A stretch of DNA of 62,262 nt, counting the filler, from Basidiobolus ranarum (taxonomy: Eukaryota): NCBI GenBank assembly GCA_040143965.1. It is 31 parts of 31 records of this genome, joined end to end, with 100 filler letters (N's around TTAATTAATTAA, not from the genome) between each part and the next. Parts side by side here need not be neighbours in the genome. Positions count along the whole stretch, not along the records: positions 18,156 to 20,070 come from JASJQH010004095.1; positions 20,171 to 22,084 come from JASJQH010004096.1; 29 more parts are not named here. One strand, given 5' to 3'. The notes below the pieces were generated by a model, which was given only the letters and a program-made list of their open reading frames with translations, made no database searches and had not been told where the DNA came from. Of this stretch, positions 1 to 62,262 are shown in pieces; positions within the stretch are counted from its first letter, which is position 1; every line of letters begins with the position of its first letter. The position numbers and the translations under genes are program-made.

Positions 1-342
1 CGCTTGTTCATTAGCCTCAGGACTGTTATAGTAACCGTTGAATAGCTGAGCGCACGATATTTACAGATTACCGCAAGGGCTACCTAGTAATATTTGATTG
101 TCATCATCGACGATTCTCAAGCACATTTCGCTGGAAGTATGTCCTAATGTACCAAATTCCTTTCCGCTATCAATGAATGGAAATTAATTGTTACAGATAC
201 AGCCAGTGCAAGTCTCTGTCATTCTAAATCCTGGCGCCAAGATCTTAGTGAACTTGAACTTCGCTTTTTTCAAGGTATGTAGGAGTTGAATCCCTGGATC
301 TACCAAATTGGCCTCACCGCCGGAGTTGATGCGCTTCAAACA
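1..342 (-). pseudogene. Decayed NRPS-like adenylation domain (atromentin/quinone-synthetase type), partial
   Basis: Manual minus-strand translation: CLKRINSGGEANLVDPG...ILAPGFRMTETCTGCICNN*FP...LGHTSSEMCLRIVDD...GNL*ISCAQLFNGYYNSPEANEQA. Contains the SGGEA, GFxMTET and xGYYN adenylation motifs, with in-frame TAA at 184-186 and 61-63. Not in the ORF track. Confidence 0.75.
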
Positions 343-478
343 TCATCTAATATATACATATATGGTGAATAATGTTGAATAATGGGGTCAGCGTTTGAGC
401 TAATCCAAATCCATACTTTCTAAGCCACTTTGGGTAGGCTAGTTATTAAATAGCAATTCTATTTGTTCTTAGCTTAAC

Positions 479-706
479 TTAGTTTATCAATCCATTTATT
501 TCGAGATATCCCAAAAATTCCTTATCAATTTCCTTTTCCTTGATCCATTTGTTGTTTCTTTCAGAGGAAGCATTCTTGTCTGATAACTCTTTCAAGGGGC
601 CACTTACACTGTGAAAGATGATGAGTACAGGTACCATCTGACTGCGGAAAAAGTAGGCTGAGAATGTAATTAGAAACAGAAATATAATCAAGCTGGTGAA
701 CCTCAT
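479..706 (-). CDS. Possible small secreted/membrane protein or gene relic
   Basis: Hydrophobic N-terminus MRFTSLIIFLFLITFSAYFF; no recognisable domain. Confidence 0.2.
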   Translation of the reverse strand: MRFTSLIIFLFLITFSAYFFRSQMVPVLIIFHSVSGPLKELSDKNASSERNNKWIKEKEIDKEFLGYLEINGLIN

Positions 707-1920
707 GTAGTAGTACTTCTGTTGAACAAGATTTTTACAGAGTGAGTTTGTAGTGATGTATATTGATTTTTTTAACTTAAGAGGAGTGTAACTAAGAAAT
801 TATTCAAAGCTTACATTTTTCACTGCCCTCTGAAGGATACTAATACTTAGTATACTTTGTTACTACTTGCCAATTCTGATGCCATACATATCTCTCATAT
901 CGAGATCAACTGATATCAAGATCAGATCCGAAATACATCACATTAATTAACTAAATAATTTTTAATTCAGATTGTCACATCAAACCGACCTAGCCTGTTA
1001 TAGTTGTAAAATGATCACTTGATTTTAATCATTATCTTGAGTTTACTAACCTCATCCATTAATCACCTTATCTATTAATCACCTCATCCAATGGGTAAAA
1101 TAGCAGCATGATTAATTAACTACACTCACAACGCTAGACGGGTATTTTAGTAACCACAATGTGTATACGTGCCTTAAACAGAAATAACCCAACAGTCTAT
1201 GTTCAAGAATTTTTGAACATGAGACACGAAGGAGCTGGTAGATGGTGTTTGCACTGATAAATTATGCAACATTGGCTTTATTGTTGTTGAAGGAGCATAT
1301 CATGTCATTCTTTATGACGGATTAAAGTAATTCGGCCCAGTATTTGATTCCATACCTAGAGTATTATTAAATAGAATATTTATTTGTGCTTTCGAATCAC
1401 TGCGATTTTAAACGAAGTAAATATGGGTTAAATGCGAGAGCATGAAGCTGAATATATGCGCATTTACTCAATAAGGAGTATTTAATTACAATTTCCAGTT
1501 CATATTATTCTAAAGACAATGTACCTGTGAGCCATTGCAATGGTATTAAATAAATCTCCATCATTTTTTAGCAGTGAAAGTCAATACTATAGTTCTGTTT
1601 TCCAATCCCCTGAAGAACTTACCTAGGGCTATCTTAACTTACGAAGGTTCTTATGACAATTATTCAGGGTACCAATGATGATTGGCTTAAAGAAAAGACT
1701 AGTCTATCTGTTACTGATTCACAAGGGGCTATTCCGAAGCTAGGGTACCATAAAGAAGATAGCATAGTTTCGGTGGTTTCCGTATAGTATGCAGTATATC
1801 AGATTACACTCCTTCCATCATCAGACGTTCTATAAATCATTTTGAATAAGGTCAAGTCTAGATACATCTATTCAAAGCCACGTTTAGGCCACGAAAAAAC
1901 TACTGAGTTTGTTTTCCAAA

Positions 1921-2020
1921 NNNNNNNNNNNNNNNNNNNNNNNNNNNNNNNNNNNNNNNNNNNNTTAATTAATTAANNNNNNNNNNNNNNNNNNNNNNNN
2001 NNNNNNNNNNNNNNNNNNNN
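1921..2020. other. Artificial contig linker (first of 30 identical 100-nt linkers, recurring about every 2.0 kb up to 60259-60358)
   Basis: 44 N + TTAATTAATTAA (stops in all six frames) + 44 N. Flanking segments shrink monotonically from 1920 to 1904 bp, i.e. length-sorted contigs were concatenated. Confidence 0.99.
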
Positions 2021-2286
2021 ACAAGGACCATTACAAAGACAGATGATGTAAGGATGATTAGGTGACCTTCCATGGAAGGTCTTGGTGGAAATACACTATG
2101 TGTGTGATGACATGATTGGTTAGGTTACATGGAATGTTCCAGAGAACATGACTTCCACATAAGTTAATCTGGACAAACTAACACAAGATTGCCGAGAAGA
2201 GATGGCACAGCAGACATGATGTCATAATCTAATAATAGAGGAGTTCTATTTGAAGTGAATCAGTATGCCAAGTTTGAATCATGACA
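2021..2286 (+). mobile_element. Partial LTR of family E (same family as the solo LTR at 45432-45960)
   Basis: Aligns by eye with 45695-45960 and ends ...GAATCATGACA versus ...GAATTGTGACA. Confidence 0.75.
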
Positions 2287-2380
2287 ACACCATCTCAGAA
2301 TCAGCTAACAATATTGATGGGCTATAACTAAAATACCACCCTTGCCTTGGAGGTGTTCTTTTTTCTTCAATATCCTTCTC

Positions 2381-3939
2381 ATGTTACAACACAGATGTTT
2401 AAAGAAGCCCTGCTATTATTGACACAAATTCTTGTGCTATGAAAGCCAGAGGCTTCATGGAAAAAATAATCACCAGCATGGTCACTGTACAAAGCCTGGT
2501 GAATATCAACAGTAATAAGTGCAAAAAATTGACTTTAGTGTTGACCACTGAGTCCACTCACTGTACTTTGCCTCAAAGTTTTGGTAATACTGCCAAAAGT
2601 CAAGATATCATGGAATTACCACCGTAAGATGACCAGAATGATGTAGGTAGAATGCAACTTTGGTCAAACCAGTAAGTCCAGGCAACTTTGAGGACTTATT
2701 CCTAGATGTTGATATTGGTTATTCCAGTACCAATGGAAGTATATCAGAAGTTGAACAAGAAGACAATGGTTTTGTTACAGACTCTTTCTTATCAGCAAAC
2801 AATAGTCCACTGATAACACTTACTAAGAAGGAAGCAGCTTTGATTATTGAGGAGTGGAGAGTTCAATCCAATCTCAGCAACCAGGTGTTTATTGATTTTC
2901 TTACACTTTTACCACAGTTGATTGGCAACTGTTGCTTGCCACAGACCTGGTCCAAGTGGAAAACACTTGTCAATTGTATGACTTATAATCCTTCAGTAAT
3001 TAAACTACCTTCATGTCCAAATGGTTGTTTGCCTTTCACCAGAGATCTGAAAACCGGAAGTCATGTACTGTTTGGACCAATTGGCAATCCCTGAATCAGG
3101 TAAATATTGTTCATATTTGGCTTATATATCTTTGATTCCCTATGTCATAGTTTTGATGAAATCACCCAAATACAGATTGTTGATTCAATACTGATGTATG
3201 CACCATAAACCTCTTGGTGTTACCAATATACTTGATGGATGTCACTGCCAGAATCTGAAAAGTCAAGGTTTCTTTGAGATCACATATGATCATGCATTTG
3301 CATTCACTCTGGATGATTCCTCACTAATCAAATATACCATTGGAAAGGCTTGCTGACCAATAATTTTAGTTAACTTAAATCTCCCTCTTTCTGAACAGTA
3401 TAAGAGTCATAATATGTTGATAATATCCATCATATTTAGACCTAAATTACCAGTGCTTATAGATAGCTTCTTGGAGCCTTTGATTGCAGAATTTGAATGG
3501 TTATTTAATGGGGTTCAGATGAGTGAATATCTTATTAAAGCTAATATCATATTTAGATCTAAATTACCAGTACTTATAGATAGATTCTTGGAGCCTTTGA
3601 TAGCCAAATTTGAACAGTTATCTAATGGGCTCAGATGGGTGAATATTTTATTAAAGCTAATATCATTGTATTTATTGGTGACACTCTGCTGTCAGTAAAC
3701 ATGGTGGTTTTTGCAGGCACAATACACTATCTTGCTGCAGATTTTGTCAAATCAATGGAGTTTACTCTAACAGGCATACATATTACTACTATCCAAATAC
3801 AACACTAAACTTCACAATTATACCATCAAGAGCCTGGTCAGATTTCAACATGATCACTGATATCAATTCCCAAATAGTCAGTCTAACATCAAACTAGGTA
3901 TTATTAGCCTTAAGCTTAAGATTATATTGCCAATGGGGA
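2381..3939 (+). mobile_element. CACTA/EnSpm (Tnp2/Transposase_21-type) transposase pseudogene
   Basis: Broken frames give CPNGCLxF, PIILVNLNLP..EQYK..NML, IDSFLEPLIAEFE, GD, GHN...CRFC, typical of Tnp2 transposases. Contains a 117-bp in-frame tandem duplication (3431 and 3548). Confidence 0.75.
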
Positions 3940-4223
3940 NNNNNNNNNNNNNNNNNNNNNNNNNNNNNNNNNNNNNNNNNNNNTTAATTAATTAANNNNN
4001 NNNNNNNNNNNNNNNNNNNNNNNNNNNNNNNNNNNNNNNATCCATTGAGAGCTCTAGACTTAAGACACTATGAATAAAGCTATCATTATCTTTTGAATGT
4101 GCAATAATGTCTAAAAGTACTTTTCTTAAACATACCACATAAGTAAAATAAACTGTTTCCAAAATGGTAAATAACATCGTGCCAGATAGTGCCCAATCAT
4201 GCCAATTTGTGCTGGCACACTTT

Positions 4224-5096
4224 TTAGCTGGCCTGATCTGGCTCAATAAAATGGAACAAGTCTACTACTTTGCCTAACTTTGATTGAGGCCCACAAAATG
4301 ATTTTCCTCTATACTTTCCTGCTACAATGCTATATTTCTTTAGGAAACCAAAGCTATGTTCTACTCTGGCTCTAAAATGGGAAAAAATGTCATTATAAAG
4401 CTTTTGCCTCTCTGTGAGTATCCCTCCTCTGGGCCTCTTGTTAGCAGTGACACATCCTAGCCTTCTGCATTCTTCCCCAACATATGCCAAATCAGCCATA
4501 GTCTTCTCATATCTTACAAATGGTGCATGCCTCTCAACCCAAAGCCTTTTGTCATGGTGTCTCCCTGGATGTGGCCCACTAAACCAAATGATGTTTCCTT
4601 CCAAATCTGTCAAAGCCTGGAACTTTACACAGTGGGCTTTGTACTTGCCAGAATAGAATAGCTTTTGGTTGCTTTTGGGCCTGTTAATTCTGACTGGAAA
4701 TGTGTCAAGAATACTTCTGATATGAACTCTATTGGGAAATACTCCAGGAAATGGAAGGAAATTAGAGTCTCTAAATCTTTTGTCCCAGGCATCTTCAACA
4801 TCATTCATCACTGAAGCTAGATAATTCTCACTTACTTGAAGCCTGGTATGGAAGCTTCTCCCACTTTTGCTACCATTAATAGTGCACTGAAATCTGATTG
4901 GACAATAGTTTTTGTAGTAACAAAACAAATTGACTAGCTGCTTTCTGGTAGGTATTGGAGTATATGAGCCACAGTATTTCTCAAATATAGCCTCTAGGGT
5001 GGTGATAGGAAAGCCAGTAGTTGCTTTTGGATTAATGAGGAATGACCATTTAGAGTAGATGGAGAGCATGATATTAATCTTGTATTGAGCTGGCAC
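4224..5096 (-). mobile_element. PIF/Harbinger/IS5-like DDE transposase (DDE_Tnp_4 type); ORF open but C-terminus replaced at a junction near 4263
   Basis: Motifs ILDTFPVRINRP, YSGKYKAHCVKFQ, SGPHPGRHHD, MADLAY, YNDIFSHFRARVEHSFGFLK. Confidence 0.85.
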
Positions 5097-5543
5097 GATA
5101 CTGATTGATCTGGCGTGCGCAAGTTATTTATCTAAGAATTTCAATTATCATGGTAAAATTCCCTACATTCTGTATAATAAAATTTCTGTTTGCATTTATT
5201 ATCCTAATTATTTCAATTATGTGTAATTGCATGGAAATTATATAATAAACTGCATCAGCAAAGTTAATCATAGTTTGATCCAAATCAATTTATTTAGCGC
5301 ATATATTGAAATGGCTCAAAGCGGAATGCATTATGCTTGATCACACTATAGGAAATTAACTTCAACACTTTAACCAATAATATAAAAAGATCCCTAATTC
5401 TAATTGAGACCAATAAAGTCTAACATCATAGATATATATGGTAGTTACATATCATGTCAAAGCAGATTCTTCCGGATTTGCAATCTACTTTGGTACAGGA
5501 AACTGCCACTTCCAAAATTTTGTGTGTGCAGTTGAATTAAGGT

Positions 5544-5957
5544 GTGGGTGGTGCAAAGCAGTGTGTGCCTAATGACTTTACAAATGCCCAGGTATCCACT
5601 ATGAATTCTTGCTTGGATATATGGGAGTTATTGATAAACTTGACAGAAGCTGGGGAAGGAGGCATTGGACAAAAGTGGAAGCAACTTTTGACTCTGCTTT
5701 GGAGAGAATACTATATCTTCATGACTTCAGATGTTTGCAAGAAAATATACAATAAGACTCATGAGGATAGAAAGTGTGAATTGAGCAATATAATTTTGAT
5801 TTTGAGTCTGCAAAGACATGATTGCAATTGTGTTTTTGCTTGTATGGACCAGAAGCAACCATTGCAGCCTCAACTTTAGAGACAAAAGATGTTCTAAATA
5901 GATATCTACCACTGCTCAATGAGACTTTGCAGCAACTGTTGATGGAGGTTGCAGAGT
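5544..5957 (+). pseudogene. Degenerate ORF divergent from the DDE transposase; possibly the Myb/SANT-like second gene of a Harbinger element
   Basis: W-x(n)-KWKQL...Y spacing (DIWELLINLTEAGEGGIGQKWKQLLTLLWREY) and its position next to the transposase. Frameshifted. Confidence 0.3.
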
Positions 5958-6057
5958 NNNNNNNNNNNNNNNNNNNNNNNNNNNNNNNNNNNNNNNNNNN
6001 NTTAATTAATTAANNNNNNNNNNNNNNNNNNNNNNNNNNNNNNNNNNNNNNNNNNNN

Positions 6058-7520
6058 TGGAAGCATAAGATTTGTATTTATTCTTGTGGAACCTTGTAAA
6101 GATCTCTGCCTGATAAGTATTGGCAACATTGAGAGTTGTATGTCAACATTGTTAATATATTCTTATGGCATCAACTCACATTGGCAGATCTCAGGCAGAT
6201 ACAGCAAATGTGCAAAGATTTTTTAAATAGATATGATAAACTTTATTTCAGGTTTAATGAATATAACTAAATATACGCTGGTTTTCAATAAATTCACTGT
6301 TGCATCTTTCACAATGCTTAGAGATTATAGGCCCTTGCTATACATTTTGGCAGTTCTCAATGGAGTGTACCTGCAGTGAAATGATGTTTGGTGTGAATTT
6401 GTCAGTATTACCATATGCTAATCTGATTTACAATGTTTCAGCAAACTAAGTGATGGATGTAATATAATAGGGTAAGGAGACTTCAGATGTGTTAACCTTC
6501 CAACAAAGGGCTCTTTTCAATGTGCTCACGGATTTTTTCATTGTTTCAGCACAATAACGGCAACAAAACCCAACCCATGGACTCAAGGTAAGTACCTTTA
6601 TAATTGGTCATATTTTTTTGTGTGAAAATCTAATGGTATCTCCAGGAAAGCTGCAAGACAGACTTCTTGGTGAGATAGATCAAGATAAGCAGCATTACGG
6701 TTTAACCATGGGGTACTCTACTCAAGCAATGACACATCTATTTGTGGAAGGGCATTTATTGACTGCAAGTTTGGGATAATTTGGCTGGTAGTCATATAAC
6801 TGTGGCAACTGCATGCTATCTTGACTCTCAACAGTGTTACCAAAACTTTGAGGTAAAGCACAGACAATGGACTCATTGAGCCAAACTGAAGTTAATTTTG
6901 TCTATTTATTACTATTGATACTCACTAGACTTGGTGAAGCTAGTGGCTTCACAGTGACCAGGGTTATGCTTATTTTTCATATAAAGCCTCTGGCTTTTGT
7001 AGTACCAGAGTTTGTGACAAAAATAGCACGGCTTCTTCAAATATTTGTGTTGAAGCATGAGAAGCATATTATGGAAAAAGAACACCTACTGCATAAGGGT
7101 GGTATTTTTGTCATACCCCATCAATCTCATCAGCTGATTTAGCAATGGTGTCACATATGAGTCATTAGGGAATCAACAAGATGTTTCTGCTGATGCATAT
7201 CTATTGTGATTTATTGTAAGTAGTTTCTGAGCAAGATGATTACACCATGTTTACCATCTCAATAATTCAATGCCATTGAAAAGAGTTCAAAATCTAAATA
7301 AAAATTGGCTTTTAAGCAAAAGCTTGCAGTCAGGAATGGAATTCAACCAGCAAGAACAGAGGACTTAATTGATGAGCAGTCTAGCATTCCAAAATCAACT
7401 TTGGAAGGCATCAACAGGCCAGATACTAACTGAAGTAACAATGTTGTATCATGCAATTTACCTAATGGGATCCTTTCTAACAACAATGCAAGTGAAGAGA
7501 TTATACTTGCCTAATTACAT
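6058..7520. mobile_element. Rearranged CACTA-type element fragments (transposase C-terminal part on +, N-terminal part on -, start of accessory ORF2 on +)
   Basis: 6200-6560 matches 55900-56249; about 6790-7100 is the reverse complement of 2380-2640; 7270 onward matches the start of the ORF at 55337. Confidence 0.7.
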
Positions 7521-7523
7521 ATT

Positions 7524-7974
7524 AGACTTGTTCCATTTTATTGAGCCAGATCAGGCCAGCTAAAGAGTGTGCCAGCACAAGTTTGCATGATTGGGCACTA
7601 TCCGGCACAATGTTATTTACCGTTTTGGAAACAGTTTATTATACTTATGTGGTATATTTAAGAAAAGTACTTTTAGAAGATATTGCACATTCAAAAGATG
7701 ATGAAAACTTTATTCATAGTGTCTTAAGTATAGAGCTCTCAATGGATATCTTTGAGTATGGATGTATTGAAAATTAATCAAGCTTTTAACTACTTTGCCT
7801 AACTTTGGTTAAGGCCCACAAAATGATTTTCCTCTATACTTTCCTGCTACAATGCTATATCTCTATAGGAAACCAAAGTTATGCTCTACTCTTGCTCTAA
7901 AATGGGAAAAAATGTCATTATAAAGCTTTTGCCTCTCTGTGAGTATCCCTCCTCTGGGCCTCTTGTTGGCAGTG
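7524..7974 (-). mobile_element. 3' end of the Harbinger/IS5-like element, with native transposase C-terminus and probable terminus
   Basis: 7790-7974 is nearly identical to 4265-4449. The frame continues KVVKSLINFQYIHTQRYPLRALYLRHYE* (stop 7710-7712). Similarity ends at AGACTTGTTCCATTTT (7524). Confidence 0.75.
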
Positions 7975-9342
7975 NNNNNNNNNNNNNNNNNNNNNNNNNN
8001 NNNNNNNNNNNNNNNNNNTTAATTAATTAANNNNNNNNNNNNNNNNNNNNNNNNNNNNNNNNNNNNNNNNNNNNTGAACCTTTTCAGATTCTGTGGAGAT
8101 TTGATGCATCTAGCATCTATATGTATCTTGATGCTTAAGATGATGTCCTCTAATTCCGTTTCAGGTGAGTCTAACCGTCCTTTTGGGAATATCTATTTAT
8201 AGTGCGAATTTATAGCGAATTTATGACCTACGCTTGCTTTGTTATTGATAAAAAATCTCGACATTTCTGAAAAATGCTCAACTAACGTGCTCCAGTTTTG
8301 ACTTCCAAAATATCATAATTTTGTAATTCGCCTCTAATGGCTGTTACAATACCAATCTTCAGGTTTCAGTTCGAACGTAAAGCCATGCTCTTTTTGTAAG
8401 CTTGAGGGTTGTGTGTCAACATCTTAATTGTAATACGGAATATTACAGCATCACAAGAAAATATACTCATTCATAAGACATCTCTTAATGTATAAATACA
8501 CATAACTTCCCTGCACAGTATACAGAAGTTAGCTGTTTCTCCATAACATATAATTTCTGATTGTACATCAAATACCCAATTTCAACAACATGGTGCTCAC
8601 TGTTTGTCAGATTGAAGAGTTTGTTAGACATATGGCTAGGTAAAAATGAAACGTATATCAAAGTTACCCTGGAGTATAGAGAAATTAAAAGCATTTTCTC
8701 ACATGCAAAAGATGGCCATACTTTCAATGTTCTGTTTTTGCTATAAAAGGGAAGCACTAAATGCCAACAACACTATCAAGTAGACTAGTGAAAATATTAC
8801 ATTCTATGTCATCATAAAAATTAGTTGATGGCAATTACACTAGGGCTCATGATTGATTCACTTTCTCAGCATGTATTTTTCAAATAATAATATCTCTGCA
8901 TTCACCTGACATATAAACTTAGTATTTACCCTATTACCTAAGCAGAGTCCAAAAAGCAGCCCTTGATGCCATAATAGTGATTCTATTACTGTTGGTGATA
9001 GTATCCACATTTTGGTCTCTCTTCTTAAGTATAAGTATATGTTATATACTTATTTTCTTGCAAGAAAGTTATACCTCACATAGCTAAAAACATGTAGCGC
9101 AGCTTGCCTTGATGTTTTCTGACCCTCATCCACCCCCTTCTATAATATGTATGGTATCTCTTTAATATATAAAAATAACCCCTGTATCAAGTGAATTTTA
9201 CAATATATTTTATACCTTTAAGCTTTTAAAAACTATAGCCAAATCACCATGGTCACCTTACCATATTATCCTTAGATAATAACTTAACATTCAATTCTTT
9301 TCACAGCTTTACTTTCATGAGAGCTGATCTTAGATTCACTAC

Positions 9343-9821
9343 TGTTGGAGGATCTTGACATAATGGGGGTAGACTTTGAGTATTAGAAGCAACTTATGAT
9401 AGTGTGCTTTAGTTAGTTTATTCTCAAGAGTAAATGGTGACTTATATAGTAGAAAAGTAAATCAATTGTTTGAGATATTCAGGAGTTTGTGTAACAAGAT
9501 ATAATAAATAAGTGGGGGTAATAAGACATACTTGTTATATAGATATAAAGATATTCCTATTGAGAATATAGGGGCTATAGATTTGTTGCTTTCTGTTTCT
9601 GATATATGTATCATAATTAAAGTTAACTATGATGTTGAATAAAGATTAATTATCCAACAATGTCCCTTAATTCTTATTCAGCATTGTGCTTATATTCACT
9701 AATGCCTATTCCTGCTCTTAACTTCTCAAAGCTTGAAGTTTTGAGTGGTTTTGTTAGTATATCTGCAAGCATGTTTTCAGTATTACAATAAATAAAGTTC
9801 ACTTCTTTGTCTTGAGCTTTC
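9343..9821 (-). mobile_element. Ty1/copia family C: RNase H end, polypurine tract and 3' LTR (9343-9659)
   Basis: Minus strand reads YCNTENMLADILTKPL, followed by an LTR bounded by TGTTGG...CCAACA. The same LTR is at 31483-31799 and 52339-52433. Confidence 0.8.
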
Positions 9822-9991
9822 CCCTAACAGAAATTTGAGGATTGTTATTGTAGGAAAACCGTCACAATTTTAATCCATTTTGGATTGACCGTTTACTTAC
9901 CGTCATAAAATCGTCAAGTTAGATTTGATTTTAATCAATTTTTCAGTTTCAGGAGTGAAATTTCAAGATCTCGCAAAATAGTTGCGAATGA
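9822..9991 (+). mobile_element. Terminus of a DNA transposon (CCCTAACAGAAATTTGAGG...) inserted into copia RNase H
   Basis: The same sharp end occurs at 28361 (-), 29559 (+) and 30383 (-), each with a different flank. Confidence 0.75.
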
Positions 9992-10091
9992 NNNNNNNNN
10001 NNNNNNNNNNNNNNNNNNNNNNNNNNNNNNNNNNNTTAATTAATTAANNNNNNNNNNNNNNNNNNNNNNNNNNNNNNNNNNNNNNNNNNNN

Positions 10092-12008
10092 GAGCAGCAT
10101 ATTGCTGTAGCTCCAGTACAGCATTCTGAAGGTCTTGTATCATTGTTGAGTGACTTTCTTACTGTAGACTAGTTGCTCCAGAATGCTGCATTAATTGAAA
10201 TATTGTGGCTCATTGCTTGTCATGGCCTGAATAGCAACTTCATAGTTTTTACTTATGATTTCATACTAGTCATTGTGGTGTTCTGCCTGTGATTCCCTTG
10301 TTGTAATCATTCTTTCTAAATTTTGACAGAGGGTTGCTCAATAGTTGGCAATGCAACCATTTTGATAGTTGATTGTCTTGAGAGTGTTTCTGTTGCACTT
10401 TGCTCAGCTATTGATTTACTATGTAATTGGGTAATTACAGTCTCTTCACCTGCACTATTGCTGAAAAGGAACACATCTGTTAAATTGATCAATGGTTCAT
10501 CTTTACCTGCATGAGTCTTTGGCATTTTAATGCTTTCTAAAGTGGATAGTGTATCACCAGACTGCTCATCATTTAATTCCTCTGTTCCTACTAGTTTTTT
10601 CCTATTGTGCCATCAGGCTTTTGCTTGGAAGCTAATTTTAAGTTAGATTCTGAATAGTTTTGAATGGCTTTGCAATTTTCACATGGTAAACTTGGTGTAA
10701 TCAATTGCTTAGAAACAGCTTGAAATGAACCAAAATTGCCATCCATTACAGGAAATATCTTGTAAATCCTTGTATGACTCATCTGTGGAAGCATCTTAGA
10801 AACAGCTGATGCTATTAATGGGCAATATCAAAGATACCACCCTTACATTGGTGGTGTTCTTTTTTCTTGAATATCCTTCTCATGCCACAACATAAATTTC
10901 TAAAGAAGCCCTGCTATTATTGTCACCTATTGTTGTGCTATGAAAGCCAGAGGCTTCATAGAAAAATTGATCACAAGCATGGACACTATACAAACATCCT
11001 AGCTGCACAAAGCTAGGTGAGTATCAACAGTAACAAGTGCACAAAATTGACTTTAGTTTTGCCTACAGAATCCACTGGCTGTGCATTGCCTCAAAGTTCT
11101 GGTGGCACTACCAATAGTCAAGATACTGTTGAGTTACCACAGTTTATGACCAGGATGATGTATGTAGAAATGCAACCTTGGTCAAACCACTAAGTCCTGA
11201 CAACTTTGAGGACATGTTTCTACATGTTGACCTTGGTTATTCCAGTACTTATGGTAGTAAAGCAGAAGTTGAGGAAGAAGATGGTGGTCTTTTTATAGAC
11301 TCTTTGTTATTGGGAAGCATTAGTCTACTTATAGTACCTATAGTAAAGGAAGCGGCTTTGCTTATTGAAGAGTGGAGAGTTCAATTCAATCATTGCAACT
11401 AGGTGTTTATTGGTTTTCTTACACTTTTAACACAGTTGATTGGCAACTGTTGCTTGCCACAGAGCTGGTACAAGTAGAAAACACTTGTGAAATGTATGTC
11501 TTATAATCCTTCATTAATTGAAGTACTTTCATATCTATTTGTTGTTTGCTTTCAATATTAATTGGGAGACCTGAATCCATGAATTGTTTGCACACAATTG
11601 GCAATTACTGAGCCAGGTAAATATTACTCAAACTGATGATTTCTCATCTTGAAGTTTTGATAAAATCACTCAAATACAGGTTATTGCTCCATTACCAAAG
11701 TACTCACCATAATGCTGGTGGTATTATCAATATTCCTGATGTACCTGACCACCAGAATCTGAAAAGTCTTACTTACTGGTTTTTTTCCTGTTGTGCCTTC
11801 TGGCTTTTTCTTGGAAGCTAATTTTGATTTAGATTTTGAATAGTTTTTGAATGTCATTGAGATATTCCTTATAATCCTTGAGTAACTAAACTACCTTCAT
11901 GTCCAAATGGTTGTTTGGCTTACATCAGTGATCTGAAAAACCCAAAGTCATGTACTGTTTGCACACAATTGGTAATCAATGAATCAGGTAAATATTGTTC
12001 ATACTTGG
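10092..12008. mobile_element. CACTA-type element relic: ORF2 (-) and divergent transposase 5' part (+)
   Basis: Degenerate copies of 54345-55337 and 2381-3120. Confidence 0.75.
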
Positions 12009-12160
12009 NNNNNNNNNNNNNNNNNNNNNNNNNNNNNNNNNNNNNNNNNNNNTTAATTAATTAANNNNNNNNNNNNNNNNNNNNNNNNNNNNNNNNNNNN
12101 NNNNNNNNAATGTCCAGCTCTCTGTTCAATAATATGCTGGCCCCTGACAAAAGAATATAC

Positions 12161-12941
12161 TGATAAAAGTGTTTAGGTGATTTGGAAATGTTTTTGACAA
12201 GCTATGGAGTTGTAATTTAAGCACTTAAGTTTTATTGAATTGATTATATCCTATTTGTAGTTTACTATGAACTACAACTATTGGATGTGCTTAGATCATA
12301 ACAAACATGCCTGCTAGCCATGGTTGAAAATTTGAGGTGATTTTGAGACATTTTGTGAAAATAGTAAAAATTGGTAAAAGTGATCTAATTGATATTTATA
12401 CCAATTAGAGCAATAAACACACATTTTTCAATGATAGAATTGAGTGCTAAGTTATCAGAATAGGAATAAACTAACTACTAAATAATGAGTTGCTATTTTC
12501 TTAATTTCAATATCTATTGGGTTCAGTGTCCTTTAAGAATGATCAGATAAATAGACATTCCTTTAACAGCTAGCTCAGGGCTCATAACCTGATAAAAGTA
12601 TTTATGGGATATGGAAGTGTTTTGGACAAGATTTGGATTTGTGATTTAAGCACTTATGTTTTATTGAATTGAATATGTCCTGTTTATAGTTTACTATGAA
12701 ATGGGACTATTGGAGGTGCTTAGATTGTAACAAACATGCCTGCTAATCATGGTTGAAAATTTGAGATGATTTTGAGACATTTTGAGAAAATAGTAAAAAT
12801 TGGTAAAAGTGATCTAATTAATATTTCTATCAATTGGAGCAGTAAGCACACATTTTTCAATGATAGAATTGAGTGCTAAATAATCCAATAAGCAATTAAC
12901 TAACTACTAAATATTGAGTTGCTATTTATCTAATTTCAACA
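12161..12941 (-). mobile_element. Two copia family B LTRs (12161-12512, 12590-12941), the second followed by a primer-binding site (12578-12589)
   Basis: About 350-bp direct repeats; the intact copy reads TGTTGAAATTAG...TTTTATCA on the minus strand. PBS GGTTATGAGCCC is complementary to the tRNA-iMet anticodon arm. Confidence 0.85.
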
Positions 12942-12959
12942 ATTTCCAGAGTCAGATAT

Positions 12960-13730
12960 ACTGGCAAAAAAGCTTAATTTCACCATGGAACCAGGTACAT
13001 CAGTTTGAAGAGTGCCAAATTTGGAATTTTATCCAATACCTGGCACCTCTCAAAAATAGCTAAAGTGCTTGAGAAGTTTTTCAAATGTACAGAGGTAAAA
13101 ATTGAGTGCAAGTATGCAGAAAGTGGCTTCAGAAGAGGAACATATGACTTGATGTTCAGCCTGGTGTTGTCTGTGCAGATATTGGGGAAGAACTTAATAC
13201 AGAGTGTACAATATTGCAGGGTATCTGCCAGATAAATGGAAGAATGTTGATTGAGCAACATTAATCCAATGGTGGGCTTTGATGGGGATATTGATACAAA
13301 CTTTTGTTGGATATGTGTTAAACCTTGTGTATGAAGAACTCTATAAAAATATTAAGGAGAATATATCAAAGAAACTATGGATTTCAAAGGTGACAATTTA
13401 GCATACAAGTGGTAAATGTGTAAAATTTGAGTTACACTTTTTTCACATGCCCTAACAAAAAACTTTAGATTTGCATTTCATACTATTTTCTTACTGTTTT
13501 ATGATGGTATTATGCTGGTATTGCCAGAATTTTCTAACGGTTTCTCTACCAGTCTTTTTTTCCTCCCATTTTCTTATGGTATCCTACCCCTATATTAATG
13601 TTTTCTCTGGTTTTCCTCCGGTATTCATTCCAATATTTTTCATAAGGCTGTGTTGATTGATTGTTGCCTTGGATTGCAGCCAATCAAGTGCAACTATTTT
13701 GCAAGTTGTTGAAACTTAACTCCTGAAACT
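12960..13730 (+). mobile_element. Subterminal region of the CCCTAACAG-ended element (reverse of 29559-30136)
   Basis: Reverse-complement similarity to 22185-22720 and 29690-30136. Confidence 0.65.
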
Positions 13731-13843
13731 GGCAGGTGGATCAGCCTTTTGAAAAGCAATCCCTTTGGGCATGGTCCAGACCAGAGGGGTTCTCAAATTT
13801 GACTGGAGAGTTCAAGCCAGCAAGAAAAGGCCTCCCAGGGGAG

Positions 13844-14024
13844 TGTTGAAATTAGCATTGCCTAAACACCTACATAGTCATATATAGCTTAGTACTTAGT
13901 TATCTTATAATTAACTAAGATATTATCAATTATTCTCAATTGGAATTTACTTAGAATATTTTTACCAACTTAGAAGTTCTCAGATATATAGATTTTTCAA
14001 ACTTGTGCTAGAAGCCCCAAACTT
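13844..14024 (+). mobile_element. Copia family A LTR, partial
   Basis: Begins TGTTGAAATTAGCATTGCC after purine-rich GGGGAG; matches 44824 onward. Confidence 0.8.
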
Positions 14025-14124
14025 NNNNNNNNNNNNNNNNNNNNNNNNNNNNNNNNNNNNNNNNNNNNTTAATTAATTAANNNNNNNNNNNNNNNNNNNN
14101 NNNNNNNNNNNNNNNNNNNNNNNN

Positions 14125-16040
14125 TATGAGAAATATTTAATGCAATTAATGTAGAGCTTGCCATATCTATTATAGTCCTGTTGGCTCTTTGAGCAGCTTT
14201 GTTCTGTTGAGGTGAATAGGGAGTAGTAGTTTCTTGCTTAAATACATAAACTTTGCAACAGTGATTAAATAGTGTTAAAATATATTTCAACCATTATCAG
14301 TGCTTATTTTCATGATTTTAGTGCCAGTTTCAGTCCCCACAAGTGTTCTAAAATTTCTAAACATAGAGAGAGCTTCTTCTTTTCTACCCATAAAGTAGCC
14401 GCAAGTGTATCTTGTATAATCATCAATATATGTGATTAAATATCATTTCAACCTAAAGATGAATTTTGCTTAGGTCTACTTAAGTCTGAATGAATTAGAT
14501 CCAAATTTTTGACAGATTTGATTAAACCCAAGCTCTTGAACAGTTCCCTGGCTTGTTTTCCATACATACAACCATCACAAATTTTCATCATGGTTGAGGG
14601 TTAATTTGAAATCCTGAAATTTGGCAATTTTTGTTCATTTTGATCAAATAATCATATTCAATATGACCAAATCTCATATGCCATAATTGAATAGGTTCTT
14701 GATTGGAATCACTTAGATTTACACATAAAACTCTTGGATTATCTGTAAGTTGGTATTAGTTTTGATCCTTTTCTCTGAAAGCTACATAATTCCTATTTTG
14801 ATCAGTCATGATGCATCCTGACTTATCCATATTGAATTTTGGCCTTTCTGGGGTGGCCTTGCATATAGATAGTAAATTCTTGGAAATATCTGGAACATGT
14901 AGTACATCCTCAAAAGCATATACTTTCTCTTTGGAAGTTCCAGTTAAATTGACTTGAATTGTTGCTATTTCAATAGCATGCAATATGTGGTCATCTCCCA
15001 TGAGAACCTGTCTTATTGGGATTTCTTCATAATCCACAAACCAGTGTTTTTCATTTGTGAAATGCTGGGAGGCTCTAGAATTAAAATAATATATCTAAAA
15101 ATCCTTGTTGGTAGTCATAAATAGGCAGATATAAACAGGTATTCTTCTGTTGTAGCTACATTTCCAGATTCAGTACATTTTTCTTTGTTTGCTATTCTTT
15201 CAAAGCAATCTTTGCTTAAATGGCCAGCTCTTTTACAGTAATCATAGAATGTGTTGCTTTTTTTCTTAAGATATTTTTGATCTTTATTGGATGGTTTCCT
15301 GATTTGCACAAATCTTCATCCAGAAGTCTGCCAAATAGAAAATTTAAGGTCAAATTTTCAGTTCTTAATTCTAGAGTCATTACTAGGCTCTGAAACTTGT
15401 GTGGCAAGCTATTCAGGAATGTAACCATGATATCTTGATCAGTAGTAGGTGCTCCAATGCATACCATTACATCCACTAAGATAGTAACTCTATTAATTAG
15501 TGATTTAATGTTTTCTCCTGGCTTCATCTTTAAGTTAAAGAATTATATTCTCAGATACATCTTGTTGCCAGCACAATATGTTTGGTAAGTTTCTTCCAAA
15601 GCTTTCCATACCTTCTGGGCAGTTCTAGCTCTGAAATATTGAATTAGCAATTTGTCTGTGATATCAGGACAATTGTGTTAAAGGCACTTTGTTCTTTTTT
15701 AACTTGGTGTAAAACTTTGGTTTCAGATAGTATGCATTTTTTCCTTCTCCTGCAATGGTGTCCCAAAGTGTTTTATCTTGCAGCAGCATTTTCATTTTAA
15801 TTTTCCAAACTTGATAATTGATTTCATCCAACTTTTTAGAAGAGGAAAAACTTCCATAGATTTGAGAAATAGACATTACACAGAATGCAAGTTTAGGGCT
15901 CATTACCTGCTAAAGTATTTGGGAGCCAGTTGACAGTGGATTGTAGACTTAGGGGAATTGGTGGTTTTCACTTATTGATTTATTGAGTGGAAAGTTGAAA
16001 TTTATAGTTTTGTCAAGATGCAAACAAACTAATGTGTAGA
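14125..16040 (-). mobile_element. Ty1/copia family A: 5' LTR, PBS, gag, protease, integrase start (pseudogenised)
   Basis: Gag NYQVWKIKMKMLL, a degenerate zinc knuckle (YCKRAGHLSKDC), DVLHVPDISKNLLS, integrase TPYSPQQN. Degenerate PBS at 15896-15907. Confidence 0.9.
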
Positions 16041-16140
16041 NNNNNNNNNNNNNNNNNNNNNNNNNNNNNNNNNNNNNNNNNNNNTTAATTAATTAANNNN
16101 NNNNNNNNNNNNNNNNNNNNNNNNNNNNNNNNNNNNNNNN

Positions 16141-16990
16141 CAAAGGTAGCTCATTTTACTCCCACAGATGTTCTGAACACAAACCCAGTGTTAGTTTTCT
16201 GTATTTCCACCAAAAAGTAAAAATGCTTTATTTCTGTACAATAAAAAATCATCTCACAAAGCTATTCACAACTCCACTTTTCTAAAGTTCCTCCAAACAG
16301 CCCAAAATTTCCCAATATAACTTTTACCCAATAAATCAACAAGTGAAAACCACCAATTGCTCTAATATTCAAGCCACTTCCAACAGGCTCCTGACTACTT
16401 TAACAGGTTATGAGCCCCATTGTAGTGGGGTAGCATTGCTACCCACTGGCAGGTTGCCTTATTTCCACTACAAGCTCATATCATTACTATTACACAATTT
16501 CTATTTGATTATCCATATTGGACTTACCCATATTTTCTAGCCAATCATATCACACCATTAGTATTATCCCCTATTATTTAATATTATTCAGTACTAACTC
16601 GCATTCGCCCTATTATTTTCTGGAAAATTTTACAATCTCCAGGAATATTCAACAAGATTATTGGAATATTTGACACTTGATTGAGTTTTAACCAATCAAA
16701 GCTTGGTTTTGCTGGAACATTCCATTACTTAGTCAAATATCACTTAACTGCATATTTGAATAATGTTAGAGTTAGCAATTCCATACTGAAAGTTTCAAAC
16801 TTGTCCAAATTGCCCCAGAGATAGCTCATTTTACTCCCACAGATGTTCTGAACACAACTCCAGTGTTAGTTTTATGTATTTCTACCAAAAGGTATAAATG
16901 CTTTATTTCTGGATAATATATAATTATCTTACAAAGCTATTCACAACTCCACTTCTCTAAAGTTCCTCCAAGCAGCCAATTTTTTCCCAT
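16141..16990 (+). mobile_element. Copia A-type LTR and PBS (16406-16417) with a gypsy LTR inserted at 16421, followed by another A-type LTR fragment
   Basis: ...TTTAACA GGTTATGAGCCC CAT TGTAGTGGGGTAGC...; the last part matches the gypsy LTR at 56350-56682. Confidence 0.75.
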
Positions 16991-18055
16991 AAGATTCAAG
17001 TAAATTAAAATATTGGCCAGCAAGCCTTTCCAACAGTATATTAGTTTAGTGAGAAACCATCCTGAGCCAATGCAAAGCGTGACCATTTGTGTTCTCAAAG
17101 AAACATTGACTTTTCAGATTCTGGAAGTGACATCCATCAAGTCTATTGGTGTTACCATAAGCTCTACAGTGAGTGCTTTGGTACCAGATCCATGATCTAT
17201 ATTTAGGTGATTTCATTGGAACTTTAAGATAGGGAATCAATGGTATGTATGCCAAATAAGAACAATATTTACCTAATTCAGTGATTGCAAATTGTGTGCA
17301 AACTGTACCTGACTTCAGCTTTTTCAGATCACCTGTGAAAGCCAAACAACCATTTGAACATGAAGGAAGTATAAATACTGAAGGATTATAAGTCATACAG
17401 TTGACAAGTGTTTTCCACTGGTACCAGGTATGTTCCAAGCAACAATTGCCAATCAACCATGGTAAAAGTGTGCAAAAATCAATAAACACCTGGTTGCTAA
17501 GATTGGATTGAACTCTTGGCTCCTCAATAATCAATGTTGTTCCCTTGACAGTAAGTATTATGTGTGGACTAATGATTGCCAATAACAAAGAGTCCATAAC
17601 AAAACCATTGTCTACTTCTTCAACTTCTGATATACTATTATTGGTACCGGAATTACCAAGGCCAACATCTAGCTGCAAGTTGTCAAAGTTGTCTCAACTT
17701 ACTGGTTTGACCAAAGTAGCCTTTCTACCTACAACATTCTGGTCATATAACTGGGGTAACTACACAGTATCTTGACTTTTTGCAGTGTTACCAAAACTTT
17801 GAGGCAAAGTTCAGTCAGTGAACTCAGTGGGCAAAACTAAATTTGATTTTGTGCAATTATTACTGTGGATATTCACTAGCCATTATGCAGATGGTAGCTT
17901 GGTACCATTACTGTGCTTGTGATTACTTTTCTATGAAGCCTCTGGCTTTCATAGCTCCAGAATTTGTGACAACAATACCAGGGCTTCTTTAAACATTTGT
18001 GCTGTGGCATGAGAAGGATGTTATAGAAAACAAAACTCCTCCTATGTATGGGTGG
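16991..18055 (-). mobile_element. CACTA-type transposase relic
   Basis: ORF 17046-17678 has CSNGCLAF, YLAYIPLIPYL and DGCHFQNL; homologous to 2381-3400. Confidence 0.8.
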
Positions 18056-18536
18056 NNNNNNNNNNNNNNNNNNNNNNNNNNNNNNNNNNNNNNNNNNNNT
18101 TAATTAATTAANNNNNNNNNNNNNNNNNNNNNNNNNNNNNNNNNNNNNNNNNNNNGAAATCATTACTAAACTTGATATATATCAGACCTTATGCTTTATT
18201 ACCCAAAACATTAACCAAAGATGTGAATCAACAATTGAAGAGTGGCTTAGATCCTCTCAAAATTAGCTGATACTATGAACGGGATAGTTTGGTACGGTTG
18301 ATTGTCGTTAATTTCAAAAATACCACTAGTTTAAAGAATCCCCTCTTCCTACCCCAACTGATTAGTATTGGATTGGCACGTGCATATTCATATTTTGTAT
18401 TTAGAGGATATAACACTAAAAGTACTTTCAAAAAAATACAAACGAAATTTACTCACTTTTCTGTATTCACCTAAAGTCAGGTAAACCTTTCTTTTCTTTT
18501 ATTTTGCGTGCAACTTTATTAAAGTGGCATAACAAG

Positions 18537-19770
18537 ATGCGTCAAACCAAAGTATTTGCTGGTTCTTCACATCCTGAGTTATCCAAACTTATTGTAGAGA
18601 AATTAGGCATCAAAGAAGCTCCAGTCACTTTAAAGAAGTTCTCCAACAAAGAAACGTGCATTGAAATAGGTGCTTCAGTACGAGATGAAGACGTATACAT
18701 AATTCAAAGTGGCTGTGGTACTGTTAACGACAATATTATGGAGTTGTTAATTCTCATTAACGCGTGTAAATTCGCGAGCGCTAAAAGAGTGACTGCTGTA
18801 TTACCATACTTTCCGTATTCCAAGCAGTCTAAGAAAAAATCCCGAGGGGCAATCGCTGCTAAATGTATTCCTCGTTTATATATGTATATATATATATATC
18901 ATTCGAACGTTAATTCATTCGAGTCCATTCTATTGTCTAGTACTTGCCAACATGTTGATTGTAGCTGGAGTTGACCACATTATCACTATGGATCTTCACG
19001 CCTCGCAAATGCAGGGGTTCTTCAACAGACCTGTGGATAACCTGTATTCAGAACCAAATGTCGCCAAGTGGATCATTGAAATGGAGCCAGATTATAGGAA
19101 TGGAGTAGTCGTTTCCAAAAATGCCGGTGGTGCAAAAAGGTTGACTTGAGGCGGTATTCTGTTGATTTGATTTCCTTTCTAACGTATTCTGTTGATAGAG
19201 TCACTTCTCTTGCTGACAGACTGAACATTGACTTTGCATTGATTCATTCGGATCCTAAGGTTCGCTTCCATCATTCTGGAAATAGCAAGCAAGTTGTTGA
19301 TGATGATGGCACCCAATACATTTCCAACAGAATGGTCTCACAAGAAGAGGAAGGAATTACGTTAGTTGGTGATGTCGAAGGGAAAATCGCGTTTCTATTG
19401 GTAAGCGAAAGTAATAAAACCCACATTAATATTTGTCTTCGATATTCATTTCCGGTGTATCCAGGATGACATGATCGATGGCTCCAAGACATTCATTAAG
19501 GCAGCGGAGCATTTGTACAAAAGATGTAGAGCGATTCGTGTCTATGTTGTGGCAACTCACGGTCTACTATCTGGTGATTCGTTGAGAGAGCTAGAGGAAT
19601 GTTCCAGTATTTACCAAATAGTAGTCACGAATACCATCGCCATACCTGAATCTAAACGCGTAAATCTTACCAAGCTGCGGATCATCGATATCTCGGGAAC
19701 ATTAGCGGAAGCGATTCGAAGAACACACAATGGAGAATCCATTTCTTATCTTTTTAATACAGCTTTGTAA
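18537..19770 (+). CDS. PRS1: Ribose-phosphate pyrophosphokinase, fungal Prs1 type. Exons 18537-18864, 18941-19139, 19199-19400, 19465-19770
   Basis: Three GT-AG introns (76, 59, 64 nt) join the ORF pieces to give [63 protein letters not shown] and YSKQ..K.RGAI are Prs1-like signatures. Confidence 0.93.
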
Positions 19771-20303
19771 GCAAAGGTCGTTTCACGAATACATGTTTGA
19801 TATTGAGTACTTAAACTATTTGTATAAATAATCTTACATGCTGAACTACAAGTAAATAAAATCATCCTTGTTCAATCCATCCACTCCCAAATCCACAATT
19901 AGCCCATCTTTAGACCTTTGTGGGGGAAAGTTCCAATCACAAATAGCTCGAATATGAGATTGAGTTTTAATGTCCTTTATTTTGAAAAAGAGATTGAGCG
20001 TGAGTATGTTAGATCATGAACTCGAATCAAATTCAAAGAAATGCCAATTTAATGTATCGTTAATGTATCGNNNNNNNNNNNNNNNNNNNNNNNNNNNNNN
20101 NNNNNNNNNNNNNNTTAATTAATTAANNNNNNNNNNNNNNNNNNNNNNNNNNNNNNNNNNNNNNNNNNNNTCCAGACTTGATTATATCTTTTTTCTAATC
20201 TTGATTATCCTTTTAAAATACCCCAACTTGATTATATCTATCCCAAACCTCCCCCCCCCACTCTATCCTTGAAATTATACCCTAATCATCTCACATCCCC
20301 AAT

Positions 20304-20984
20304 TTAAGGATACCATACAATCGGCAACACCCCCATCTCGTATACTAACATCTCATTCGCCCTTATAAATATATTACTCCCCTCCAACCCTTTCCCCGAC
20401 ACATTCTTCCCCCCCACATGAAATACTTTTATTAAATACTTCGACCCAACGCAATCCGAAAAATTTACCGCATCCTTCCCCATTAATATCGTTACCATCT
20501 TCCCACCCCTCCGTGAATATATATATCCCAACAACTTCCTCGTAAACTCTTCCCATAATACTCTATGGTTCGCCAAAAACTTATCACAGTTAACCCCCAC
20601 CGTAAATGCAACACTTATCAAAAATACCCCCTGTGATATCCACTGCTTACACATCTCTCTCGGTTCCGGCTCTTCCACCCCATACTCCCTCCCTACCTCT
20701 TTCGCAATTAATACCGTGTCTAATGGACTCTTTATGCACCCCACCGACGGCATTAACGCCACCCCCGACGCAAACGCTACTCTCGTTATACTGCACTCCT
20801 TATCATCTGGCGCATCGCTTAATATTACCACTTTTATCTCGTCCGGCCCCATCAGTCTCAACATCCTAAATACGTCCCTCTTCTTCGGTAATACTTCCAA
20901 ATTTGACTCCTTTAACGTCTTTGCTATCCTTGCCAATATATCCCGATTCTTCTCGAAAAACTCTTCCCATCCCTTAATCATCAT
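20304..20984 (-). CDS. Uracil-DNA glycosylase family-1 fold protein with degenerate active site, probably viral
   Basis: Scaffold motifs retained (P..DVF, IKVVIL, AF, W.SQGVFL, NH..LWEEFT, GSNIF..AN..L, PIVW), but GQDPY is SDAPD, LLLN is FLIS and HPSPLS is HVGGKN. No introns. Confidence 0.8.
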   Translation of the reverse strand: MMIKGWEEFFEKNRDILARIAKTLKESNLEVLPKKRDVFRMLRLMGPDEIKVVILSDAPDDKECSITRVAFASGVALMPSVGCIKSPLDTVLIAKEVGREYGVEEPEPREMCKQWISQGVFLISVAFTVGVNCDKFLANHRVLWEEFTRKLLGYIYSRRGGKMVTILMGKDAVNFSDCVGSKYLIKVFHVGGKNVSGKGLEGSNIFIRANEMLVYEMGVLPIVWYP

Positions 20985-21348
20985 GAACTTAACTCCTACG
21001 CCAATTCCCCCTCAAACTTCACCCAAAAAAGATCTCTCTGTTGAAGATACCTATACAAAACTTTACGTCCAACAACTTATAGATAACAATCAAACCGATG
21101 TCCTCGTCCAACTCGGTATTATCTCCAACTCCGAAACAAACAAACCTCTCCCCTATATATTAAATTCTATCAAAAAGTTTTTTGACACTAATAAACCCGA
21201 ACAACCCACCCCTGACCAAAATAACGCCACCTGCAAATATTGCGGCCATAACAACGTCCTCGTCCGAGAATATCAACTCCGCTCAGCCGACGAAGGAAGT
21301 AATTTAGTCCATGAATGTATGAACTGCCATAAAAGTTGGACCGTATAA
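20983..21348 (+). CDS. TFIIS / RNA polymerase subunit M (Rpa12/Rpc11/Rpo30-like) C-terminal zinc-ribbon protein, 121 aa, probably viral
   Basis: CKYC-x(9)-QLRSADEG-x(6)-CMNC-HKSW. The likely start is the ATG at 20983; the upstream part of the 210-aa ORF is antisense to the UDG gene. Confidence 0.85.
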   Translation: MNLTPTPIPPQTSPKKDLSVEDTYTKLYVQQLIDNNQTDVLVQLGIISNSETNKPLPYILNSIKKFFDTNKPEQPTPDQNNATCKYCGHNNVLVREYQLRSADEGSNLVHECMNCHKSWTV

Positions 21349-21423
21349 ATTATCGAATCTTTTCCCCTTTTTAAAAATTCAACCTTAATACTACACTTCT
21401 GCACCAATTCCTATTTCTTCACA

Positions 21424-22084
21424 ATGTCGGGATTTGTAGCCGAAAGTTCTGTCTCCTACGACCTATATAGTCTATGGATGGACAAAGTCGAACTTTTGAC
21501 CCAAGTCTATTATGACGCCGTCTCCGATGTTGTTGGTTCTATCCTTCCCGATTCCAAGAAATGTTTTGTCTATGAAGATGAAGACTGGATCGTTCTCTTC
21601 TTCCCCTTAATCCCCCATAACGGCTTCGTAATGGCTAACCTCTTACAACGTTTCGAACATGACGATGAAACTTTTATCCACAAAATTATTCTTGAAGACC
21701 TCTTAGATGAATACGGTGATCTTCTCCCAGTCGCAGTACTCCCTGACGAAAACTTATCCACTTTCTTATCTGAATATCTCAACGTTTCCGTATACCAAGA
21801 TTTCTGTCTTGATGACGTTACCTTGGAAGATCTCTTTCACCTTCATATCATCCCTCCTCCCACTACCGATTTCCCTCTCCAAAAAATCCCATTGTACCCC
21901 ATCCTGGAACAACAAAATGTCGACCGGTACATATTAGGTTACGTTATGTTCTTAGATGTTCTCCCCGATTCTCACCCACAAATTAACACGCTTAAAGGTA
22001 TGATTAAACATCTAGTCGCCAAATCTGGTCACCTTGAACCTATTTATGAACAAGATGGTATCCGGTCTATCGACTGCACCAGAT
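21424..22084 (+). CDS. Acidic hypothetical protein, 3'-truncated by the contig end, probably viral
   Basis: Uninterrupted 220-codon ORF starting 75 bp after the TFIIS-like stop. About 37 D/E versus 12 K/R by hand count. No recognised motif. Confidence 0.75.
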
Positions 22085-22184
22085 NNNNNNNNNNNNNNNN
22101 NNNNNNNNNNNNNNNNNNNNNNNNNNNNTTAATTAATTAANNNNNNNNNNNNNNNNNNNNNNNNNNNNNNNNNNNNNNNNNNNN

Positions 22185-24098
22185 TGTTTTTTTACTTATT
22201 GTTGTAAAATTGTTAAGTTAGATTTGATTTTAATCAAGTTTTCAGCTTCAGGAGTGAAACTTCAAGATCTTGCAAAATAGTTGCCCATCATTGGCTACAA
22301 TATCAGAGAACTCTGGATTAACACATGTGTAGAAACTTAACTCAAATTTTACACAATTGCCATTTAAACACTAATTTATCACCTTTGAAATCCCTAATCT
22401 CTTTGATAAATTCTCCTGAATATATTTATAGCTTTCTTCATACCCAAGGCTTAGCTCATACCCAACACAAGTTTGTATCAATATCTCCTTCAAAGCCCAC
22501 CATTATATTAATGTTGCAGAATCAACATCCTTCCAGCTATCTGGTGGATACCCTGCAATATTGTGCCACTCTATATTAAGTTCTTCCCAGATATCACCCT
22601 GTCAACACCAGAATGAATGTCAAGTTTTAATGTTCTTCTTCTGAAGCCACTTTCTGCATACTTGCACTGCATTTTTCTCCTCATACTTTTGAAAATACTC
22701 CCAAGCACTTGGACTATATTTGTATGTCCTTGTAGTGTTACACTACTGAGGGTGCTTTGTGGTGTCTGTGCAGCTTCTTGCTTGCCTTTAAGCTTGGGGC
22801 TAGTTTCTGATAAAAGTGTTTAGGGGACTTGGAAGTGTTTTGCACAAGATTTGGATTTGTGAATTAGACACTTAAGTATTATTTAACTGAATATGTCCTA
22901 TTTATAGTTTACTATGAAATAGGACTATTGGACATACTTAGATCACAACAAACATGGCTGTTAAGCATTGGTGAAAATTTGAGGTGATTTGGAGAAGTTG
23001 TGAGAAAATAGTGAAAATTGGTAAAAGTGATCTAATTGATATTTCCATCAATTAAAGCAATAAACACATCTTGTTGAATGACAGAATTGAGTGCTAAATA
23101 ATCAGAAAATGAATAAACTAACTACTAAATAATGAGTTGCCATTTACCTAATTTCAACATTCCCACTCAACTAACTATTTTGTATTTTTCTTAAACCTAA
23201 CTTATATCTTGATAATTAAGGATTTGATTAAGATATTAGCTATCATTTCTTCAGTAGGCCAATAGACAAGTTCAATTATATCATTCTCTATTGCTTCTCT
23301 AACAAAATGATGCCTAATAGCCAAGTCTATTGTTCTAGCATGAAATACAAGGTTTTTAGCTAATGAAATACAACTTTGATTATCTTCAAATACAGTAATA
23401 GTACGTTTTTGCATGTATCCTAAGTCTGTAAATAACTTCCTGAACCACACAGCTTCTTGTGTAGTAGCAGAGGCAGCCATACACACTGCTTCTATAGTGG
23501 AAAGTGATATGGCTGGTTGCTTCTTACTATTCCAAGTTATGGCTCCATTACCATAGAGAAAAGTGTATCCAGGTGTTGATCTTGTATCATCAAGGCTTCT
23601 CCCCAGTCTGCATCACTGTAGCCTTCAAATTTTGTGCATCCGGAGTGGCGGAGTATTCCAGAACTAGATCTAAAGTTCCTCTGAAATACCTGAATGTTTG
23701 TTATACTGCTGTTTGGGCTCAGATCCTGGATTTTTGAGGTATTGGCTGACAGTTCCCTCTGCCAGAGCATTGTCCATAGAGCAATTTTTGCAGTTTACGG
23801 ACCATATCAGGATGTTTTGGGTCAACAAATTCATCAGTTGGGTTGGGTTGGGTCAACAAATCCATTGGTTGCTCCATATAGATCTTTTCTTCTAGATTTC
23901 TGTGCAGAAAGGCTGTTTTTACATCCATATGATGTAGATCAAGGTTATGGAAGGCTGAGAGGGCCAGGATTGATCCAATGGAGCTAAACTTAGCTACTGG
24001 AGCAAAAGTTTCATTAAAATCAACTCTGGGAGTCTGGAAATAGCCTTTTGCAGCTAATCTTGCTTTGTACCTTTCTATGGTTCCATCAGCTTGGTTTT
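22185..24098 (-). mobile_element. DNA-transposon subterminal fragment (22185-22720), then copia family B LTR (22808-23159), PPT and degenerate RT/RNase H
   Basis: MDVKTAFL, GYSDADWG, VFEDNQSCISLAKN, RHHFVRE. PPT AGTTGAGTGGGAA precedes TGTTGAAATTAGG. Confidence 0.85.
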
Positions 24099-24199
24099 NN
24101 NNNNNNNNNNNNNNNNNNNNNNNNNNNNNNNNNNNNNNNNNNTTAATTAATTAANNNNNNNNNNNNNNNNNNNNNNNNNNNNNNNNNNNNNNNNNNNNC

Positions 24200-25151
24200 C
24201 CGGAGAACAACAGATTGTCCAAGTTCGGCTTCAGTGCTACGGTAGAGTTCATTAATGTCTCGGATTTTGCGGTAGAACAATCTCTAACCTTTTCAATAGC
24301 TCAAAACTAGTCAAGATGTCTCTACCGACTGCAAAAGACTGGTTTTTGCTTTACCTGAGCCCACCCAAACATTGAATAATTACGCTTCCTCGCATGTGTT
24401 AATAAGAAATGGATGGACAGTAAGACCCTACTCTCCTATTTCAGAGCCTAATAGAGTTGGGGAGATGGAGCTGCTAATTAAGAAATATCCAGGTACAGTG
24501 GCTGTCTAAAGGGGAATACATCAATACTTCACGTACCAACATGGAGATTTCAATGTAGGAGGGAAAATGTCAAGCTTCTTACACTCGTTAGTTCCAGGGG
24601 ACAGTATCACAGTGTATGGGCCAATGCATGCCTATAAGCATGACGCGGAGAAGTACCCCAACATTGTTATGATGGCAGCCGGCACCGGGATTAATCCAGT
24701 GGTAATAATGATTATTCAACTCATCCATACTTGTTTTAATTGCCTTCCTAATTGCCTTACCCTCTTGTAGTATCAATTACTATTACATCTTTTAAATCCA
24801 GCATCCCCCAACAACCGCATCATTCTACTCTATGCGAGTCACTCACCAAGTGATATTCTTTTGCGAGCAGAATTAGATGAGCTAGCTAAAACCTATCCCG
24901 AGCAGCTCAAAGTGCACTATACTGTCTCGGATGCACCAGCTTCCTGGAAGAGCCATGTGGGCAAAATTGATTTGCCCATGATTCAGCACAACGTGGATTT
25001 AAGCGAGTCAGTATTTGGTAATGCTAAAGTTCTAATCTGTGGTCCACCAGGCTTTGAGGCATCCTTGGTTGGAGAAAGAAAATTCTTTCAGAGTAAGAAA
25101 GGATTGTTGCATGAACTAGGATTCAAGAATGAGCATATCACAGTCTTGTAA
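24200..25151 (+). CDS. NADH-cytochrome b5 reductase-like (Mcr1/Cyc2 type) FAD/NAD oxidoreductase, 5'-truncated. Exons ..24241, 24300-24492, 24559-24701, 24771-25151
   Basis: Spliced product has VRPYSPIS, LLIKKYPGGKMS, AAGTGINPVYQ, LLYAS, VLICGPPGF. Three canonical GT-AG introns. Confidence 0.9.
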
Positions 25152-25230
25152 TGATTTTGAACTAAAGAGCAAATTGCAGTATTGTAACCATTTTAAATGT
25201 CCACTTATAAACATCACTATTTCCTATTAA

Positions 25231-25913
25231 TTGAGAAAAATGATAATGAGCTTAATCATCGACTTTGGTGAAATTTCAGTGAATCTATCGAGTATAAATG
25301 AATTATGGAGTGAATGCTTTATTTCCCGTGGAAAGTTGGGATATCGCATTACATCTTTCAAACTATCCTTAGCTTCAACAAGTCTACCTCTGGAAGGCAG
25401 AAATGCTTTGGAGAAGATGAACTTGAATTTATCACTAACTGGAGAGGATTTGATGTATGAAAGTCTCTCCGAAAAAGACCTCGATCAGATAAATCATGGG
25501 TGAATCTTCACGATGAATGCTTTTATATTAACACTTTTACCAACAAACTTAAATTCCCAAGAGCCTACATGGACGACTGTGCTAAGGCTTCACACTGTCT
25601 ACGCTCTAAACGTGCCAGTTCTCCAGTGCCATGGGGAACGATACATGGAGATATGGCAGTAGCATGCTTAAATACACTAGGTAATTATCGTCAACGCTAT
25701 TTAGGCCGTGACGTGATGTATGAATTGGCTTTAACGCATGTAGATCTTCATCTAAATTATCTTCCATACGAAGAGAACGAAACAATCTATGTACACGCTG
25801 ATACTGAAACCTGGAACGATGCCACAGTAAAAATGATTCAGAAAAGTGGCTACCAGAGTTTGCTGAAAAATGAATGGTTTTCTGTGGTACTATGTGATGT
25901 AGAGGAGAGTTAA
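25231..25913 (+). pseudogene. GNAT (FR47-like) acetyltransferase, apparently frameshifted near 25500
   Basis: LNTLGNYRQRYLGRDVMYELA resembles GNAT motif A; ADTETWNDATVKMIQKSGY resembles motif B (N..S..L..K.GF). Split over two frames. Confidence 0.5.
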
Positions 25914-26211
25914 ATAATTATTATAGAAATATTCCATGATTGGTTAAATATTATACCAGGGTTCTTTAAATAAATAAATCACTACTACGCTCTAATGAAT
26001 AAGTGTTAGTCTTTGATGAATAAATTTCTAAAAAGGTGACCTCAGTAGGAAGGCAGACAATGGCTTTAATCAGCATTAAGTTCTGTCAAGACATATCCGT
26101 TGTTTTCCTCANNNNNNNNNNNNNNNNNNNNNNNNNNNNNNNNNNNNNNNNNNNNTTAATTAATTAANNNNNNNNNNNNNNNNNNNNNNNNNNNNNNNNN
26201 NNNNNNNNNNN

Positions 26212-26699
26212 CCACCAAAATGTATAAATGCTTAATTTCTGGTCAATAAATAATTATCTCACAAAGCTATTCACAACTCCACTTTTCTAAAGTTCCTCCA
26301 AACAGCCCATATTTTCCCAATACTTAACCCATTCTATACATTAGTTTGTTTAGATATTGACAAAACTATAAATGTCAATTTTCTACTCTATAAATCAATA
26401 AGTGAAAACCACCAATTCCTCTAATTTTCCAAACCACTTCCAACAGGCTCCCAAATATTTTAGCAACTTACAACATTTTTACCAACTGAGAAGTTCTCAG
26501 ATATACAGATTTTTCAAAGAAGCCCCAAACTTTTCACACATGTTCCTGAGACCTTCCTTAACACATTCTACACATTAGTTTGTTTAGATCTTGATAAAAC
26601 TATAAATGTCAATTCTCTACTCAATAAATCAATAAGTGAAAACCACCAATTCCTCTAATTCTCCAAACCACTTCCAACAGGCTCCCAAATACTTTAACA
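26212..26699 (+). mobile_element. Tandem fragments of copia family A LTR
   Basis: Two copies ending ...GGCTCCCAAATA(T/C)TTTA(G/A)CA. Confidence 0.75.
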
Positions 26700-28025
26700 A
26701 ACACATTAAGATTCTTGTATTTTTTGATTTTCATTATGGCTGGAATACAAAGCCTATAATTTCTAAATAAAGGCATGGATCATAATTTGAATTCCTATAG
26801 CAGTAAATGCAGTAATATGCCATTCCAATATTGGTTTTTCCAACAATTGTTGGAAATTAAATAATGCATGCCAAATATGAGGATCAATATTTCACCATGT
26901 ATGATGACAAACATAATATTGTCAAGAAGCTGGCATCTCACCATCAAGATCTCTTGCAGAATGCAAGCCACCAATATTGTGACAGTCCTCTGACAGTTTT
27001 TTGCTTAAGAATTGTGGATGCAATCTGGATCAAATTGATTTTATTTTTGTTAGGGTATGCACTTCCCAATAAGCACTACTTTCATGTCAGTCTCAAACCC
27101 TTCAACCTACATAATAAAGGTAAAGATATGAACATCTTCCAACCTGTCAGTGATCCATCTGGCTATATCACTGCCACTATTACCCGCCGCTAAACATCTA
27201 TATACAATTGTAACAATCAAATAGTCATTTTATAGTTTAAAACACTAAATGAAGTGCGTATTAGTTCTGTATATGTGGGTATTAATTTATGAAACTATGT
27301 AAGTATTACAAAACTATCATCGAGCTCAAAGGTGCAATTAAAGGTTTTTTGATGCAACAATCTAATTCCAACCAGTCTATTATCTTATTCTTGAATCGAG
27401 GTTGGAAAACTGCCATACTGACATACTAATGGCAATCAAACGATAATCTAGATCAAAACATTACTATATGATAATTATCCACCGGCAGTATATATATATA
27501 TATACTCAATATTGTAGTAACTAAAGGCAAGAAAGACATGAATATTAAGTATCGAACTGGCTCTACCGTAGAAATTAAAGGAGAGTTTAACCTACATCAT
27601 ATACCTCTTGGGAATAACAACAATAAACGAGTGATATACATCGATTTCATTTAGAAGTTCAGTTCTGTCATTTCAGCTACTTAAAATTATTGCTATAAAG
27701 GGACCCCTCTCGAACTGTAAATAAGCAAAGTATAATCGGTATTTATGGATCTAGCTACCGTTCAGAAATCCGTTATATAAGACTATATACCATGTCAAAA
27801 GATAATCATGAATTTTTGAATAAATCGTTGTGGATGTTGTGAATATTTTATCTGGAATTGGTAATTAGAGGCATTTGGAAGATCCTTACAACTATACTAT
27901 TTGGCAAATATGTATGACTACTATTGTGAGGTGACTTTAAATGTGCTCACGATTCGATTGGTCGATTTATTGGCGAAGATATTTATATATTACATTCTAC
28001 AAGTTATATAGCAAAAGTTAGAAGA

Positions 28026-28124
28026 TTAGGAGCGGTTAAGAGCAGCAGATGCTTCAGCTTGCTTGACCAAGTTCTCAGGAGCATCCAACCAGTCCATCAT
28101 CAATTCAACAAGATTGATCTTGTC
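28026..28124 (-). CDS. PDC: Pyruvate decarboxylase C-terminus (last 32 codons)
   Basis: DKINLVELMMDWLDAPENLVKQAEASAALNRS* parallels the fungal Pdc C-terminus (IEVML...DAPQNLVEQA). Too short for the ORF track. Confidence 0.75.
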   Translation of the reverse strand, partial: DKINLVELMMDWLDAPENLVKQAEASAALNRS

Positions 28125-28224
28125 NNNNNNNNNNNNNNNNNNNNNNNNNNNNNNNNNNNNNNNNNNNNTTAATTAATTAANNNNNNNNNNNNNNNNNNNN
28201 NNNNNNNNNNNNNNNNNNNNNNNN

Positions 28225-30136
28225 TCACACCTGAAACTGAAAAAATTGATTAAAATCAAATCTAACTTGACAATTTATGATAGTAATTAAACAGTCAATC
28301 CCATATGGATTAAAATTGTGATGGTTTTTCTACAATAACAATCCTCAAATTTCTGTTAGGGACCTATATAGTCATAGATAGCTTGGTACTTAGTTATCTT
28401 ATAATTCACTGAGATGTTATCCATTGTTCTCAATTGAAATTTACTTAGAAGTTCTCAGATATATAGATCCTTCAAACTTGTGCTAATAGCCACAAACTTT
28501 GCACACATGTTCCTTGGACCTTTCTTAACACATTCTACATGTTAGGTTGCTTACATTTTGACAAAAATATAACTGTCAACAGAATACTCAATAAATCAAT
28601 TAGTGAAAACCACCAATTTCTCTAATTCTCCAAACTACTTCCAACAGGCTTCCAAATACTTTGACAGGTTCCAAGACCAAGCTTGCACTCTGTGTAGTGT
28701 CAACTTCTCAGATTTATGGAACTTTTCTCTCTACTGAAAAATTAGATTGAACCAATCAACAAGTATGGAAAATTAAAATGAAAATTCTGCTGCAAGAAAA
28801 AGAACTTTAGGACACTGTTGTAGGAGAAGAAAACAATGAATAACTATCTGAAACCAAAGTTTTACTCCAGGTTAGAAAAGATCAAAGTGCCTTTAACACA
28901 ATTTGTCTTAATGTTAAAAATAAAGTGCTAATTCAATGTTCCAGAGCTAATAATGCCAAGAAGGTATGGAAAGCCTTGGAAGTCCCTTATCAAACAGGTT
29001 CTGCTACCAACAAGATGTTTCTAAGAAGACAATTCTTTAACTTAAAGATGAAGCCAGGAGAAGATATTAAATCACTAAATAATAGAGTCACTATTTTAGT
29101 GGATGAAATGGAATGCATTGGAGTACCTACTACTGATCAAGATATCATAGTTACAGTCCTAGTAGCCTACCACATGAGTTTCAGAGCCTAGTAATGGCTC
29201 CAGAATCAAAAACTGAAAATTTGACCTTAAGTACTATATTTGGCAGACTTCTGGATGGAGAATTAAGCAAATCAGGATCCAATCAAAAGAATGAAGAAAA
29301 TGCTCCAATAAGCTAGGGCAAATCTTTCTACAAAGGTCAAAAGCACTTTGAGAAGAAAAGTAACACATTCTGTGATTTAGTGTTTACAACAGAAGATCAC
29401 TTGTTCATATCTGCTCTATCAATGACTATGAACAAGGATTCTCAGACATAGTATATTGATTCTGGAGCCTCCCCAGATCCCACAAATGAAAAACATTGGT
29501 TTCTGGATTATGAAGAAATCCCAATTAGAAAGGTTTTCATGGGAGATGACTGCACATTCCCTAACAGATATTTGAGGATTGTTATCATAGGAAAACCATC
29601 ACAATTTTAATCCTTTTGCTATTGACCATTTACCTACTGTAATAAAATTGTCAAGTTAGATTTGATTTTTATCAAATTTTTCAGTTTCAAGAGTGAAATT
29701 TCAAGATCTTGCAAAATAGTTGCACACAATTGGCTACAATCTCAGAGAGCTATGGATCAACACATGTGCAAAAAATGTAACTCCAATTTTACACAATTAC
29801 TACTTGAATGCTAATTTGTCATCTTTGAAATCCCTAGTCTCTTTGATCTATTCTCCTGAATGTTTTTATAGAGTTCTTCATACCCAAGGTTTAGCTCATA
29901 CTCAACACAAGTTTGTATCATTATCTCCATCAAAGCTCACCATTGTATTAACGTTGCAGAATCAACATTCTTCCAGCTATCTGGCAGATACCCTGCAATA
30001 TTGTGCCACTCTGTATTAAGTTCTTCCCAGATATCTGCACGGTCAATACCAGACTGAATGTCAAGCTGAATGTTCTTCTTCTGAAGCCACTTTCTGCGTA
30101 CTTGCACTGCGTTTTTCCCTTCATACTTTTGAAAAT
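28225..30136. mobile_element. Copia A LTR (28362-28666) and gag relic, flanked by two insertions of the CCCTAACAG-ended element (28225-28361 -, 29559-30136 +)
   Basis: Gag AKKVWKALE..Y..GSATNKMFLRRQFFNLKM, protease IDSGAS. Both termini are sharp. Confidence 0.8.
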
Positions 30137-30236
30137 NNNNNNNNNNNNNNNNNNNNNNNNNNNNNNNNNNNNNNNNNNNNTTAATTAATTAANNNNNNNN
30201 NNNNNNNNNNNNNNNNNNNNNNNNNNNNNNNNNNNN

Positions 30237-31450
30237 CTTGAAATTTCACTCCTGAAACTGAAAAAATTGATTAAAATCAAATCTAACTTGATGATTTTAT
30301 GATGGTAAGTAAACAGTCAATCCCAAATGGATTAAAATTTTGATGGTTTTCCTACAAGAACAATCCTCAAATTTCTGTTAGGGATATTGCAGTTGGTGAA
30401 TCTTGAGAATATCCTAAATCTGTTAAGTATTTTCTTAACCACATTGCTTCTTTGGTTGCATCTTGGGTAGCCATGTATACTGCTTCTGTTTTTGAAAGTG
30501 ATATGGTAAGTTTTTTCTTGAAATTCCAAGAAATAGCTCCATTATAGCAAAGAAATAAGTATCCTGTTGTAGATCTCTTGTCTTCAATCTGTCTTCCCCA
30601 ATTTGAATCTGAATATCCCATCAGATCAAAGTTTGATCCTGAAAATGTGTACAGATCTGCAGTACCCTTGACATATCTGATAATCTACTTAACTGCTATG
30701 ATTTGATTGGATCCATAATTTGGAAGATATTGGCACATAACTCCCACAGAATATGCAATATCTGTCTATGTTCTAGCCATGATATATATATCAAACTACC
30801 AATCATGTATCAATAAGGAAATTTCTGGTTTTCATTTCAATTCAAGAATATCTGATTTGAGCTTTTTATGGTGAAGCTAAGATTTGTCTGCATTGGGGTA
30901 GATACTGGATTATATTCTTCCATTTTAAACATCTTCAGTATATATAGGATAAACTTTGATTGGTTTAAAGTTATTGTTTTGGTAGTTCTATCTTTCTCAA
31001 CTTGGATTCCAAGATAGGATATCAGTTCACTAAGAGCAATCATTTTGAATTTGGCAGATAAGCTGGATTTGGTTTTCTCCAAAGTTTTCAAATTATTAGT
31101 TGCTATAATAATGTAATCTACATACAAGGCTAATAAAACTGGGCTTGTCTTCACTGTCCTGAATTGGATACTATAGTCAGCATTACTCTTTTGGAATTTG
31201 AGTGTTTTCAACAATGCATCTAGCTTGCTATTGCAAGCTCTTGGAAATTGTTTTAAGCCATAGAGTGGTTTCCTGAGTCTGCAAGCTTTTTTAGGGTTTT
31301 CTGGGTCCGCAAATCTATATGGCTAGTCCATATAGCTCTGCTCAGCAATCTTACCATTCAAAAAAGCAGTTTTAACACCCATTTGTTGTATAATAAACCA
31401 TTATTAAGCTGAAATTGCCAAAATCAATCTTATTATATTTAACTTTGCTA
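30237..31450 (-). mobile_element. Copia RT/RNase H relic interrupted at 30383 by the DNA-transposon terminus
   Basis: LALYVDY, GYSDSNWG..EDKRSTTGY. Confidence 0.85.
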
Positions 31451-31482
31451 GAGATCCCAAACTTTGCACACATATTACTAGG

Positions 31483-32148
31483 TGTTGGATAATTGATCTT
31501 TATTCAACATTATAGTTAACTTTAATTATGATACATATATCAGAAACAGAAAGTGATATATCTAAAGCCCTCTATTTTCTAAATTGGAATATCTCTATAT
31601 CTATATAACAATTATGTCTTATTACCCACACTTATCTATTATATCTAATTACACAAGCTCTTGACCATCTCAAACAATTGACTTACTTTCTACTATATAA
31701 GTCACCATTTATTCTTAAGAATAAAGTAACTAAAGCACACTATCTTAAGTTGCCTCCAATACACAATGTATACCCCCATTATGTCAAGATCCTCAAACAT
31801 GGTAGCAGCAAGTGAATTAGAGGTTTTTTCCCAAAAGGCAATTACTCATATTCCAACATTCAAATATGTCTGGGAAGTAGTTCAACCATATGAAGAAGAA
31901 AAAACTTCTCCAGAAGAAAGTACAGATTCTGACACTGAAACAAAGAAGCCAACATGTAAAGAAGCTGAAGCAGCCTTCAAAGAAAAAGACAGATTGGCAT
32001 TTAGGGAAATATGTTTAAGACTGGGATCACAACAACTTAAGTTAGTCAAAGATACTGACTCTGCCAAGAAAGCATGGGAAATCCTAGTGGAACATGATGA
32101 GCAAAAAGGGCTTGCTTTCTTGATGATGCTACAAAGAAAATTCTTAAA
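31483..32148 (+). mobile_element. Copia family C: 5' LTR (31483-31799), PBS TGGTAGCAGC (31800-31809) and gag start
   Basis: TG...CA LTR identical in family to 9343-9659. Gag KDRLAFREICL..SAKKAWEIL. Confidence 0.85.
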
Positions 32149-32248
32149 NNNNNNNNNNNNNNNNNNNNNNNNNNNNNNNNNNNNNNNNNNNNTTAATTAA
32201 TTAANNNNNNNNNNNNNNNNNNNNNNNNNNNNNNNNNNNNNNNNNNNN

Positions 32249-32963
32249 GACAAGGATACCTATCACCTTTAACATGCGTACATTTAGATGTGGGTACAAA
32301 GCATGGATAGAGTCAGCGAAAACCATTAGTAAAGCAACACTAGCTGCAAGTAACTCCGCAACTAGCAGAATAGCCATAACTATCCTGCCTTTGTTTCCAA
32401 AAGCAGCATAGCCTACATCAGAAAGTGAGAGCATTGTAGGACTTAGGTCCAAGCATTTGCGAAGTAGAACAGCAGTGTAACGCGTCAACAAGCAGAACGT
32501 GATCAACATGAATAAACCGAGTACCCAACCAGTAATCTTAAAACCGTATGGTAAAGAGAGAATACCAAGGCCCATCAATACATTCACAGCATTGAAAATG
32601 GACTGGGAAAAAGTACTAGTAGGTTCGTCGTAAACCTCACACTCTTCTTGGTTTGGTAATAAAGGAGTTTCTTCTGGTTTTAAGATACTAGGAGGTTTAG
32701 TTGCTTCTTCAGAAGTCGTAGGAAGACTCATGGTGCATTCCGAAGGTCGAAGATACTCCTCACCTACAATATCCTCAGGACTAGAATGTGGTTAAAAACT
32801 ATATCAATTGAACTTTTTAACCTGACTAAACTTACTCGGGAAAAGCATTGGCTAGAAGTTGTAAAGTGGTACTTTTATGAGAAGAAGATAAACCGGCATC
32901 AGGTAATCTTGAGGCCCTCGATCGGGTCGACCGAATGGTGTAGGTCGATTTGTAGGAAGACAT
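32249..32963 (-). CDS. Vacuolar amino-acid transporter (AAAP/AVT1-like), 5' part. Exon 32963-32836, intron 32835-32781, exon 32780 to contig end
   Basis: STFSQSIFNAVNVLMGLGILSLPYG...GW..G, DVGYAAFG. A 55-nt GTAAG...TAG intron keeps the frame. Confidence 0.88.
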
Positions 32964-33745
32964 AGTAAAAGAATGGAAAGTATAAAAATTTGAACGAATT
33001 AATCTGTTAGTCAAATATCTAATATGTAGTATAAAAAGTGCAAAAGAAAACGAGCGGCTTGGTTCCTTTATAAGTGGAGTAGTCACTGGACTGACACATG
33101 AAAGATATCTGACATTCATACAATGGCTATCACCCAAAATGGGATTCCAAAATTATTAGGGTTTCAACACGACTATGACTAAGGGCCATTTGATCATCAA
33201 ATAGGCATAATGTGGAATGTATCGGGATGGAGAAATATTGTGTAAGGCTGAGATCTCAATTCGAGATACACTATCCCAGAATGAGCAACCTAAGCATTAC
33301 CTCATTGTTGGGTAGTGATGGGCGGGATGATAGAGCTTCGGATACACACCGATACAGCCATTGTTACTCAAAATTCGAATACTACTTTAATAGGTTATTG
33401 TGCATGTACAATAGAGTTATTGTGAGAAAATGGGCCTGTGCTCGCATTCAAGAGTCGAAATACTAACACCAACTCCAAATTGTGGAGTGGAGTGGTCACC
33501 AGTGGCTAACCCCCGACCCCGACCCATGCTCTATTCTCTATTCCATGCTCTAATCAATGTGCTATAAATCTTCGTGAGCTTTACTAAAGTGATATCACGT
33601 GAATATAAATGGAAAAGATACAAGATAAGCAATGCGATGATATGAAACAAGGGTATGAGGAATGGGTGGCAGCGAATGAATGGCGAGGAATGAGTGTATA
33701 TCGGAATTAGAGAAATGATACTAAAAATATAAGCCGCGTGATCAA

Positions 33746-34159
33746 TTATTGTTGAAGAAGCTCTTCTGGAAGGAATGACCAAACAGTGCCGGTAATTGCT
33801 AGGATGGTGCAAAGAATTACAAGGAACCAATCCAAAGTCTTCTGTGCAGGAGACAAGCGATTACCAAATAATTTAATGTGGCAAATGATGGGGAATATGG
33901 CCGATATAGTAAAGCACGAGAAGGAACCCAACAGCGCCATAACTCTATGAAAACCAGGAATCAAAATGGCAACCAAACAAACGAAGAAACACAACAGAGT
34001 ACGGAAAATAATTCGACGAAGCTTCGAGGCTCTGATGTTCATGTTGAAAGGCGCGTTGCTGAAGAATATCTCCAGGATCAAATTCGCCGGGTTAAGGGTC
34101 AGTCCGAATTTACTGATTGGATTGAGAACAACGGTCCAGACAACAAGACGAGTCAGGAA
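33746..34159 (-). CDS. Vacuolar amino-acid transporter (AVT1-like), 3' part of an upstream tandem paralogue
   Basis: NPISKFGLTLNP, IPGFHRVMALLGS, AIFP, GTVWSFLP. Confidence 0.85.
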   Translation of the reverse strand, partial: FLTRLVVWTVVLNPISKFGLTLNPANLILEIFFSNAPFNMNIRASKLRRIIFRTLLCFFVCLVAILIPGFHRVMALLGSFSCFTISAIFPIICHIKLFGNRLSPAQKTLDWFLVILCTILAITGTVWSFLPEELLQQ

Positions 34160-34784
34160 NNNNNNNNNNNNNNNNNNNNNNNNNNNNNNNNNNNNNNNNN
34201 NNNTTAATTAATTAANNNNNNNNNNNNNNNNNNNNNNNNNNNNNNNNNNNNNNNNNNNNGCTTTCCAGCAAATAGACTATGTTAACTAGTTAAAGGTGGC
34301 TTAGAAAATAAAGAATCAGTGATAAAATTGCAATTACATCAGCTGTGGCTTAGATATTTGGTACACATCAGCAGAGTATAATGATTGATGAATGTGCAAA
34401 TTTTCAGTGCTACTCATTGGCTAGATCCCAAGATATTGCTGATTTAAGCTGCTAAATAACAATTTTGCTTAAAAAAAGTGGCTTAGCTGTTTTTCTTCAT
34501 GCTTAGGTCAGAGATATTGATTGTTCTAGACTTGACTCTAACTTACCCAATAATGGTCGAATCAGAATGATTCTTAGTTCATTGGAAAGCTGTGGCTTAG
34601 CTGAGTTTGAATCTTGTGGTTTTGTGCATGTTTGGATAGTATTGACACTGCTGTTGATGATTGAAATTTTGGTTTCTTCTGCTTTGCTCTTTTTCTGCAA
34701 GTTTCTTTCTTTAGCTAATCAAGGCTGATTTATGGATAACTCTTGCAATAAAGTGTTTGCATAAAATGCAACACTACAACACAT

Positions 34785-35458
34785 GCCAAAAGTAAATATG
34801 TTTTTAAAAAGAGGCTCACGTTTGTAGTGCGCGTCAAGGGATGAGCGGTCTTTGTAACTCCTATAAAGTCAAAGGTAAAAAATAATGACGTGGTATCAGT
34901 TATACGCATGCCAAAAGTAAATATGTTTTTAAAAAGAGACTCACGTTTGTAGTGCGCATCAAGGGATGAGCGGTCTTTGTAACTCCTATAAAGTCAAAGG
35001 TAAAAAATAACAACATGGTATCAGTTATACACACGCCAAAAGTAAATATGTTTTTAAAAAGAGACTCATGTTTGTAGTGCGCGTCAAGGGATGAGCGGTC
35101 TTTGTAACTCCTATAAAATCATAGGGGAAAAATAATGACGTGGTATCAGTTATACGCACGCCAAAAGTAAATATGTTTTTAAAAAGAGGCTCATGTTTGT
35201 AGTGCGCGTTGAGGGATGAGCGGTCTTTGTAACTCCTATAAAGTCAAAGGTAAAAAATAATGACATGGTATCAGTTATATGCATGCCAAAAGCAAATATG
35301 TTGTTAAAAAGAGACTCACATTTGTAGTGCGCATCATTGGATGAGCGGTCTTTGTGACTCCTGTAAAGTCAGAGATACAATATAATGACATGGTAACAGT
35401 TATACGCACTACAGAAGTAAACAAGTTTTTAGAAAGAGGCTCATGTTTGTAGTGCACA
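34785..35458. repeat. Tandem repeat, 125-bp period, about 5.4 copies
   Basis: Units start at 34785, 34910, 35035, 35160, 35285 and 35410. Confidence 0.95.
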
Positions 35459-36270
35459 TTGACAGTCTACCACCAACATAGCCCCGATAAAATCAGGGGC
35501 AACGCATAAAGGCATATTTCCTGTACTACGCAGCTCGAAAGTTAGTAGGTTTTTGAAATTATAGAGGGTTCTGTAGTGCGCGTTGCTTTTATTTATATTA
35601 TATGAAATACCTTAGTTACAAATACATCGCATTTTATACAACTTTTTTAAATTTGTAGCACCTTTGTGCTGCGCAGGTTACATAGCCCGAAAGTTTATTT
35701 TAAGGACTATTTTGTTGTTTTGTATATAAATAAACATCTATGGAGCTTAGTGCTAGTAGTATGTCAATATTTGTAAAACATGAGTAGAAAGCTTTTATCA
35801 ATACTTTCAATATTTCTAGATTTGTAATATAATTATGATATATTTAATATTCACTTTCTTCTTTATTTAATCTTGTAAATATCACATAGTTTTTACAAAT
35901 ATTACTAATTCATAATGTTAATCAAGTTTCCTCATTACTCTCAATAGTATATAAAGGATATTCTCAATAAGTAATTTATGAATTATTAAGCTAAAAAGTA
36001 GCCAGTTTACTTATGGTAAAATTATAATACTTAAAAGCTTTCAGAGTCTGAAGGAAAACATCTGCACTTTGATTTCCCAGAGACTTGCAAATTTACAAAA
36101 GTTAAAAAATATTCAATATCTGAGAAATTTCTCTAAATTCATAAAAATTATGAAAGCTAGAATAGGCTGTNNNNNNNNNNNNNNNNNNNNNNNNNNNNNN
36201 NNNNNNNNNNNNNNTTAATTAATTAANNNNNNNNNNNNNNNNNNNNNNNNNNNNNNNNNNNNNNNNNNNN

Positions 36271-36759
36271 TGCTACCTTGGTTCGGGAATATGGATTCTT
36301 CACACGTTGAACAAGGTAATAATCATTTGGCTGATCCCGTCTGAAATAACGATGAGAGTAGATTACCATCAATGAATCGCTGCATTTTTTAGTTCTCCGA
36401 TCAGAAACTCGGTAAAAGCCATATATCTATTCAAAGGATTAGCAGAAGTTCATGAGAGATAAGAAGAGGATTTATGCTACTACACCGTACATTTAGTTGA
36501 CGTGTGAATGACGTAAGTTTATTAGTGTCATAGTACTGAGGAAGAACCTCGGAGGCAAGTTTAACTGGGTCTTTGATGACAAACCTGTTACCCGAAGGCT
36601 CCCAGGCTATCATACGGGAGAATTTTTATTCGGAGAGTATTCTAGATGAACAAACAAACTTCTTTAGTAAGATATATAAGAGTAAGTTTAAAGTGGCATT
36701 TACTTGGAAAGGTTCCGCACAAAGGGAGTCGTACGGGTACAAAAGCGAGTGCCTTTCAT
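36271..36759 (-). pseudogene. HSF-type DNA-binding domain gene with an in-frame TAA. Exons 36759-36704, 36641-36491, 36426 to contig end
   Basis: Spliced: MKGTRFCTRTTPFVRNLSKILSE*KFSRMIAWEPSGNRFVIKD...VLPQYY..NKLTSFTRQLNIYGFYR...YSHRYFRR. Two intact GT-AG introns; stop at 36626-36628. Confidence 0.8.
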
Positions 36760-38281
36760 TCCTAATATTCCTAAGATCTAAAAGTAAATGTAACAGCACC
36801 TGGCAATATATGGAGACCAAGACACATTGATAACCGGTAGTGAGTGATGTAAGGCTGGAATGCTCTTTCTACTTAGTTGGTCAATCAATGTATCCCTATG
36901 TCTGAAACAATTTCTTATATGAACCTGATAATATATTTCGATTTGAAGAACTATCAAATGTGGCTATATTCCAGTCGATACTCCCTCACTCCTTCCTGTT
37001 TGCTGAACTGGTATTCGTTGAAGCTATCCATCTGTTCGAATGTATTGAATTTCACCGATGGGCTCTACCATAGTGTAAAGCTGAATCATTTTGCAGTCAT
37101 TTCTATTTTAGGTATTAAAAGGAGATTAAATAGAGCGACCCAGACTTATTGATAGTAATATTTCCGAGCTACAGCTATGCACCAATTCTGATAATCAAAC
37201 TATTTGCCATTTCTCTCGGGATAAACATTGGCAGTCAATGAAGGTTTTTGTACTGTATATTTTCGGCATGCACTTTCTGAATAAGCAACTAGTTTCTTGC
37301 TTGGAATGATTCTATCACATTACTATAATTGGTTAGTGCTCATTTTGACACAAATGGCATACCATAACTTATTTTTATCAAAGTGCTTATTTGTTTCCTC
37401 CTAGAGGCATATGAGTACGACATTGATTCCCTTTTCTCGTAACCATTTCTCCGTCTAAGACGTTAGTGTGACTGCGCTTGTGTAGATCAGCATTAACAAC
37501 ATCCATATTTCAAGGAAGTCCAGAGCGCTCTATGGATTGACTGCTCTTTCTGACGAGTTGTTCGGCCTGTACAAGTATATATCTGAAACTCCTCCAAGAA
37601 ACATAGGATAACCCCATTTTCCTGATATGTATCAAAAGCAGTCATAAATTAGACAGTATGAGCCGTGCTTGACGAGTTAACATTACTGCTAGATCACAGT
37701 TGCCTATTTGCATGGTTCTGATTATACATCAATGAGTACCTTGTAGCATGACTGAATCAACAAATCCATTTTAGGTAACTCAGCGCACAATAAAACAAAT
37801 GGAACGACCCAGACTTACTGATGCTATTGTCTAATCAATGGAGATAATCATTTGCAGTATCAATTGAGAATAGCTTTAGCTTATCTTCTTGATTACATAA
37901 GCCTAACATTCAACAGCACATTTATTGCCAAATGAACATCAGTCAAGTATTTTACAAGTCAAACTGTGGAAGCTATTTGCTAGATTTCGTGGATCCTATA
38001 TTCCTTCAGATTGCCATTGTTTTATGGCGATTCAACATGCTAGGTGTACGACTGGGCCATTTTGATGAACACAATTCAATAGTTCTCTTACATTCTCTAC
38101 CATCACCACTTTATTCATTCCTCCTCATTATCTCAAACATGTAGCCAAAGCAATTAATAAATCAATATCTTGAGAAGCAATNNNNNNNNNNNNNNNNNNN
38201 NNNNNNNNNNNNNNNNNNNNNNNNNTTAATTAATTAANNNNNNNNNNNNNNNNNNNNNNNNNNNNNNNNNNNNNNNNNNNN

Positions 38282-40191
38282 AAATACATTATTTCATGTC
38301 AAATTTTCAATTCTTGTTTCTAGAGCTAATACTAGGCTCTGAAACTTGTGCCACAGGCTATTCAGGACTGTAACAGTGATATCTTGATAAGTGGTAGATA
38401 CTCCAATGAAATCCATTTTATCAACCAAAATAGTGATTCTATTAATTGGCAATTTAATGTCTTCTCCTGGCTTCATCCTAGAGTAAAAGAATTATTTTCA
38501 TAGAGACATCTTGATGGCAGCAGAACTTGCTTGGTAGGTGGCTTACAAGGCTTTCCATACCTTCTTGGCAGTTTTAGCTCTTGAACATTGAATTAACATT
38601 TTGTCTTCAACATTCAATCAAATAGTGTTAAAGGCACTTTGTTCTTTATTAACCTGGAGTAAAAGTTTGGTTTCAGATAGTTTTGCATTATCTTCTTCTC
38701 CTGCAACAGTGTCCCAAAGTCCTCTTTCTTGCAGCAGCATTTTCATTTTAATTTTCCACACTGGATAATTGGTTCCATCAAATTTTTAGAAGAGGGGATG
38801 GTTCCATAAATTTGTGAAGCAGTCATTACAGAGAGTGCAAGCTTGGGCTCATTTCCCGTCAAAGTATTTGGGAACTGGTTGGCAGTGGTTTGGAGTTTCA
38901 GAGGAATTGCTGGTTTTCACTTATTAATTTATTGGGTAGAAAGTTCCCATTTCTAACTTTGTCAAGATGTAGACAAATTAATGTGTAGAATGTGCTAAGG
39001 AAGGACCCAGGAGCATATGTGCAATGTTTAGGGCTTCTAGCACAAGTTTCAAAAGTCTATGTATGAGAATTCCTAATTTGGGACAAATATTCTAAGTATT
39101 TTTCAAATGAGAATCATCGATAACTTCTTAGTGAATTATGAGGTAACTAAGTACTAAGCTATATATGACTATATAGGTGCTTAAGCAATGCTAAATTCAA
39201 CAATATGAATGTTGTTTACCTGATTCAGTGATTGCCAATTGTGTGCAAACAATACATGACTTCAGGTTTTTTGATCACCAGTGAAAGCCAAGCAACCATT
39301 TAGACATGGAGGTAATTTTGTTACTGTAGGATTAAGAGTAATACAATTGACAGGTGTTTTCCACTTGCACCAGGTCTGTGGCAAGCAACAGTTTTCAATT
39401 AACTGTGGTAAAAGTGTTAGAAATCTAATAACACCTAGTTGCTAAGATTAGTTTGGACTCTCCACCCCTCAATAATCAAAGCTGCTTCCTTTACTGTAAA
39501 TGTTATTCATGGACTAAAGCTTGCCAATAACAAAGAGTCCACATCAAGACTGTTGTCTTATTCTTTGACTTCTAATATTCTATCATCAGTACTGGAGTAA
39601 CAAAGGCCAACATCTAGCAACATGTGCTCTTAGTTGTCTGGACTGTTGAGTTTGACCTAAGTTACATTTATACCAACATCATTTTGGTCATGAAACTGTG
39701 ATAACTCCATGGTATCTTGACTTTTGACAGTATTACCAAAACTCTGAGGCAAAAAATAGCCAGTAGGCTCAGTGAGCAAAGCTAAAGTGGATTGTGTGCA
39801 CTTATTACTGTTGATATGCACCAGGCTTTGTGCAGCTGGTGGTTTTGTACAGTGACCATGCTTGTGATTATTTTTCCTATGAAGCCTCCAGCTTTCATAG
39901 GACAAATATTTTTGATAATAATCACAGGGCTTTGTTAAATCTTTGTGTTGTTGTATGAGAAGGATATTTTAGAAAAAAGAACACCTCCTATATAAGGGTA
40001 GTGTTTTAGGTATATCCCATCATTATCATCAGGGGATGTGAAAGAAATTTCTGGCAATGGATGGTAATTTTGATTTATTATAAGCTGTTTCTGAGCAATT
40101 TCATTACATCAAGTTCAACAACTGAAAATCTCAATGCCATTGAAAAGTGTTCTAAATCTAAATCAAAATTGGCTTCCAAGTAAAAGCCTGC
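38282..40191 (-). mobile_element. Copia A gag and 5' LTR (38857-39202) adjoining a CACTA-type transposase 5' region (about 39210-39960)
   Basis: Homologous to 15216-16040 and to the reverse of 2381-3110. Confidence 0.8.
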
Positions 40192-40291
40192 NNNNNNNNN
40201 NNNNNNNNNNNNNNNNNNNNNNNNNNNNNNNNNNNTTAATTAATTAANNNNNNNNNNNNNNNNNNNNNNNNNNNNNNNNNNNNNNNNNNNN

Positions 40292-42200
40292 CCTCTGGGC
40301 TCTATGCTAAACTTGAGAAATGTGGATTTGATCTAGCTCCAGATGAATTCTTTGGATATAACATCAGCCCATCAGGGATCTCCATGGACCCAAAAAGGTT
40401 GAATCTGTTTTGTCTTGGGATATTCCAAAGAATGTGAGGGATGTCCAATCTTTTCTTAGATTTGCAAACTTTTACCAACAGTTTGTCAAGAACTACTCCA
40501 AAATACCTGCTCCATTAACAAACAGTACAAAGAAAGAACTCCCATTTGACTGGAACCCATCTTGCCAACAAGCATTTGTAACTTTAAAGCAGGCTTTTAC
40601 CTAAGCACTAATCCTGGCACATCCCAAGCTGGACAAGCCATTTATTGTTGAAACTGATGCATCTAACCTTGCTCTAGGAGCAGTACTATCATAGTTTGAT
40701 GATGAAAACTTACTGCACCCTATGGCCTTTTACTCAAGAAAGTTCTTGGCCATAGAAATCAACTATGACATCTATGACAAGGAACTATTAGCAATTGTAG
40801 CTGTGTTCAAACAATGGCAACAATTCTTGGATGGAGCAAATCACAAAATCACAGTTTATTGTGATCACAAGAATCTTCAATATTTTAGTACAACCAAATT
40901 TCTCAACTTTTGTCAAGCAAGATGGTCATTATTTCTTGCCACTTTTGATTTAGTGATTACATATTGACCAGGTATCCAGCAAGGAAAGCCTGATGCCTTA
41001 TCACATAGAGTAGAATATCAGCCTGAAGAAGGGGATGAGGCCTTTGGCCAACAGAATATTTCCATACTGAAGCCCCACCAACTTCAAATTAGTGCAACTG
41101 CCCTTTCTCTTCCTAGTTCAAGCACATTGCATCAAAACATCCGCAAACTCCAATCTGAGGACCCATTGGTAATATCAATCAAGAAAGCCCAGGAAACACC
41201 CAGAGACCTCTGAAGCATGAACCTGTACTGCCATTTCTCTGTCATCAATGATCTCTTGTTTTATAAGAAGTGCCTTTACATTCCAGACCACACTTCCAGA
41301 CCACACTTCCAGACTCAAAATCATGCAAGAAAGACATGACTCACCACTGGCAGGACACTTTGGTGTTGCCAAATCATATATGTTGGCATCCAGTGATTAT
41401 CGGTGGCCCAAAATGTTTGCATTTGTCAAGACTTTTGCTCCCTCCTGTGATACATGTGCCCAAGTGTAGACTCCAAGATATCAGTCTTATGGCCTCCTAC
41501 AGTCACTTCCAATTTCTGATCAGCAGTGGAAATCCATATCCCTGGATTTCATAACTGATCTACCCATAACTGCCAAATACGATTCAATTCTGATAATTGT
41601 CAACCATCTAACAAGGATGGCCCACTTTGTGGCCTGTAACAAGTCAATTGATGCAAAACAAACAGCAGAATTGGTAACTCAAAACATCTTCCACCTACAT
41701 AGACTCCCTGAAACTATCATTTCTGACCGAGGACCTCAGTTTGCTACCAGATTCTGGAAAAGTCTCCTTCATGCCTTGGGTATCTTTGCCAATCTCTCTA
41801 CTGCTTTCCATCCCCAATCTGATGGCCAAACAGAAAGAGTCAATCAAGTTTTGGGACAATATTTGCAATGCACTATCAGCTACAATCAGGATAATTGGAC
41901 ACAACTCTTGCCTCTTACTGAATTTACTTCCAACAACTCTTATGATACCTCAACAAAGCAAACTCCTTTCTTTGCAAATTATGGATTCCATCTTTGTTTC
42001 ACAATTCACCCACTATCCAATCTTCCTTGCCCTGCTGCCTCAGACCATGCCACTTTCCTTAAGGACATCCATAAACAATTAATATCCAAGTTGGAGCATG
42101 CTCAGTCCCACTACAAGAACTTTGGTGATAAGAAAAGAAAGCCAAGCCCAGATCTCAAGCCAGGAGATTATGTTTGGCTACTCCAAAAAAATATCAAAAC
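40292..42200 (+). mobile_element. Ty3/gypsy (Tf2-like) pol relic: RT end, RNase H, integrase
   Basis: ETDAS, AFYSRK..EINYDIYDKELLAIV, HDSPLAGHFG..CDTC, ISDRGPQF, HPQSDGQTERVNQ. Several stops and frameshifts. Confidence 0.93.
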
Positions 42201-42300
42201 NNNNNNNNNNNNNNNNNNNNNNNNNNNNNNNNNNNNNNNNNNNNTTAATTAATTAANNNNNNNNNNNNNNNNNNNNNNNNNNNNNNNNNNNNNNNNNNNN

Positions 42301-44208
42301 ACTCAATCAGGCATACACATTACTCCTATCCAAATACAATACTAAACTGCATGATTTTACCATCAAGAGCCTTGTCAGATTTCAACATAATCACTGATAC
42401 CAATTCACCAAATAGTTAGTATAATATTAAACTTGGTAATGGCAGTAAGCCTACGTTTATATTGCTAAAGGGGATCAGCTGGAGCCAGAGCTTCCCTTTA
42501 GGCACTATGCACTTACTGTTAAACAACTTTCCAATACTACTTACTCTGCTATGTGGTGAAAAATTTAATATGAATGAGCCATTCAAGATAGAATCAAAGA
42601 TTAAATCAATTGGGAAAATGCTTGAAAATATCAAGGTTCAACCATATTTTACTAGGACTACCATCTATGTCTACTCATCAAAGTGTTGATTCAAATATAA
42701 TAAATGAAAGTACTGTATTTGTATATATTCAAGTGGAATCTTGAAAATACTTCTGCCTGACAAGTATGATAAAAATGTTTAGGTGATTTGGAAGTGTTTT
42801 GGACAAGATTTGGATTTGTGAATTGGACACTTAAGCTTCATTAAATTGAATATGTCTGATTTATAGCTTACTGTGAAATAGAACTCTTTGACATGCTTAG
42901 ATAATGAAAAACGTGCCTGGTAGGCATGGGTGAAAATATGAGATGATTTGGAGAAGATTTGAGATAATAGTGAAAATTGGTAAAAGTGATCTGATTGATA
43001 TTTATATCAATTAGAGCAATTAACACATTTTTCAAATGACAAAATTGAGTACTAAATAATCAGAATATGAATAAACTAACTACTAAATAATGAGTTGCTA
43101 TTTACCTAATTTCCACATTCCCACTCAACTAATTATTTAATATTTCTCTTGAATCTAACTTATATGTTAATAAGTCAAGTTGTGCTTTAGCTTAAGATTT
43201 TGGTAAGATGTCAGCTATCATTTCTTTAATAGGGCAATAGACAAGTTCAATTATATCATTCTATATTGCTTCTTTAGCAAAATGATTCCTGATATCTATA
43301 TGTTTTGTTCTAGCATAAAATGTACTGTTTTTAGCTAATGAAATACCACTTTGATTATCTTCAAGTACAGTCTAGCATGTTTTTGAATGTATCCTTAGTC
43401 TGTAAATAACTTCCTTAACCACATATCTTCTGGTGTAATAGCAGAGGCAGCCATATACCCTGCTTCTGTAGTGGAAAGCTCTATGGTTGGTTGCTTCTCA
43501 TTATTTTAACTTATGGCTCCATAATCATAGAGAAAAGTGTACCCATTTGTTGACCTTCCATCATCAAGATTTCTTCCCCAGTCTCCATCACTGTAGCCTT
43601 CAAAATTTTGGGCATCAAGAGTGACAGAGTATTCTAGAACAAGATCTGAAGCAACTCTCAAATACCTGAGTATTTGTTTTACTGCAGTTTTGTGCTTAGA
43701 TTCAGGATTTTTGAGAAATTGGCTGACAGTTCCCACCACCACAGCAATGTCTGGACATGTTTCAACCATTGTATACATTAAGCTAGCCACCATGGATGGA
43801 TAAGGGAACACTTGGCTTTGATTTGAGTTATTTTGGGTCAAATTGGATGAAATTCTGATTAATTTCATATTGGGATCCATTATTGTTGATACAGGCTTGC
43901 TATTCTCCATGTTGAAGTGTTTTAGAATATCATGGATATATCCAGAATGATTCAGCATTACTTTCAGATAGTGATTATCTCTTTTGATTTGGATTCCTAA
44001 AAAATAACTTAATTCACCCATATCAGTCATCTGTAATTGGTTTGTTAAGCAGCTTTTTGTCTGATGAAGTGCTTTGAGATTACTTGTGGCTATGATCAAA
44101 TCATCCACATATAGTGCCCAGAAAGGATCCTATTTCCAGTTGTTTTGCTATATATACTGTGACTTACTGTGCATTTGGAATACTAGTGATTCCAAATAGG
44201 TATCTATC
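42301..44208. mobile_element. CACTA transposase fragment (+, 42301-42765), copia B LTR (-, 42767-43117) and copia RT/RNase H (-)
   Basis: 42301-42480 matches 3770-3939. Copia motifs YVDDLIIA, MTDMGELSYFLGIQI, GYSDGDWG. Confidence 0.85.
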
Positions 44209-44308
44209 NNNNNNNNNNNNNNNNNNNNNNNNNNNNNNNNNNNNNNNNNNNNTTAATTAATTAANNNNNNNNNNNNNNNNNNNNNNNNNNNNNNNNNNNN
44301 NNNNNNNN

Positions 44309-45171
44309 AAATACACATATTCTGGACCAAACTTTGATCTGATGGGATATTCAGATGCAAATTGGGGAAGAGATATTGAAGACAGGAGATTTACAACTGG
44401 ATACTTGTTTCTTTGCTGTAATGGAGCTATTTCTTGGAATTCAAAGAAACAACCTACTGTAGCACTTTCAACAACAGAAGCTGAATACATGGCTGCCTGT
44501 GAGGCAACAAAAGAAGCAATATGGTTTAGAAAACTATTAAAGGATTTGGGTTATTCTCAAAATTCATCAACTACAATATTTCAAGAAAATCAAAGTTGTA
44601 TCAAATTAGCTAAAAATCCCATGTTTCATAATAGAAGCAAACATATAGATATTAGGCATCATTCCATTAGAGAGACTATAGATAATAAGTTTATTGACTT
44701 AACTTATTGTTCTACAGAAGATATGATTGCTGATATATTAACCAAGCCATTAGCTAGACAGAAATTTGAGAAATTTAGACCTTTATTAGGATTAGTTTTT
44801 ATGACTATTTAGTTGAGGGAGAGTGCTGAAATTAGCATTGCCTAAACACCTATATAGTCATATATAGCTTAGTACTCAGTTATCTTATAAATCACTAAGA
44901 AATTATCAATTATTCTAAATTGGAATTTACCAAGAATATTTTTACCAACTTAGAAGTTCTCAGATACATGGATTTTTCAAACTTGTGCTAGAAGCCCCAA
45001 ACTTTGCACACATGTTCCTGGGACCTTCCTTAACACATTCTACACATTAGTTTGTTTACATCTTGACAAAACTATATATGTCAACTTTCTACTCAATAAA
45101 TCAATAAGTGAAAATCATCAATTCCTCTAATTCTCCAAACCACTTCCAGCAGGCTCCCAAATACTTTAACA
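44309..45171 (+). mobile_element. Copia family A RNase H (open to 44812), PPT and complete 348-bp 3' LTR (44824-45171)
   Basis: GYSDANWG, SKKQPTVALSTTEAEY, KHIDIRHH, ADILTKPL. PPT AGTTGAGGGAGAG. LTR bounded by TG...CA. Confidence 0.93.
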
Positions 45172-45431
45172 TGTACATGCCAGGAAATATAAGTAACAAC
45201 ACGTTTGTAAACTTGTTCAAGTATTGAGAAAACCCACAGGGGTTGTGTTCAGAACATCTGTGGCAGGCTATTCAGGACTGTAACTATGATATCTTGATCA
45301 GTAGTAGGTGCTCCAGTGCATTCCATTTTATCCACTAAAATATTGACTCTATTAATTAGTGATTTAATGTCTTCTCCTGGCTTCATCTTTAAGTTAAAGA
45401 ATTGTCTTCTTAGAAACATCTTATTGGCAGC

Positions 45432-45960
45432 TGTCACAATAAGGAACTGGACAAGGACTGGAAACAATGACAAGAGGCTAGAAGGCAGGAGAGTACTTGG
45501 GTGTAGACCCCAAGCCAAGACAAGACTGGACAGGGAAGCTATTTTGGCAAGAATCTTTATTGATAACTAGTGTTGATCAGACTGAGATCTGATCAAGGAA
45601 TACATGGAGCTTATATAGATATTGCAGGGTGAAACATAATATTCTTAATAGGGAATATACTGTAGCAAGTTCAAGTGCCAGGGTGTTGGGGACTACAAGG
45701 ACCAATAAAAAGAGGATGATGTAAGGATGATCAGGTGACCTTCCATGGTAGGTCTTAGCCAAAATACACTATGTGTGGGATGACATGATTGGTTAGGTTT
45801 TATGGAAGGTTCCGTAGAACATTACTTCCATATAGGGTAACATGCATGAACTAACATAAGATTGCCAAGAAGGGATGGCATAGCAGATATGATGGCATAA
45901 TCTAACAATTGAAGAGTGCTATTTGCAGTGGATGAGTAAGCCAAGATCAGAATTGTGACA
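45432..45960. mobile_element. 529-bp solo LTR (family E) inserted in copia gag (45250-46216, -)
   Basis: Terminal inverted repeat TGTCACAAT...ATTGTGACA and perfect 5-bp target duplication GCAGC (45427-45431, 45961-45965). The empty site is visible near 38510-38530. Confidence 0.92.
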
Positions 45961-46318
45961 GCAGCAGAACTTGTTTGGTAGGTGTCTGCCATGGCTATCC
46001 ATACTTTTGTTGCAGTTTTAGCTCTTGAACATTGAATTAGCAATTTGTTTTAACATTAAGACAAATTGTGTTAAAGGCACTTTGTTCTTTTTTTACCTGG
46101 AGAATAACTTTGGTTTCAGATAGTTTTGCATTGTTTTCTTCTCCTACAACAGTGTCCCAAAGTCCTTTTTCTTGCAGCAGCATTTTCATTTTAATTTTCT
46201 AAACTTGATAATTGGTNNNNNNNNNNNNNNNNNNNNNNNNNNNNNNNNNNNNNNNNNNNNTTAATTAATTAANNNNNNNNNNNNNNNNNNNNNNNNNNNN
46301 NNNNNNNNNNNNNNNNCT

Positions 46319-46582
46319 ACTGGCAAGCCTACCAAGCCCGCTACTAGCGTCAAGCCCACCAAACCTACTGCCACTGGAAAGCCTACCAAGCCTACAGAAA
46401 CCACTAAGCCTGGCAACGATGGTGACAGGCCTGGCCGTTGCTCTGGCTTTGAAACCAAGTGTGTTAATCCCGGTGAATCACGCGAGTTCAAAGTATGCTC
46501 TAATGGATACGAGTATACCCAACGTTGTGCCCCTGGAACTGTGTGTCGCGGTGGCATTAACCAAGTGTCATGCGGTTATTAG
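46319..46582 (+). CDS. C-terminus of a secreted protein: Thr/Lys/Pro linker plus CBM19-type chitin-binding module (chitinase-like architecture)
   Basis: TGKPTKPATSVKPTKP...GRCSGFETKCVNPGESREFKVCSNGYEYTQRCAPGTVCRGGINQVSCGY*. Six Cys with CAPGTxC. The ORF track shows only the antisense and off-frame ORFs. Confidence 0.7.
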   Translation, partial: TGKPTKPATSVKPTKPTATGKPTKPTETTKPGNDGDRPGRCSGFETKCVNPGESREFKVCSNGYEYTQRCAPGTVCRGGINQVSCGY

Positions 46583-47179
46583 TTTGATTAGTGATGTATT
46601 ATTGAAAACTTAGTTATTATTTATTAATAAATAAAGTTAAAATATATAAAATAATCTGAATGTTACTCACTGAGGAGCATAAGTGTTAGATTCAACCCAT
46701 TATAGGTCAGGAGCATGACTAATCAGGACAATAACATATGTCATAAAGGATTGGTTTTATGTTTGGAAGGTATGCAATTGCTCTCATTTGTCAGCAACCA
46801 TGGACTAAGACTAAACAATCACTTTAGTATAATTCAATGAATCTCGTATCGTTATTTGTTTGATTTACCTCATACTATGGCATCATCCTCGGGGTTGAAA
46901 TCCAATAGCATACATATTCTATCTCAACGTACTGCAACACGTCTTGAGTATTGGATAAGTTAATGGTAAACAAATTACTCTAAGGGCAAGTGTTCTCAAC
47001 CATACATTTTATAGGCTATACTTATAGCAAGGTTAAAGTTAAGACTTGTACGAGTTTCTATTAAGTTATATTGTCACAAAAAGTACTTTCATAATGCATC
47101 ATCTACCCCGTGTAACAACAAAAAACTGTAGCAATATATGAAAATCACAATAGTATTGATCTAAGAGTCGAAATCCAGA

Positions 47180-47680
47180 TAGCATCCCCTCACTTACCTC
47201 ATTACAATCTTTCCAAGTTGAAGCGTATCTGGAAGAGAGACAGATCTGGTGGACCTGGGGAAACAGCTCCCACTTGCATTGCAAGAAGCCAAGTCAGAAT
47301 TTACGGTGATTATTGCACAAGACTTTGGTATGGTAGAGACTTGTGCGAGCTGTATTTGTAACAAATAATTATACAGAGAATGAACTTGCGATATGAGGCC
47401 GCTCTTCCTACTAGATATACCTGGGAATTGTAGATGACAATGATCAGACATTACCAGCAAGATCTTATTGTAATTTGGAAATATCTTAGCCTCAACTTTT
47501 CAAAGGTTACGACAGCAATTTCGATGCGGATGAACCAGCCTTCACCAGAGATGTCTGGTTCAGAACTGGCGATACGGCGAACTAGGTCAATTGGAATATT
47601 AAGGATAACTTTATAATCCGTAGAGTAAATTCCTACAGAATTCAACTAAGTTTATATCCTCTCACTTAAAGCATCTTGAC
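47180..47680 (+). pseudogene. Second decayed NRPS-like adenylation domain
   Basis: DLVDLGKQLPLALQEAKSEFTVIIAQDFGMVETCASCICNK* and NLEIS*PQLFKGYDSNFDADEPAFTRDVWFRTGD. Aligns with 1-342. Confidence 0.65.
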
Positions 47681-47860
47681 TAAAAACGTATTAGAAAAAC
47701 TATCGAGAGGCCAACTACGCCAGTGATATGAAACAGGGTGATTCAATAATAATCTGAAAATTGTTGAACACATTATACAAACAAGAAAGGCTTCGAAATA
47801 TAAAAAGCTCACCTTAGTATCTTTTCTCTCTTGAATCTTCAATGTAGTAAAGGATGATGT

Positions 47861-48190
47861 TGTTGAAGTATTTTGGGAGCTTGTTGGAAGTGGTTTGGAG
47901 AACTATTAAAATTGGTGGTTTTCACTTATTGATTTATTGAGTATTCAGTTGACATTCATAGTTTTGTCAAGATGTAAACAAACTAGCGTGATAAATTTGT
48001 TAAACAGGAACCCAAGAACATGTGTGCAAAGTTTGGGGCTTCTAGCACAAGTTTGAAAAATCTATATTTCTGAGAACTTCTAAGTAAATTTCGACTGAGA
48101 ATAGTGGGTGTTGTCTTAGTTCAATATAGGATAACTAAATACTAAGCTATATATGACTATATAGGTGCTTAGTCTATGCTAATTTCAACA
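47861..48190 (-). mobile_element. Copia A solo LTR
   Basis: Full LTR with near-match flanks GATGT/GATAT. Confidence 0.8.
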
Positions 48191-49781
48191 GATATATATG
48201 TTGAAGAGAACTTTTCCTTCATGGNNNNNNNNNNNNNNNNNNNNNNNNNNNNNNNNNNNNNNNNNNNNTTAATTAATTAANNNNNNNNNNNNNNNNNNNN
48301 NNNNNNNNNNNNNNNNNNNNNNNNGTCTACACCCAAGTACTCTCCTGCCTTCTAGCCTCTTGTCGTTGTTCCCAGTCCTTGGCCAGTTCCTTATTGTGAC
48401 ACCTTCCTAGCTCTTACTTCTCAGCTTACAGCAACACATGACTATCAGCAACTCTCAGGCCTAGCTCACTAGGAACTCTCTACTTTTGGCTCCATCCCTT
48501 CTGGAAAACTCTGCTCAGGCCCCATCCCTTTGGGAATACTTCACTCTTGGCTCCATCCTATCTGGAATACTCTTAGGCCTAGCTTACTAGGAAACTTAGC
48601 TTTGTCAACATCTTGACTTTATCTTTGAATAATATAATCTAACTTGGCTTATTTATTTGTTGACTTTGTTTAAATTGACAAAATATTATTACACCTTCTG
48701 GTGCTTATCATCCCCCTATCCCTAACCCTGACCCTTCTGATGCTTATCATCCCCCCCTAATTAATTACTTTAAGTAAACATCATATTGTTCTCACTAAGA
48801 GAGCCCAGAGAGAATGGTAATATTGTTGTTGTCACGGAGCAGCTTAACAACAAGAGTAATATGGTATTATTGAAATCTTTGATGAAACTTTTCGATGGCT
48901 AATGATTACTTATCTCAATGAAAAGCATGTTGTGATGTACGTAGCTAAAGCATGTGCCACACTGAGATATAGCTCTTTAACAAGCCAGCAATGTGTACTC
49001 GTAGAGTTTGATATGTTTACTGATAGTGAAAGTCTAGCTGTAACCAAGAGGCTACATAAATGTGCTTATCAATGGGATTATATTTCTAAAATGCTGAGTC
49101 AAGGCTGTGCTAAAAAGTAAAAAAAAATAATTTTGAGCATGGTACAACTATATCAATATTCATATGATTTATTGGCTAAATTAGAATGCAATAAACTAAG
49201 TGGTTGGCTAGCTTCTACAGGTTATAAAATGATAATTTTAAAGCTAAAGCACTTCAAAGCATGTGTGAGATAGATATTACGGTAAGCTATCAACATGGAG
49301 TTTATCAGGAAATGGTTAAGATACGGTGATGATAATAATCAGCTTGTAGTCTTTTCCTAAAAGCTTTAACATGAGTGCTCAAGTTCAAGTCAAACATATG
49401 AAATGACAGTCAAAGAGACTCTATAATTACCGCCTTCCACTCCACAACTCAATATGAAGTCTTCTATTTGCTGGTCTTTGAGCCAATCATCACGTAGATT
49501 TTCTTTATTCCAGATTATATTATGATTAACCAATTATAGAATATGAGGGTAAACATGGCTAGAATGCGTAGAGATATTTAAGGCTAGTTTGGATTTGTCA
49601 GCAACTATGGTGTAAGCTTTATTCCATAAGATTCTATAGGAAAAGTAGGAAGGTTTGAACAGTTGAACCAGGTGGAGAATGAACGTAGAAGTTTCCTAGA
49701 CATTTGTCATCCGACATAGTATAAATAAGGTTAATGAAGTTTAGCTGTAACCATAACTCTTCTAAATAATAAATCTTTACT

Positions 49782-50231
49782 ATGTCCGCAACTCTTCCTC
49801 GCAAAGCTCTCCTTGCCATCACCAGTTACAATGGTGCATTCTATGCCGATGGTAGCAAGACTGGACTTTTCTATACTGAAGCACTTCATCCCTATGAGGC
49901 ACTTGTCAATGCTGGCTTTGAAGTAGATCTTGCTTCTGAGACTGGTCAATATGGAATTGATGGACACTCTTTAGCCAAGGATTTTCTTACCGAAGATGAC
50001 GAGAAGGTGTTAAATGATCCTAATCATGAATTCAATGTAAAGCTCAACTCACAGCTTCACAAGGCTTCTGATCTCAATCCTGCTGACTATGGATTATTCT
50101 TTGCCTCAGCCGGACATGCAACTCTATGGGATTACCCCACAGCTCGCGGTTTACAGCATATTGCTGAGGATATTTACAAGCGTGGAGGTGTTGTCTCTGC
50201 CGTATGTCACGGACCCGCCATATTGCCTGGG
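49782..50231 (+). CDS. HSP31: DJ-1/PfpI family Hsp31-type glutathione-independent glyoxalase, 3'-truncated
   Basis: [26 protein letters not shown], nucleophile elbow SAVCHGP. Confidence 0.9.
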
Positions 50232-51925
50232 NNNNNNNNNNNNNNNNNNNNNNNNNNNNNNNNNNNNNNNNNNNNTTAATTAATTAANNNNNNNNNNNNN
50301 NNNNNNNNNNNNNNNNNNNNNNNNNNNNNNNGTAAATTTGATAGCCTTCAAGAACATATTAAAATTGCATTAGAGCTCATGTTAAGGAGAGGCTTATTCT
50401 TATATGCGATAGCCTATCGACAATTCTGGAACCTCATCTTTTATCCATCCTGGAATTGCATATTATAAACACATGAGCGCTACCAACACATTGAGATTCA
50501 GGGCGGAAAGATGCGAGATAGGGAGAGGGGTGGTTATAAAATAGGCACCAATCCTAGTTATTTTCTTTACATAGTATTGCTATTATTGTTTACGGATGTA
50601 AAGCGAAAAGTGCAACAAAGCAGAGGATTCAATTTAGTGGTGATACTAAAAATATTTGGTTATTGATTTCTATTAATTAAAGTCTAATTAATCTGAATTG
50701 AAGACACTTGGTCAGCAAAGAATGTACATTGAAAAACGCCTACGTTGTAAAACTGATACCTGACGCGGAGAGAAGTTTGGTCCAATTATGTTGCCCATTG
50801 TAGCTATAAAGTAGGTGCATATCAATGCCTTGCTTGGACTCGAGCACTATAAGTTCCGAAGCATCTTGTAACCAACATTTATTCCTTCAGCTCATCCATT
50901 ATCATGCTTTCGAGCTTACAGCAAATTGATTCTTCTACGGTGCCTCTCATGTCAAACTTATTGGAACTATCTAATGATGGATCAGCATGGTTGGTGGCGA
51001 TGTTTTTATACAACTAATCACACATACTGCATAACAATCCTGCCATCTCAGCCCAGTTGAGGCCGCATTGTGTAGCTACTTCAGATAAGCGATGAATGAT
51101 AAAACAAAGCAAACAACTTGCGTTTCATAACGTTAGATTGGCTAATATTCAATAGAATACAGAGCTGTACTTGAGCAACAATAGAGTGGAAAAAAGAAAA
51201 GTAGCAACTCCTATATTGGAAGGTACGTTGAGCGAAGTGGCTATTGAATGCCTAAATATAGCAACCACAATAAAATGTTAGCTCAGTTCAGGTTAGATTA
51301 CCCCAATTATGGAACATTTTATTTTTACCTCAAGTTACAGAAATACTGATGATTTCTGTGTTACAGCCCACGCTTGAATAGAATAGCACCATTCCTCGGC
51401 CGACAGATATTAATTCAATTCATGTACCAGCAGTGCATCGTCCCTGCCTCAGCATTTTCCTCAGCTGAAACTCACAACAGTGCATACTATCAACTACTTT
51501 TCCACCTGAATACTGGCATTAGGGTTACCAGTTTAGTCATGGAATTAAAGGGCTCCTATGTTATTGTTTTGAAGACTGTCAAATATCATCAGTGATCTCA
51601 TATACGTCCCTGAACTTTCAAATTATGCAGTGAACGAATAATATTGAACAGATTGGTAATCAATTTCCAGTCTCAATTTGAGGTCCATGCACTAGGCTCG
51701 TGAGTTCAAATTTATATAAATTACAAGCCAACTCTCTGATTCGTCCTGATCATTTTACATTCTCTTTCGCTAGCCTCTCTTTGTCTTAACTTTAGTTTCG
51801 TATCTTGTATTCCCAAGGAAACCACCTCTTTATATTGACCTGTCGTAAGTAATGAACTGCTACCTCTTCCACTGATTTCAACTTCAATCGAATCATTAAC
51901 ATCTCCTTCGTAGTCATTTTTAAGC

Positions 51926-52238
51926 ATGCCGAGCTGGACTCGTTATTTGCTAATATTATTAGCAATCTTGAGCTTTTGCTCTGCTAACCCGGCGGTCCTA
52001 CCTTTGAAGCCAGCTGACTCTCCTACTGCTGCAAACACGCCTGCTCCTCCTCCTTCAAACGAACCATCTCCAGCTCCTCCTCCTTCAGTTGCGCCCGTTG
52101 TCCCACCTTCATCTGCTGCTCCGCCAGCAACTCCTACTACGACCCCTGTGTCTCCACCTGAAAAACCAAGTCCATCACCGGAAGCCTCACCCATCAGCCC
52201 CCCTCCGTTACCAACGACAGTAAACCCTCCAAGTGAAC
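51926..52238 (+). CDS. Secreted Pro/Ser/Thr-rich protein, 3'-truncated
   Basis: Signal peptide MPSWTRYLLILLAILSFCSA followed by a low-complexity P/S/T/A region. Confidence 0.75.
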
Positions 52239-52338
52239 NNNNNNNNNNNNNNNNNNNNNNNNNNNNNNNNNNNNNNNNNNNNTTAATTAATTAANNNNNN
52301 NNNNNNNNNNNNNNNNNNNNNNNNNNNNNNNNNNNNNN

Positions 52339-54244
52339 AATATAGGGGCTATAGATACGTTGCTTTCTGTTTCTGATATATGTATCATAACTAAAGTTAA
52401 CTATGATGTTGAATAAAGATTAATTATCCAACAGAAACACATCTAGACATTGCTGTGGCAGTAGAAATGTCAGCCAACTTCTCAAAAGTCCAGGATATGA
52501 GCACCAAACTGCAGTAAAACAAACTTTCAGGTATTTAAGAGGAACTGTAGATTGAGTTCTGGAATACTCTGCAACCCCTGATGCATGAAACTTACCAGTA
52601 TAAAGTGATGCAGACAGGGGAAGAAATCATGATGCTAGAATATCAACAAATAGGTACCCATTTCTCTATGGTAAAGAAGCCATAACTTGGAACAGTAAGA
52701 ATCATCCAACCGTAGTACTTTGCACTAAGAAGCAGAGTATATGGCAGCCTCTGCTGCTATATAAGAAGCAATGTGGTTAAGAAAGTTACTTACAGACTTA
52801 GGATTCATGCAAAATCATGCTATTACTGTATTTGAAGATAATCAAGGTTGAATTTCTTCAACTAAAACCCTGCATTTCAAGCTAGAACATAACATATAGA
52901 AATTGGGCATCATTTAGTTAGAGGAGCAATAGAGAATGATACAATGGTACTTGTCTATTACCTCACTAAAGAAATAATTGCTGACATCTTAACCAAACCT
53001 TTAGCTAAGGCACAATATGAATTAATATGATATCACTTAGGTTCAAGTGAAATACAAAATGATTAGTTGAGTGGCAATGTTGAAATTAGGTAAATAGCAA
53101 CTCATTATTAAATAGTTGGGTTATTCATCTTCTGATTATTTAGCACTTAATTCTGCCATTCAAAATTTGTGTTTATTGCGCTAATTGATTGAAATATTGG
53201 TTAGATCACTTTTACCATTTCTCATTATCATTTTTCAAAACTTTGCCAAATTGACCATTTACTTGCCATTGTAAAATTGTCAATTTAGATTTGATTTTAA
53301 TCAATTTTTTGAGTTTCAAGAATGAAATTTCAAGATTTTGCAAAATAGTTGCACATAAATGGCCACAATCTCAGAGAACAATGGAGCAACACATTGGCAA
53401 CTTGAATAATAATTTGTCTTCTTCAAAATTCATAGTTTCTTTGATTTATTCTCACTAGAGCCTAAACTCACCAGCTGCTTTGCTTTTCCCTTTGGTTTTC
53501 TAGCTTCCTGCTCCTTGAGTACTTCTTTAGCTGCTTTTCTTATATTTCCAAGTCATGATTGCATACATGTTTGAGATGGTTCATGAATACGTCTATACTA
53601 CCTCAATTGTCATGTGCTTGCAAAAACCCAGGATAAGCCACAGGAAAGAAGCCAAGAACCTTCAGAATAACACCAGTTTTTGATTTTCCACAATTGGCTC
53701 AAATTGAAGTGACTTTGGGCCAGATTCTGCACTGATCTCATAATGTTAAACCAGTCATCATCAGAGCAAATGATGGCAGCTCAGACATTCAGAGTCTTTT
53801 GGTTTGCTGGTTTTCCTATCAGATTTCTACTTACATGTGCCCAAGCAATTTCAGGTTGTTATGTAGGCTCAATTATCTCACACATATTCTGATCCACTAG
53901 ATTGTCACAGAGACAATCATATGCATAGTGTTGGATTGCTCAAAATCCCATATGAAAATGGACAGAGGGAGCAGCAAATTGCTGTAGCTCAAGTGCAGCA
54001 TTCTGAAGATCTTGTATCTTTGTTGAGTGACTCTCAAACTGTTGACTAGTTGCTTCCAAACACTGCATTAATTGCAACAGTGTGGCGTTATTATTTGGCA
54101 AGTTTGCCTAAATTGGTCATCTTGAATTGAACCGATAGATCTCTTTTGGTGTTCCTGAGAGCTTCATCATTATTGGTAGCTATAATCAAATCATCTACAT
54201 ATAAGGCAAGTATCACCTTACTGTCCTTATCTGTCTTAAAGTAG
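52339..54244. mobile_element. Mosaic of copia C LTR end, copia B RNase H and LTR, DNA-transposon subterminus, CACTA ORF2 3' part and copia RT
   Basis: Each block matches family copies elsewhere in the window. Confidence 0.7.
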
Positions 54245-54344
54245 NNNNNNNNNNNNNNNNNNNNNNNNNNNNNNNNNNNNNNNNNNNNTTAATTAATTAA
54301 NNNNNNNNNNNNNNNNNNNNNNNNNNNNNNNNNNNNNNNNNNNN

Positions 54345-55337
54345 GCGTACATTTTTGAGATGTTTCATGAATAGGCCTATACTAGCCCAATTGCCATTTG
54401 CTTGCAAAAACCCAAGATAAGCCACATGAAATAAGTCAAGAACCTTCAGAGTAACATCTGGTTTTTGGTTTTTCCACAATTGACTCAAATCCAGGTGATT
54501 TTGGGCAAGATTCCGCACAGTTTTCAAAATGTTAAACCACTTATCATCAGAGCAAGTGATGGCAGCTTTGACATTCAGAGTCTTTTGGTTTGCCAGTTTT
54601 CCTATGAGATTTCTACTTTTGTATGCCCAAGCAATTTTGGGCCGTTGTGTAGGCTTAATGGTCCAACACATATTCTGCTCTGCTAGATTATCACGGTGAC
54701 ATTCATATGTATGGTGTGGGATTGATTGAAATCCCATATGAGAATGGACAGAGGGAGCAGCATGTTGCTGTAGCTCAAGTACAGCATTCTGAAGGTCTTG
54801 TATCATTGTTGAGTGACTCTCTAACTGTTGACTAGTTGCTTCTGAATGCTGCATTAATTGTGATATTGTGGCATTATTGCTTGTCATGGCCTGTATAGCA
54901 ACTTCATAGTTTTTACTTATGATTACATACAAATCATTATGGTGTTCTGCCTGCAATTCCCTTATTGTAATAATTCTATCCAAATTTTCTATGGAGGGTT
55001 GTTCAATAATGGGCAAAGTTGCCATTTTGGAAGTTGATGGTCTTGACAGTGTTTTGGTTGAACTTTGCTCAACTATTGATTTACTACGTAATTGGAAGAT
55101 TACAATCTCTTCACTTGCACAATTGCTGGAAAGGAGCACATGTGGTAAATTGATTAATGCTTCATCATTACTTGAGTTAGTTTCTGGCATGTTAATGCCT
55201 TCCAAAGTGGATAGTGGATTGCTAGACTGCTCATCAATTAAGTCCTCTGTTCTTGCTGGTTTTTTTCCTTTTGTGCCAGCAGGCTTTGGCTTGGAAGCTG
55301 ATTTTGACTTAGATTTTGAACACTTTTTGAATGGCAT
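54345..55337 (-). CDS. Accessory ORF2 of the CACTA-type element (unknown function, coiled-coil segment), open to the contig end
   Basis: Open frame of about 330 codons with a basic N-terminus. Degenerate copies near 7270, 10092-10670, 40134 and 53450-54080, in most copies next to and divergent from the transposase. Confidence 0.7.
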
Positions 55338-55759
55338 TGAAATTTTCAGATGGTAAACTTAGTGTAGGGAAATTGCTTAGAAACAGCTTATAATAAACTA
55401 AAATTGCCATCCATTACCAGAAATATCTTGTAAATCTCCTGATGACACATCTGTGACATCATCTCAGAATCAGCTGATGATATTGATGGGCTATACCTAA
55501 AATACCACGATTATGTGGGAGGTGTTCTTTTTTCTACAAAATCCTTCTTATGTTGTAACACAAATGTTTAAAGAAGCCCTGCTATTATTACTAACAGCTT
55601 ATAATAAACCAAAATTGCCATCCATCACCGGAAATATCTTGTAAATCCCCTGATGACTCATCTGTGACACTGTCTCAGAATCAGCTGATGATATTGATGG
55701 GCAATACCTAAAATACCACCCTTACATAGGAGGTGTTCTTTTTTCTATGATATCCTTCT

Positions 55760-56249
55760 CATGCCACAACAGAAACGTTTAAAAAAGCCCGGCTATTATT
55801 GTTGCAAATTCTTGTGCTATGAAAGCCGGAGGCTTCATAGGAACAATAATCACAAGCACAGTCACTGTACAAAGCCACCAGCTCCACAAAGCCTGGTGTA
55901 TAATGACAGATTTTGTAATTGGATATGAAAAACTTTATTACAGGTTTCAAAAAGATAGACTGAATCTATGCTGGTATTCAATATATTGCCTGCTGCATCT
56001 TTCACAATGCTTAGAGATTATAGGCCCTTGCTATACATTCTGGGAGTTCCCAACAGAGTGTACCTGTGGTGAAATGATGCTCTGTGTGAAATTGTCAGTA
56101 TTACCATATGCTAATCTGATTAACAATGTATCAGCAAAATCAGTGATGGATGTAATGCAATGGGTTAAGGAGACTCCAGAGTATATTAACCTGCCAACAA
56201 AGGGCTCTTTTCAATGTGCTCACGGGTTTTTGCATTGTTTGAGCACAAT
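55760..56249 (+). mobile_element. Internally deleted CACTA transposase (N-terminus joined to C-terminal region)
   Basis: Jumps near 55897 to YEKLYY...LLHLSQCLEIIGPCYTFWEFPTECTCG. A 211-bp tandem duplication lies upstream (55382 and 55593). Confidence 0.7.
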
Positions 56250-56349
56250 NNNNNNNNNNNNNNNNNNNNNNNNNNNNNNNNNNNNNNNNNNNNTTAATTA
56301 ATTAANNNNNNNNNNNNNNNNNNNNNNNNNNNNNNNNNNNNNNNNNNNN

Positions 56350-58254
56350 GGAAGGTTGTAGAATAATCCAGAAAGTCATGGAATGTTCCGGCAAAATCAA
56401 GTTTTGATTGGTCAAAACTCAATCAATCATCAAATATTCCAAGAATCTTGTGGAATGTTCCGGAAGATTGTAGAATTTTCCAGAAAATAATAGGGCTAAT
56501 GTGGGTTAATACTGATAAATCTGAAGTAATGGGTGATAATACTAATAGTGTGATATGATTGGCTAGAAAATATTGGTAAGTCAGATAAGGATAATAAAAT
56601 AGAAATTGTGTAATAGTAATGATATGAGCTCGGAGTGGAAATAAGTCAACCTGCCAGTGGGTAGCAATGCTACCCCACTACATCCACCCCCCTCTGAATT
56701 TTGAACTCAAGTGAAAAACCAAACTCAGCAGGTTGAGTTATTTCCTCTTGTCTTGAATAACTTTAGTCGGTTCCCTGCAACTGGTAGTCTGAGTTCTGTT
56801 CCATCTAGTTCTGCAGTGTAATAGCTTCCATTACCAACAACCTTAACAATTTTGTATGGGCCTCTCCATCGGTTGTCAAACTTCCTGCTCCATTGTTTGT
56901 CAAGAGTGGAATCATATTCCAGGACAAGGTCATCAACTTGTAGTGGCTTAGGTCGGAGGGGATGGCTTTTGTCAAAGTAGTCCTTGTTAGCATTTCTGGC
57001 TTTCTTCAGTTCTTCAGCAGCTTTTTCTACATCAACATGGTGTCGGTCAATTTGGGCTATCCTGTTGATGAGAAGTTCTTCAGTGGTCATGTTAGTTTTC
57101 CAGTTTAAAGTGTTCCAAGTTGTGGCTTCAGTTTCAATGGGAAGGATGCATTCTTGTCCATAAATCAGTCTGTAGGGTGACATTCCAGTTGTTCTCTTTG
57201 TAGTGATCCTGTCAGCCCATAGTGCTAAGTGTAGCTTTTGTGGCCAAAGTTGTGATTTGCCTTGGCAGGACTTGACTATTGAGTTCACTAAGGGTCCATG
57301 CCCTCTCTCTATCATCCCATTTGCCTGTGGATGATAAGCTGTGGTGTGTGCAATATGTATGCGATACTTCAAGCAGAGGTCCTGGATCAGCTGTGACATC
57401 ATCTCTCCTCGGTCAGCAGTGAATTGTCCTATAGTTCCATATCGGCAAATAATATCTTCAAAGATGAACTTCCAAACTGTTTCTGCTTTGTTGTTAGGTA
57501 GAGCTCTGGCTTCCACCCAACCACTAAGGTCATCTCTGGCAACAACAAGATATTTTTTGTTGCCAGCTGTAGGCATATGAACAAGATCAATTCCCACCTT
57601 CTGCCATAGTGTTGGTACATAGGTGGGATAAAGTGGTTCCTCGTATCTTTTGGTAGATCTCCTTTGGCATGCATCACATGTCTCCACATATGATTTGATA
57701 TCCTGATATTGGTTGGTCCAATAGTATCTTAGTGTTGAGTTCTTGAAGGTAGCCTCTCTGCCACGGTGTCCTCCTGGCTCTCCTTCATGGATCTCTTTAA
57801 TGATCTTCTGCTTTTCTTTAGAATCAAAGATGACTCTTCTTGGTACTTGTCCTGTCTTAACCCGCTTGAAAAGTAGTCCATCCCTTACAAGAAAGTGATG
57901 GGCTTTCCTCCTGAGATTTCTGAATTGCTGGGGATCTAAGGTGTAGGGTCTCTGTAATGTAGTCAAATAATGGATAATATCGCTCCATTCTTCAGGTATA
58001 GGGGTACTGATAGAAACTTGATGTATGTCGGCATCAAGGGAGTCTTCAAAGTTCTCATCAAAGTGTATTTCACCAGGTCTTGGTCCCATTCTTGATAGTC
58101 CATCTGCAACAACATTTGTTTTTCCTGGTATGTGTACTACTTCAAAGTCAAACATCTTGAGCCAAGCCATCCACCGGTTGGTAGCATCATCTGGTAGGTC
58201 TGGTTTGTTGATCATCCCAATAAGTGGTCTTGCATCTGTTTCAAGTATGAAGTG
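56350..58254 (-). mobile_element. Ty3/gypsy element: open RNase H end and integrase (stop at 56725), PPT (56683-56694) and 3' LTR (from 56682)
   Basis: HIPGKTNVVADGLSR, HHCC zinc finger, D-D-E (GIDL, ADRG, NGMIER), GPY motif. PPT GAGGGGGGTGGA then TGTAGTGG. Confidence 0.93.
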
Positions 58255-59205
58255 NNNNNNNNNNNNNNNNNNNNNNNNNNNNNNNNNNNNNNNNNNNNTT
58301 AATTAATTAANNNNNNNNNNNNNNNNNNNNNNNNNNNNNNNNNNNNNNNNNNNNTACCTTCCTTTCTGCTTACCACCTTTGCCCCTTAACACTATATTTA
58401 CATCCTCTGAGCTTGATTACATTGGTCATCAGGTTAAGTATGGATATGATGCAGTATTGTCACAACATCTTAAAAGATTGATATCTTGGTTGTCACTTTG
58501 TTTAAATTAGTATTTAAGCTAAATAAAGTCCACACCCTCTGGTGCTTTTCATCCCCTAACCCTGACCTCCCCTCTGGTGGTGTTGAAGTTGTTAAAGACA
58601 GGAGGAACGTGTGATACTGGCAACAGAGTAACAGAAGCTAAGCGTACTGGAGCTGTCAGTGGTTAATACTGAGTGAATAGTAGCCACTTTCACAGAAATT
58701 GCCTACAAACTATGTTTGTATTTTTTACCCTTTCTTGCCGCTGCATTAGTTGTTTTATTCAGATAGAGTGCAGTAAGACAATAGAATGCAGTATTTGAGT
58801 TTAAGTAAAGGGGAACTCCTGGGCCTCTTGCTGGGTCATGAGATCAAAGAAGTAGAATGAATTCAAAAATATTTTGGTCCCATTTAGTTCAAGTACTCTT
58901 GACTTAATCTTGGGCGGAATATTTTCTAGCTTGACAAAAGCTACTCGTTGATTCTGATCTTCAAAAAAGCATGTTGCATAGTGTGTTTATCCCTGAATAC
59001 TTTCAATGATGAAATTTGATCTAATGTAAGCAGGCGAGAACTAGCAAAGGATTTATTTTAGGGATAATAAATATCGTTTTATTGATATTTTCAATAACAA
59101 TATATCATAATATAAGACTTCAAAGTCAGGTACATGACAGAATAGCTTATATTAGTGGAAAACCTGTAAATGAAGTAATTCAAAACTTCTCCAAAGTAAC
59201 ACTAG

Positions 59206-59760
59206 CTAGCTCCTGGCCAAAACCTTCAAGTGAGCTATAGTTAATATTACACATAGAAATATACTTCATATGACGACTTTACCTCCTGGATTGCACCAAT
59301 AAGAGTCACCATTGGTAGCGCTCATGTAAACGGCGGTGGAATCGGCATAACCCGTTATATCCTCAAGAATAGCATGGTTCCCTTTCTTAAGATAGAATCC
59401 CGCAGCAGTACCGTTTCTGTATCCAAGCTTCTTTAGTTGGCCCAAGTCAGTAGCGCTCTTCACAAGTACAGTGACGGAACCTTGAAGCTTGTTGTTGTTG
59501 CTATGTAAGTGATTATTAGCACCGTAATGTTATAAATATATTGAAATGATTCCATACCACTTGCTAGTGATGATCATGGAAGCAGTGGGATGGCTCTTAA
59601 ATACCGTTGTGTACTTTCCATCCACTATGGGTGCACGATCATCCCAATCAGCAAAAGACTCTTTGTATGCGGTACCAGCAGGCTTTCGTCCGGCTGAAGC
59701 AGCTTCACTATTGAGAGCGAAAAGGGTGACAAGCGCAAGTAACGAAGTTGATACTCTCAT
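59206..59760 (-). CDS. Small secreted protein (about 150 aa). Exons 59760-59558, 59500-59283, 59234-59206
   Basis: Signal peptide MRVSTSLLALVTLFALNSEA. Two GT-AG introns (57, 48 nt) join the two ORF pieces, ending NGDSYWCNPGAHLKVLARS*. Confidence 0.7.
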
Positions 59761-60358
59761 AGTGAATATGTTTTGTCGAACCTAAGCTTCATGTGTAGTC
59801 TTTTATATTGATAGAGACGGATAAATTTAGAGGACTGTCTATTCGAATATGGACTCACGTTAATACATAATTTAGCTGCTCGTAAGTCCACTAAAAATAG
59901 AATTTAGTACCTGCCTATCTATCTTCGCTGTTTAACTCTACAGTTCCACCAAATACGCCTCACTTTTATCACTTGAAGTTTGGAGGATTCTCAACTACAA
60001 ATGTTGCAGAGCGGAACTTCACCTGACAGAGTCGTTCATTTAGAAGTTACCTATATCTTAATTGTAGGCTAACTTTGATGTCACTTGAAGTAGAGAACTT
60101 AGATTGCTATGAGTAAAGGTAAGTTCGTAGCTCATTACAAATTGAATACATCTTGGTCGGACAGGCGTTGGTGACACACCCATGTCATTAACCCTTAATA
60201 TTCGAAAACCACCCAGCGAGTGAGCCGCGTAGGTGCACAGCTTATAATGTAGTACAGGNNNNNNNNNNNNNNNNNNNNNNNNNNNNNNNNNNNNNNNNNN
60301 NNTTAATTAATTAANNNNNNNNNNNNNNNNNNNNNNNNNNNNNNNNNNNNNNNNNNNN

Positions 60359-61925
60359 TAATGTCACTTCTACGATCACCTCTTCCCGAACTCCATTGAT
60401 GGCCATGTAAATGAAGTACATGAGTTTCAGTCACACCAGTTTCAACCACTCGGAACCTTACTGGATCACCAGCATAAGCACGGAAGACTGGGGTTGCTGG
60501 ATCACCAAATAGCCAGCTAGAGTGATGCTGCTCTTCACCGTTAACATTCGTCACTTTCCCTTCTCTGATCATTCTCCAGAGCGCTAGTTCACGATTTTTC
60601 ATCGGTTCAGAGCGATAGTTGAAAATATTGACGATAGGTGTTCCTGTAGTATTTGCTCCTGTACATGGGTCAATTGTTGGAGCGCGGTTGTTCTGAATTG
60701 CAACTCTATCTTGGAAGAATAGGGTGAATTCTCTGAATGGACAATCAGGATGAGAGTGTTGATCTTCTTCGGCATAGAAGTCATGTCTTTTTGGGCATCC
60801 TCCGTTTAAGGGATAAGGATGAATATCCACATGTATACCATCTACAGTTGGTTTTCCTGTGGTCGGGTCAGTCCAGAGAGAGCCTCTTGGCTCGACAATA
60901 ATGGCTCCAAATAGCCCATGGACTACAGTACCTGCTGGAGAGCCATCGTAAGAGCCACCATCAGAGATCAAGTAAGTTCCTTCCTTCAAACATGGCCATG
61001 TATATTCTATCACTTGACCTGAATTGAGTAAACTAGTAGGGTTACTTCCTACTGCAGTACCATCGCTCTTGATATCATACCCATACAGATATGGGTGCAT
61101 TCCAACCTCACGACCTTGAATATTGTTAGTGAATTTGACATGAAGTTTATCGCCTTGATTACAACGTAGCACGAGTGGTTTCACTAGAGGATCCATAGGT
61201 AGAGCACTAGAATTCTGACTCAAAAGTCCCAAAATGTTGTCACGATAATTGCTGAGATGTTCAAGATTCTCCTTCAAAGCAAACATGGCACCGTTGGCAT
61301 CAAAATCACCCCATGAGTTCATTACAATAGGCATAGGAATCGCTGCTACCTCGTAGAGACGAGTTTGAGGGACTAGTCTTTGTTTCATATCCGATCCACC
61401 TCGGCTATGAGTAGTAGCTGATTTACGACCAGTGGTAGCAGAGCTGCGATGAGGAGCAACATAGCCGCGGTGAGTATTAGCAGATTTACGACCAGTGGTA
61501 GCAGAGCTGCGATGAGGAGCAACATAGCCGCGGTGAGTATTAACAGATTTACGACCAGTGGAAGCAGAGCTGTGATGAGGCGCAACCTAGCCGCGGTGAG
61601 TATTGGCAGATTGTTGATGAGTGGTAGCAGTGCTGCGATGAGGGGCAACATAGCGGCGGCGAGTGATAACAGGGCTGCGATGAGGAGTCACATGGCTGCG
61701 ATGATGGGTCACATGGCTGCGATGGGTGGTAGCAGAGTTGTGATGAGCGATAGAAGAGCTGTGATGCTTCCCTCTCGATTTTCGACCTCTAGAATGAGAG
61801 CCATGACTTCTGTGGGCCGAGACATCTGGAAGGAGCAGACTTATTAGTAGTAGCACCAGCAACAAGTATGTCCAAGATGATGCCAATTGGTCGGTACTCT
61901 TTGATGATCGCTTCTTGAACATCAT
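60359..61925 (-). CDS. MnxG-like large multicopper oxidase with N-terminal signal peptide and His/Arg-rich repeats; one in-frame TAG (61587-61589); 3'-truncated
   Basis: GDFDANG, PLVLRCNQGD, SDGTAVG.N, HGLFGAIIVEP.GS.WTDP.TG, NYRSEP..NR, GEEQHHSSWLFGDPATP..RAY.GDP, ETHVLHLHGHQW. ORFs 61587-61925 and 60303-61388 share one frame. Confidence 0.82.
61420..61730 (-). repeat. Coding tandem repeats: four 63-bp units (RGYVAPHRSSATTGRKSANTH) plus 21-bp units (HRSHVT[H/P])
   Basis: 63-bp units start at 61420, 61483, 61546 and 61609. Confidence 0.9.
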
Positions 61926-62262
61926 GGAGCGACACCAGTATATACTCGAGCTGATAAGATTGAGTTGGAATGCACCTCATCTTATATGCTGCTAAAGTGT
62001 TAGTATTATTAGGATTGTTTCATGTTTTTTGACTTGAAAATATGAGGGACTTTAGCTTTAAGAGTTTGTATACGCATATAAACTTTAAGTTACGTATAGT
62101 TGAAACATACAACGTGTCAGTTTCAATCAAATCATATCTATCCAGGTAGTTAAGGCTTACGGATCCTTGAATTTGAAACTTTAGAGGGAATATTTGCCAT
62201 AGACCTGGTTGTTTGACTATCGTATCGGCGCATGACCCAATCAGCAATATCTTTACCAGCAG

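Follow-up and report, generated by a model that had tools for sequence, protein, structure and literature searches.

A 1914 bp contig in the genome assembly of Basidiobolus ranarum is, on comparison with its relatives, very probably a genome fragment of a large DNA virus of the Nucleocytoviricota type, either endogenised in this fungus or carried with it. The fragment would correspond to a conserved replication/transcription block, made up of a leftward UDG-fold gene, a minimal TFIIS gene placed head-to-head with it and a gene for a D5-type primase-helicase. Apart from this fragment, the lineage, in which RPB1 is split, has been encountered on metagenome and IMG/VR contigs only. A viral origin had already been proposed in a sequence-only reading of the same DNA, and it was supported here in that the nearest relatives of all three proteins lie on environmental contigs that have the same gene order and carry core genes of the Nucleocytoviricota.

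Organization and base composition of the contig

The window, i.e. the whole stretch of 62,262 nucleotides that was analysed (filler included), consists of 31 contigs of ∼1.9 kb each with N/TTAATTAATTAA spacers between them, and the contig described here occupies exactly positions 20171-22084 as a single contig of 1914 bp. Three tightly packed ORFs over nearly 90% of its length had been claimed, and indeed three ORFs, all of them intact, span 1706 of the 1914 nt (89%). The UDG-fold gene, recognized by phmmer against PDB, by HMMER and by its position in a tree, lies on the minus strand (20304-20984) and encodes a protein of 226 aa, designated P0001. It is followed on the plus strand by the TFIIS-type gene (20983-21348; Pfam PF01096), whose product P0003 comprises 121 aa, and the start codons of these two genes overlap in a CATG at 20982-20985. 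A 75 nt intergenic spacer with 3% G (21349-21423) is located upstream of the D5-like gene on the plus strand (21424-22084); its product P0002, at least 220 aa long, represents by homology the N-terminus of a primase-helicase of the D5 type, and the frame is open at the contig end. Beyond the 3' end of the UDG gene, the non-coding sequence at 20171-20303 contains only 4% G; a 14-nt word occurs there in two identical copies (20176-20189 and 20226-20239), between which a looser third copy is found. An Rfam search across the whole contig revealed nothing at E ≤ 1.

Based on the base frequencies of the contig, the probability of a stop per codon is ∼0.043 on the plus strand and ∼0.077 on the minus strand, corresponding to a probability of ∼6e-5 for 220 open codons and of ∼1e-8 for 226 open codons, respectively, and thus the ORF lengths exceed chance, the G-poor strand included. 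None of the three ORFs showed a TE domain in Pfam analysis, in agreement with the earlier statement that the contig is free of TE relics, and TE domains (a DDE transposase, a copia-type RT and two integrases) were detected in four of the ten long ORFs tested from other window contigs. When the window was compared with the proteins of the environmental contigs L066/L002, which are considered below, the UDG gave the sole match and none of the other window contigs matched.

The abundant CpG and the deviating composition noted in the sequence-only reading were both confirmed, as the contig occupies the extreme of the 31 window contigs in either respect. Its CpG o/e of 1.21 is the highest, with values of 0.02-0.93 in the other 30 contigs and of 0.02-0.11 in 15 of them, and its GC skew of −0.46 is the most extreme, the other 30 ranging from −0.20 to +0.12. 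The plus strand is G-depleted irrespective of gene direction: G makes up 4-7% of third codon positions in the plus-strand genes, C makes up 5% of third positions in the minus-strand gene, and the G content of non-coding sequence is 3-4%. The magnitude of this skew is not quite unique, since a maximal absolute skew of 0.445 was reached in 1598 windows of 1914 bp taken from 146 loci; the unusual part is its indifference to gene direction. The removal of G from one strand regardless of gene orientation is a new observation, and it sets the contig apart from all its relatives, none of which shares the G depletion. As the loss of G is independent of gene direction, it suggests a mutational history that differed strongly between the two strands, for which long single-stranded exposure during asymmetric replication might, speculatively, be the cause.

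Products of the three ORFs

A phmmer search of PDB sequences with P0001 detected the Coxiella UNG at 1.1e-10 over residues 15-224, in keeping with the UDG fold assigned earlier, with the Pfam UDG model reaching 15.3 bits and thus remaining under its cut-off of 24.3. Among 1.84e9 representatives searched with HMMER, the top matches of P0001 were found at 1.1e-35 (37% identity) and 3.1e-35 (39%), and its nearest relatives range from 1e-35 to 1e-20 as compared with ∼1e-10 for ordinary UNGs; with the UDG as the only query, a word-indexed search for homologues gave no matches among 68 candidates. In a profile search, the UDG subfamily (19 proteins) scored at least 196 bits versus at most 155 bits for named bacterial UNGs. 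A tree of 132 rows, which takes in eight named bacterial UNGs and other IMG/VR UDGs and no eukaryotic UNG, placed the window UDG inside a clade of 29 rows (SH-aLRT 99) that includes L066/L002, L067, L068, L074, L070 and L072, and that is devoid of the other IMG/VR UDGs of the tree. As to branching within a cellular clade, the protein groups with 0/8 of the bacterial UNGs in this tree of bacterial and environmental sequences. Scored against PDB, the clade profile matched human UNG at 1e-28 and bacterial UNGs at 2e-33.

The active-site motifs of P0001 are degenerate, with LSDAPD in place of GQSPYP, FLIS in place of FLLN and HVGGK in place of HPVAR of its relatives. At the position of the catalytic Asp (GQDPYH motif), all eight bacterial UNGs have Asp, the clade-mates have Ser (23/28), Glu (4/28) or Asp (1/28), and P0001 has Ala58 (within LSDAPD). 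The uracil-pocket Asn (..LLN..), conserved in 28/28 clade-mates and 8/8 bacterial UNGs, is replaced by Ser124 in P0001, and in the HPSPLS loop, which reads HPVAR or HPVSR in the clade-mates and HPSPL in the bacterial UNGs, P0001 has kept His189 and reads HVGGK. Compared with a family-1 UNG, P0001 is therefore alike in its full-length UNG fold and in the His of the HPSPLS motif, but unlike in the Ala for the catalytic Asp, the Ser for the Asn and the HVGGK loop. Altogether, it deviates at 12 of the 40 columns that are at least 80% conserved in the clade (next worst member 6/38, median 6%), which makes it the most deviant member, at twice the rate of any clade-mate, a divergence more in line with a relic in decay than with a virus gene that still works.

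At the level of sequence, Ser instead of the catalytic Asp is typical of this viral UDG clade, only one of the 28 clade-mates retaining the canonical residue, and the Basidiobolus UDG additionally lacks the uracil-binding Asn and the HP-loop; both findings are new. Because Ser replaces the catalytic Asp, the clade UDG is less likely to be a standard repair enzyme than a weakly active glycosylase or an accessory of replication that binds DNA. The Basidiobolus copy, which is additionally without the uracil-pocket Asn and the HP loop, probably has no glycosylase activity. Poxviruses likewise encode a UDG next to genes of replication, and this D4/E4 protein doubles as a polymerase processivity subunit. 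A D4-like reading of the clade, based on its HPVAR loop, was nevertheless rejected, as the clade profile scored D4/E4 at 1e-6 to 3e-9, in contrast to 2e-33 to 1e-28 for bacterial, mimivirus and human UNG, with ordinary UNGs reaching the 2e-33.

The TFIIS zinc ribbon recognized earlier in P0003 was recovered by Pfam (PF01096, 6.5e-12, residues 83-120; LEF5_C, 3.1e-6), and the best PDB match of this protein was RPA12 (1.7e-5). Its only cysteines are C84, C87, C112 and C115, residues 1-83 being free of Cys, and P0003 thus has no N-terminal zinc ribbon, as had been claimed. The ribbon Cys and the acidic loop R100-S-A-D-E-G105 were invariant in an alignment of three sequences. P0003 accordingly shares the C-terminal CxxC...CxxC ribbon and the RSADEG acidic loop with cellular TFIIS, RPA12/RPB9/RPC11 and baculovirus LEF-5, but it is missing the N-terminal zinc ribbon of the RPA12/RPB9/RPC11 subunits as well as domains I/II of cellular TFIIS, the proteins of the clade being only 92-121 aa long. 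Since the zinc ribbon and the acidic DE loop are retained, this minimal TFIIS may serve to reactivate backtracked viral RNA polymerase via stimulated transcript cleavage.

The third ORF, previously regarded as an orphan, corresponds by homology to the N-terminal third of a primase-helicase of the D5 type. P0002 is a 100% match to NCBI K7432_017639 [Basidiobolus ranarum] and is continued by a second contig of 1070 bp from the same assembly, whose product P0006 (NCBI K7432_018576) overlaps the final 28 aa of P0002. Homologues were detected by tblastn in L074 (4.7e-9) and L068 (1.7e-4) using P0002, and in L067 (1.2e-11), L074 (2e-10) and L068 (7.5e-6) using P0006. Four full-length homologues of 641-686 aa carry Pfam D5_N followed by DUF5906, with D5_N exceeding the cut-off in two (1.5e-9 and 7.4e-6) and DUF5906 at 7.5e-7 to 7.9e-5. 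Against an HMM built from these four, P0002 matched at positions 11-121 (1.8e-13) and P0006 at positions 159-252 (3.3e-21), the latter reaching the start of D5_N, and the two products together are collinear with the D5_N+DUF5906 proteins. Taken alone, neither P0002 (at E ≤ 1) nor P0006 matched any Pfam family, and neither found a PDB sequence at E ≤ 10; P0002 was assigned to no family in Atlas (best score 0.89), pattern scans of IMG/VR with either product gave no matches, and no homologue of the third ORF is present on the L066 contig (G001).

A single-sequence AlphaFold model of the third ORF was unusable (pLDDT 33.5). With a model of the N-domain (pLDDT 54), the best structural match was ASFV PrimPol, although weak (Z 6.9, rmsd 3.3, 115 aligned; VIA); eight of the 22 top rows were AEP primases, all at Z <8, and vaccinia D5 (Z 5.0) and the AEP domain of mpox E5 (Z 4.6) were both among the top 17. 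Foldseek returned nothing for this model at E ≤ 0.001, and no conserved acidic DxD-type motif was visible in the N-domain alignment. The homologues of P0002 share the order of D5_N and then the DUF5906 NTPase domain with the primase-helicases of poxviruses (D5/E5) and ASFV, but are shorter than these and without the visible DxD-type motif. Going by its family, a D5-type primase-helicase composed of an AEP-like N-domain, D5_N and an SF3 NTPase would unwind, and perhaps prime, viral DNA.

Environmental relatives and fundsalphaviruses

Homologues of TFIIS (92-111 aa) adjoin the UDG on L066/L002, L067, L068, L071, L072 and L074, i.e. in six of the seven UDG-clade loci with gene context plus L071, and were not detected in L070. 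L068 carries all three genes in the order and orientation of the window contig, and overlapping divergent UDG/TFIIS starts are also present in L066, L068, L071 and L074. The contigs of the relatives encode PolB (6e-83), an RPB1 split into N and C parts, an SNF2-type helicase and DUF5757, and show a sub-threshold match to a capping-enzyme/methyltransferase; in L067, inteins are located in PolB and the helicase. The relatives are metagenome contigs and may themselves be insertions in eukaryotic DNA.

The linkage to PolB and RNA polymerase was found in L066, L002, L067 and L068, that is in the syntenic relatives and not on the 1914 bp contig itself. The nearest Atlas clusters of the L066 PolB belong to Nucleocytoviricota (the top three by features and the top six by structure), and neither a capsid nor an A32 packaging ATPase was matched among the scanned ORFs of the relatives. 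NCLDV core genes are represented in B. ranarum by the TFIIS ribbon (6.5e-12) and by the third ORF together with P0006, homologous to the D5_N+DUF5906 proteins. As no capsid, A32, PolB or RNAP gene lies on the 1914 bp contig, its viral assignment rests on the relatives (29-39% identity) and on synteny.

To our knowledge, terrestrial filamentous fungi have yielded no DNA virus isolate. DNA viruses of such fungi have so far been documented by genomic footprints (PMC7017919), among them the NCLDV insertions termed 'fundsalphavirus' in Basidiobolus meristosporus and B. heterosporus, which were placed near Pithovirus and carry PolB, D5, the D6/D11 SNF2 helicase, a SAM methyltransferase, RPB2, RPB5 and a split RPB1 (Gong, Zhang & Han 2020, PMC7017919). 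The window contig comes from the same host genus, and its environmental relatives share PolB, D5, the SNF2 helicase, the methyltransferase and the split RPB1 with these insertions, a likeness in gene content; the window element is probably of the same kind. The earlier description of the virus as undescribed therefore stands in part: the kind has been known since 2020 from two congeners, whereas the main text of PMC7017919 does not name B. ranarum and contains neither 'uracil' nor 'TFIIS' (0 times each), nor is a strand skew mentioned in its Results. The contig adds B. ranarum to the list of hosts, and through the conserved three-gene block it links the footprint in fungi with a group of environmental contigs.

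Origin and state of the element in B. ranarum

The best solved-structure matches, canonical bacterial UNGs and RPA12, would suit a cellular contaminant or host genes, namely a UNG of microsporidian, protist or bacterial origin together with an RPA12-like subunit and a helicase. Such an origin is very improbable, given that far closer relatives share virus-type contigs with PolB, split RPB1 and D5 in conserved synteny, that the TFIIS protein is devoid of the N-terminal ribbon of RPA12/RPB9/RPC11, and that the composition differs from that of the other 30 contigs. Equally little credence is due to a virus-like element outside the NCLDV, for example a linear plasmid of the cytoplasm like the killer plasmids of yeast. 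The contig is small, compact, intronless and strongly strand-asymmetric, as such an element would be, but the relatives' PolB is of the PF00136/PF03104 type, the protein-primed-type domain PF03175 not being reported for it. The relative L066, 5% complete according to CheckV, was flagged for inverted terminal repeats with 145-nt arms, but 57 nt of the arm (38-94) recur internally at 12919-12975 and may represent a dispersed repeat rather than a true terminus, which weakened these repeats as evidence of a small linear replicon. We also know of no plasmids for which D5, UDG and TFIIS are typical genes.

With regard to the favoured Nucleocytoviricota-type fragment, we give about even credence to an endogenous viral element that resides in the nuclear genome of B. 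ranarum, does not replicate and is slowly decaying. NCLDV insertions are published for two congeners (PMC7017919), the contig belongs to a fungal genome assembly, and its UDG has lost three conserved motifs with deviations at 12/40 conserved columns, all as expected of such an element. Less easily reconciled with it are the intact state of 3/3 ORFs, the retention of four Cys and the RSADEG loop in TFIIS, and the CpG o/e of 1.21 as opposed to 0.02-0.11 in 15/30 other contigs, a contrast indicating that the element escaped the CpG decay of the host repeats; nor would a direction-blind GC skew of −0.46 be expected from nuclear replication. The alternative of a virus or episome that goes on replicating in the sequenced culture or alongside it, or that was integrated very recently, is to be taken seriously at somewhat below even probability: the ORFs are intact and tightly packed with 89% coding, CpG is undepleted, the strand-wide depletion of G suggests an autonomous, asymmetric replication history, and a second contig carries on the D5 gene. 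The degenerate UDG motifs argue against ongoing replication, as do the lack of any hallmark structural gene on the contig and the tiny size of both viral contigs, which resemble the tail of a fragmented assembly.

A more far-reaching combination is unlikely as a whole, but compatible with intact ORFs, with undepleted CpG and with a skew that is direction-blind and absent from the relatives. It would have a giant-virus relative still replicating, free or episomal, in the terrestrial, non-zoosporic B. ranarum; strand-asymmetric replication would have stripped one strand of guanine, mostly via G>T and G>C, as from damage to exposed single-stranded DNA, and the UDG-fold protein would serve replication structurally instead of excising uracil. 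Together, the intact ORFs, the normal CpG and the extreme G depletion of one strand offer a cheap and concrete handle on whether the element is alive.

Gene content and composition of the contig

Positions 20171-22084 of the window represent one entire contig of 1914 bp; the window itself is made up of 31 contigs of ~1.9 kb each, ordered by length and separated by N/TTAATTAATTAA spacers. As the sequence-only reading had stated, three ORFs nearly fill this contig, together covering 1706 of its 1914 nt: a UDG gene on the minus strand (20304-20984, 226 aa), a TFIIS-like gene on the plus strand (20983-21348, 121 aa) and a D5-type plus-strand gene, ORF3 (21424-22084), which has at least 220 aa and is open at the contig end. 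The abundant CpG and outlying composition that it had described were also confirmed, the CpG o/e of 1.21 being the highest among the 31 contigs and the GC skew of -0.46 by far the strongest (-0.20 to +0.12 in the other 30). As stop codons need G or A, chance ORFs arise somewhat more easily on the G-poor plus strand, and the probabilities estimated from the contig base frequencies were ~6e-5 for 220 open codons on the plus strand and ~1e-8 for 226 on the minus strand. Regardless of these odds, homologues were found for the ORFs and all three are thus real genes. ORF3 was 100% identical to the NCBI protein K7432_017639 of Basidiobolus ranarum. This deposited model (P0005, window 21424-21936) stops with ...NVDRYD at 170 aa, although the frame stays open up to the end of the contig, seemingly because of an invented splice or a truncation in the model. 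The UDG and TFIIS genes were not met as deposited proteins in the word-indexed and profile homology searches run.

The other 30 contigs resemble the short end of a fragmented assembly from a eukaryote. Ten of their long ORFs were tested against Pfam, of which four encoded transposon proteins (a DDE transposase, a copia-type RT and two integrases), three encoded cellular proteins (PRPP synthetase, an amino-acid transporter and a multicopper oxidase) and three had no Pfam family. In 15 of the 30, for example 2021-3939, 10092-12008, 14125-16040 and 30237-32148, the CpG o/e was only 0.02-0.11, and this extreme CpG loss, in some cases in contigs with transposon ORFs, suggests heavy methylation-driven repeat decay in B. 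ranarum.

UDG relatives and their gene neighbourhoods

Phmmer searches of the PDB aligned the window UDG over its full length with family-1 UNGs (Coxiella, 1.1e-10; E. coli, 4.5e-10; mimivirus, 1.5e-8), which bears out the proposed UDG fold, even with a Pfam UDG score under the cut-off. A word-indexed homology search gave no match. When 1.84 billion representatives were searched exhaustively with HMMER, 1606 matched at E<=1e-3, headed by a group standing far above the others (1.1e-35 with 37% identity, 3.1e-35 with 39%, and a tail to ~1e-20). With a profile built from these top relatives (A1), 19 subfamily proteins scored 196-266 bits versus at most 155 bits for named bacterial UNGs. A1 picked out 65 environmental loci in IMG/VR; in JGI metagenomes a stricter alignment (A3) led to 436 confirmed matches, of which the best 80 were taken. 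A quick IQ-TREE run (LG+C20+F+G4, SH-aLRT support only) comprised 132 rows, namely the window UDG, 101 of the 146 fetched loci, 22 relatives and eight named bacterial UNGs; loci with an HSP of E>=1e-9 or fewer than 170 query residues (including L071) were left out, as was L001, a duplicate of L066. The window UDG fell into a 29-row clade (SH-aLRT 99) with L066, L002, L067, L068, L074, L070 and L072. In this tree, where bacteria are the only named cellular source of UNG, the eight bacterial sequences and the remaining IMG/VR UDGs all lie outside the clade. The clade profile scored human UNG (1e-28) no closer than bacterial UNG (2e-33), and poxvirus D4/E4 much more distantly than either (1e-6 to 3e-9).

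The 146 loci, the JGI part being the best 80 of 436, were also searched by tblastn with the other two proteins. The TFIIS-like protein matched only L001/L066 (one contig), L002, L067, L068, L071 and L072, always at most ~1.6 kb from the UDG, and in L074 Pfam identified a TFIIS ribbon gene adjoining the UDG. ORF3 matched L074 (4.7e-9) and L068 (1.7e-4), and P0006, the B. ranarum protein continuing ORF3, matched L067 (1.2e-11), L074 (2e-10) and L068 (7.5e-6). In L068 the UDG, TFIIS and D5-type genes have an order and orientation identical to those of the window contig. Divergent UDG and TFIIS genes with overlapping 5' ends are present in L066, L068, L071 and L074, much as the window genes share the CATG of their start codons at 20982-20985.

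Among the larger ORFs of the relatives, Pfam identified a family-B DNA polymerase (PF00136/PF03104; with an intein in L067), a SNF2/ResIII helicase (with a homing-endonuclease intein in L067), DUF5757, and a capping-enzyme/methyltransferase match below threshold. RPB1 is split into an N-terminal protein of 629-673 aa where complete (that of L067 is cut by the locus edge) and a C-terminal one of 317-353 aa. The Atlas clusters nearest to the L066 polymerase, the top three by features and the top six by structure, were labelled Nucleocytoviricota. The UDG clade and the synteny with contigs carrying PolB, split RPB1 and D5 support the earlier interpretation of the contig as a fragment, free or integrated, of a Nucleocytoviricota-type virus.

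L066 (1-17169, ~17 kb) carries PolB, the SNF2 helicase, the RPB1 N part, UDG and TFIIS on one contig. It has an IMG/VR inverted terminal repeat flag (arms of 145 nt, 95% complementarity; CheckV 5% complete) and intergenic dispersed repeats related to the arms at 3241-3468, 7973-9153 and 12919-13326. As part of the repeat is also internal, it was not taken for a true terminus; L066 may be a segment of a genome or may result from the assembly. The inteins of L067 (92.7 kb) lie at 1267-3675 and 16150-19650, the helicase having Hint and LAGLIDADG homing endonuclease domains and PolB an intein splicing domain. Very large ORFs in L066 (9523-12939, 1138 aa) and L002 (13967-17740, 1257 aa), with a D-mannose-binding lectin as sole Pfam match at or just below the cut-off, may encode a protein with a surface or structural role in this group of viruses.

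Endogenous NCLDV sequences have been described in 15 fungal genomes, and one lineage near Pithovirus, present in 14 species including B. meristosporus and B. heterosporus, has a common set of PolB, D5, D6/D11 SNF2 helicase, SAM methyltransferase, RPB2, RPB5 and split RPB1 (PMC7017919). The fundsalphavirus-type elements of these two Basidiobolus species share the host genus with the window contig and, by gene content, resemble its relatives in D5 (also on the window contig itself), PolB, SNF2 helicase and split RPB1. The words 'uracil' and 'TFIIS' do not occur in the main text of that paper, whose gene maps and sequence list are supplements that could bear on both genes. The proposal of an undescribed virus therefore holds for the B. 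ranarum contig and for UDG and TFIIS as far as this main text goes, but not for the type of element, since the genus already has published NCLDV footprints of this gene content, to which the contig adds. Unusual in the contig are a UDG from a clade lacking the catalytic Asp, the extra decay of the Basidiobolus copy and the depletion of G on one strand.

Features of the three proteins

At the catalytic Asp of GQDPYH, retained in 8/8 bacterial UNGs, Ser is found in 23 of the 28 clade-mates, Glu in four and Asp in one, and a standard glycosylase role is therefore unlikely for the clade as a whole. The window UDG has Ala at this position, Ser in place of an Asn kept by all 28 clade-mates and all eight bacterial UNGs, and HVGGK where the clade mostly reads HPVAR, HPVSR or HPAAR. 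Of 40 columns conserved in at least 80% of the clade, 12 differ in the window copy (next worst member 6/38; median 6%). Judged from these residues, the Basidiobolus copy probably has no glycosylase activity.

The TFIIS-like protein consists of the C-terminal ribbon only (Pfam 6.5e-12; C84, C87, C112, C115). No cysteine precedes residue 84, so that the N-terminal zinc ribbon is indeed missing, as had been noted. The RSADEG loop is invariant across a three-sequence alignment and reads RS[AST]DEG in 7/7 homologues; the clade-mates' proteins have 92-111 aa. From the known chemistry of the family, we infer that it stimulates the viral RNA polymerase to cleave transcripts.

ORF3, previously regarded as an orphan, proved to be a D5-type gene by homology. 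In its four full-length homologues (669, 653, 686 and 641 aa), Pfam D5_N, which passes the cut-off in two (1.5e-9, 7.4e-6) and scores more weakly in the remaining pair, precedes DUF5906, the D5-type helicase NTPase domain. An HMM built from these homologues matched ORF3 (P0002) at positions 11-121 (1.8e-13, Z=1) and P0006 at positions 159-252 (3.3e-21). P0006 (K7432_018576, partial, from a 1070-bp contig) overlaps the last 28 residues of ORF3 and extends into the start of D5_N; judged from the proteins, the viral region thus extends over two contigs or more. A model of the ORF3 N-terminal domain, built from a five-sequence alignment and of low confidence (pLDDT 54, pTM 0.49), gave no Foldseek match at E<=0.001. 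In an exhaustive VIA search the top rank went to the ASFV PrimPol domain (Z 6.9, rmsd 3.3, 115 aligned). AEP primases made up eight of the top 22 rows, vaccinia D5 (Z 5.0) and the AEP domain of mpox E5 (Z 4.6) among them; all Z values were under the level that the tool calls meaningful. As the alignment also has no conserved acidic catalytic motif, an AEP-like N-terminal domain is a lead, not a result.

Depletion of G on one strand

The plus strand of the contig contains A.284, C.304, G.112 and T.300, with A and T balanced. Third codon positions have 4-7% G and 36-37% C in the two plus-strand genes and 5% C and 49% G in the minus-strand UDG gene, and the two non-coding stretches have 3-4% G. 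The whole plus strand is thus G-poor, and the skew is independent of transcription direction. None of the relatives shows this skew, whole-locus values being -0.06 to +0.11 in nine loci and near zero in L001 and L002. Among 1598 windows of 1914 bp cut from the fetched loci, the largest absolute skew was 0.445. According to one guess, a plus strand that stays single-stranded for long during asymmetric replication would become depleted of G. Rough parsimony against the clade consensus, summed over the three genes and weak because at ~30% identity the comparison is saturated, gave ~19 G>T, 16 G>C and 12 G>A changes, which faintly suggests that plus-strand G was lost mainly via the transversions G>T and G>C.

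Follow-up and report, generated by a model that had tools for sequence, protein, structure and literature searches.

A uracil-DNA glycosylase-fold protein with replaced catalytic and uracil-pocket residues on a candidate giant-virus-like contig of Basidiobolus ranarum

To our knowledge, textbooks offer one case of a repair enzyme of the glycosylase type turned into a polymerase processivity subunit, poxvirus D4, whose enzyme activity is still present. The processivity role of D4 uses DNA scanning, and in vaccinia virus its gene, D4R, adjoins D5R. The vaccinia UNG protein is indispensable to DNA replication and its catalytic site is not, as described in PMC2630940, in agreement with a first-pass annotation of the sequence studied here, which had cited D4 as being needed independently of catalysis. 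According to Table 4 of PMC1936997, E. coli uracil-DNA glycosylase (UNG) carries the motifs 62-GQDPYH-67, 120-LLLN-123 and 187-HPSPLSAHR-195 with the active-site residues D64, Y66, F77, N123, H187 and L191, and in the same table the loop of vaccinia D4 is 179-GYHPAARDR-187, with Arg185 at the Leu position. Herpesvirus UNGs are reported to associate with the viral replication machinery (HCMV UL114 with ppUL44, and MHV68 vUNG; see PMC1185570).

Fundsalphaviruses are presented in PMC7017919 as Pithovirus-related endogenous elements known from 14 species of fungi, Basidiobolus meristosporus and B. heterosporus among them, with a gene set comprising D5, SNF2 helicase, methyltransferase, Rpb2, Rpb5, split Rpb1 and PolB. 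Some of the endogenous elements in fungi, Basidiobolus species included, carry stops and frameshifts according to that account. For the NCLDV-like regions of the moss Physcomitrella patens, the gene list in Table 1 of PMC4083422 includes UDG, TFIIS and D5, and these elements are reported there to be silent. Passages describing the moss and fungal elements enter the gene as a plain UDG repair enzyme (PMC4083422). In Supplementary Data 14 of PMC4083422, 12 scaffold copies of the moss UDG have GQEPY or a degenerate form of it (the Asp position is Glu in ten copies, Lys in another and a gap in the last) and retain an HPSPFS-type loop.

The DNA analysed here (the window) is a stretch of 62,262 bases from Basidiobolus ranarum, composed of 31 pieces of 1904-1920 bp that are sorted by length and joined by N44-TTAATTAATTAA-N44 linkers. 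Since the window consists of unrelated contigs joined together, only the contig at 20171-22084 was counted as genomic context of the UDG gene; the first-pass annotation had assumed a wider context and a 'neighbouring ORF', for which the two other genes of this contig alone can qualify. The remaining pieces contain intron-bearing fungal genes (PRPP synthetase) and transposon fragments (copia/gypsy integrase, RT, DDE transposase). For comparison, 134 loci were fetched, consisting of viral and metagenome contigs matching an alignment of the nearest UDG hits (individual loci are given below by their L numbers). The other window contigs were rejected as parts of the same element, with 2 of 108 stop-to-stop frames of at least 70 aa matching these 134 loci, both on 20171-22084. 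The contig holds UDG, TFIIS-type and D5-like genes only, without A20, PolB or host flank, and its features are as follows.

20171..22084, no strand assigned: contig of 1914 bp, flanked by six-frame-stop linkers, GC 41.6%, GC skew -0.46
20176..20239, plus strand: 14-nt direct repeat ACTTGATTATATCT, two exact copies, 50 nt from each other, within the G-poor 3′ flank of the UDG gene
20304..20984, minus strand: gene for a UDG-fold pseudo-enzyme, ATG start, 226 aa, full length
20983..21348, plus strand: gene for a TFIIS-type zinc-ribbon protein of 121 aa (Pfam Zn_ribbon_TFIIS, 1.7e-11, C-terminal)
21424..22084, plus strand: start of a D5-like helicase gene, first 220 codons, cut by the contig end, 75 bases past the zinc-ribbon gene

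The frame at 20304-20984 was confirmed to be open from its ATG over 226 aa and to be a family-1 UNG homologue from end to end, as the first-pass annotation had it; NCBIfam PRK05254/ung was matched at E 3.8e-20 by residues 4-224 (profile positions 7-220 of 225). The curated family cutoffs were not reached, the best of five NCBIfam ung equivalog models giving 72.7 bits against a cutoff of 162, with all five far under their cutoffs, and Pfam UDG giving 15.3 bits against a gathering score of 24.3 for the 226-aa ORF. By phmmer against the PDB, Coxiella UNG (3tr7) was found at 1.1e-10 and E. coli UNG at 4.5e-10, and D4 was missing among the matches of this single sequence up to E 10. Both termini match those of relatives (M1, W6 and W224 are conserved columns), and the scaffold columns P59, W115, Q118-F121, H140, W144 and G169 are kept. 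Given the third-position composition of the ORF itself, 6.4% of codons should by expectation be stops, and 226 codons would stay open by chance with a probability of ~3e-7, so that the ORF is more than a chance reading frame. A word-indexed homologue search with the protein returned no match, itself included, so that the ORF is unannotated, and a single-protein pattern scan of viral contigs with the UDG gave no match.

Structure prediction and superposition on human UNG and vaccinia D4 had been proposed at first pass. The AlphaFold2 model, obtained from a 24-sequence alignment, had a pLDDT of 94.4 and a pTM of 0.91, and its sole low-confidence stretch was residues 191-200 (pLDDT 68). The model was aligned by Foldseek to bacterial, human and mimivirus UNG with TM scores of 0.76-0.85, at a sequence identity of ~21-26% to cellular UNGs, and thus keeps the fold. 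The top matches in the Foldseek viral library were the UDGs of Solivirus, entomopoxvirus, Pithovirus and Marseillevirus, and the ESM Atlas search gave generic viral UDG clusters only.

Motif replacements were read off alignments and the codons were checked. The affected positions are listed below with the coordinates of their codons; the clade mentioned is the viral clade of UDG homologues to which the protein belongs.

20802..20819, minus strand: residues 56-61, SDAPDD, replacing the water-activating loop GQDPYH or GQ(D/S)PYP, with catalytic Asp changed to Ala58 and gate Tyr to Asp60
20754..20756, minus strand: Leu77 at the uracil-stacking Phe position (GxAF to GVAL), from the alignment with the closest relatives
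20613..20630, minus strand: residues 119-124, GVFLIS (LLLN to FLIS), with the uracil-reading Asn changed to Ser124
20403..20420, minus strand: residues 189-194, HVGGKN, replacing HPSPLS (cellular) or HPxxR (clade, poxvirus), with His189 kept and Lys193 at the Leu/Arg position

In these alignments the catalytic Asp, the gate Tyr, the Asn and the intercalation loop are replaced (SDAPDD, FLIS, HVGGKN) and His189 alone is left, as had been read from the sequence earlier; the stacking Phe, which was not on that earlier list, is lost as well. The DNA-pinching loops are without their Ser residues, and the intercalating Leu (Arg in poxviruses) is not present, its place being taken by Lys193.

An exhaustive HMMER search yielded 1606 UNG-family proteins, just two of them at E < 1e-30 (37-39% identity), so that among 15 billion sequences the protein has no close kin. 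A maximum-likelihood tree was built from 54 sequences, and it placed the Basidiobolus UDG inside a 34-member clade with an SH-aLRT of 94. The active-site columns of the 34 members, numbered by the Basidiobolus protein, were occupied as follows.

Catalytic Asp column (58): Ser 21, Asp 6, Glu 4, Asn 1, Tyr 1, Ala 1 (Basidiobolus)
Gate Tyr column (60): Tyr 33, Asp 1 (Basidiobolus)
Stacking Phe column (77): Phe 29, Leu 3, Met 1, Ile 1
Uracil-reading Asn column (124): Asn 33, Ser 1 (Basidiobolus)
Catalytic His column (189): His 32, Phe 1, Asp 1
Loop Leu position (193): Arg 31, Lys 2, Asp 1

Of the 34 members, 28 have lost the catalytic Asp, and the Basidiobolus protein is the most extreme of them, being alone in the clade in having lost the Tyr and the Asn. 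Outside the clade, Asp stands at the catalytic position in 20 of 26 alignment rows. The intercalation loop of the clade is HP(V/A)(A/S)R; HPxxR is found in 31/34 members and HVGGK in the Basidiobolus protein. With a profile built from the clade, bacterial UNG was matched at E 3e-37 as against ~4e-8 for poxvirus D4/E4, whose chains ranged from 3e-8 to 3e-7.

The UDG gene and the zinc-ribbon gene lie head to head with their ATGs overlapping by 2 bases, and in the orthologue alignment the four Cys and the RSADEG acidic loop of the zinc-ribbon protein are intact. The start of the D5-like gene lies 440 nt away from that of the UDG gene, the TFIIS gene occupying the space between, and the D5-like ORF continues on a second B. 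ranarum contig of 1070 bp (P0002). The D5 fragment is present among the predicted proteins as a hypothetical protein, and the UDG ORF is not. Both D5 pieces were mapped by tblastn to the N-terminal third of proteins of 655-686 aa in related loci, and these orthologues carry D5_N and/or DUF5906 (SF3 helicase); from this placement the third ORF was identified as the start of a D5-like replicative helicase.

An overlapping plus-strand gene antisense to the UDG gene (20716-21348; stop-to-stop from 20422) was considered and rejected, because its tblastn match to L062 spans the UDG antisense of that locus without a continuous ORF there. Long ORFs are also to be expected on a G-poor strand, and this one was read as antisense similarity plus the genuine zinc-ribbon gene. 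An A20-like partner just downstream of the UDG gene was likewise rejected, the downstream ORFs of L056, L066 and L055 being unrelated to one another. A 277-aa family of unknown function occurs near the UDG gene in 10 loci (L002 included) at varying positions, and is absent from the window's contig.

Module counts were taken on the 15 loci with the best UDG match; loci with the UDG/TFIIS/D5 genes are soil metagenome contigs (L056, L060, L066, L001, L002 and others). A TFIIS-type gene was found in 11/15 (10 by tblastn, and L066 by Pfam) and a D5-like gene in 6/15; a number of the other loci measure just 1-5 kb, and absence from those carries little weight. The exact order of the window, with the UDG gene head to head with the zinc-ribbon gene and then D5, is present in L056, L060 and L066, and the head-to-head UDG/TFIIS pair in L001, L002 and L062. 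Further genes of the related loci include split Rpb1 (L002, L055, L056, L064, L066), Rpb2 (L064, L066), Rpb5 (L002, L059), a helicase C-terminal domain (L002, L056, L064; SNF2-related in L064), a capping/methyltransferase gene (L056), an XPG/FEN1-type nuclease (L056, L059), PolB (L055, L066), inteins (L055) and, among the loci scanned, ribonucleotide reductase. Relatives of the L056 D5 protein include proteins of the fungal genomes of Ramaria rubella and Linnemannia elongata. Together, the genes of the related loci match the fundsalphavirus set as given in PMC7017919 and the moss set as given in PMC4083422, and the window contig itself contributes UDG, TFIIS and D5. From these gene contents we conclude that the contig at 20171-22084 is a putative piece of a fundsalphavirus-type NCLDV element, in a third Basidiobolus species. 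This element is most likely integrated in the B. ranarum genome.

The contig is also set apart by its composition. Its GC skew of -0.46 compares with -0.20 to +0.12 in the remaining 30 window contigs, and the related loci are without a similar skew (-0.13 to +0.23). Third-position G on the plus strand is 4-7% in all three genes, in either orientation, and the G depletion, being independent of gene orientation, therefore belongs to the strand and not to transcription. Plain cytosine deamination was rejected as the cause of the skew, since the C-poor strand is G-rich and not T-rich (T3 19%), and a deaminase-type context signature was rejected because the dinucleotide ratios showed only AG at 0.56 and GC at 0.58, with no clear motif.

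Selection on the UDG gene was assessed from its branch, its conserved columns and its composition. The end branch of the Basidiobolus UDG was 0.76 changes/site (nearest kin, 0.68-0.81, with 0.80 and 0.81 among them; median, 0.55). It keeps 28 of the 39 columns conserved at 80% or more in 32 clade members, and the 11 changes fall in 8 of the 12 columns in published motif regions or at the stacking Phe and in 3 of the 27 elsewhere (Fisher one-sided p 0.0009, with the motif regions taken from the table in PMC1936997 but fixed after the changes were seen). The third codon positions of the gene are 5% C and 49% G, and the protein has 8.4% Gly and 4.0% Pro versus 26% and 0.3% expected with all positions at that composition. 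Both neighbour genes are intact, and the zinc-ribbon protein holds G-containing functional codons on the G-starved strand. Because the branch is normal, the changes are clustered in motifs and the silent sites are saturated yet the protein composition is constrained, the UDG gene looks to be under selection for its scaffold and not freely decaying. Simple decay, which the first-pass annotation had named as an outcome speaking against its view, is disfavoured by the same three observations, which point to selection.

On these grounds we lean, at just short of even confidence, to a non-catalytic protein with the UDG fold that is under selection as a replication accessory of a fungal giant virus, the virus itself being probably endogenised. 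In such a history, the viral clade would first have given up the catalytic Asp and kept the uracil pocket, and the Basidiobolus member would then have given up the uracil pocket too. The resulting UNG-fold protein would have lost the means to activate the catalytic water, to hold uracil and to push the base from the helix, and would nevertheless be retained by selection as a scaffold, with an accessory role at the viral replication fork that needs no catalysis and is exerted via contact with DNA and/or replisome proteins. We infer the replisome role by analogy with vaccinia D4 and with the herpesvirus UNGs, which are described as binding replication factors. Against a D4-like role in particular speak the DNA scanning on which the processivity role of D4 relies and the altered DNA-contact loops of the Basidiobolus protein.

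The same replacements can be read as loss. If the protein is an early pseudogene, which we think unlikely, the UDG lost its function after viral integration and now drifts in an ORF that is not yet broken. Most motif replacements follow the mutation bias, with the sense strand gaining G or losing C, and nearly all of them run along it (Q to D, GAT; Y to D, GAT; N to S, AGT; V/A to G, GGG; P to V, GTG); taken with the loss of the pocket residues Tyr and Asn here alone among 34 members, they would fit the onset of decay following endogenisation just as well. The 33 other members keep Tyr and Asn, and 32/33 keep His, so that the function of the clade seems to need the uracil pocket, and its loss in Basidiobolus may therefore mean loss of function and not a new role. 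The stops and frameshifts described for endogenous fundsalphavirus elements of Basidiobolus (PMC7017919) and the silence reported for the moss elements (PMC4083422) suggest that the contig may never be expressed in the fungus, and the UDG ORF, unlike the adjacent D5 fragment, is missing from the predicted proteins. Drift of this kind is hard to square with 226 codons without a stop or frameshift, against ~6.4% stops in random codons, with a branch no longer than that of kin, with the concentration of the changes in motifs (p 0.0009), with an amino-acid composition far from the neutral expectation despite saturated silent sites, and with both neighbour genes being intact and keeping their functional motifs.

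A protein that is still an enzyme, using a relocated acid (Asp57, Asp60 or Asp61) and a widened pocket (Tyr to Asp, Phe to Leu, Asn to Ser) on a base other than uracil, appears improbable. Three Asp flank the lost catalytic position, and the protein retains His189, its fold and the residues that surround the pocket strand (QGVF). Changes of Tyr147 or Asn204 in human UNG alter its base preference. The replacements nevertheless strike all five of the other active-site residues listed for UNG (Asp, Tyr, Phe, Asn and Leu) together, and no precedent for a shifted Asp comes from the relatives, most of which carry Ser at the Asp position; the absence of the DNA-pinching-loop Ser residues listed in Table 4 of PMC1936997 also speaks against activity. 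The kept surface fold and lost chemistry would suit a decoy or sponge as well, that is, a UNG look-alike titrating a host UNG-binding factor, for example an inhibitor, restriction factor or repair partner. We consider this scarcely credible, because no candidate ligand is known, the identity to cellular UNGs is just ~21-26%, and the conserved placement among replication and transcription genes favours a viral replication factory over host-factor mimicry.

A joint reading of protein and composition, to which we give a distinctly low probability, would have the giant-virus lineage of fungi and mosses use the UNG fold as a non-catalytic part of the replisome (Asp to Ser/Glu) and the Basidiobolus virus abolish uracil recognition, with the G depletion as the footprint of asymmetric replication without repair of deaminated bases on the exposed strand. 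If true, it would provide a natural experiment that connects genome composition with the disappearance of base-excision repair from a virus.

Viral UNG is already known in a role independent of catalysis; what would be new is a UNG-fold protein that is naturally inactive and encoded by a giant-virus-like element of a fungus, at the extreme of its clade, together with a clade of giant-virus UNG homologues of which 28/34 are without the catalytic Asp, encoded beside a D5 helicase gene. In a literature search limited to journals free of subscription, no UDG paper with the motif GQSPY came up, and no paper treated uracil-DNA glycosylase, Nucleocytoviricota and processivity together. Should these proteins belong to the replisome, the D4-type solution would be older or more often reinvented than thought and could dispense with repair chemistry altogether. 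The contig also flags a giant-virus-like element of very unusual strand composition in a third Basidiobolus species.

Compared with canonical family-1 UNGs (E. coli Ung, human UNG and Coxiella UNG, 3tr7), the Basidiobolus protein shares full-length homology, the fold, the scaffold columns and His189, whereas it differs in SDAPDD, FLIS, HVGGKN and the Phe to Leu change and scores under every curated cutoff. With the UDGs of the fundsalphavirus type and of the moss elements as described in PMC7017919 and PMC4083422, it has in common the gene module of the related loci and a catalytic Asp that is mostly absent. Unlike it, the fundsalphavirus-type relatives keep Tyr, Asn, His and mostly Phe (29/34), show no comparable strand skew, and reach at best 37-39% identity to it. 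The herpesvirus UNGs offer a parallel as viral UNGs associated with the replisome, the binding of MHV68 vUNG being reported as independent of its catalytic residues, but they are active glycosylases with intact motifs.

Poxvirus D4 (vaccinia) and E4 (mpox) likewise have a viral family-1 UNG fold. With D4 the clade shares the HPxxR loop, in which Arg takes the Leu position just as it does in HPAAR of D4, and neither the Pro-rich-loop Ser nor the Gly-Ser-loop Ser is present on either side (PMC1936997, Table 4); the gene also stands beside a D5-like helicase gene, in an order conserved in L056, L060 and L066. In contrast, D4 is an active enzyme with Asp, Tyr, Phe, Asn and His, of which the Basidiobolus protein has the His only; the Basidiobolus loop is HVGGK and not of the HPAAR type; a TFIIS gene separates the UDG and D5 genes on the Basidiobolus contig; and D4 works with A20, of which no homologue was identified for the Basidiobolus element. 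The analogy with D4 drawn at first pass gains indirect support from a viral gene beside a D5-like helicase and from the HPxxR loop of the clade, and does not extend to sequence affinity, in which the clade is nearer to cellular UNG than to D4/E4, so that the likeness to D4 is one of loop type and gene neighbourhood and not of close kinship.

The window (1-62262) was composed of 31 unrelated contigs placed end to end in descending order of size, from 1920 to 1904 bp, and separated by linkers of the form N44-TTAATTAATTAA-N44 carrying stops in all six frames; any argument from gene neighbourhood that spans a linker is invalid. On a contig unrelated to that of the uracil-DNA glycosylase (UDG) homologue, an ORF with a DJ-1/PfpI domain was found at 49782-50231, and its match to Latrotoxin_C was below threshold (22.9 bits vs 25).

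The UDG contig carried the following genes.
20304-20984, minus strand: UDG homologue, 226 aa
20983-21348, plus strand: TFIIS-type zinc-ribbon gene
21424-22084, plus strand: D5-like helicase gene, N-terminal fragment cut by the contig end

Across 20304-21348 and the rest of this contig, the sole publicly annotated feature found was a D5 fragment of 170 aa, the end of which departs from the open frame, probably reflecting a predicted intron. A search of the protein collection did not find the UDG ORF. Strand asymmetry of the contig (20171-22084) was extreme, with a GC skew of -0.46. Plus-strand G occupied just 4-7% of third codon positions in all three genes, in either gene orientation. In the two stretches of non-coding sequence, it made up 7 of 208 bases. 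Asymmetry of this type was absent from the related viral loci. An exact 14-nt direct repeat, its two copies 50 nt apart, was observed at 20176-20239, in the sequence flanking the UDG gene on its 3′ side.

The UDG and TFIIS-type genes were arranged head to head with their 5′ ends overlapping by 2 nt (window 20982-20985), and therefore the promoter of each must sit within its partner gene. In the giant-virus-like locus L066 (4736-4800), the corresponding overlap was 65 nt, as measured between ATG-started ORFs.

The D5-like gene of this lineage was represented by the following members.
Window 21424-22084
L056 7691-9658
L060 2784-4796
L066 2371-4431

The proteins of this lineage were short (about 640-690 aa) and contained D5_N and SF3-helicase domains, and their weakly conserved N-terminal domain of ~200 aa gave no Pfam primase match. 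Remoter relatives of 880-980 aa carried the primase-type domains PF23162 and PF08707.

A 277-aa protein family of unassigned function recurred in 10 related loci (L002 10591-11424; homologues in L001, L055, L056, L059-L062, L064 and L068), in each case no more than a few kb from the UDG gene. In L061, L064 and L068, the gene for this protein was immediately upstream of UDG. L055, a 92.7-kb metagenome relative, contained inteins in both the helicase (Hom_end_hint and Hom_end domains) and PolB (Intein_splicing domain), at 1267-3675 and 16150-19650.

The catalytic Asp was missing in 28 of the 34 giant-virus UNG homologues of the UDG clade (loci L001, L002, L055-L060 and L066; proteins P0003-P0034), with Tyr, Asn and His retained, and GQSPY was present in 21 of the 34 members. 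The P. patens NCLDV-like UDG copies appear with GQEPY in a published alignment (PMC4083422), and the HPxxR loop of the giant-virus clade is poxvirus-like.

Follow-up and report, generated by a model that had tools for sequence, protein, structure and literature searches.

The last of 31 contigs in a 62,262-nucleotide window (the whole stretch of Basidiobolus ranarum DNA analysed, filler included) carries on its minus strand the 5' third of a gene for an MnxG-type six-domain multicopper oxidase, which is neither a fungal laccase nor a Fet3 protein. Sequence comparisons assign the contig to the nuclear genome of a Basidiobolus-lineage fungus near B. ranarum, and not to a bacterial contaminant. 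The gene belongs to a small, apparently undescribed family common to Basidiobolus and a few soil chytrids. It is probable that this fungal MnxG-type clade goes back to an old acquisition from bacteria, later gained a secretory N-terminus, and encodes an enzyme located outside the cell or on its surface.

The window is made of 31 unlinked contigs, ordered by length (1920 down to 1904 bases) as denoted by the map of N-runs and spacers. The contig carrying the gene (60359–62262; 1,904 bases) has a GC content of 44.6%, the top value among the 31, and is preceded by an artificial spacer (60259–60358) made of 44 N, TTAATTAATTAA and 44 N. The spacer establishes no physical linkage between the gene contig and the preceding one. 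Since unlinked contigs are joined by spacers, the surroundings of the gene are uninformative and offer no tie to fungal DNA, and the absence of an adjacent operon gene, used as an argument in an earlier, sequence-only reading of this DNA, is void for a gene residing alone on an orphan contig. The gene is cut at the contig end, and coordinate 60359 marks that end and not a gene boundary. None of the remaining ~960 codons were found on the other contigs of the window. The 5' flank (61926–62262, minus strand; 337 bases) is AT-rich (36.5% GC), as previously noticed, and no convincing gene was seen in it. In a neighbouring contig, a gypsy integrase ORF (56728–58215) finds its best match, among those listed, in Smittium culicis (49% identity), and Basidiobolus is absent among the 120 matches listed; the match is compatible with a zygomycete-like fungus, and is not decisive.

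The enzyme part and its family

The minus-strand frame running from 61388 to 60360 is open for 343 codons (MKQRL...RRSDI), and spans cupredoxin domain 1 and most of domain 2. All the motifs earlier listed for this run are in place: GDFDANG, PLVLRCNQGD, GSLWTDPTTG, NYRSEP, GEEQHHSSWLFGDPATP and ETHVLHLHGHQW. The enzyme part is colinear with its relatives, has no stop codon or frameshift, and keeps 87/88 fungal-invariant and 31/31 family-wide conserved columns. Pfam profiles Cu-oxidase_3 (23.3 bits, cut-off 21) and Cu-oxidase_2 (22.0 bits, cut-off 20.4) both exceed the gathering score, and assign the 343-codon part to the multicopper oxidase superfamily.

The best match in the PDB, in terms of both sequence and fold, is MnxG of Bacillus sp. 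PL-12 (chain 9bxa_A, from the Mnx complex with MnxE3F3), in agreement with the assignment made from the motifs. In phmmer searches (E 2.1e-95) query residues 10–335 align to MnxG residues 3–293; the chains that follow are two-domain laccases, with E values around 1e-9. The query aligns also to MnxG residues 447–736 and 835–1146, according to a threefold internal repeat of two-domain units found in the Bacillus and the fungal proteins alike. The AlphaFold2 model of the enzyme part (pLDDT 85, pTM 0.86) retrieves 9bxa_A in Foldseek searches (E 2.9e-24, TMq 0.71, 34% identity), the runner-up being far behind (E 2.9e-8, TMq 0.36). Membership in the fungal laccase or Fet3 groups was rejected, as the 57 PDB sequences retrieved at E ≤ 1 include no such chain. 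Ceruloplasmin was rejected likewise, being missing from those 57 sequences and disfavoured by the fold search. Ascorbate oxidase is retrieved at E 0.025, and chains of the Factor V/VIII type reach a TMq no better than 0.36 against the fungal model.

The closest full-length relatives (P0001, P0003, P0004) measure 1,336–1,342 residues. The cut-off of the NCBIfam MnxG equivalog NF041487 (3100 bits) is reached neither by the fragment (62.4 bits) nor by full-length fungal proteins (192–233 bits). Since a Bacillus albus homologue, taken as Bacillus-type control, also scores below it (347 bits), this model of 1,894 positions leaves the Bacillus type uncovered and is a poor membership test here.

Only 3 of the 12 canonical copper ligands of domains 2 and 3 lie on the contig, and the other 9 would be encoded beyond its end. 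The three are histidines of the H-x-x-H-x-H motif of domain 2, contained in ETHVLHLHGHQW (60393–60428, minus strand), which by the two-domain laccase pattern we take to be one type-1 and two trinuclear-cluster ligands. The 12 ligand columns are kept in 13–14 of the 14 full-length fungal rows and in all 17 rows from Firmicutes; of the 95 other rows, no fewer than 87 keep them. Two-domain laccases, such as Streptomyces SLAC, feature the same H-x-x-H-x-H-G-H-x-W motif in the second domain, and each third of the fungal protein resembles one of their two-domain units. Small laccases, however, are proteins of ~280 residues assembled as trimers, whereas the fungal protein is made by three fused units, only one of which has the full ligand set. 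Fungal three-domain laccases and the Fet3 ferroxidase, as well as animal six-domain ceruloplasmin/hephaestin, are copper oxidases with the cupredoxin fold, as the fungal family, and are secreted, as predicted for the latter; ceruloplasmin also has six domains. All of them differ from the family in evolutionary origin.

Signal peptide, linker and in-frame stop

The stretch MMFKKRSSKSTDQLASSWTYLLLVLLLISLLLPDVSA, which had been described as signal-peptide-like, begins with an ATG at 61925 and shares its frame with the enzyme part. Start codon and predicted signal peptide measure 37 codons (61815–61925, minus strand), as defined from translation and sequence features only. Basic residues (K4, K5, R6, K9) mark the predicted n-region, WTYLLLVLLLISLLL is the h-region, and the c-region PDVSA has V at -3 and A at -1. 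The hydrophobic core and the (V/I/A)S(A/S) end are common to five Basidiobolus relatives (P0001–P0004 and P0121). Fungal proteins carry an N-terminal secretory extension of 45–80 residues (median 65.5 in Basidiobolus and 59 in the chytrid A lineage), which Firmicute MnxG proteins do not have (median 4 residues); N-termini are short also in the bacterial clade sister to fungi (median 11 residues). The N-terminus is predicted to be secretory; Basidiobolus paralogues conserve it, and chytrid homologues have a parallel one. In Basidiobolus and Spizellomycetales the extension would be a signal peptide, in Rhizophlyctidales a signal anchor.

In the window's copy an in-frame TAG lies between the signal peptide and the enzyme part. 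The intervening linker (61389–61814, minus strand; 142 codons, GC 53%) is rich in Ser (25), His (23), Arg (20) and Thr (18). About 105 of its residues are an insertion missing from the five Basidiobolus relatives. A 63-nt tandem repeat (61408–61664, minus strand; 4.1 copies, 89% matches) encodes 21-residue units such as SATTGRKSANTHRGYVAPHRS, and was found only in the window's copy among 6 Basidiobolus sequences. The TAG (61587–61589, minus strand) lies inside the repeat, in a position where three other units have TAT (Tyr). Interval 60359–61925, previously viewed as one coding feature, is accordingly not a single open frame. The TAG may reflect either faulty sequencing or assembly or a true nonsense mutation. 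Removal of the TAG in frame by a 63-nt GT...AG intron (61587–61649) was judged unlikely: the donor GTTGCC is poor, and the other features of the interval, in our reading, recur in every repeat unit. In the window's copy, the linker that follows the signal peptide has expanded into the His-rich repeat that includes the TAG.

Fungal relatives and phylogeny

The nearest proteins are B. ranarum and B. meristosporus paralogues, which are 57–91% identical to the window protein and feature the same N-terminal signal peptide. Five paralogues were found in B. ranarum, three in B. meristosporus. Among the best 120 of 1,502 matches in the protein search, the top 7 are Basidiobolus sequences (57–84% identity), and 2 further rows are chytrid sequences (44%); the best bacterial row of these 120 reaches 41%. 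Identity to B. ranarum proteins is 83–91%, the highest value corresponding to the fragment P0121; that to bacterial proteins is 41–44% at best among the matches listed, in keeping with the view, already expressed, of a fungal protein. In a search with a fungal profile, 12 fungal proteins rank on top with at least 1541 bits, and all the others listed score 1317 bits or less. Beyond Basidiobolus, the carriers found are six chytrid species, which we take to belong to the orders Spizellomycetales and Rhizophlyctidales. No other eukaryote was seen among the matches listed in the protein and fungal-profile searches, the database of which includes EukProt-sourced proteins. The prokaryote genome collection contains 543 relatives. 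The best 80 of the 543 bacterial loci come from many phyla, and all are 34–38% identical, so that the donor lineage cannot be named. A metagenome scan with the window protein gave 53 pattern matches and 0 relatives.

All 17 fungal sequences form one clade (support 100) within the non-Firmicute bacterial diversity in two trees, in both of which the window row falls inside the Basidiobolus clade (100). The sister of the fungal clade is a 19-row bacterial and metagenomic clade including several phyla (95), and Firmicutes lie outside. Fungal sequences branch as (chytrid B,(chytrid A, Basidiobolus)), with a support of 99, hence chytrid A, one of the two paralogue lineages of chytrids, is the sister of Basidiobolus. 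AU tests, carried out on constrained fast searches under a site-homogeneous model, reject both chytrid monophyly (p 0.0009) and the grouping of chytrid B with Basidiobolus (p 1.6e-5); the tree is rooted by using Firmicutes as outgroup and not independently, and chytrid B rows are long-branched. The nesting of the fungal clade fits an ancient bacterium-to-fungus transfer. This agrees with the horizontal transfer earlier proposed, but not with a Bacillus or other Firmicute source, nor with an acquisition private to this fungus, as the six chytrid species and the rejection of chytrid monophyly indicate. Judged from matches and trees, the family is neither Basidiobolus-specific nor Bacillus-derived.

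Contamination of the assembly by a bacterium, as the source of the contig, is close to refuted. In its favour are the overwhelmingly bacterial membership of the family, the lack of linkage of the contig and its GC content, the highest of the set, and the absence of introns from the region. Yet bacterial proteins are far more distant than those of Basidiobolus, and do not have the Basidiobolus-type extension with signal peptide that the contig encodes; fungal contigs measuring 83, 128, 460 and 795 kb and 1.47 Mb carry homologues; the window row branches with Basidiobolus; and the GC3 of the enzyme gene (0.329) resembles that of the other ORFs of the window (0.33–0.49). Granted that the gene is fungal, it might be an old eukaryotic or fungal gene that predates the chytrid-zygomycete split, descended vertically and disappeared from nearly all lineages, with no transfer into or between fungi. 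The single fungal clade with deep internal branches, the separation of the two orders within chytrid A in line with taxonomy, and the lack of an obvious donor are all in favour of such a history, and the low identity of the nearest bacteria implies that any transfer is very old. Vertical descent is nonetheless improbable: named carriers among the matches listed are limited to Basidiobolus and the six chytrids, and the fungal clade is nested within the bacterial diversity, and is not sister to it, when Firmicutes are used as outgroup. Moreover, Basidiobolus branches after the chytrid A/B duplication, hence B should have been lost in Basidiobolus, and both lineages in the other fungal phyla. For the acquisition from bacteria, we infer a single, old event involving donors other than Firmicutes.

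Putative function

Non-Firmicute MnxG-like oxidases, identified in Alphaproteobacteria, Cyanobacteria, Actinomycetota, Bacteroidota and Myxococcota, make the sister group of the fungal clade. They have a similar length (1,270–1,450 residues) and the same ligand set as fungal proteins, and no phylum stands out for identity. To our knowledge, no member has been biochemically tested. MnxG of Bacillus sp. PL-12, the sole biochemically characterised relative, is 34–41% identical to the fungal protein; copper-ligand columns are the same as in full-length fungal relatives, but the Firmicute clade is not sister to the fungal one, and Bacillus MnxG is encoded by a spore-coat operon gene, the fungal protein by a eukaryotic nuclear gene.

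By homology, the mature fungal enzyme would be located outside the cell or on the cell surface. Single electrons from the substrate would enter at the type-1 copper in domain 2, and pass to a trinuclear copper cluster lying between domains 2 and 3, the presumed site of O2 reduction to water. By analogy with MnxG, Mn(II), oxidized to Mn(III/IV) oxide, is the most likely substrate, with a chance approaching even; alternatives are Fe(II), Cu(I) and phenols. Mn(II) oxidation by Bacillus MnxG, as reviewed in PMC13689576, is the only functional anchor of the whole family.

Two further readings concern the activity of the protein. A secreted multicopper oxidase that is no manganese oxidase, but rather a ferroxidase, a cuprous oxidase or a phenol/pigment oxidase, involved for example in spore-wall cross-linking or metal detoxification, is a substantial possibility, somewhat short of even. 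The limited identity to MnxG, the position of fungal proteins close to another, uncharacterised bacterial subclade, and the His-rich linker (23 His in 142 residues), which could bind various metals, all point in this direction, and multicopper oxidases shift substrate readily; on the other side stand the functional anchor of the family and the motif series that, beyond copper sites, is in common with MnxG. Whatever the substrate, the window's copy may be a dead paralogue, in which a genuine TAG severs the signal peptide from the enzyme, and the family is kept alive by other paralogues; translation from the internal Met (61388) would then leave any product in the cytosol, with no loading of copper. 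Such decay is rather unlikely. The replacement of TAT by TAG, the confinement of the repeat expansion to this copy, and the presence of several paralogues per genome, the redundancy of which allows the decay of one copy, speak for it; the enzyme part, however, is intact in both frame and conserved columns, and a lone T-to-G change in a 63-nt tandem repeat of so small a contig could stem from a consensus error, or from mixed alleles or paralogues. The formal GT...AG interval would also take the TAG out in frame, but has a poor donor.

Given the family membership of the orphan-contig gene, Basidiobolus and the carrier chytrids may secrete a bacterium-derived enzyme that oxidises metals. In fungi, manganese oxidation is attributed to laccase-like oxidases of three domains, to Mn peroxidases and to superoxide. 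If the assignment holds true, the MnxG-type enzyme would be a fourth, bacterial-type route, and a eukaryotic, secreted, possibly partner-free version of an enzyme relevant to biomineralisation and bioremediation. The distribution of the family in two sister chytrid orders and Basidiobolus, along with the AU rejections, would make it a compact test case of an old bacterium-to-fungus transfer, possibly followed by a transfer from fungus to fungus. An extended reading, which we deem unlikely when all of its parts are taken jointly, holds that a few early-diverging fungi (Basidiobolus, Spizellomycetales, Rhizophlyctidales) have a working, bacterial-type Mn oxidase, made of six domains in a single chain and active in the absence of MnxE/MnxF, which is exported by means of a signal peptide added in fungi and lays Mn oxide on walls or spores; and that the gene moved from bacteria to a chytrid ancestor, was duplicated, and passed from a chytrid to Basidiobolus, where paralogues expanded and one of them, the window's copy, gained a His-rich metal-capturing repeat.

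A literature search found no paper describing a fungal MnxG-like family. In the main texts consulted on horizontal transfer in early-diverging fungi, the words copper, cupredoxin, laccase and manganese are absent; the supplementary tables of these papers may list the genes. In public records, fungal proteins of the family are labelled as 'hypothetical protein', 'Cupredoxin' or 'Copper oxidase', and the name 'manganese oxidase' found in JGI records is an annotation by likeness.

The interrupted gene and its contig

According to the map of N runs, the window is made of 31 separate contigs, arranged by decreasing length (1,920 to 1,904 bases), neighbouring contigs being separated by 44 N, TTAATTAATTAA and another 44 N. 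The oxidase gene resides in the last contig (60359–62262, 1,904 bases), which features the highest GC content of the set (44.6%, vs 32–42% in the others). Because the contigs are separate, the gene has no physical linkage to the rest of the window, and any finding in 1–62262 resting on neighbours across a spacer is therefore void; the argument from genomic context made in a sequence-only reading of this DNA is likewise uninformative. The left coordinate of the finding, 60359, is the contig end.

An ATG at 61925 (minus strand) starts MMFKKRSSKSTDQLASSWTYLLLVLLLISLLLPDVSA, which features a basic n-region, a hydrophobic core of 15 residues, and V/A at positions -3/-1. The leader is followed by 142 codons in which Ser (25), His (23), Arg (20) and Thr (18) are frequent, underlain by a 63-nt tandem repeat (61408–61664; 4.1 copies, 89% matches). 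An in-frame TAG (61587–61589, minus strand) lies inside the repeat, and TAT is found at the same place in three sister units; the TAG may be an error or a real nonsense mutation. That the window copy is a pseudogene is regarded as rather unlikely. The enzyme part is open over 343 codons, from the ATG at 61388 to 60360 (minus strand), and carries all six motifs listed in the sequence-only reading; the frame then meets the contig end. The original observation is real but incomplete; this copy is interrupted by the TAG and cut by the contig end. In tblastn searches of the window with five Basidiobolus proteins, matches were confined to 60360–61460, and hence the remainder of the gene is absent from the window. 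The protein stretch just past the contig end is identical in four of the aligned Basidiobolus paralogues, which, we infer, may explain the assembly break at that point.

The repeat also yields other long open frames in 61385–61847, plus strand included (88 and 132 codons), which are Leu-rich or Arg/Ala/Met-rich and look like repeat by-products, not genes. Remains of eukaryotic transposons occur in other contigs. A DDE_Tnp_4 (Harbinger/PIF-like) transposase (4227–5123), an integrase core (41470–42200) and a copia-type reverse transcriptase (RVT_2, 43509–44129) reside in separate contigs. Gypsy-type integrases include an ORF of 496 codons (56728–58215, minus strand, contig 56350–58254) with Integrase_H2C2 and rve domains, the best named match of which is from Smittium culicis (49%). 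The contig at 20171–22084 shows strong GC skew (-0.458 in the 20001–22000 bin), and a 308-codon open frame with a TFIIS-type zinc ribbon (E 2.8e-11) at its end; another long open frame comes next.

Relationship to MnxG and copper ligands

Among all PDB sequences, the best match of the window protein is MnxG of Bacillus sp. PL-12 (9bxa_A, E 2.1e-95). Residues 10–335 align to MnxG 3–293, and the second and third two-domain units of MnxG are also matched, more weakly. Two-domain laccases come next (E ~1e-9); beyond these, no laccase, Fet3 or ceruloplasmin chain was found at E <= 1 in the same search. Pfam Cu-oxidase_3 and Cu-oxidase_2 score just over their cut-offs. An AlphaFold2 model obtained from a 53-row alignment (pLDDT 85, pTM 0.86) retrieved 9bxa_A first in Foldseek (E 2.9e-24, TMq 0.71, 34% identity), the runner-up having E 2.9e-8 and TMq 0.36. 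Sequence and fold thus bear out the assignment to an MnxG-like enzyme, not a fungal laccase or Fet3. The NCBIfam MnxG equivalog was missed widely, the fragment scoring 62 bits and full-length fungal relatives 192–233 against a cut-off of 3100; this 1,894-position model is an unfair test of the Bacillus type, because a Bacillus albus homologue (347 bits) fails too.

By homology, the enzyme would be an extracellular four-copper oxidase. The sole characterised relative, the Bacillus protein, oxidises Mn(II) to MnO2 inside a complex capped by the small subunits, as MnxE3F3, according to a review (PMC13689576), which also leaves open a partner requirement for non-Bacillus MnxG.

Ligand columns were followed on an alignment of 129 rows, and are numbered as in P0001, a Basidiobolus relative. 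Canonical ligands are H384, H387, H389, H437-C438-H439, H443 and M448 in domain 2, and H648, H650, H694 and H696 in domain 3. These columns are conserved in 13–14 of the 14 full-length fungal rows, in 17/17 Firmicute rows, and in at least 87 of 95 other rows. Type 1 and trinuclear roles presumably follow the two-domain laccase pattern, after which we assigned them. The window carries the first three ligands only, within ETHVLHLHGHQW. Of the 88 columns with the same residue in 13 or all of the 14 fungal rows, the window copy keeps 87, the sole departure being residue 325 (Leu for Phe); all 31 family-wide columns (>=90% identical) are kept too.

Distribution and phylogeny of the family

A search of longer proteins gave 1,502 matches, the best 120 of which were listed. 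The best seven belong to Basidiobolus ranarum and B. meristosporus CBS 931.73 (84, 83, 75, 73, 65, 57 and 57% identity); also found among the matches listed were two chytrid proteins, from Borealophlyctis and Rhizophlyctis (44%), and bacterial proteins, at most 41% identical. An exhaustive representative search (1,323 matches at E <= 0.001) added P0121, a B. ranarum fragment of 224 residues (91% identity). In a search with profile A1, built from seven fungal proteins, 12 fungal proteins lead the ranking, and a second Rhizophlyctis rosea strain, Powellomyces hirtus (795-kb contig), Spizellomyces punctatus (1.47-Mb contig) and Fimicolochytrium jonesii (460-kb contig) were added. Fungal proteins score at least 1541 bits, all other listed rows at most 1317, and none of the remaining 108 rows among the matches listed has a eukaryotic name. 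Two further rows were identified as second paralogues of Fimicolochytrium and Borealophlyctis. Three named paralogues were found in B. meristosporus, five in B. ranarum. The F. jonesii paralogues P0135 and P0136 are each reported from a 459,799-base contig, the B. meristosporus paralogues P0003 and P0005 from an 83,466-base contig; each pair may thus share one contig, possibly in tandem. The family is not private to one fungus, as had been supposed, since chytrids of the Spizellomycetales and Rhizophlyctidales carry it too.

GC3 is 0.329 in the enzyme part, 0.33–0.49 in other window ORFs. This similarity and the homologues on large fungal scaffolds agree with a gene resident in the fungus and exclude bacterial contamination; with Basidiobolus proteins as top matches, the idea of a bacterial-type oxidase resident in a fungus holds. 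The enzyme is of a known kind, in an unexpected host group.

For tree building, 392 oxidase proteins were reduced to 286 of 1,000–1,700 residues, and then to 126 by greedy thinning on shared 5-mers; with the fragment from the window and two from Basidiobolus, the rows numbered 129. In the FastTree phylogeny (1,163 columns) the fungal rows, 17 counting the two newly identified, form one clade, nested in a large non-Firmicute bacterial clade. A second tree was made by IQ-TREE (53 rows, 1,213 columns, LG+C20+F+G4 by PMSF, short search, Firmicutes outgroup), the root being assumed among bacteria, and branches of chytrid B, one of two chytrid paralogue lineages, being long. The fungal clade has support 100, and its sister (95) is a clade of 19 bacterial or metagenomic rows, the named ones being MAGs of Rhodospirillales and Propionibacteriales, an Oculatella cyanobacterium, and Pontibacter. 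The proposed derivation from Bacillus is contradicted by this placement. Branching within the fungal clade is (chytrid B,(chytrid A, Basidiobolus)), with support 99; Rhizophlyctidales and Spizellomycetales rows split inside chytrid A, and the window row groups with P0121, P0001 and P0002, all from Basidiobolus (96). Chytrid A + Basidiobolus was also the best topology in an AU test on 24 full-length rows (1,170 columns) under a site-homogeneous model (LG+F+G4). Log-likelihood is 40.3 worse for monophyletic chytrids (AU p 0.0009) and 106.4 worse for chytrid B + Basidiobolus (AU p 1.6e-5).

A scan of prokaryotes, one genome per species, gave 543 relatives. The best 80, all with 34–38% identity, come from Cyanobacteria, Alphaproteobacteria, Myxococcota, Bacteroidota, Actinomycetota, and many Clostridia, so that no single donor stands out. 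Among the bacterial loci (L013–L079), MnxG-like six-domain oxidases are common in MAGs and isolates of gut Clostridia (Lachnospiraceae, Ruminococcus, Oscillospiraceae, Anaerostipes, Faecalicatena); since these are strict anaerobes, a manganese oxidase that reduces O2 would not be expected in them.

N-termini and a proposed history

The window copy and five Basidiobolus relatives share the hydrophobic core as well as an end of the type (V/I/A)S(A/S), which supports the putative secretory leader of the sequence-only reading. In Basidiobolus the core is followed by a short variable linker, and then by a conserved M-(K/R)-Q-R-L at the enzyme start. The His-rich repeat, about 105 extra linker residues, is found in the window copy alone. 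The median number of residues ahead of the conserved core is 65.5 in Basidiobolus, 59 in chytrid A, 11 in the bacterial sister clade, and 4 in Firmicutes. As read from their sequences, Spizellomycetales proteins appear to start with short classical signal peptides, those of Rhizophlyctidales with a basic stretch and a hydrophobic segment of transmembrane length. P0136, a chytrid B protein of F. jonesii, has a Cys-rich region some 200 residues long at its N-terminus, linkers rich in Ser, Thr and Pro, and a hydrophobic tail at its C-terminus, a predicted architecture of a eukaryotic cell-surface protein around a bacterial-type oxidase.

The simplest account would start with a single old transfer from a non-Firmicute bacterium to a fungal lineage, followed by gain of a secretory N-terminus and by duplication in the Spizellomycetales–Rhizophlyctidales ancestor. 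Basidiobolus would either have received the gene from a chytrid-A-like source by transfer or have inherited it vertically, which would imply very many losses, and the gene would have multiplied afterwards within Basidiobolus. Nothing relevant was found in literature searches on MnxG/multicopper oxidases or manganese oxidation in Basidiobolus, Spizellomyces, chytrids or early diverging fungi, nor on horizontal transfer of MnxG to fungi. The terms copper, cupredoxin, manganese and laccase have 0 occurrences in the main texts of Ciach et al. 2024 (PMC11291939) and Tabima et al. 2020 (PMC7466969), though supplementary gene lists of the latter may contain these genes. According to Tabima et al., transfer candidates make up 2–5% of Basidiobolus genes and 61% of these candidates lack introns, a pattern which the MnxG-like case fits.
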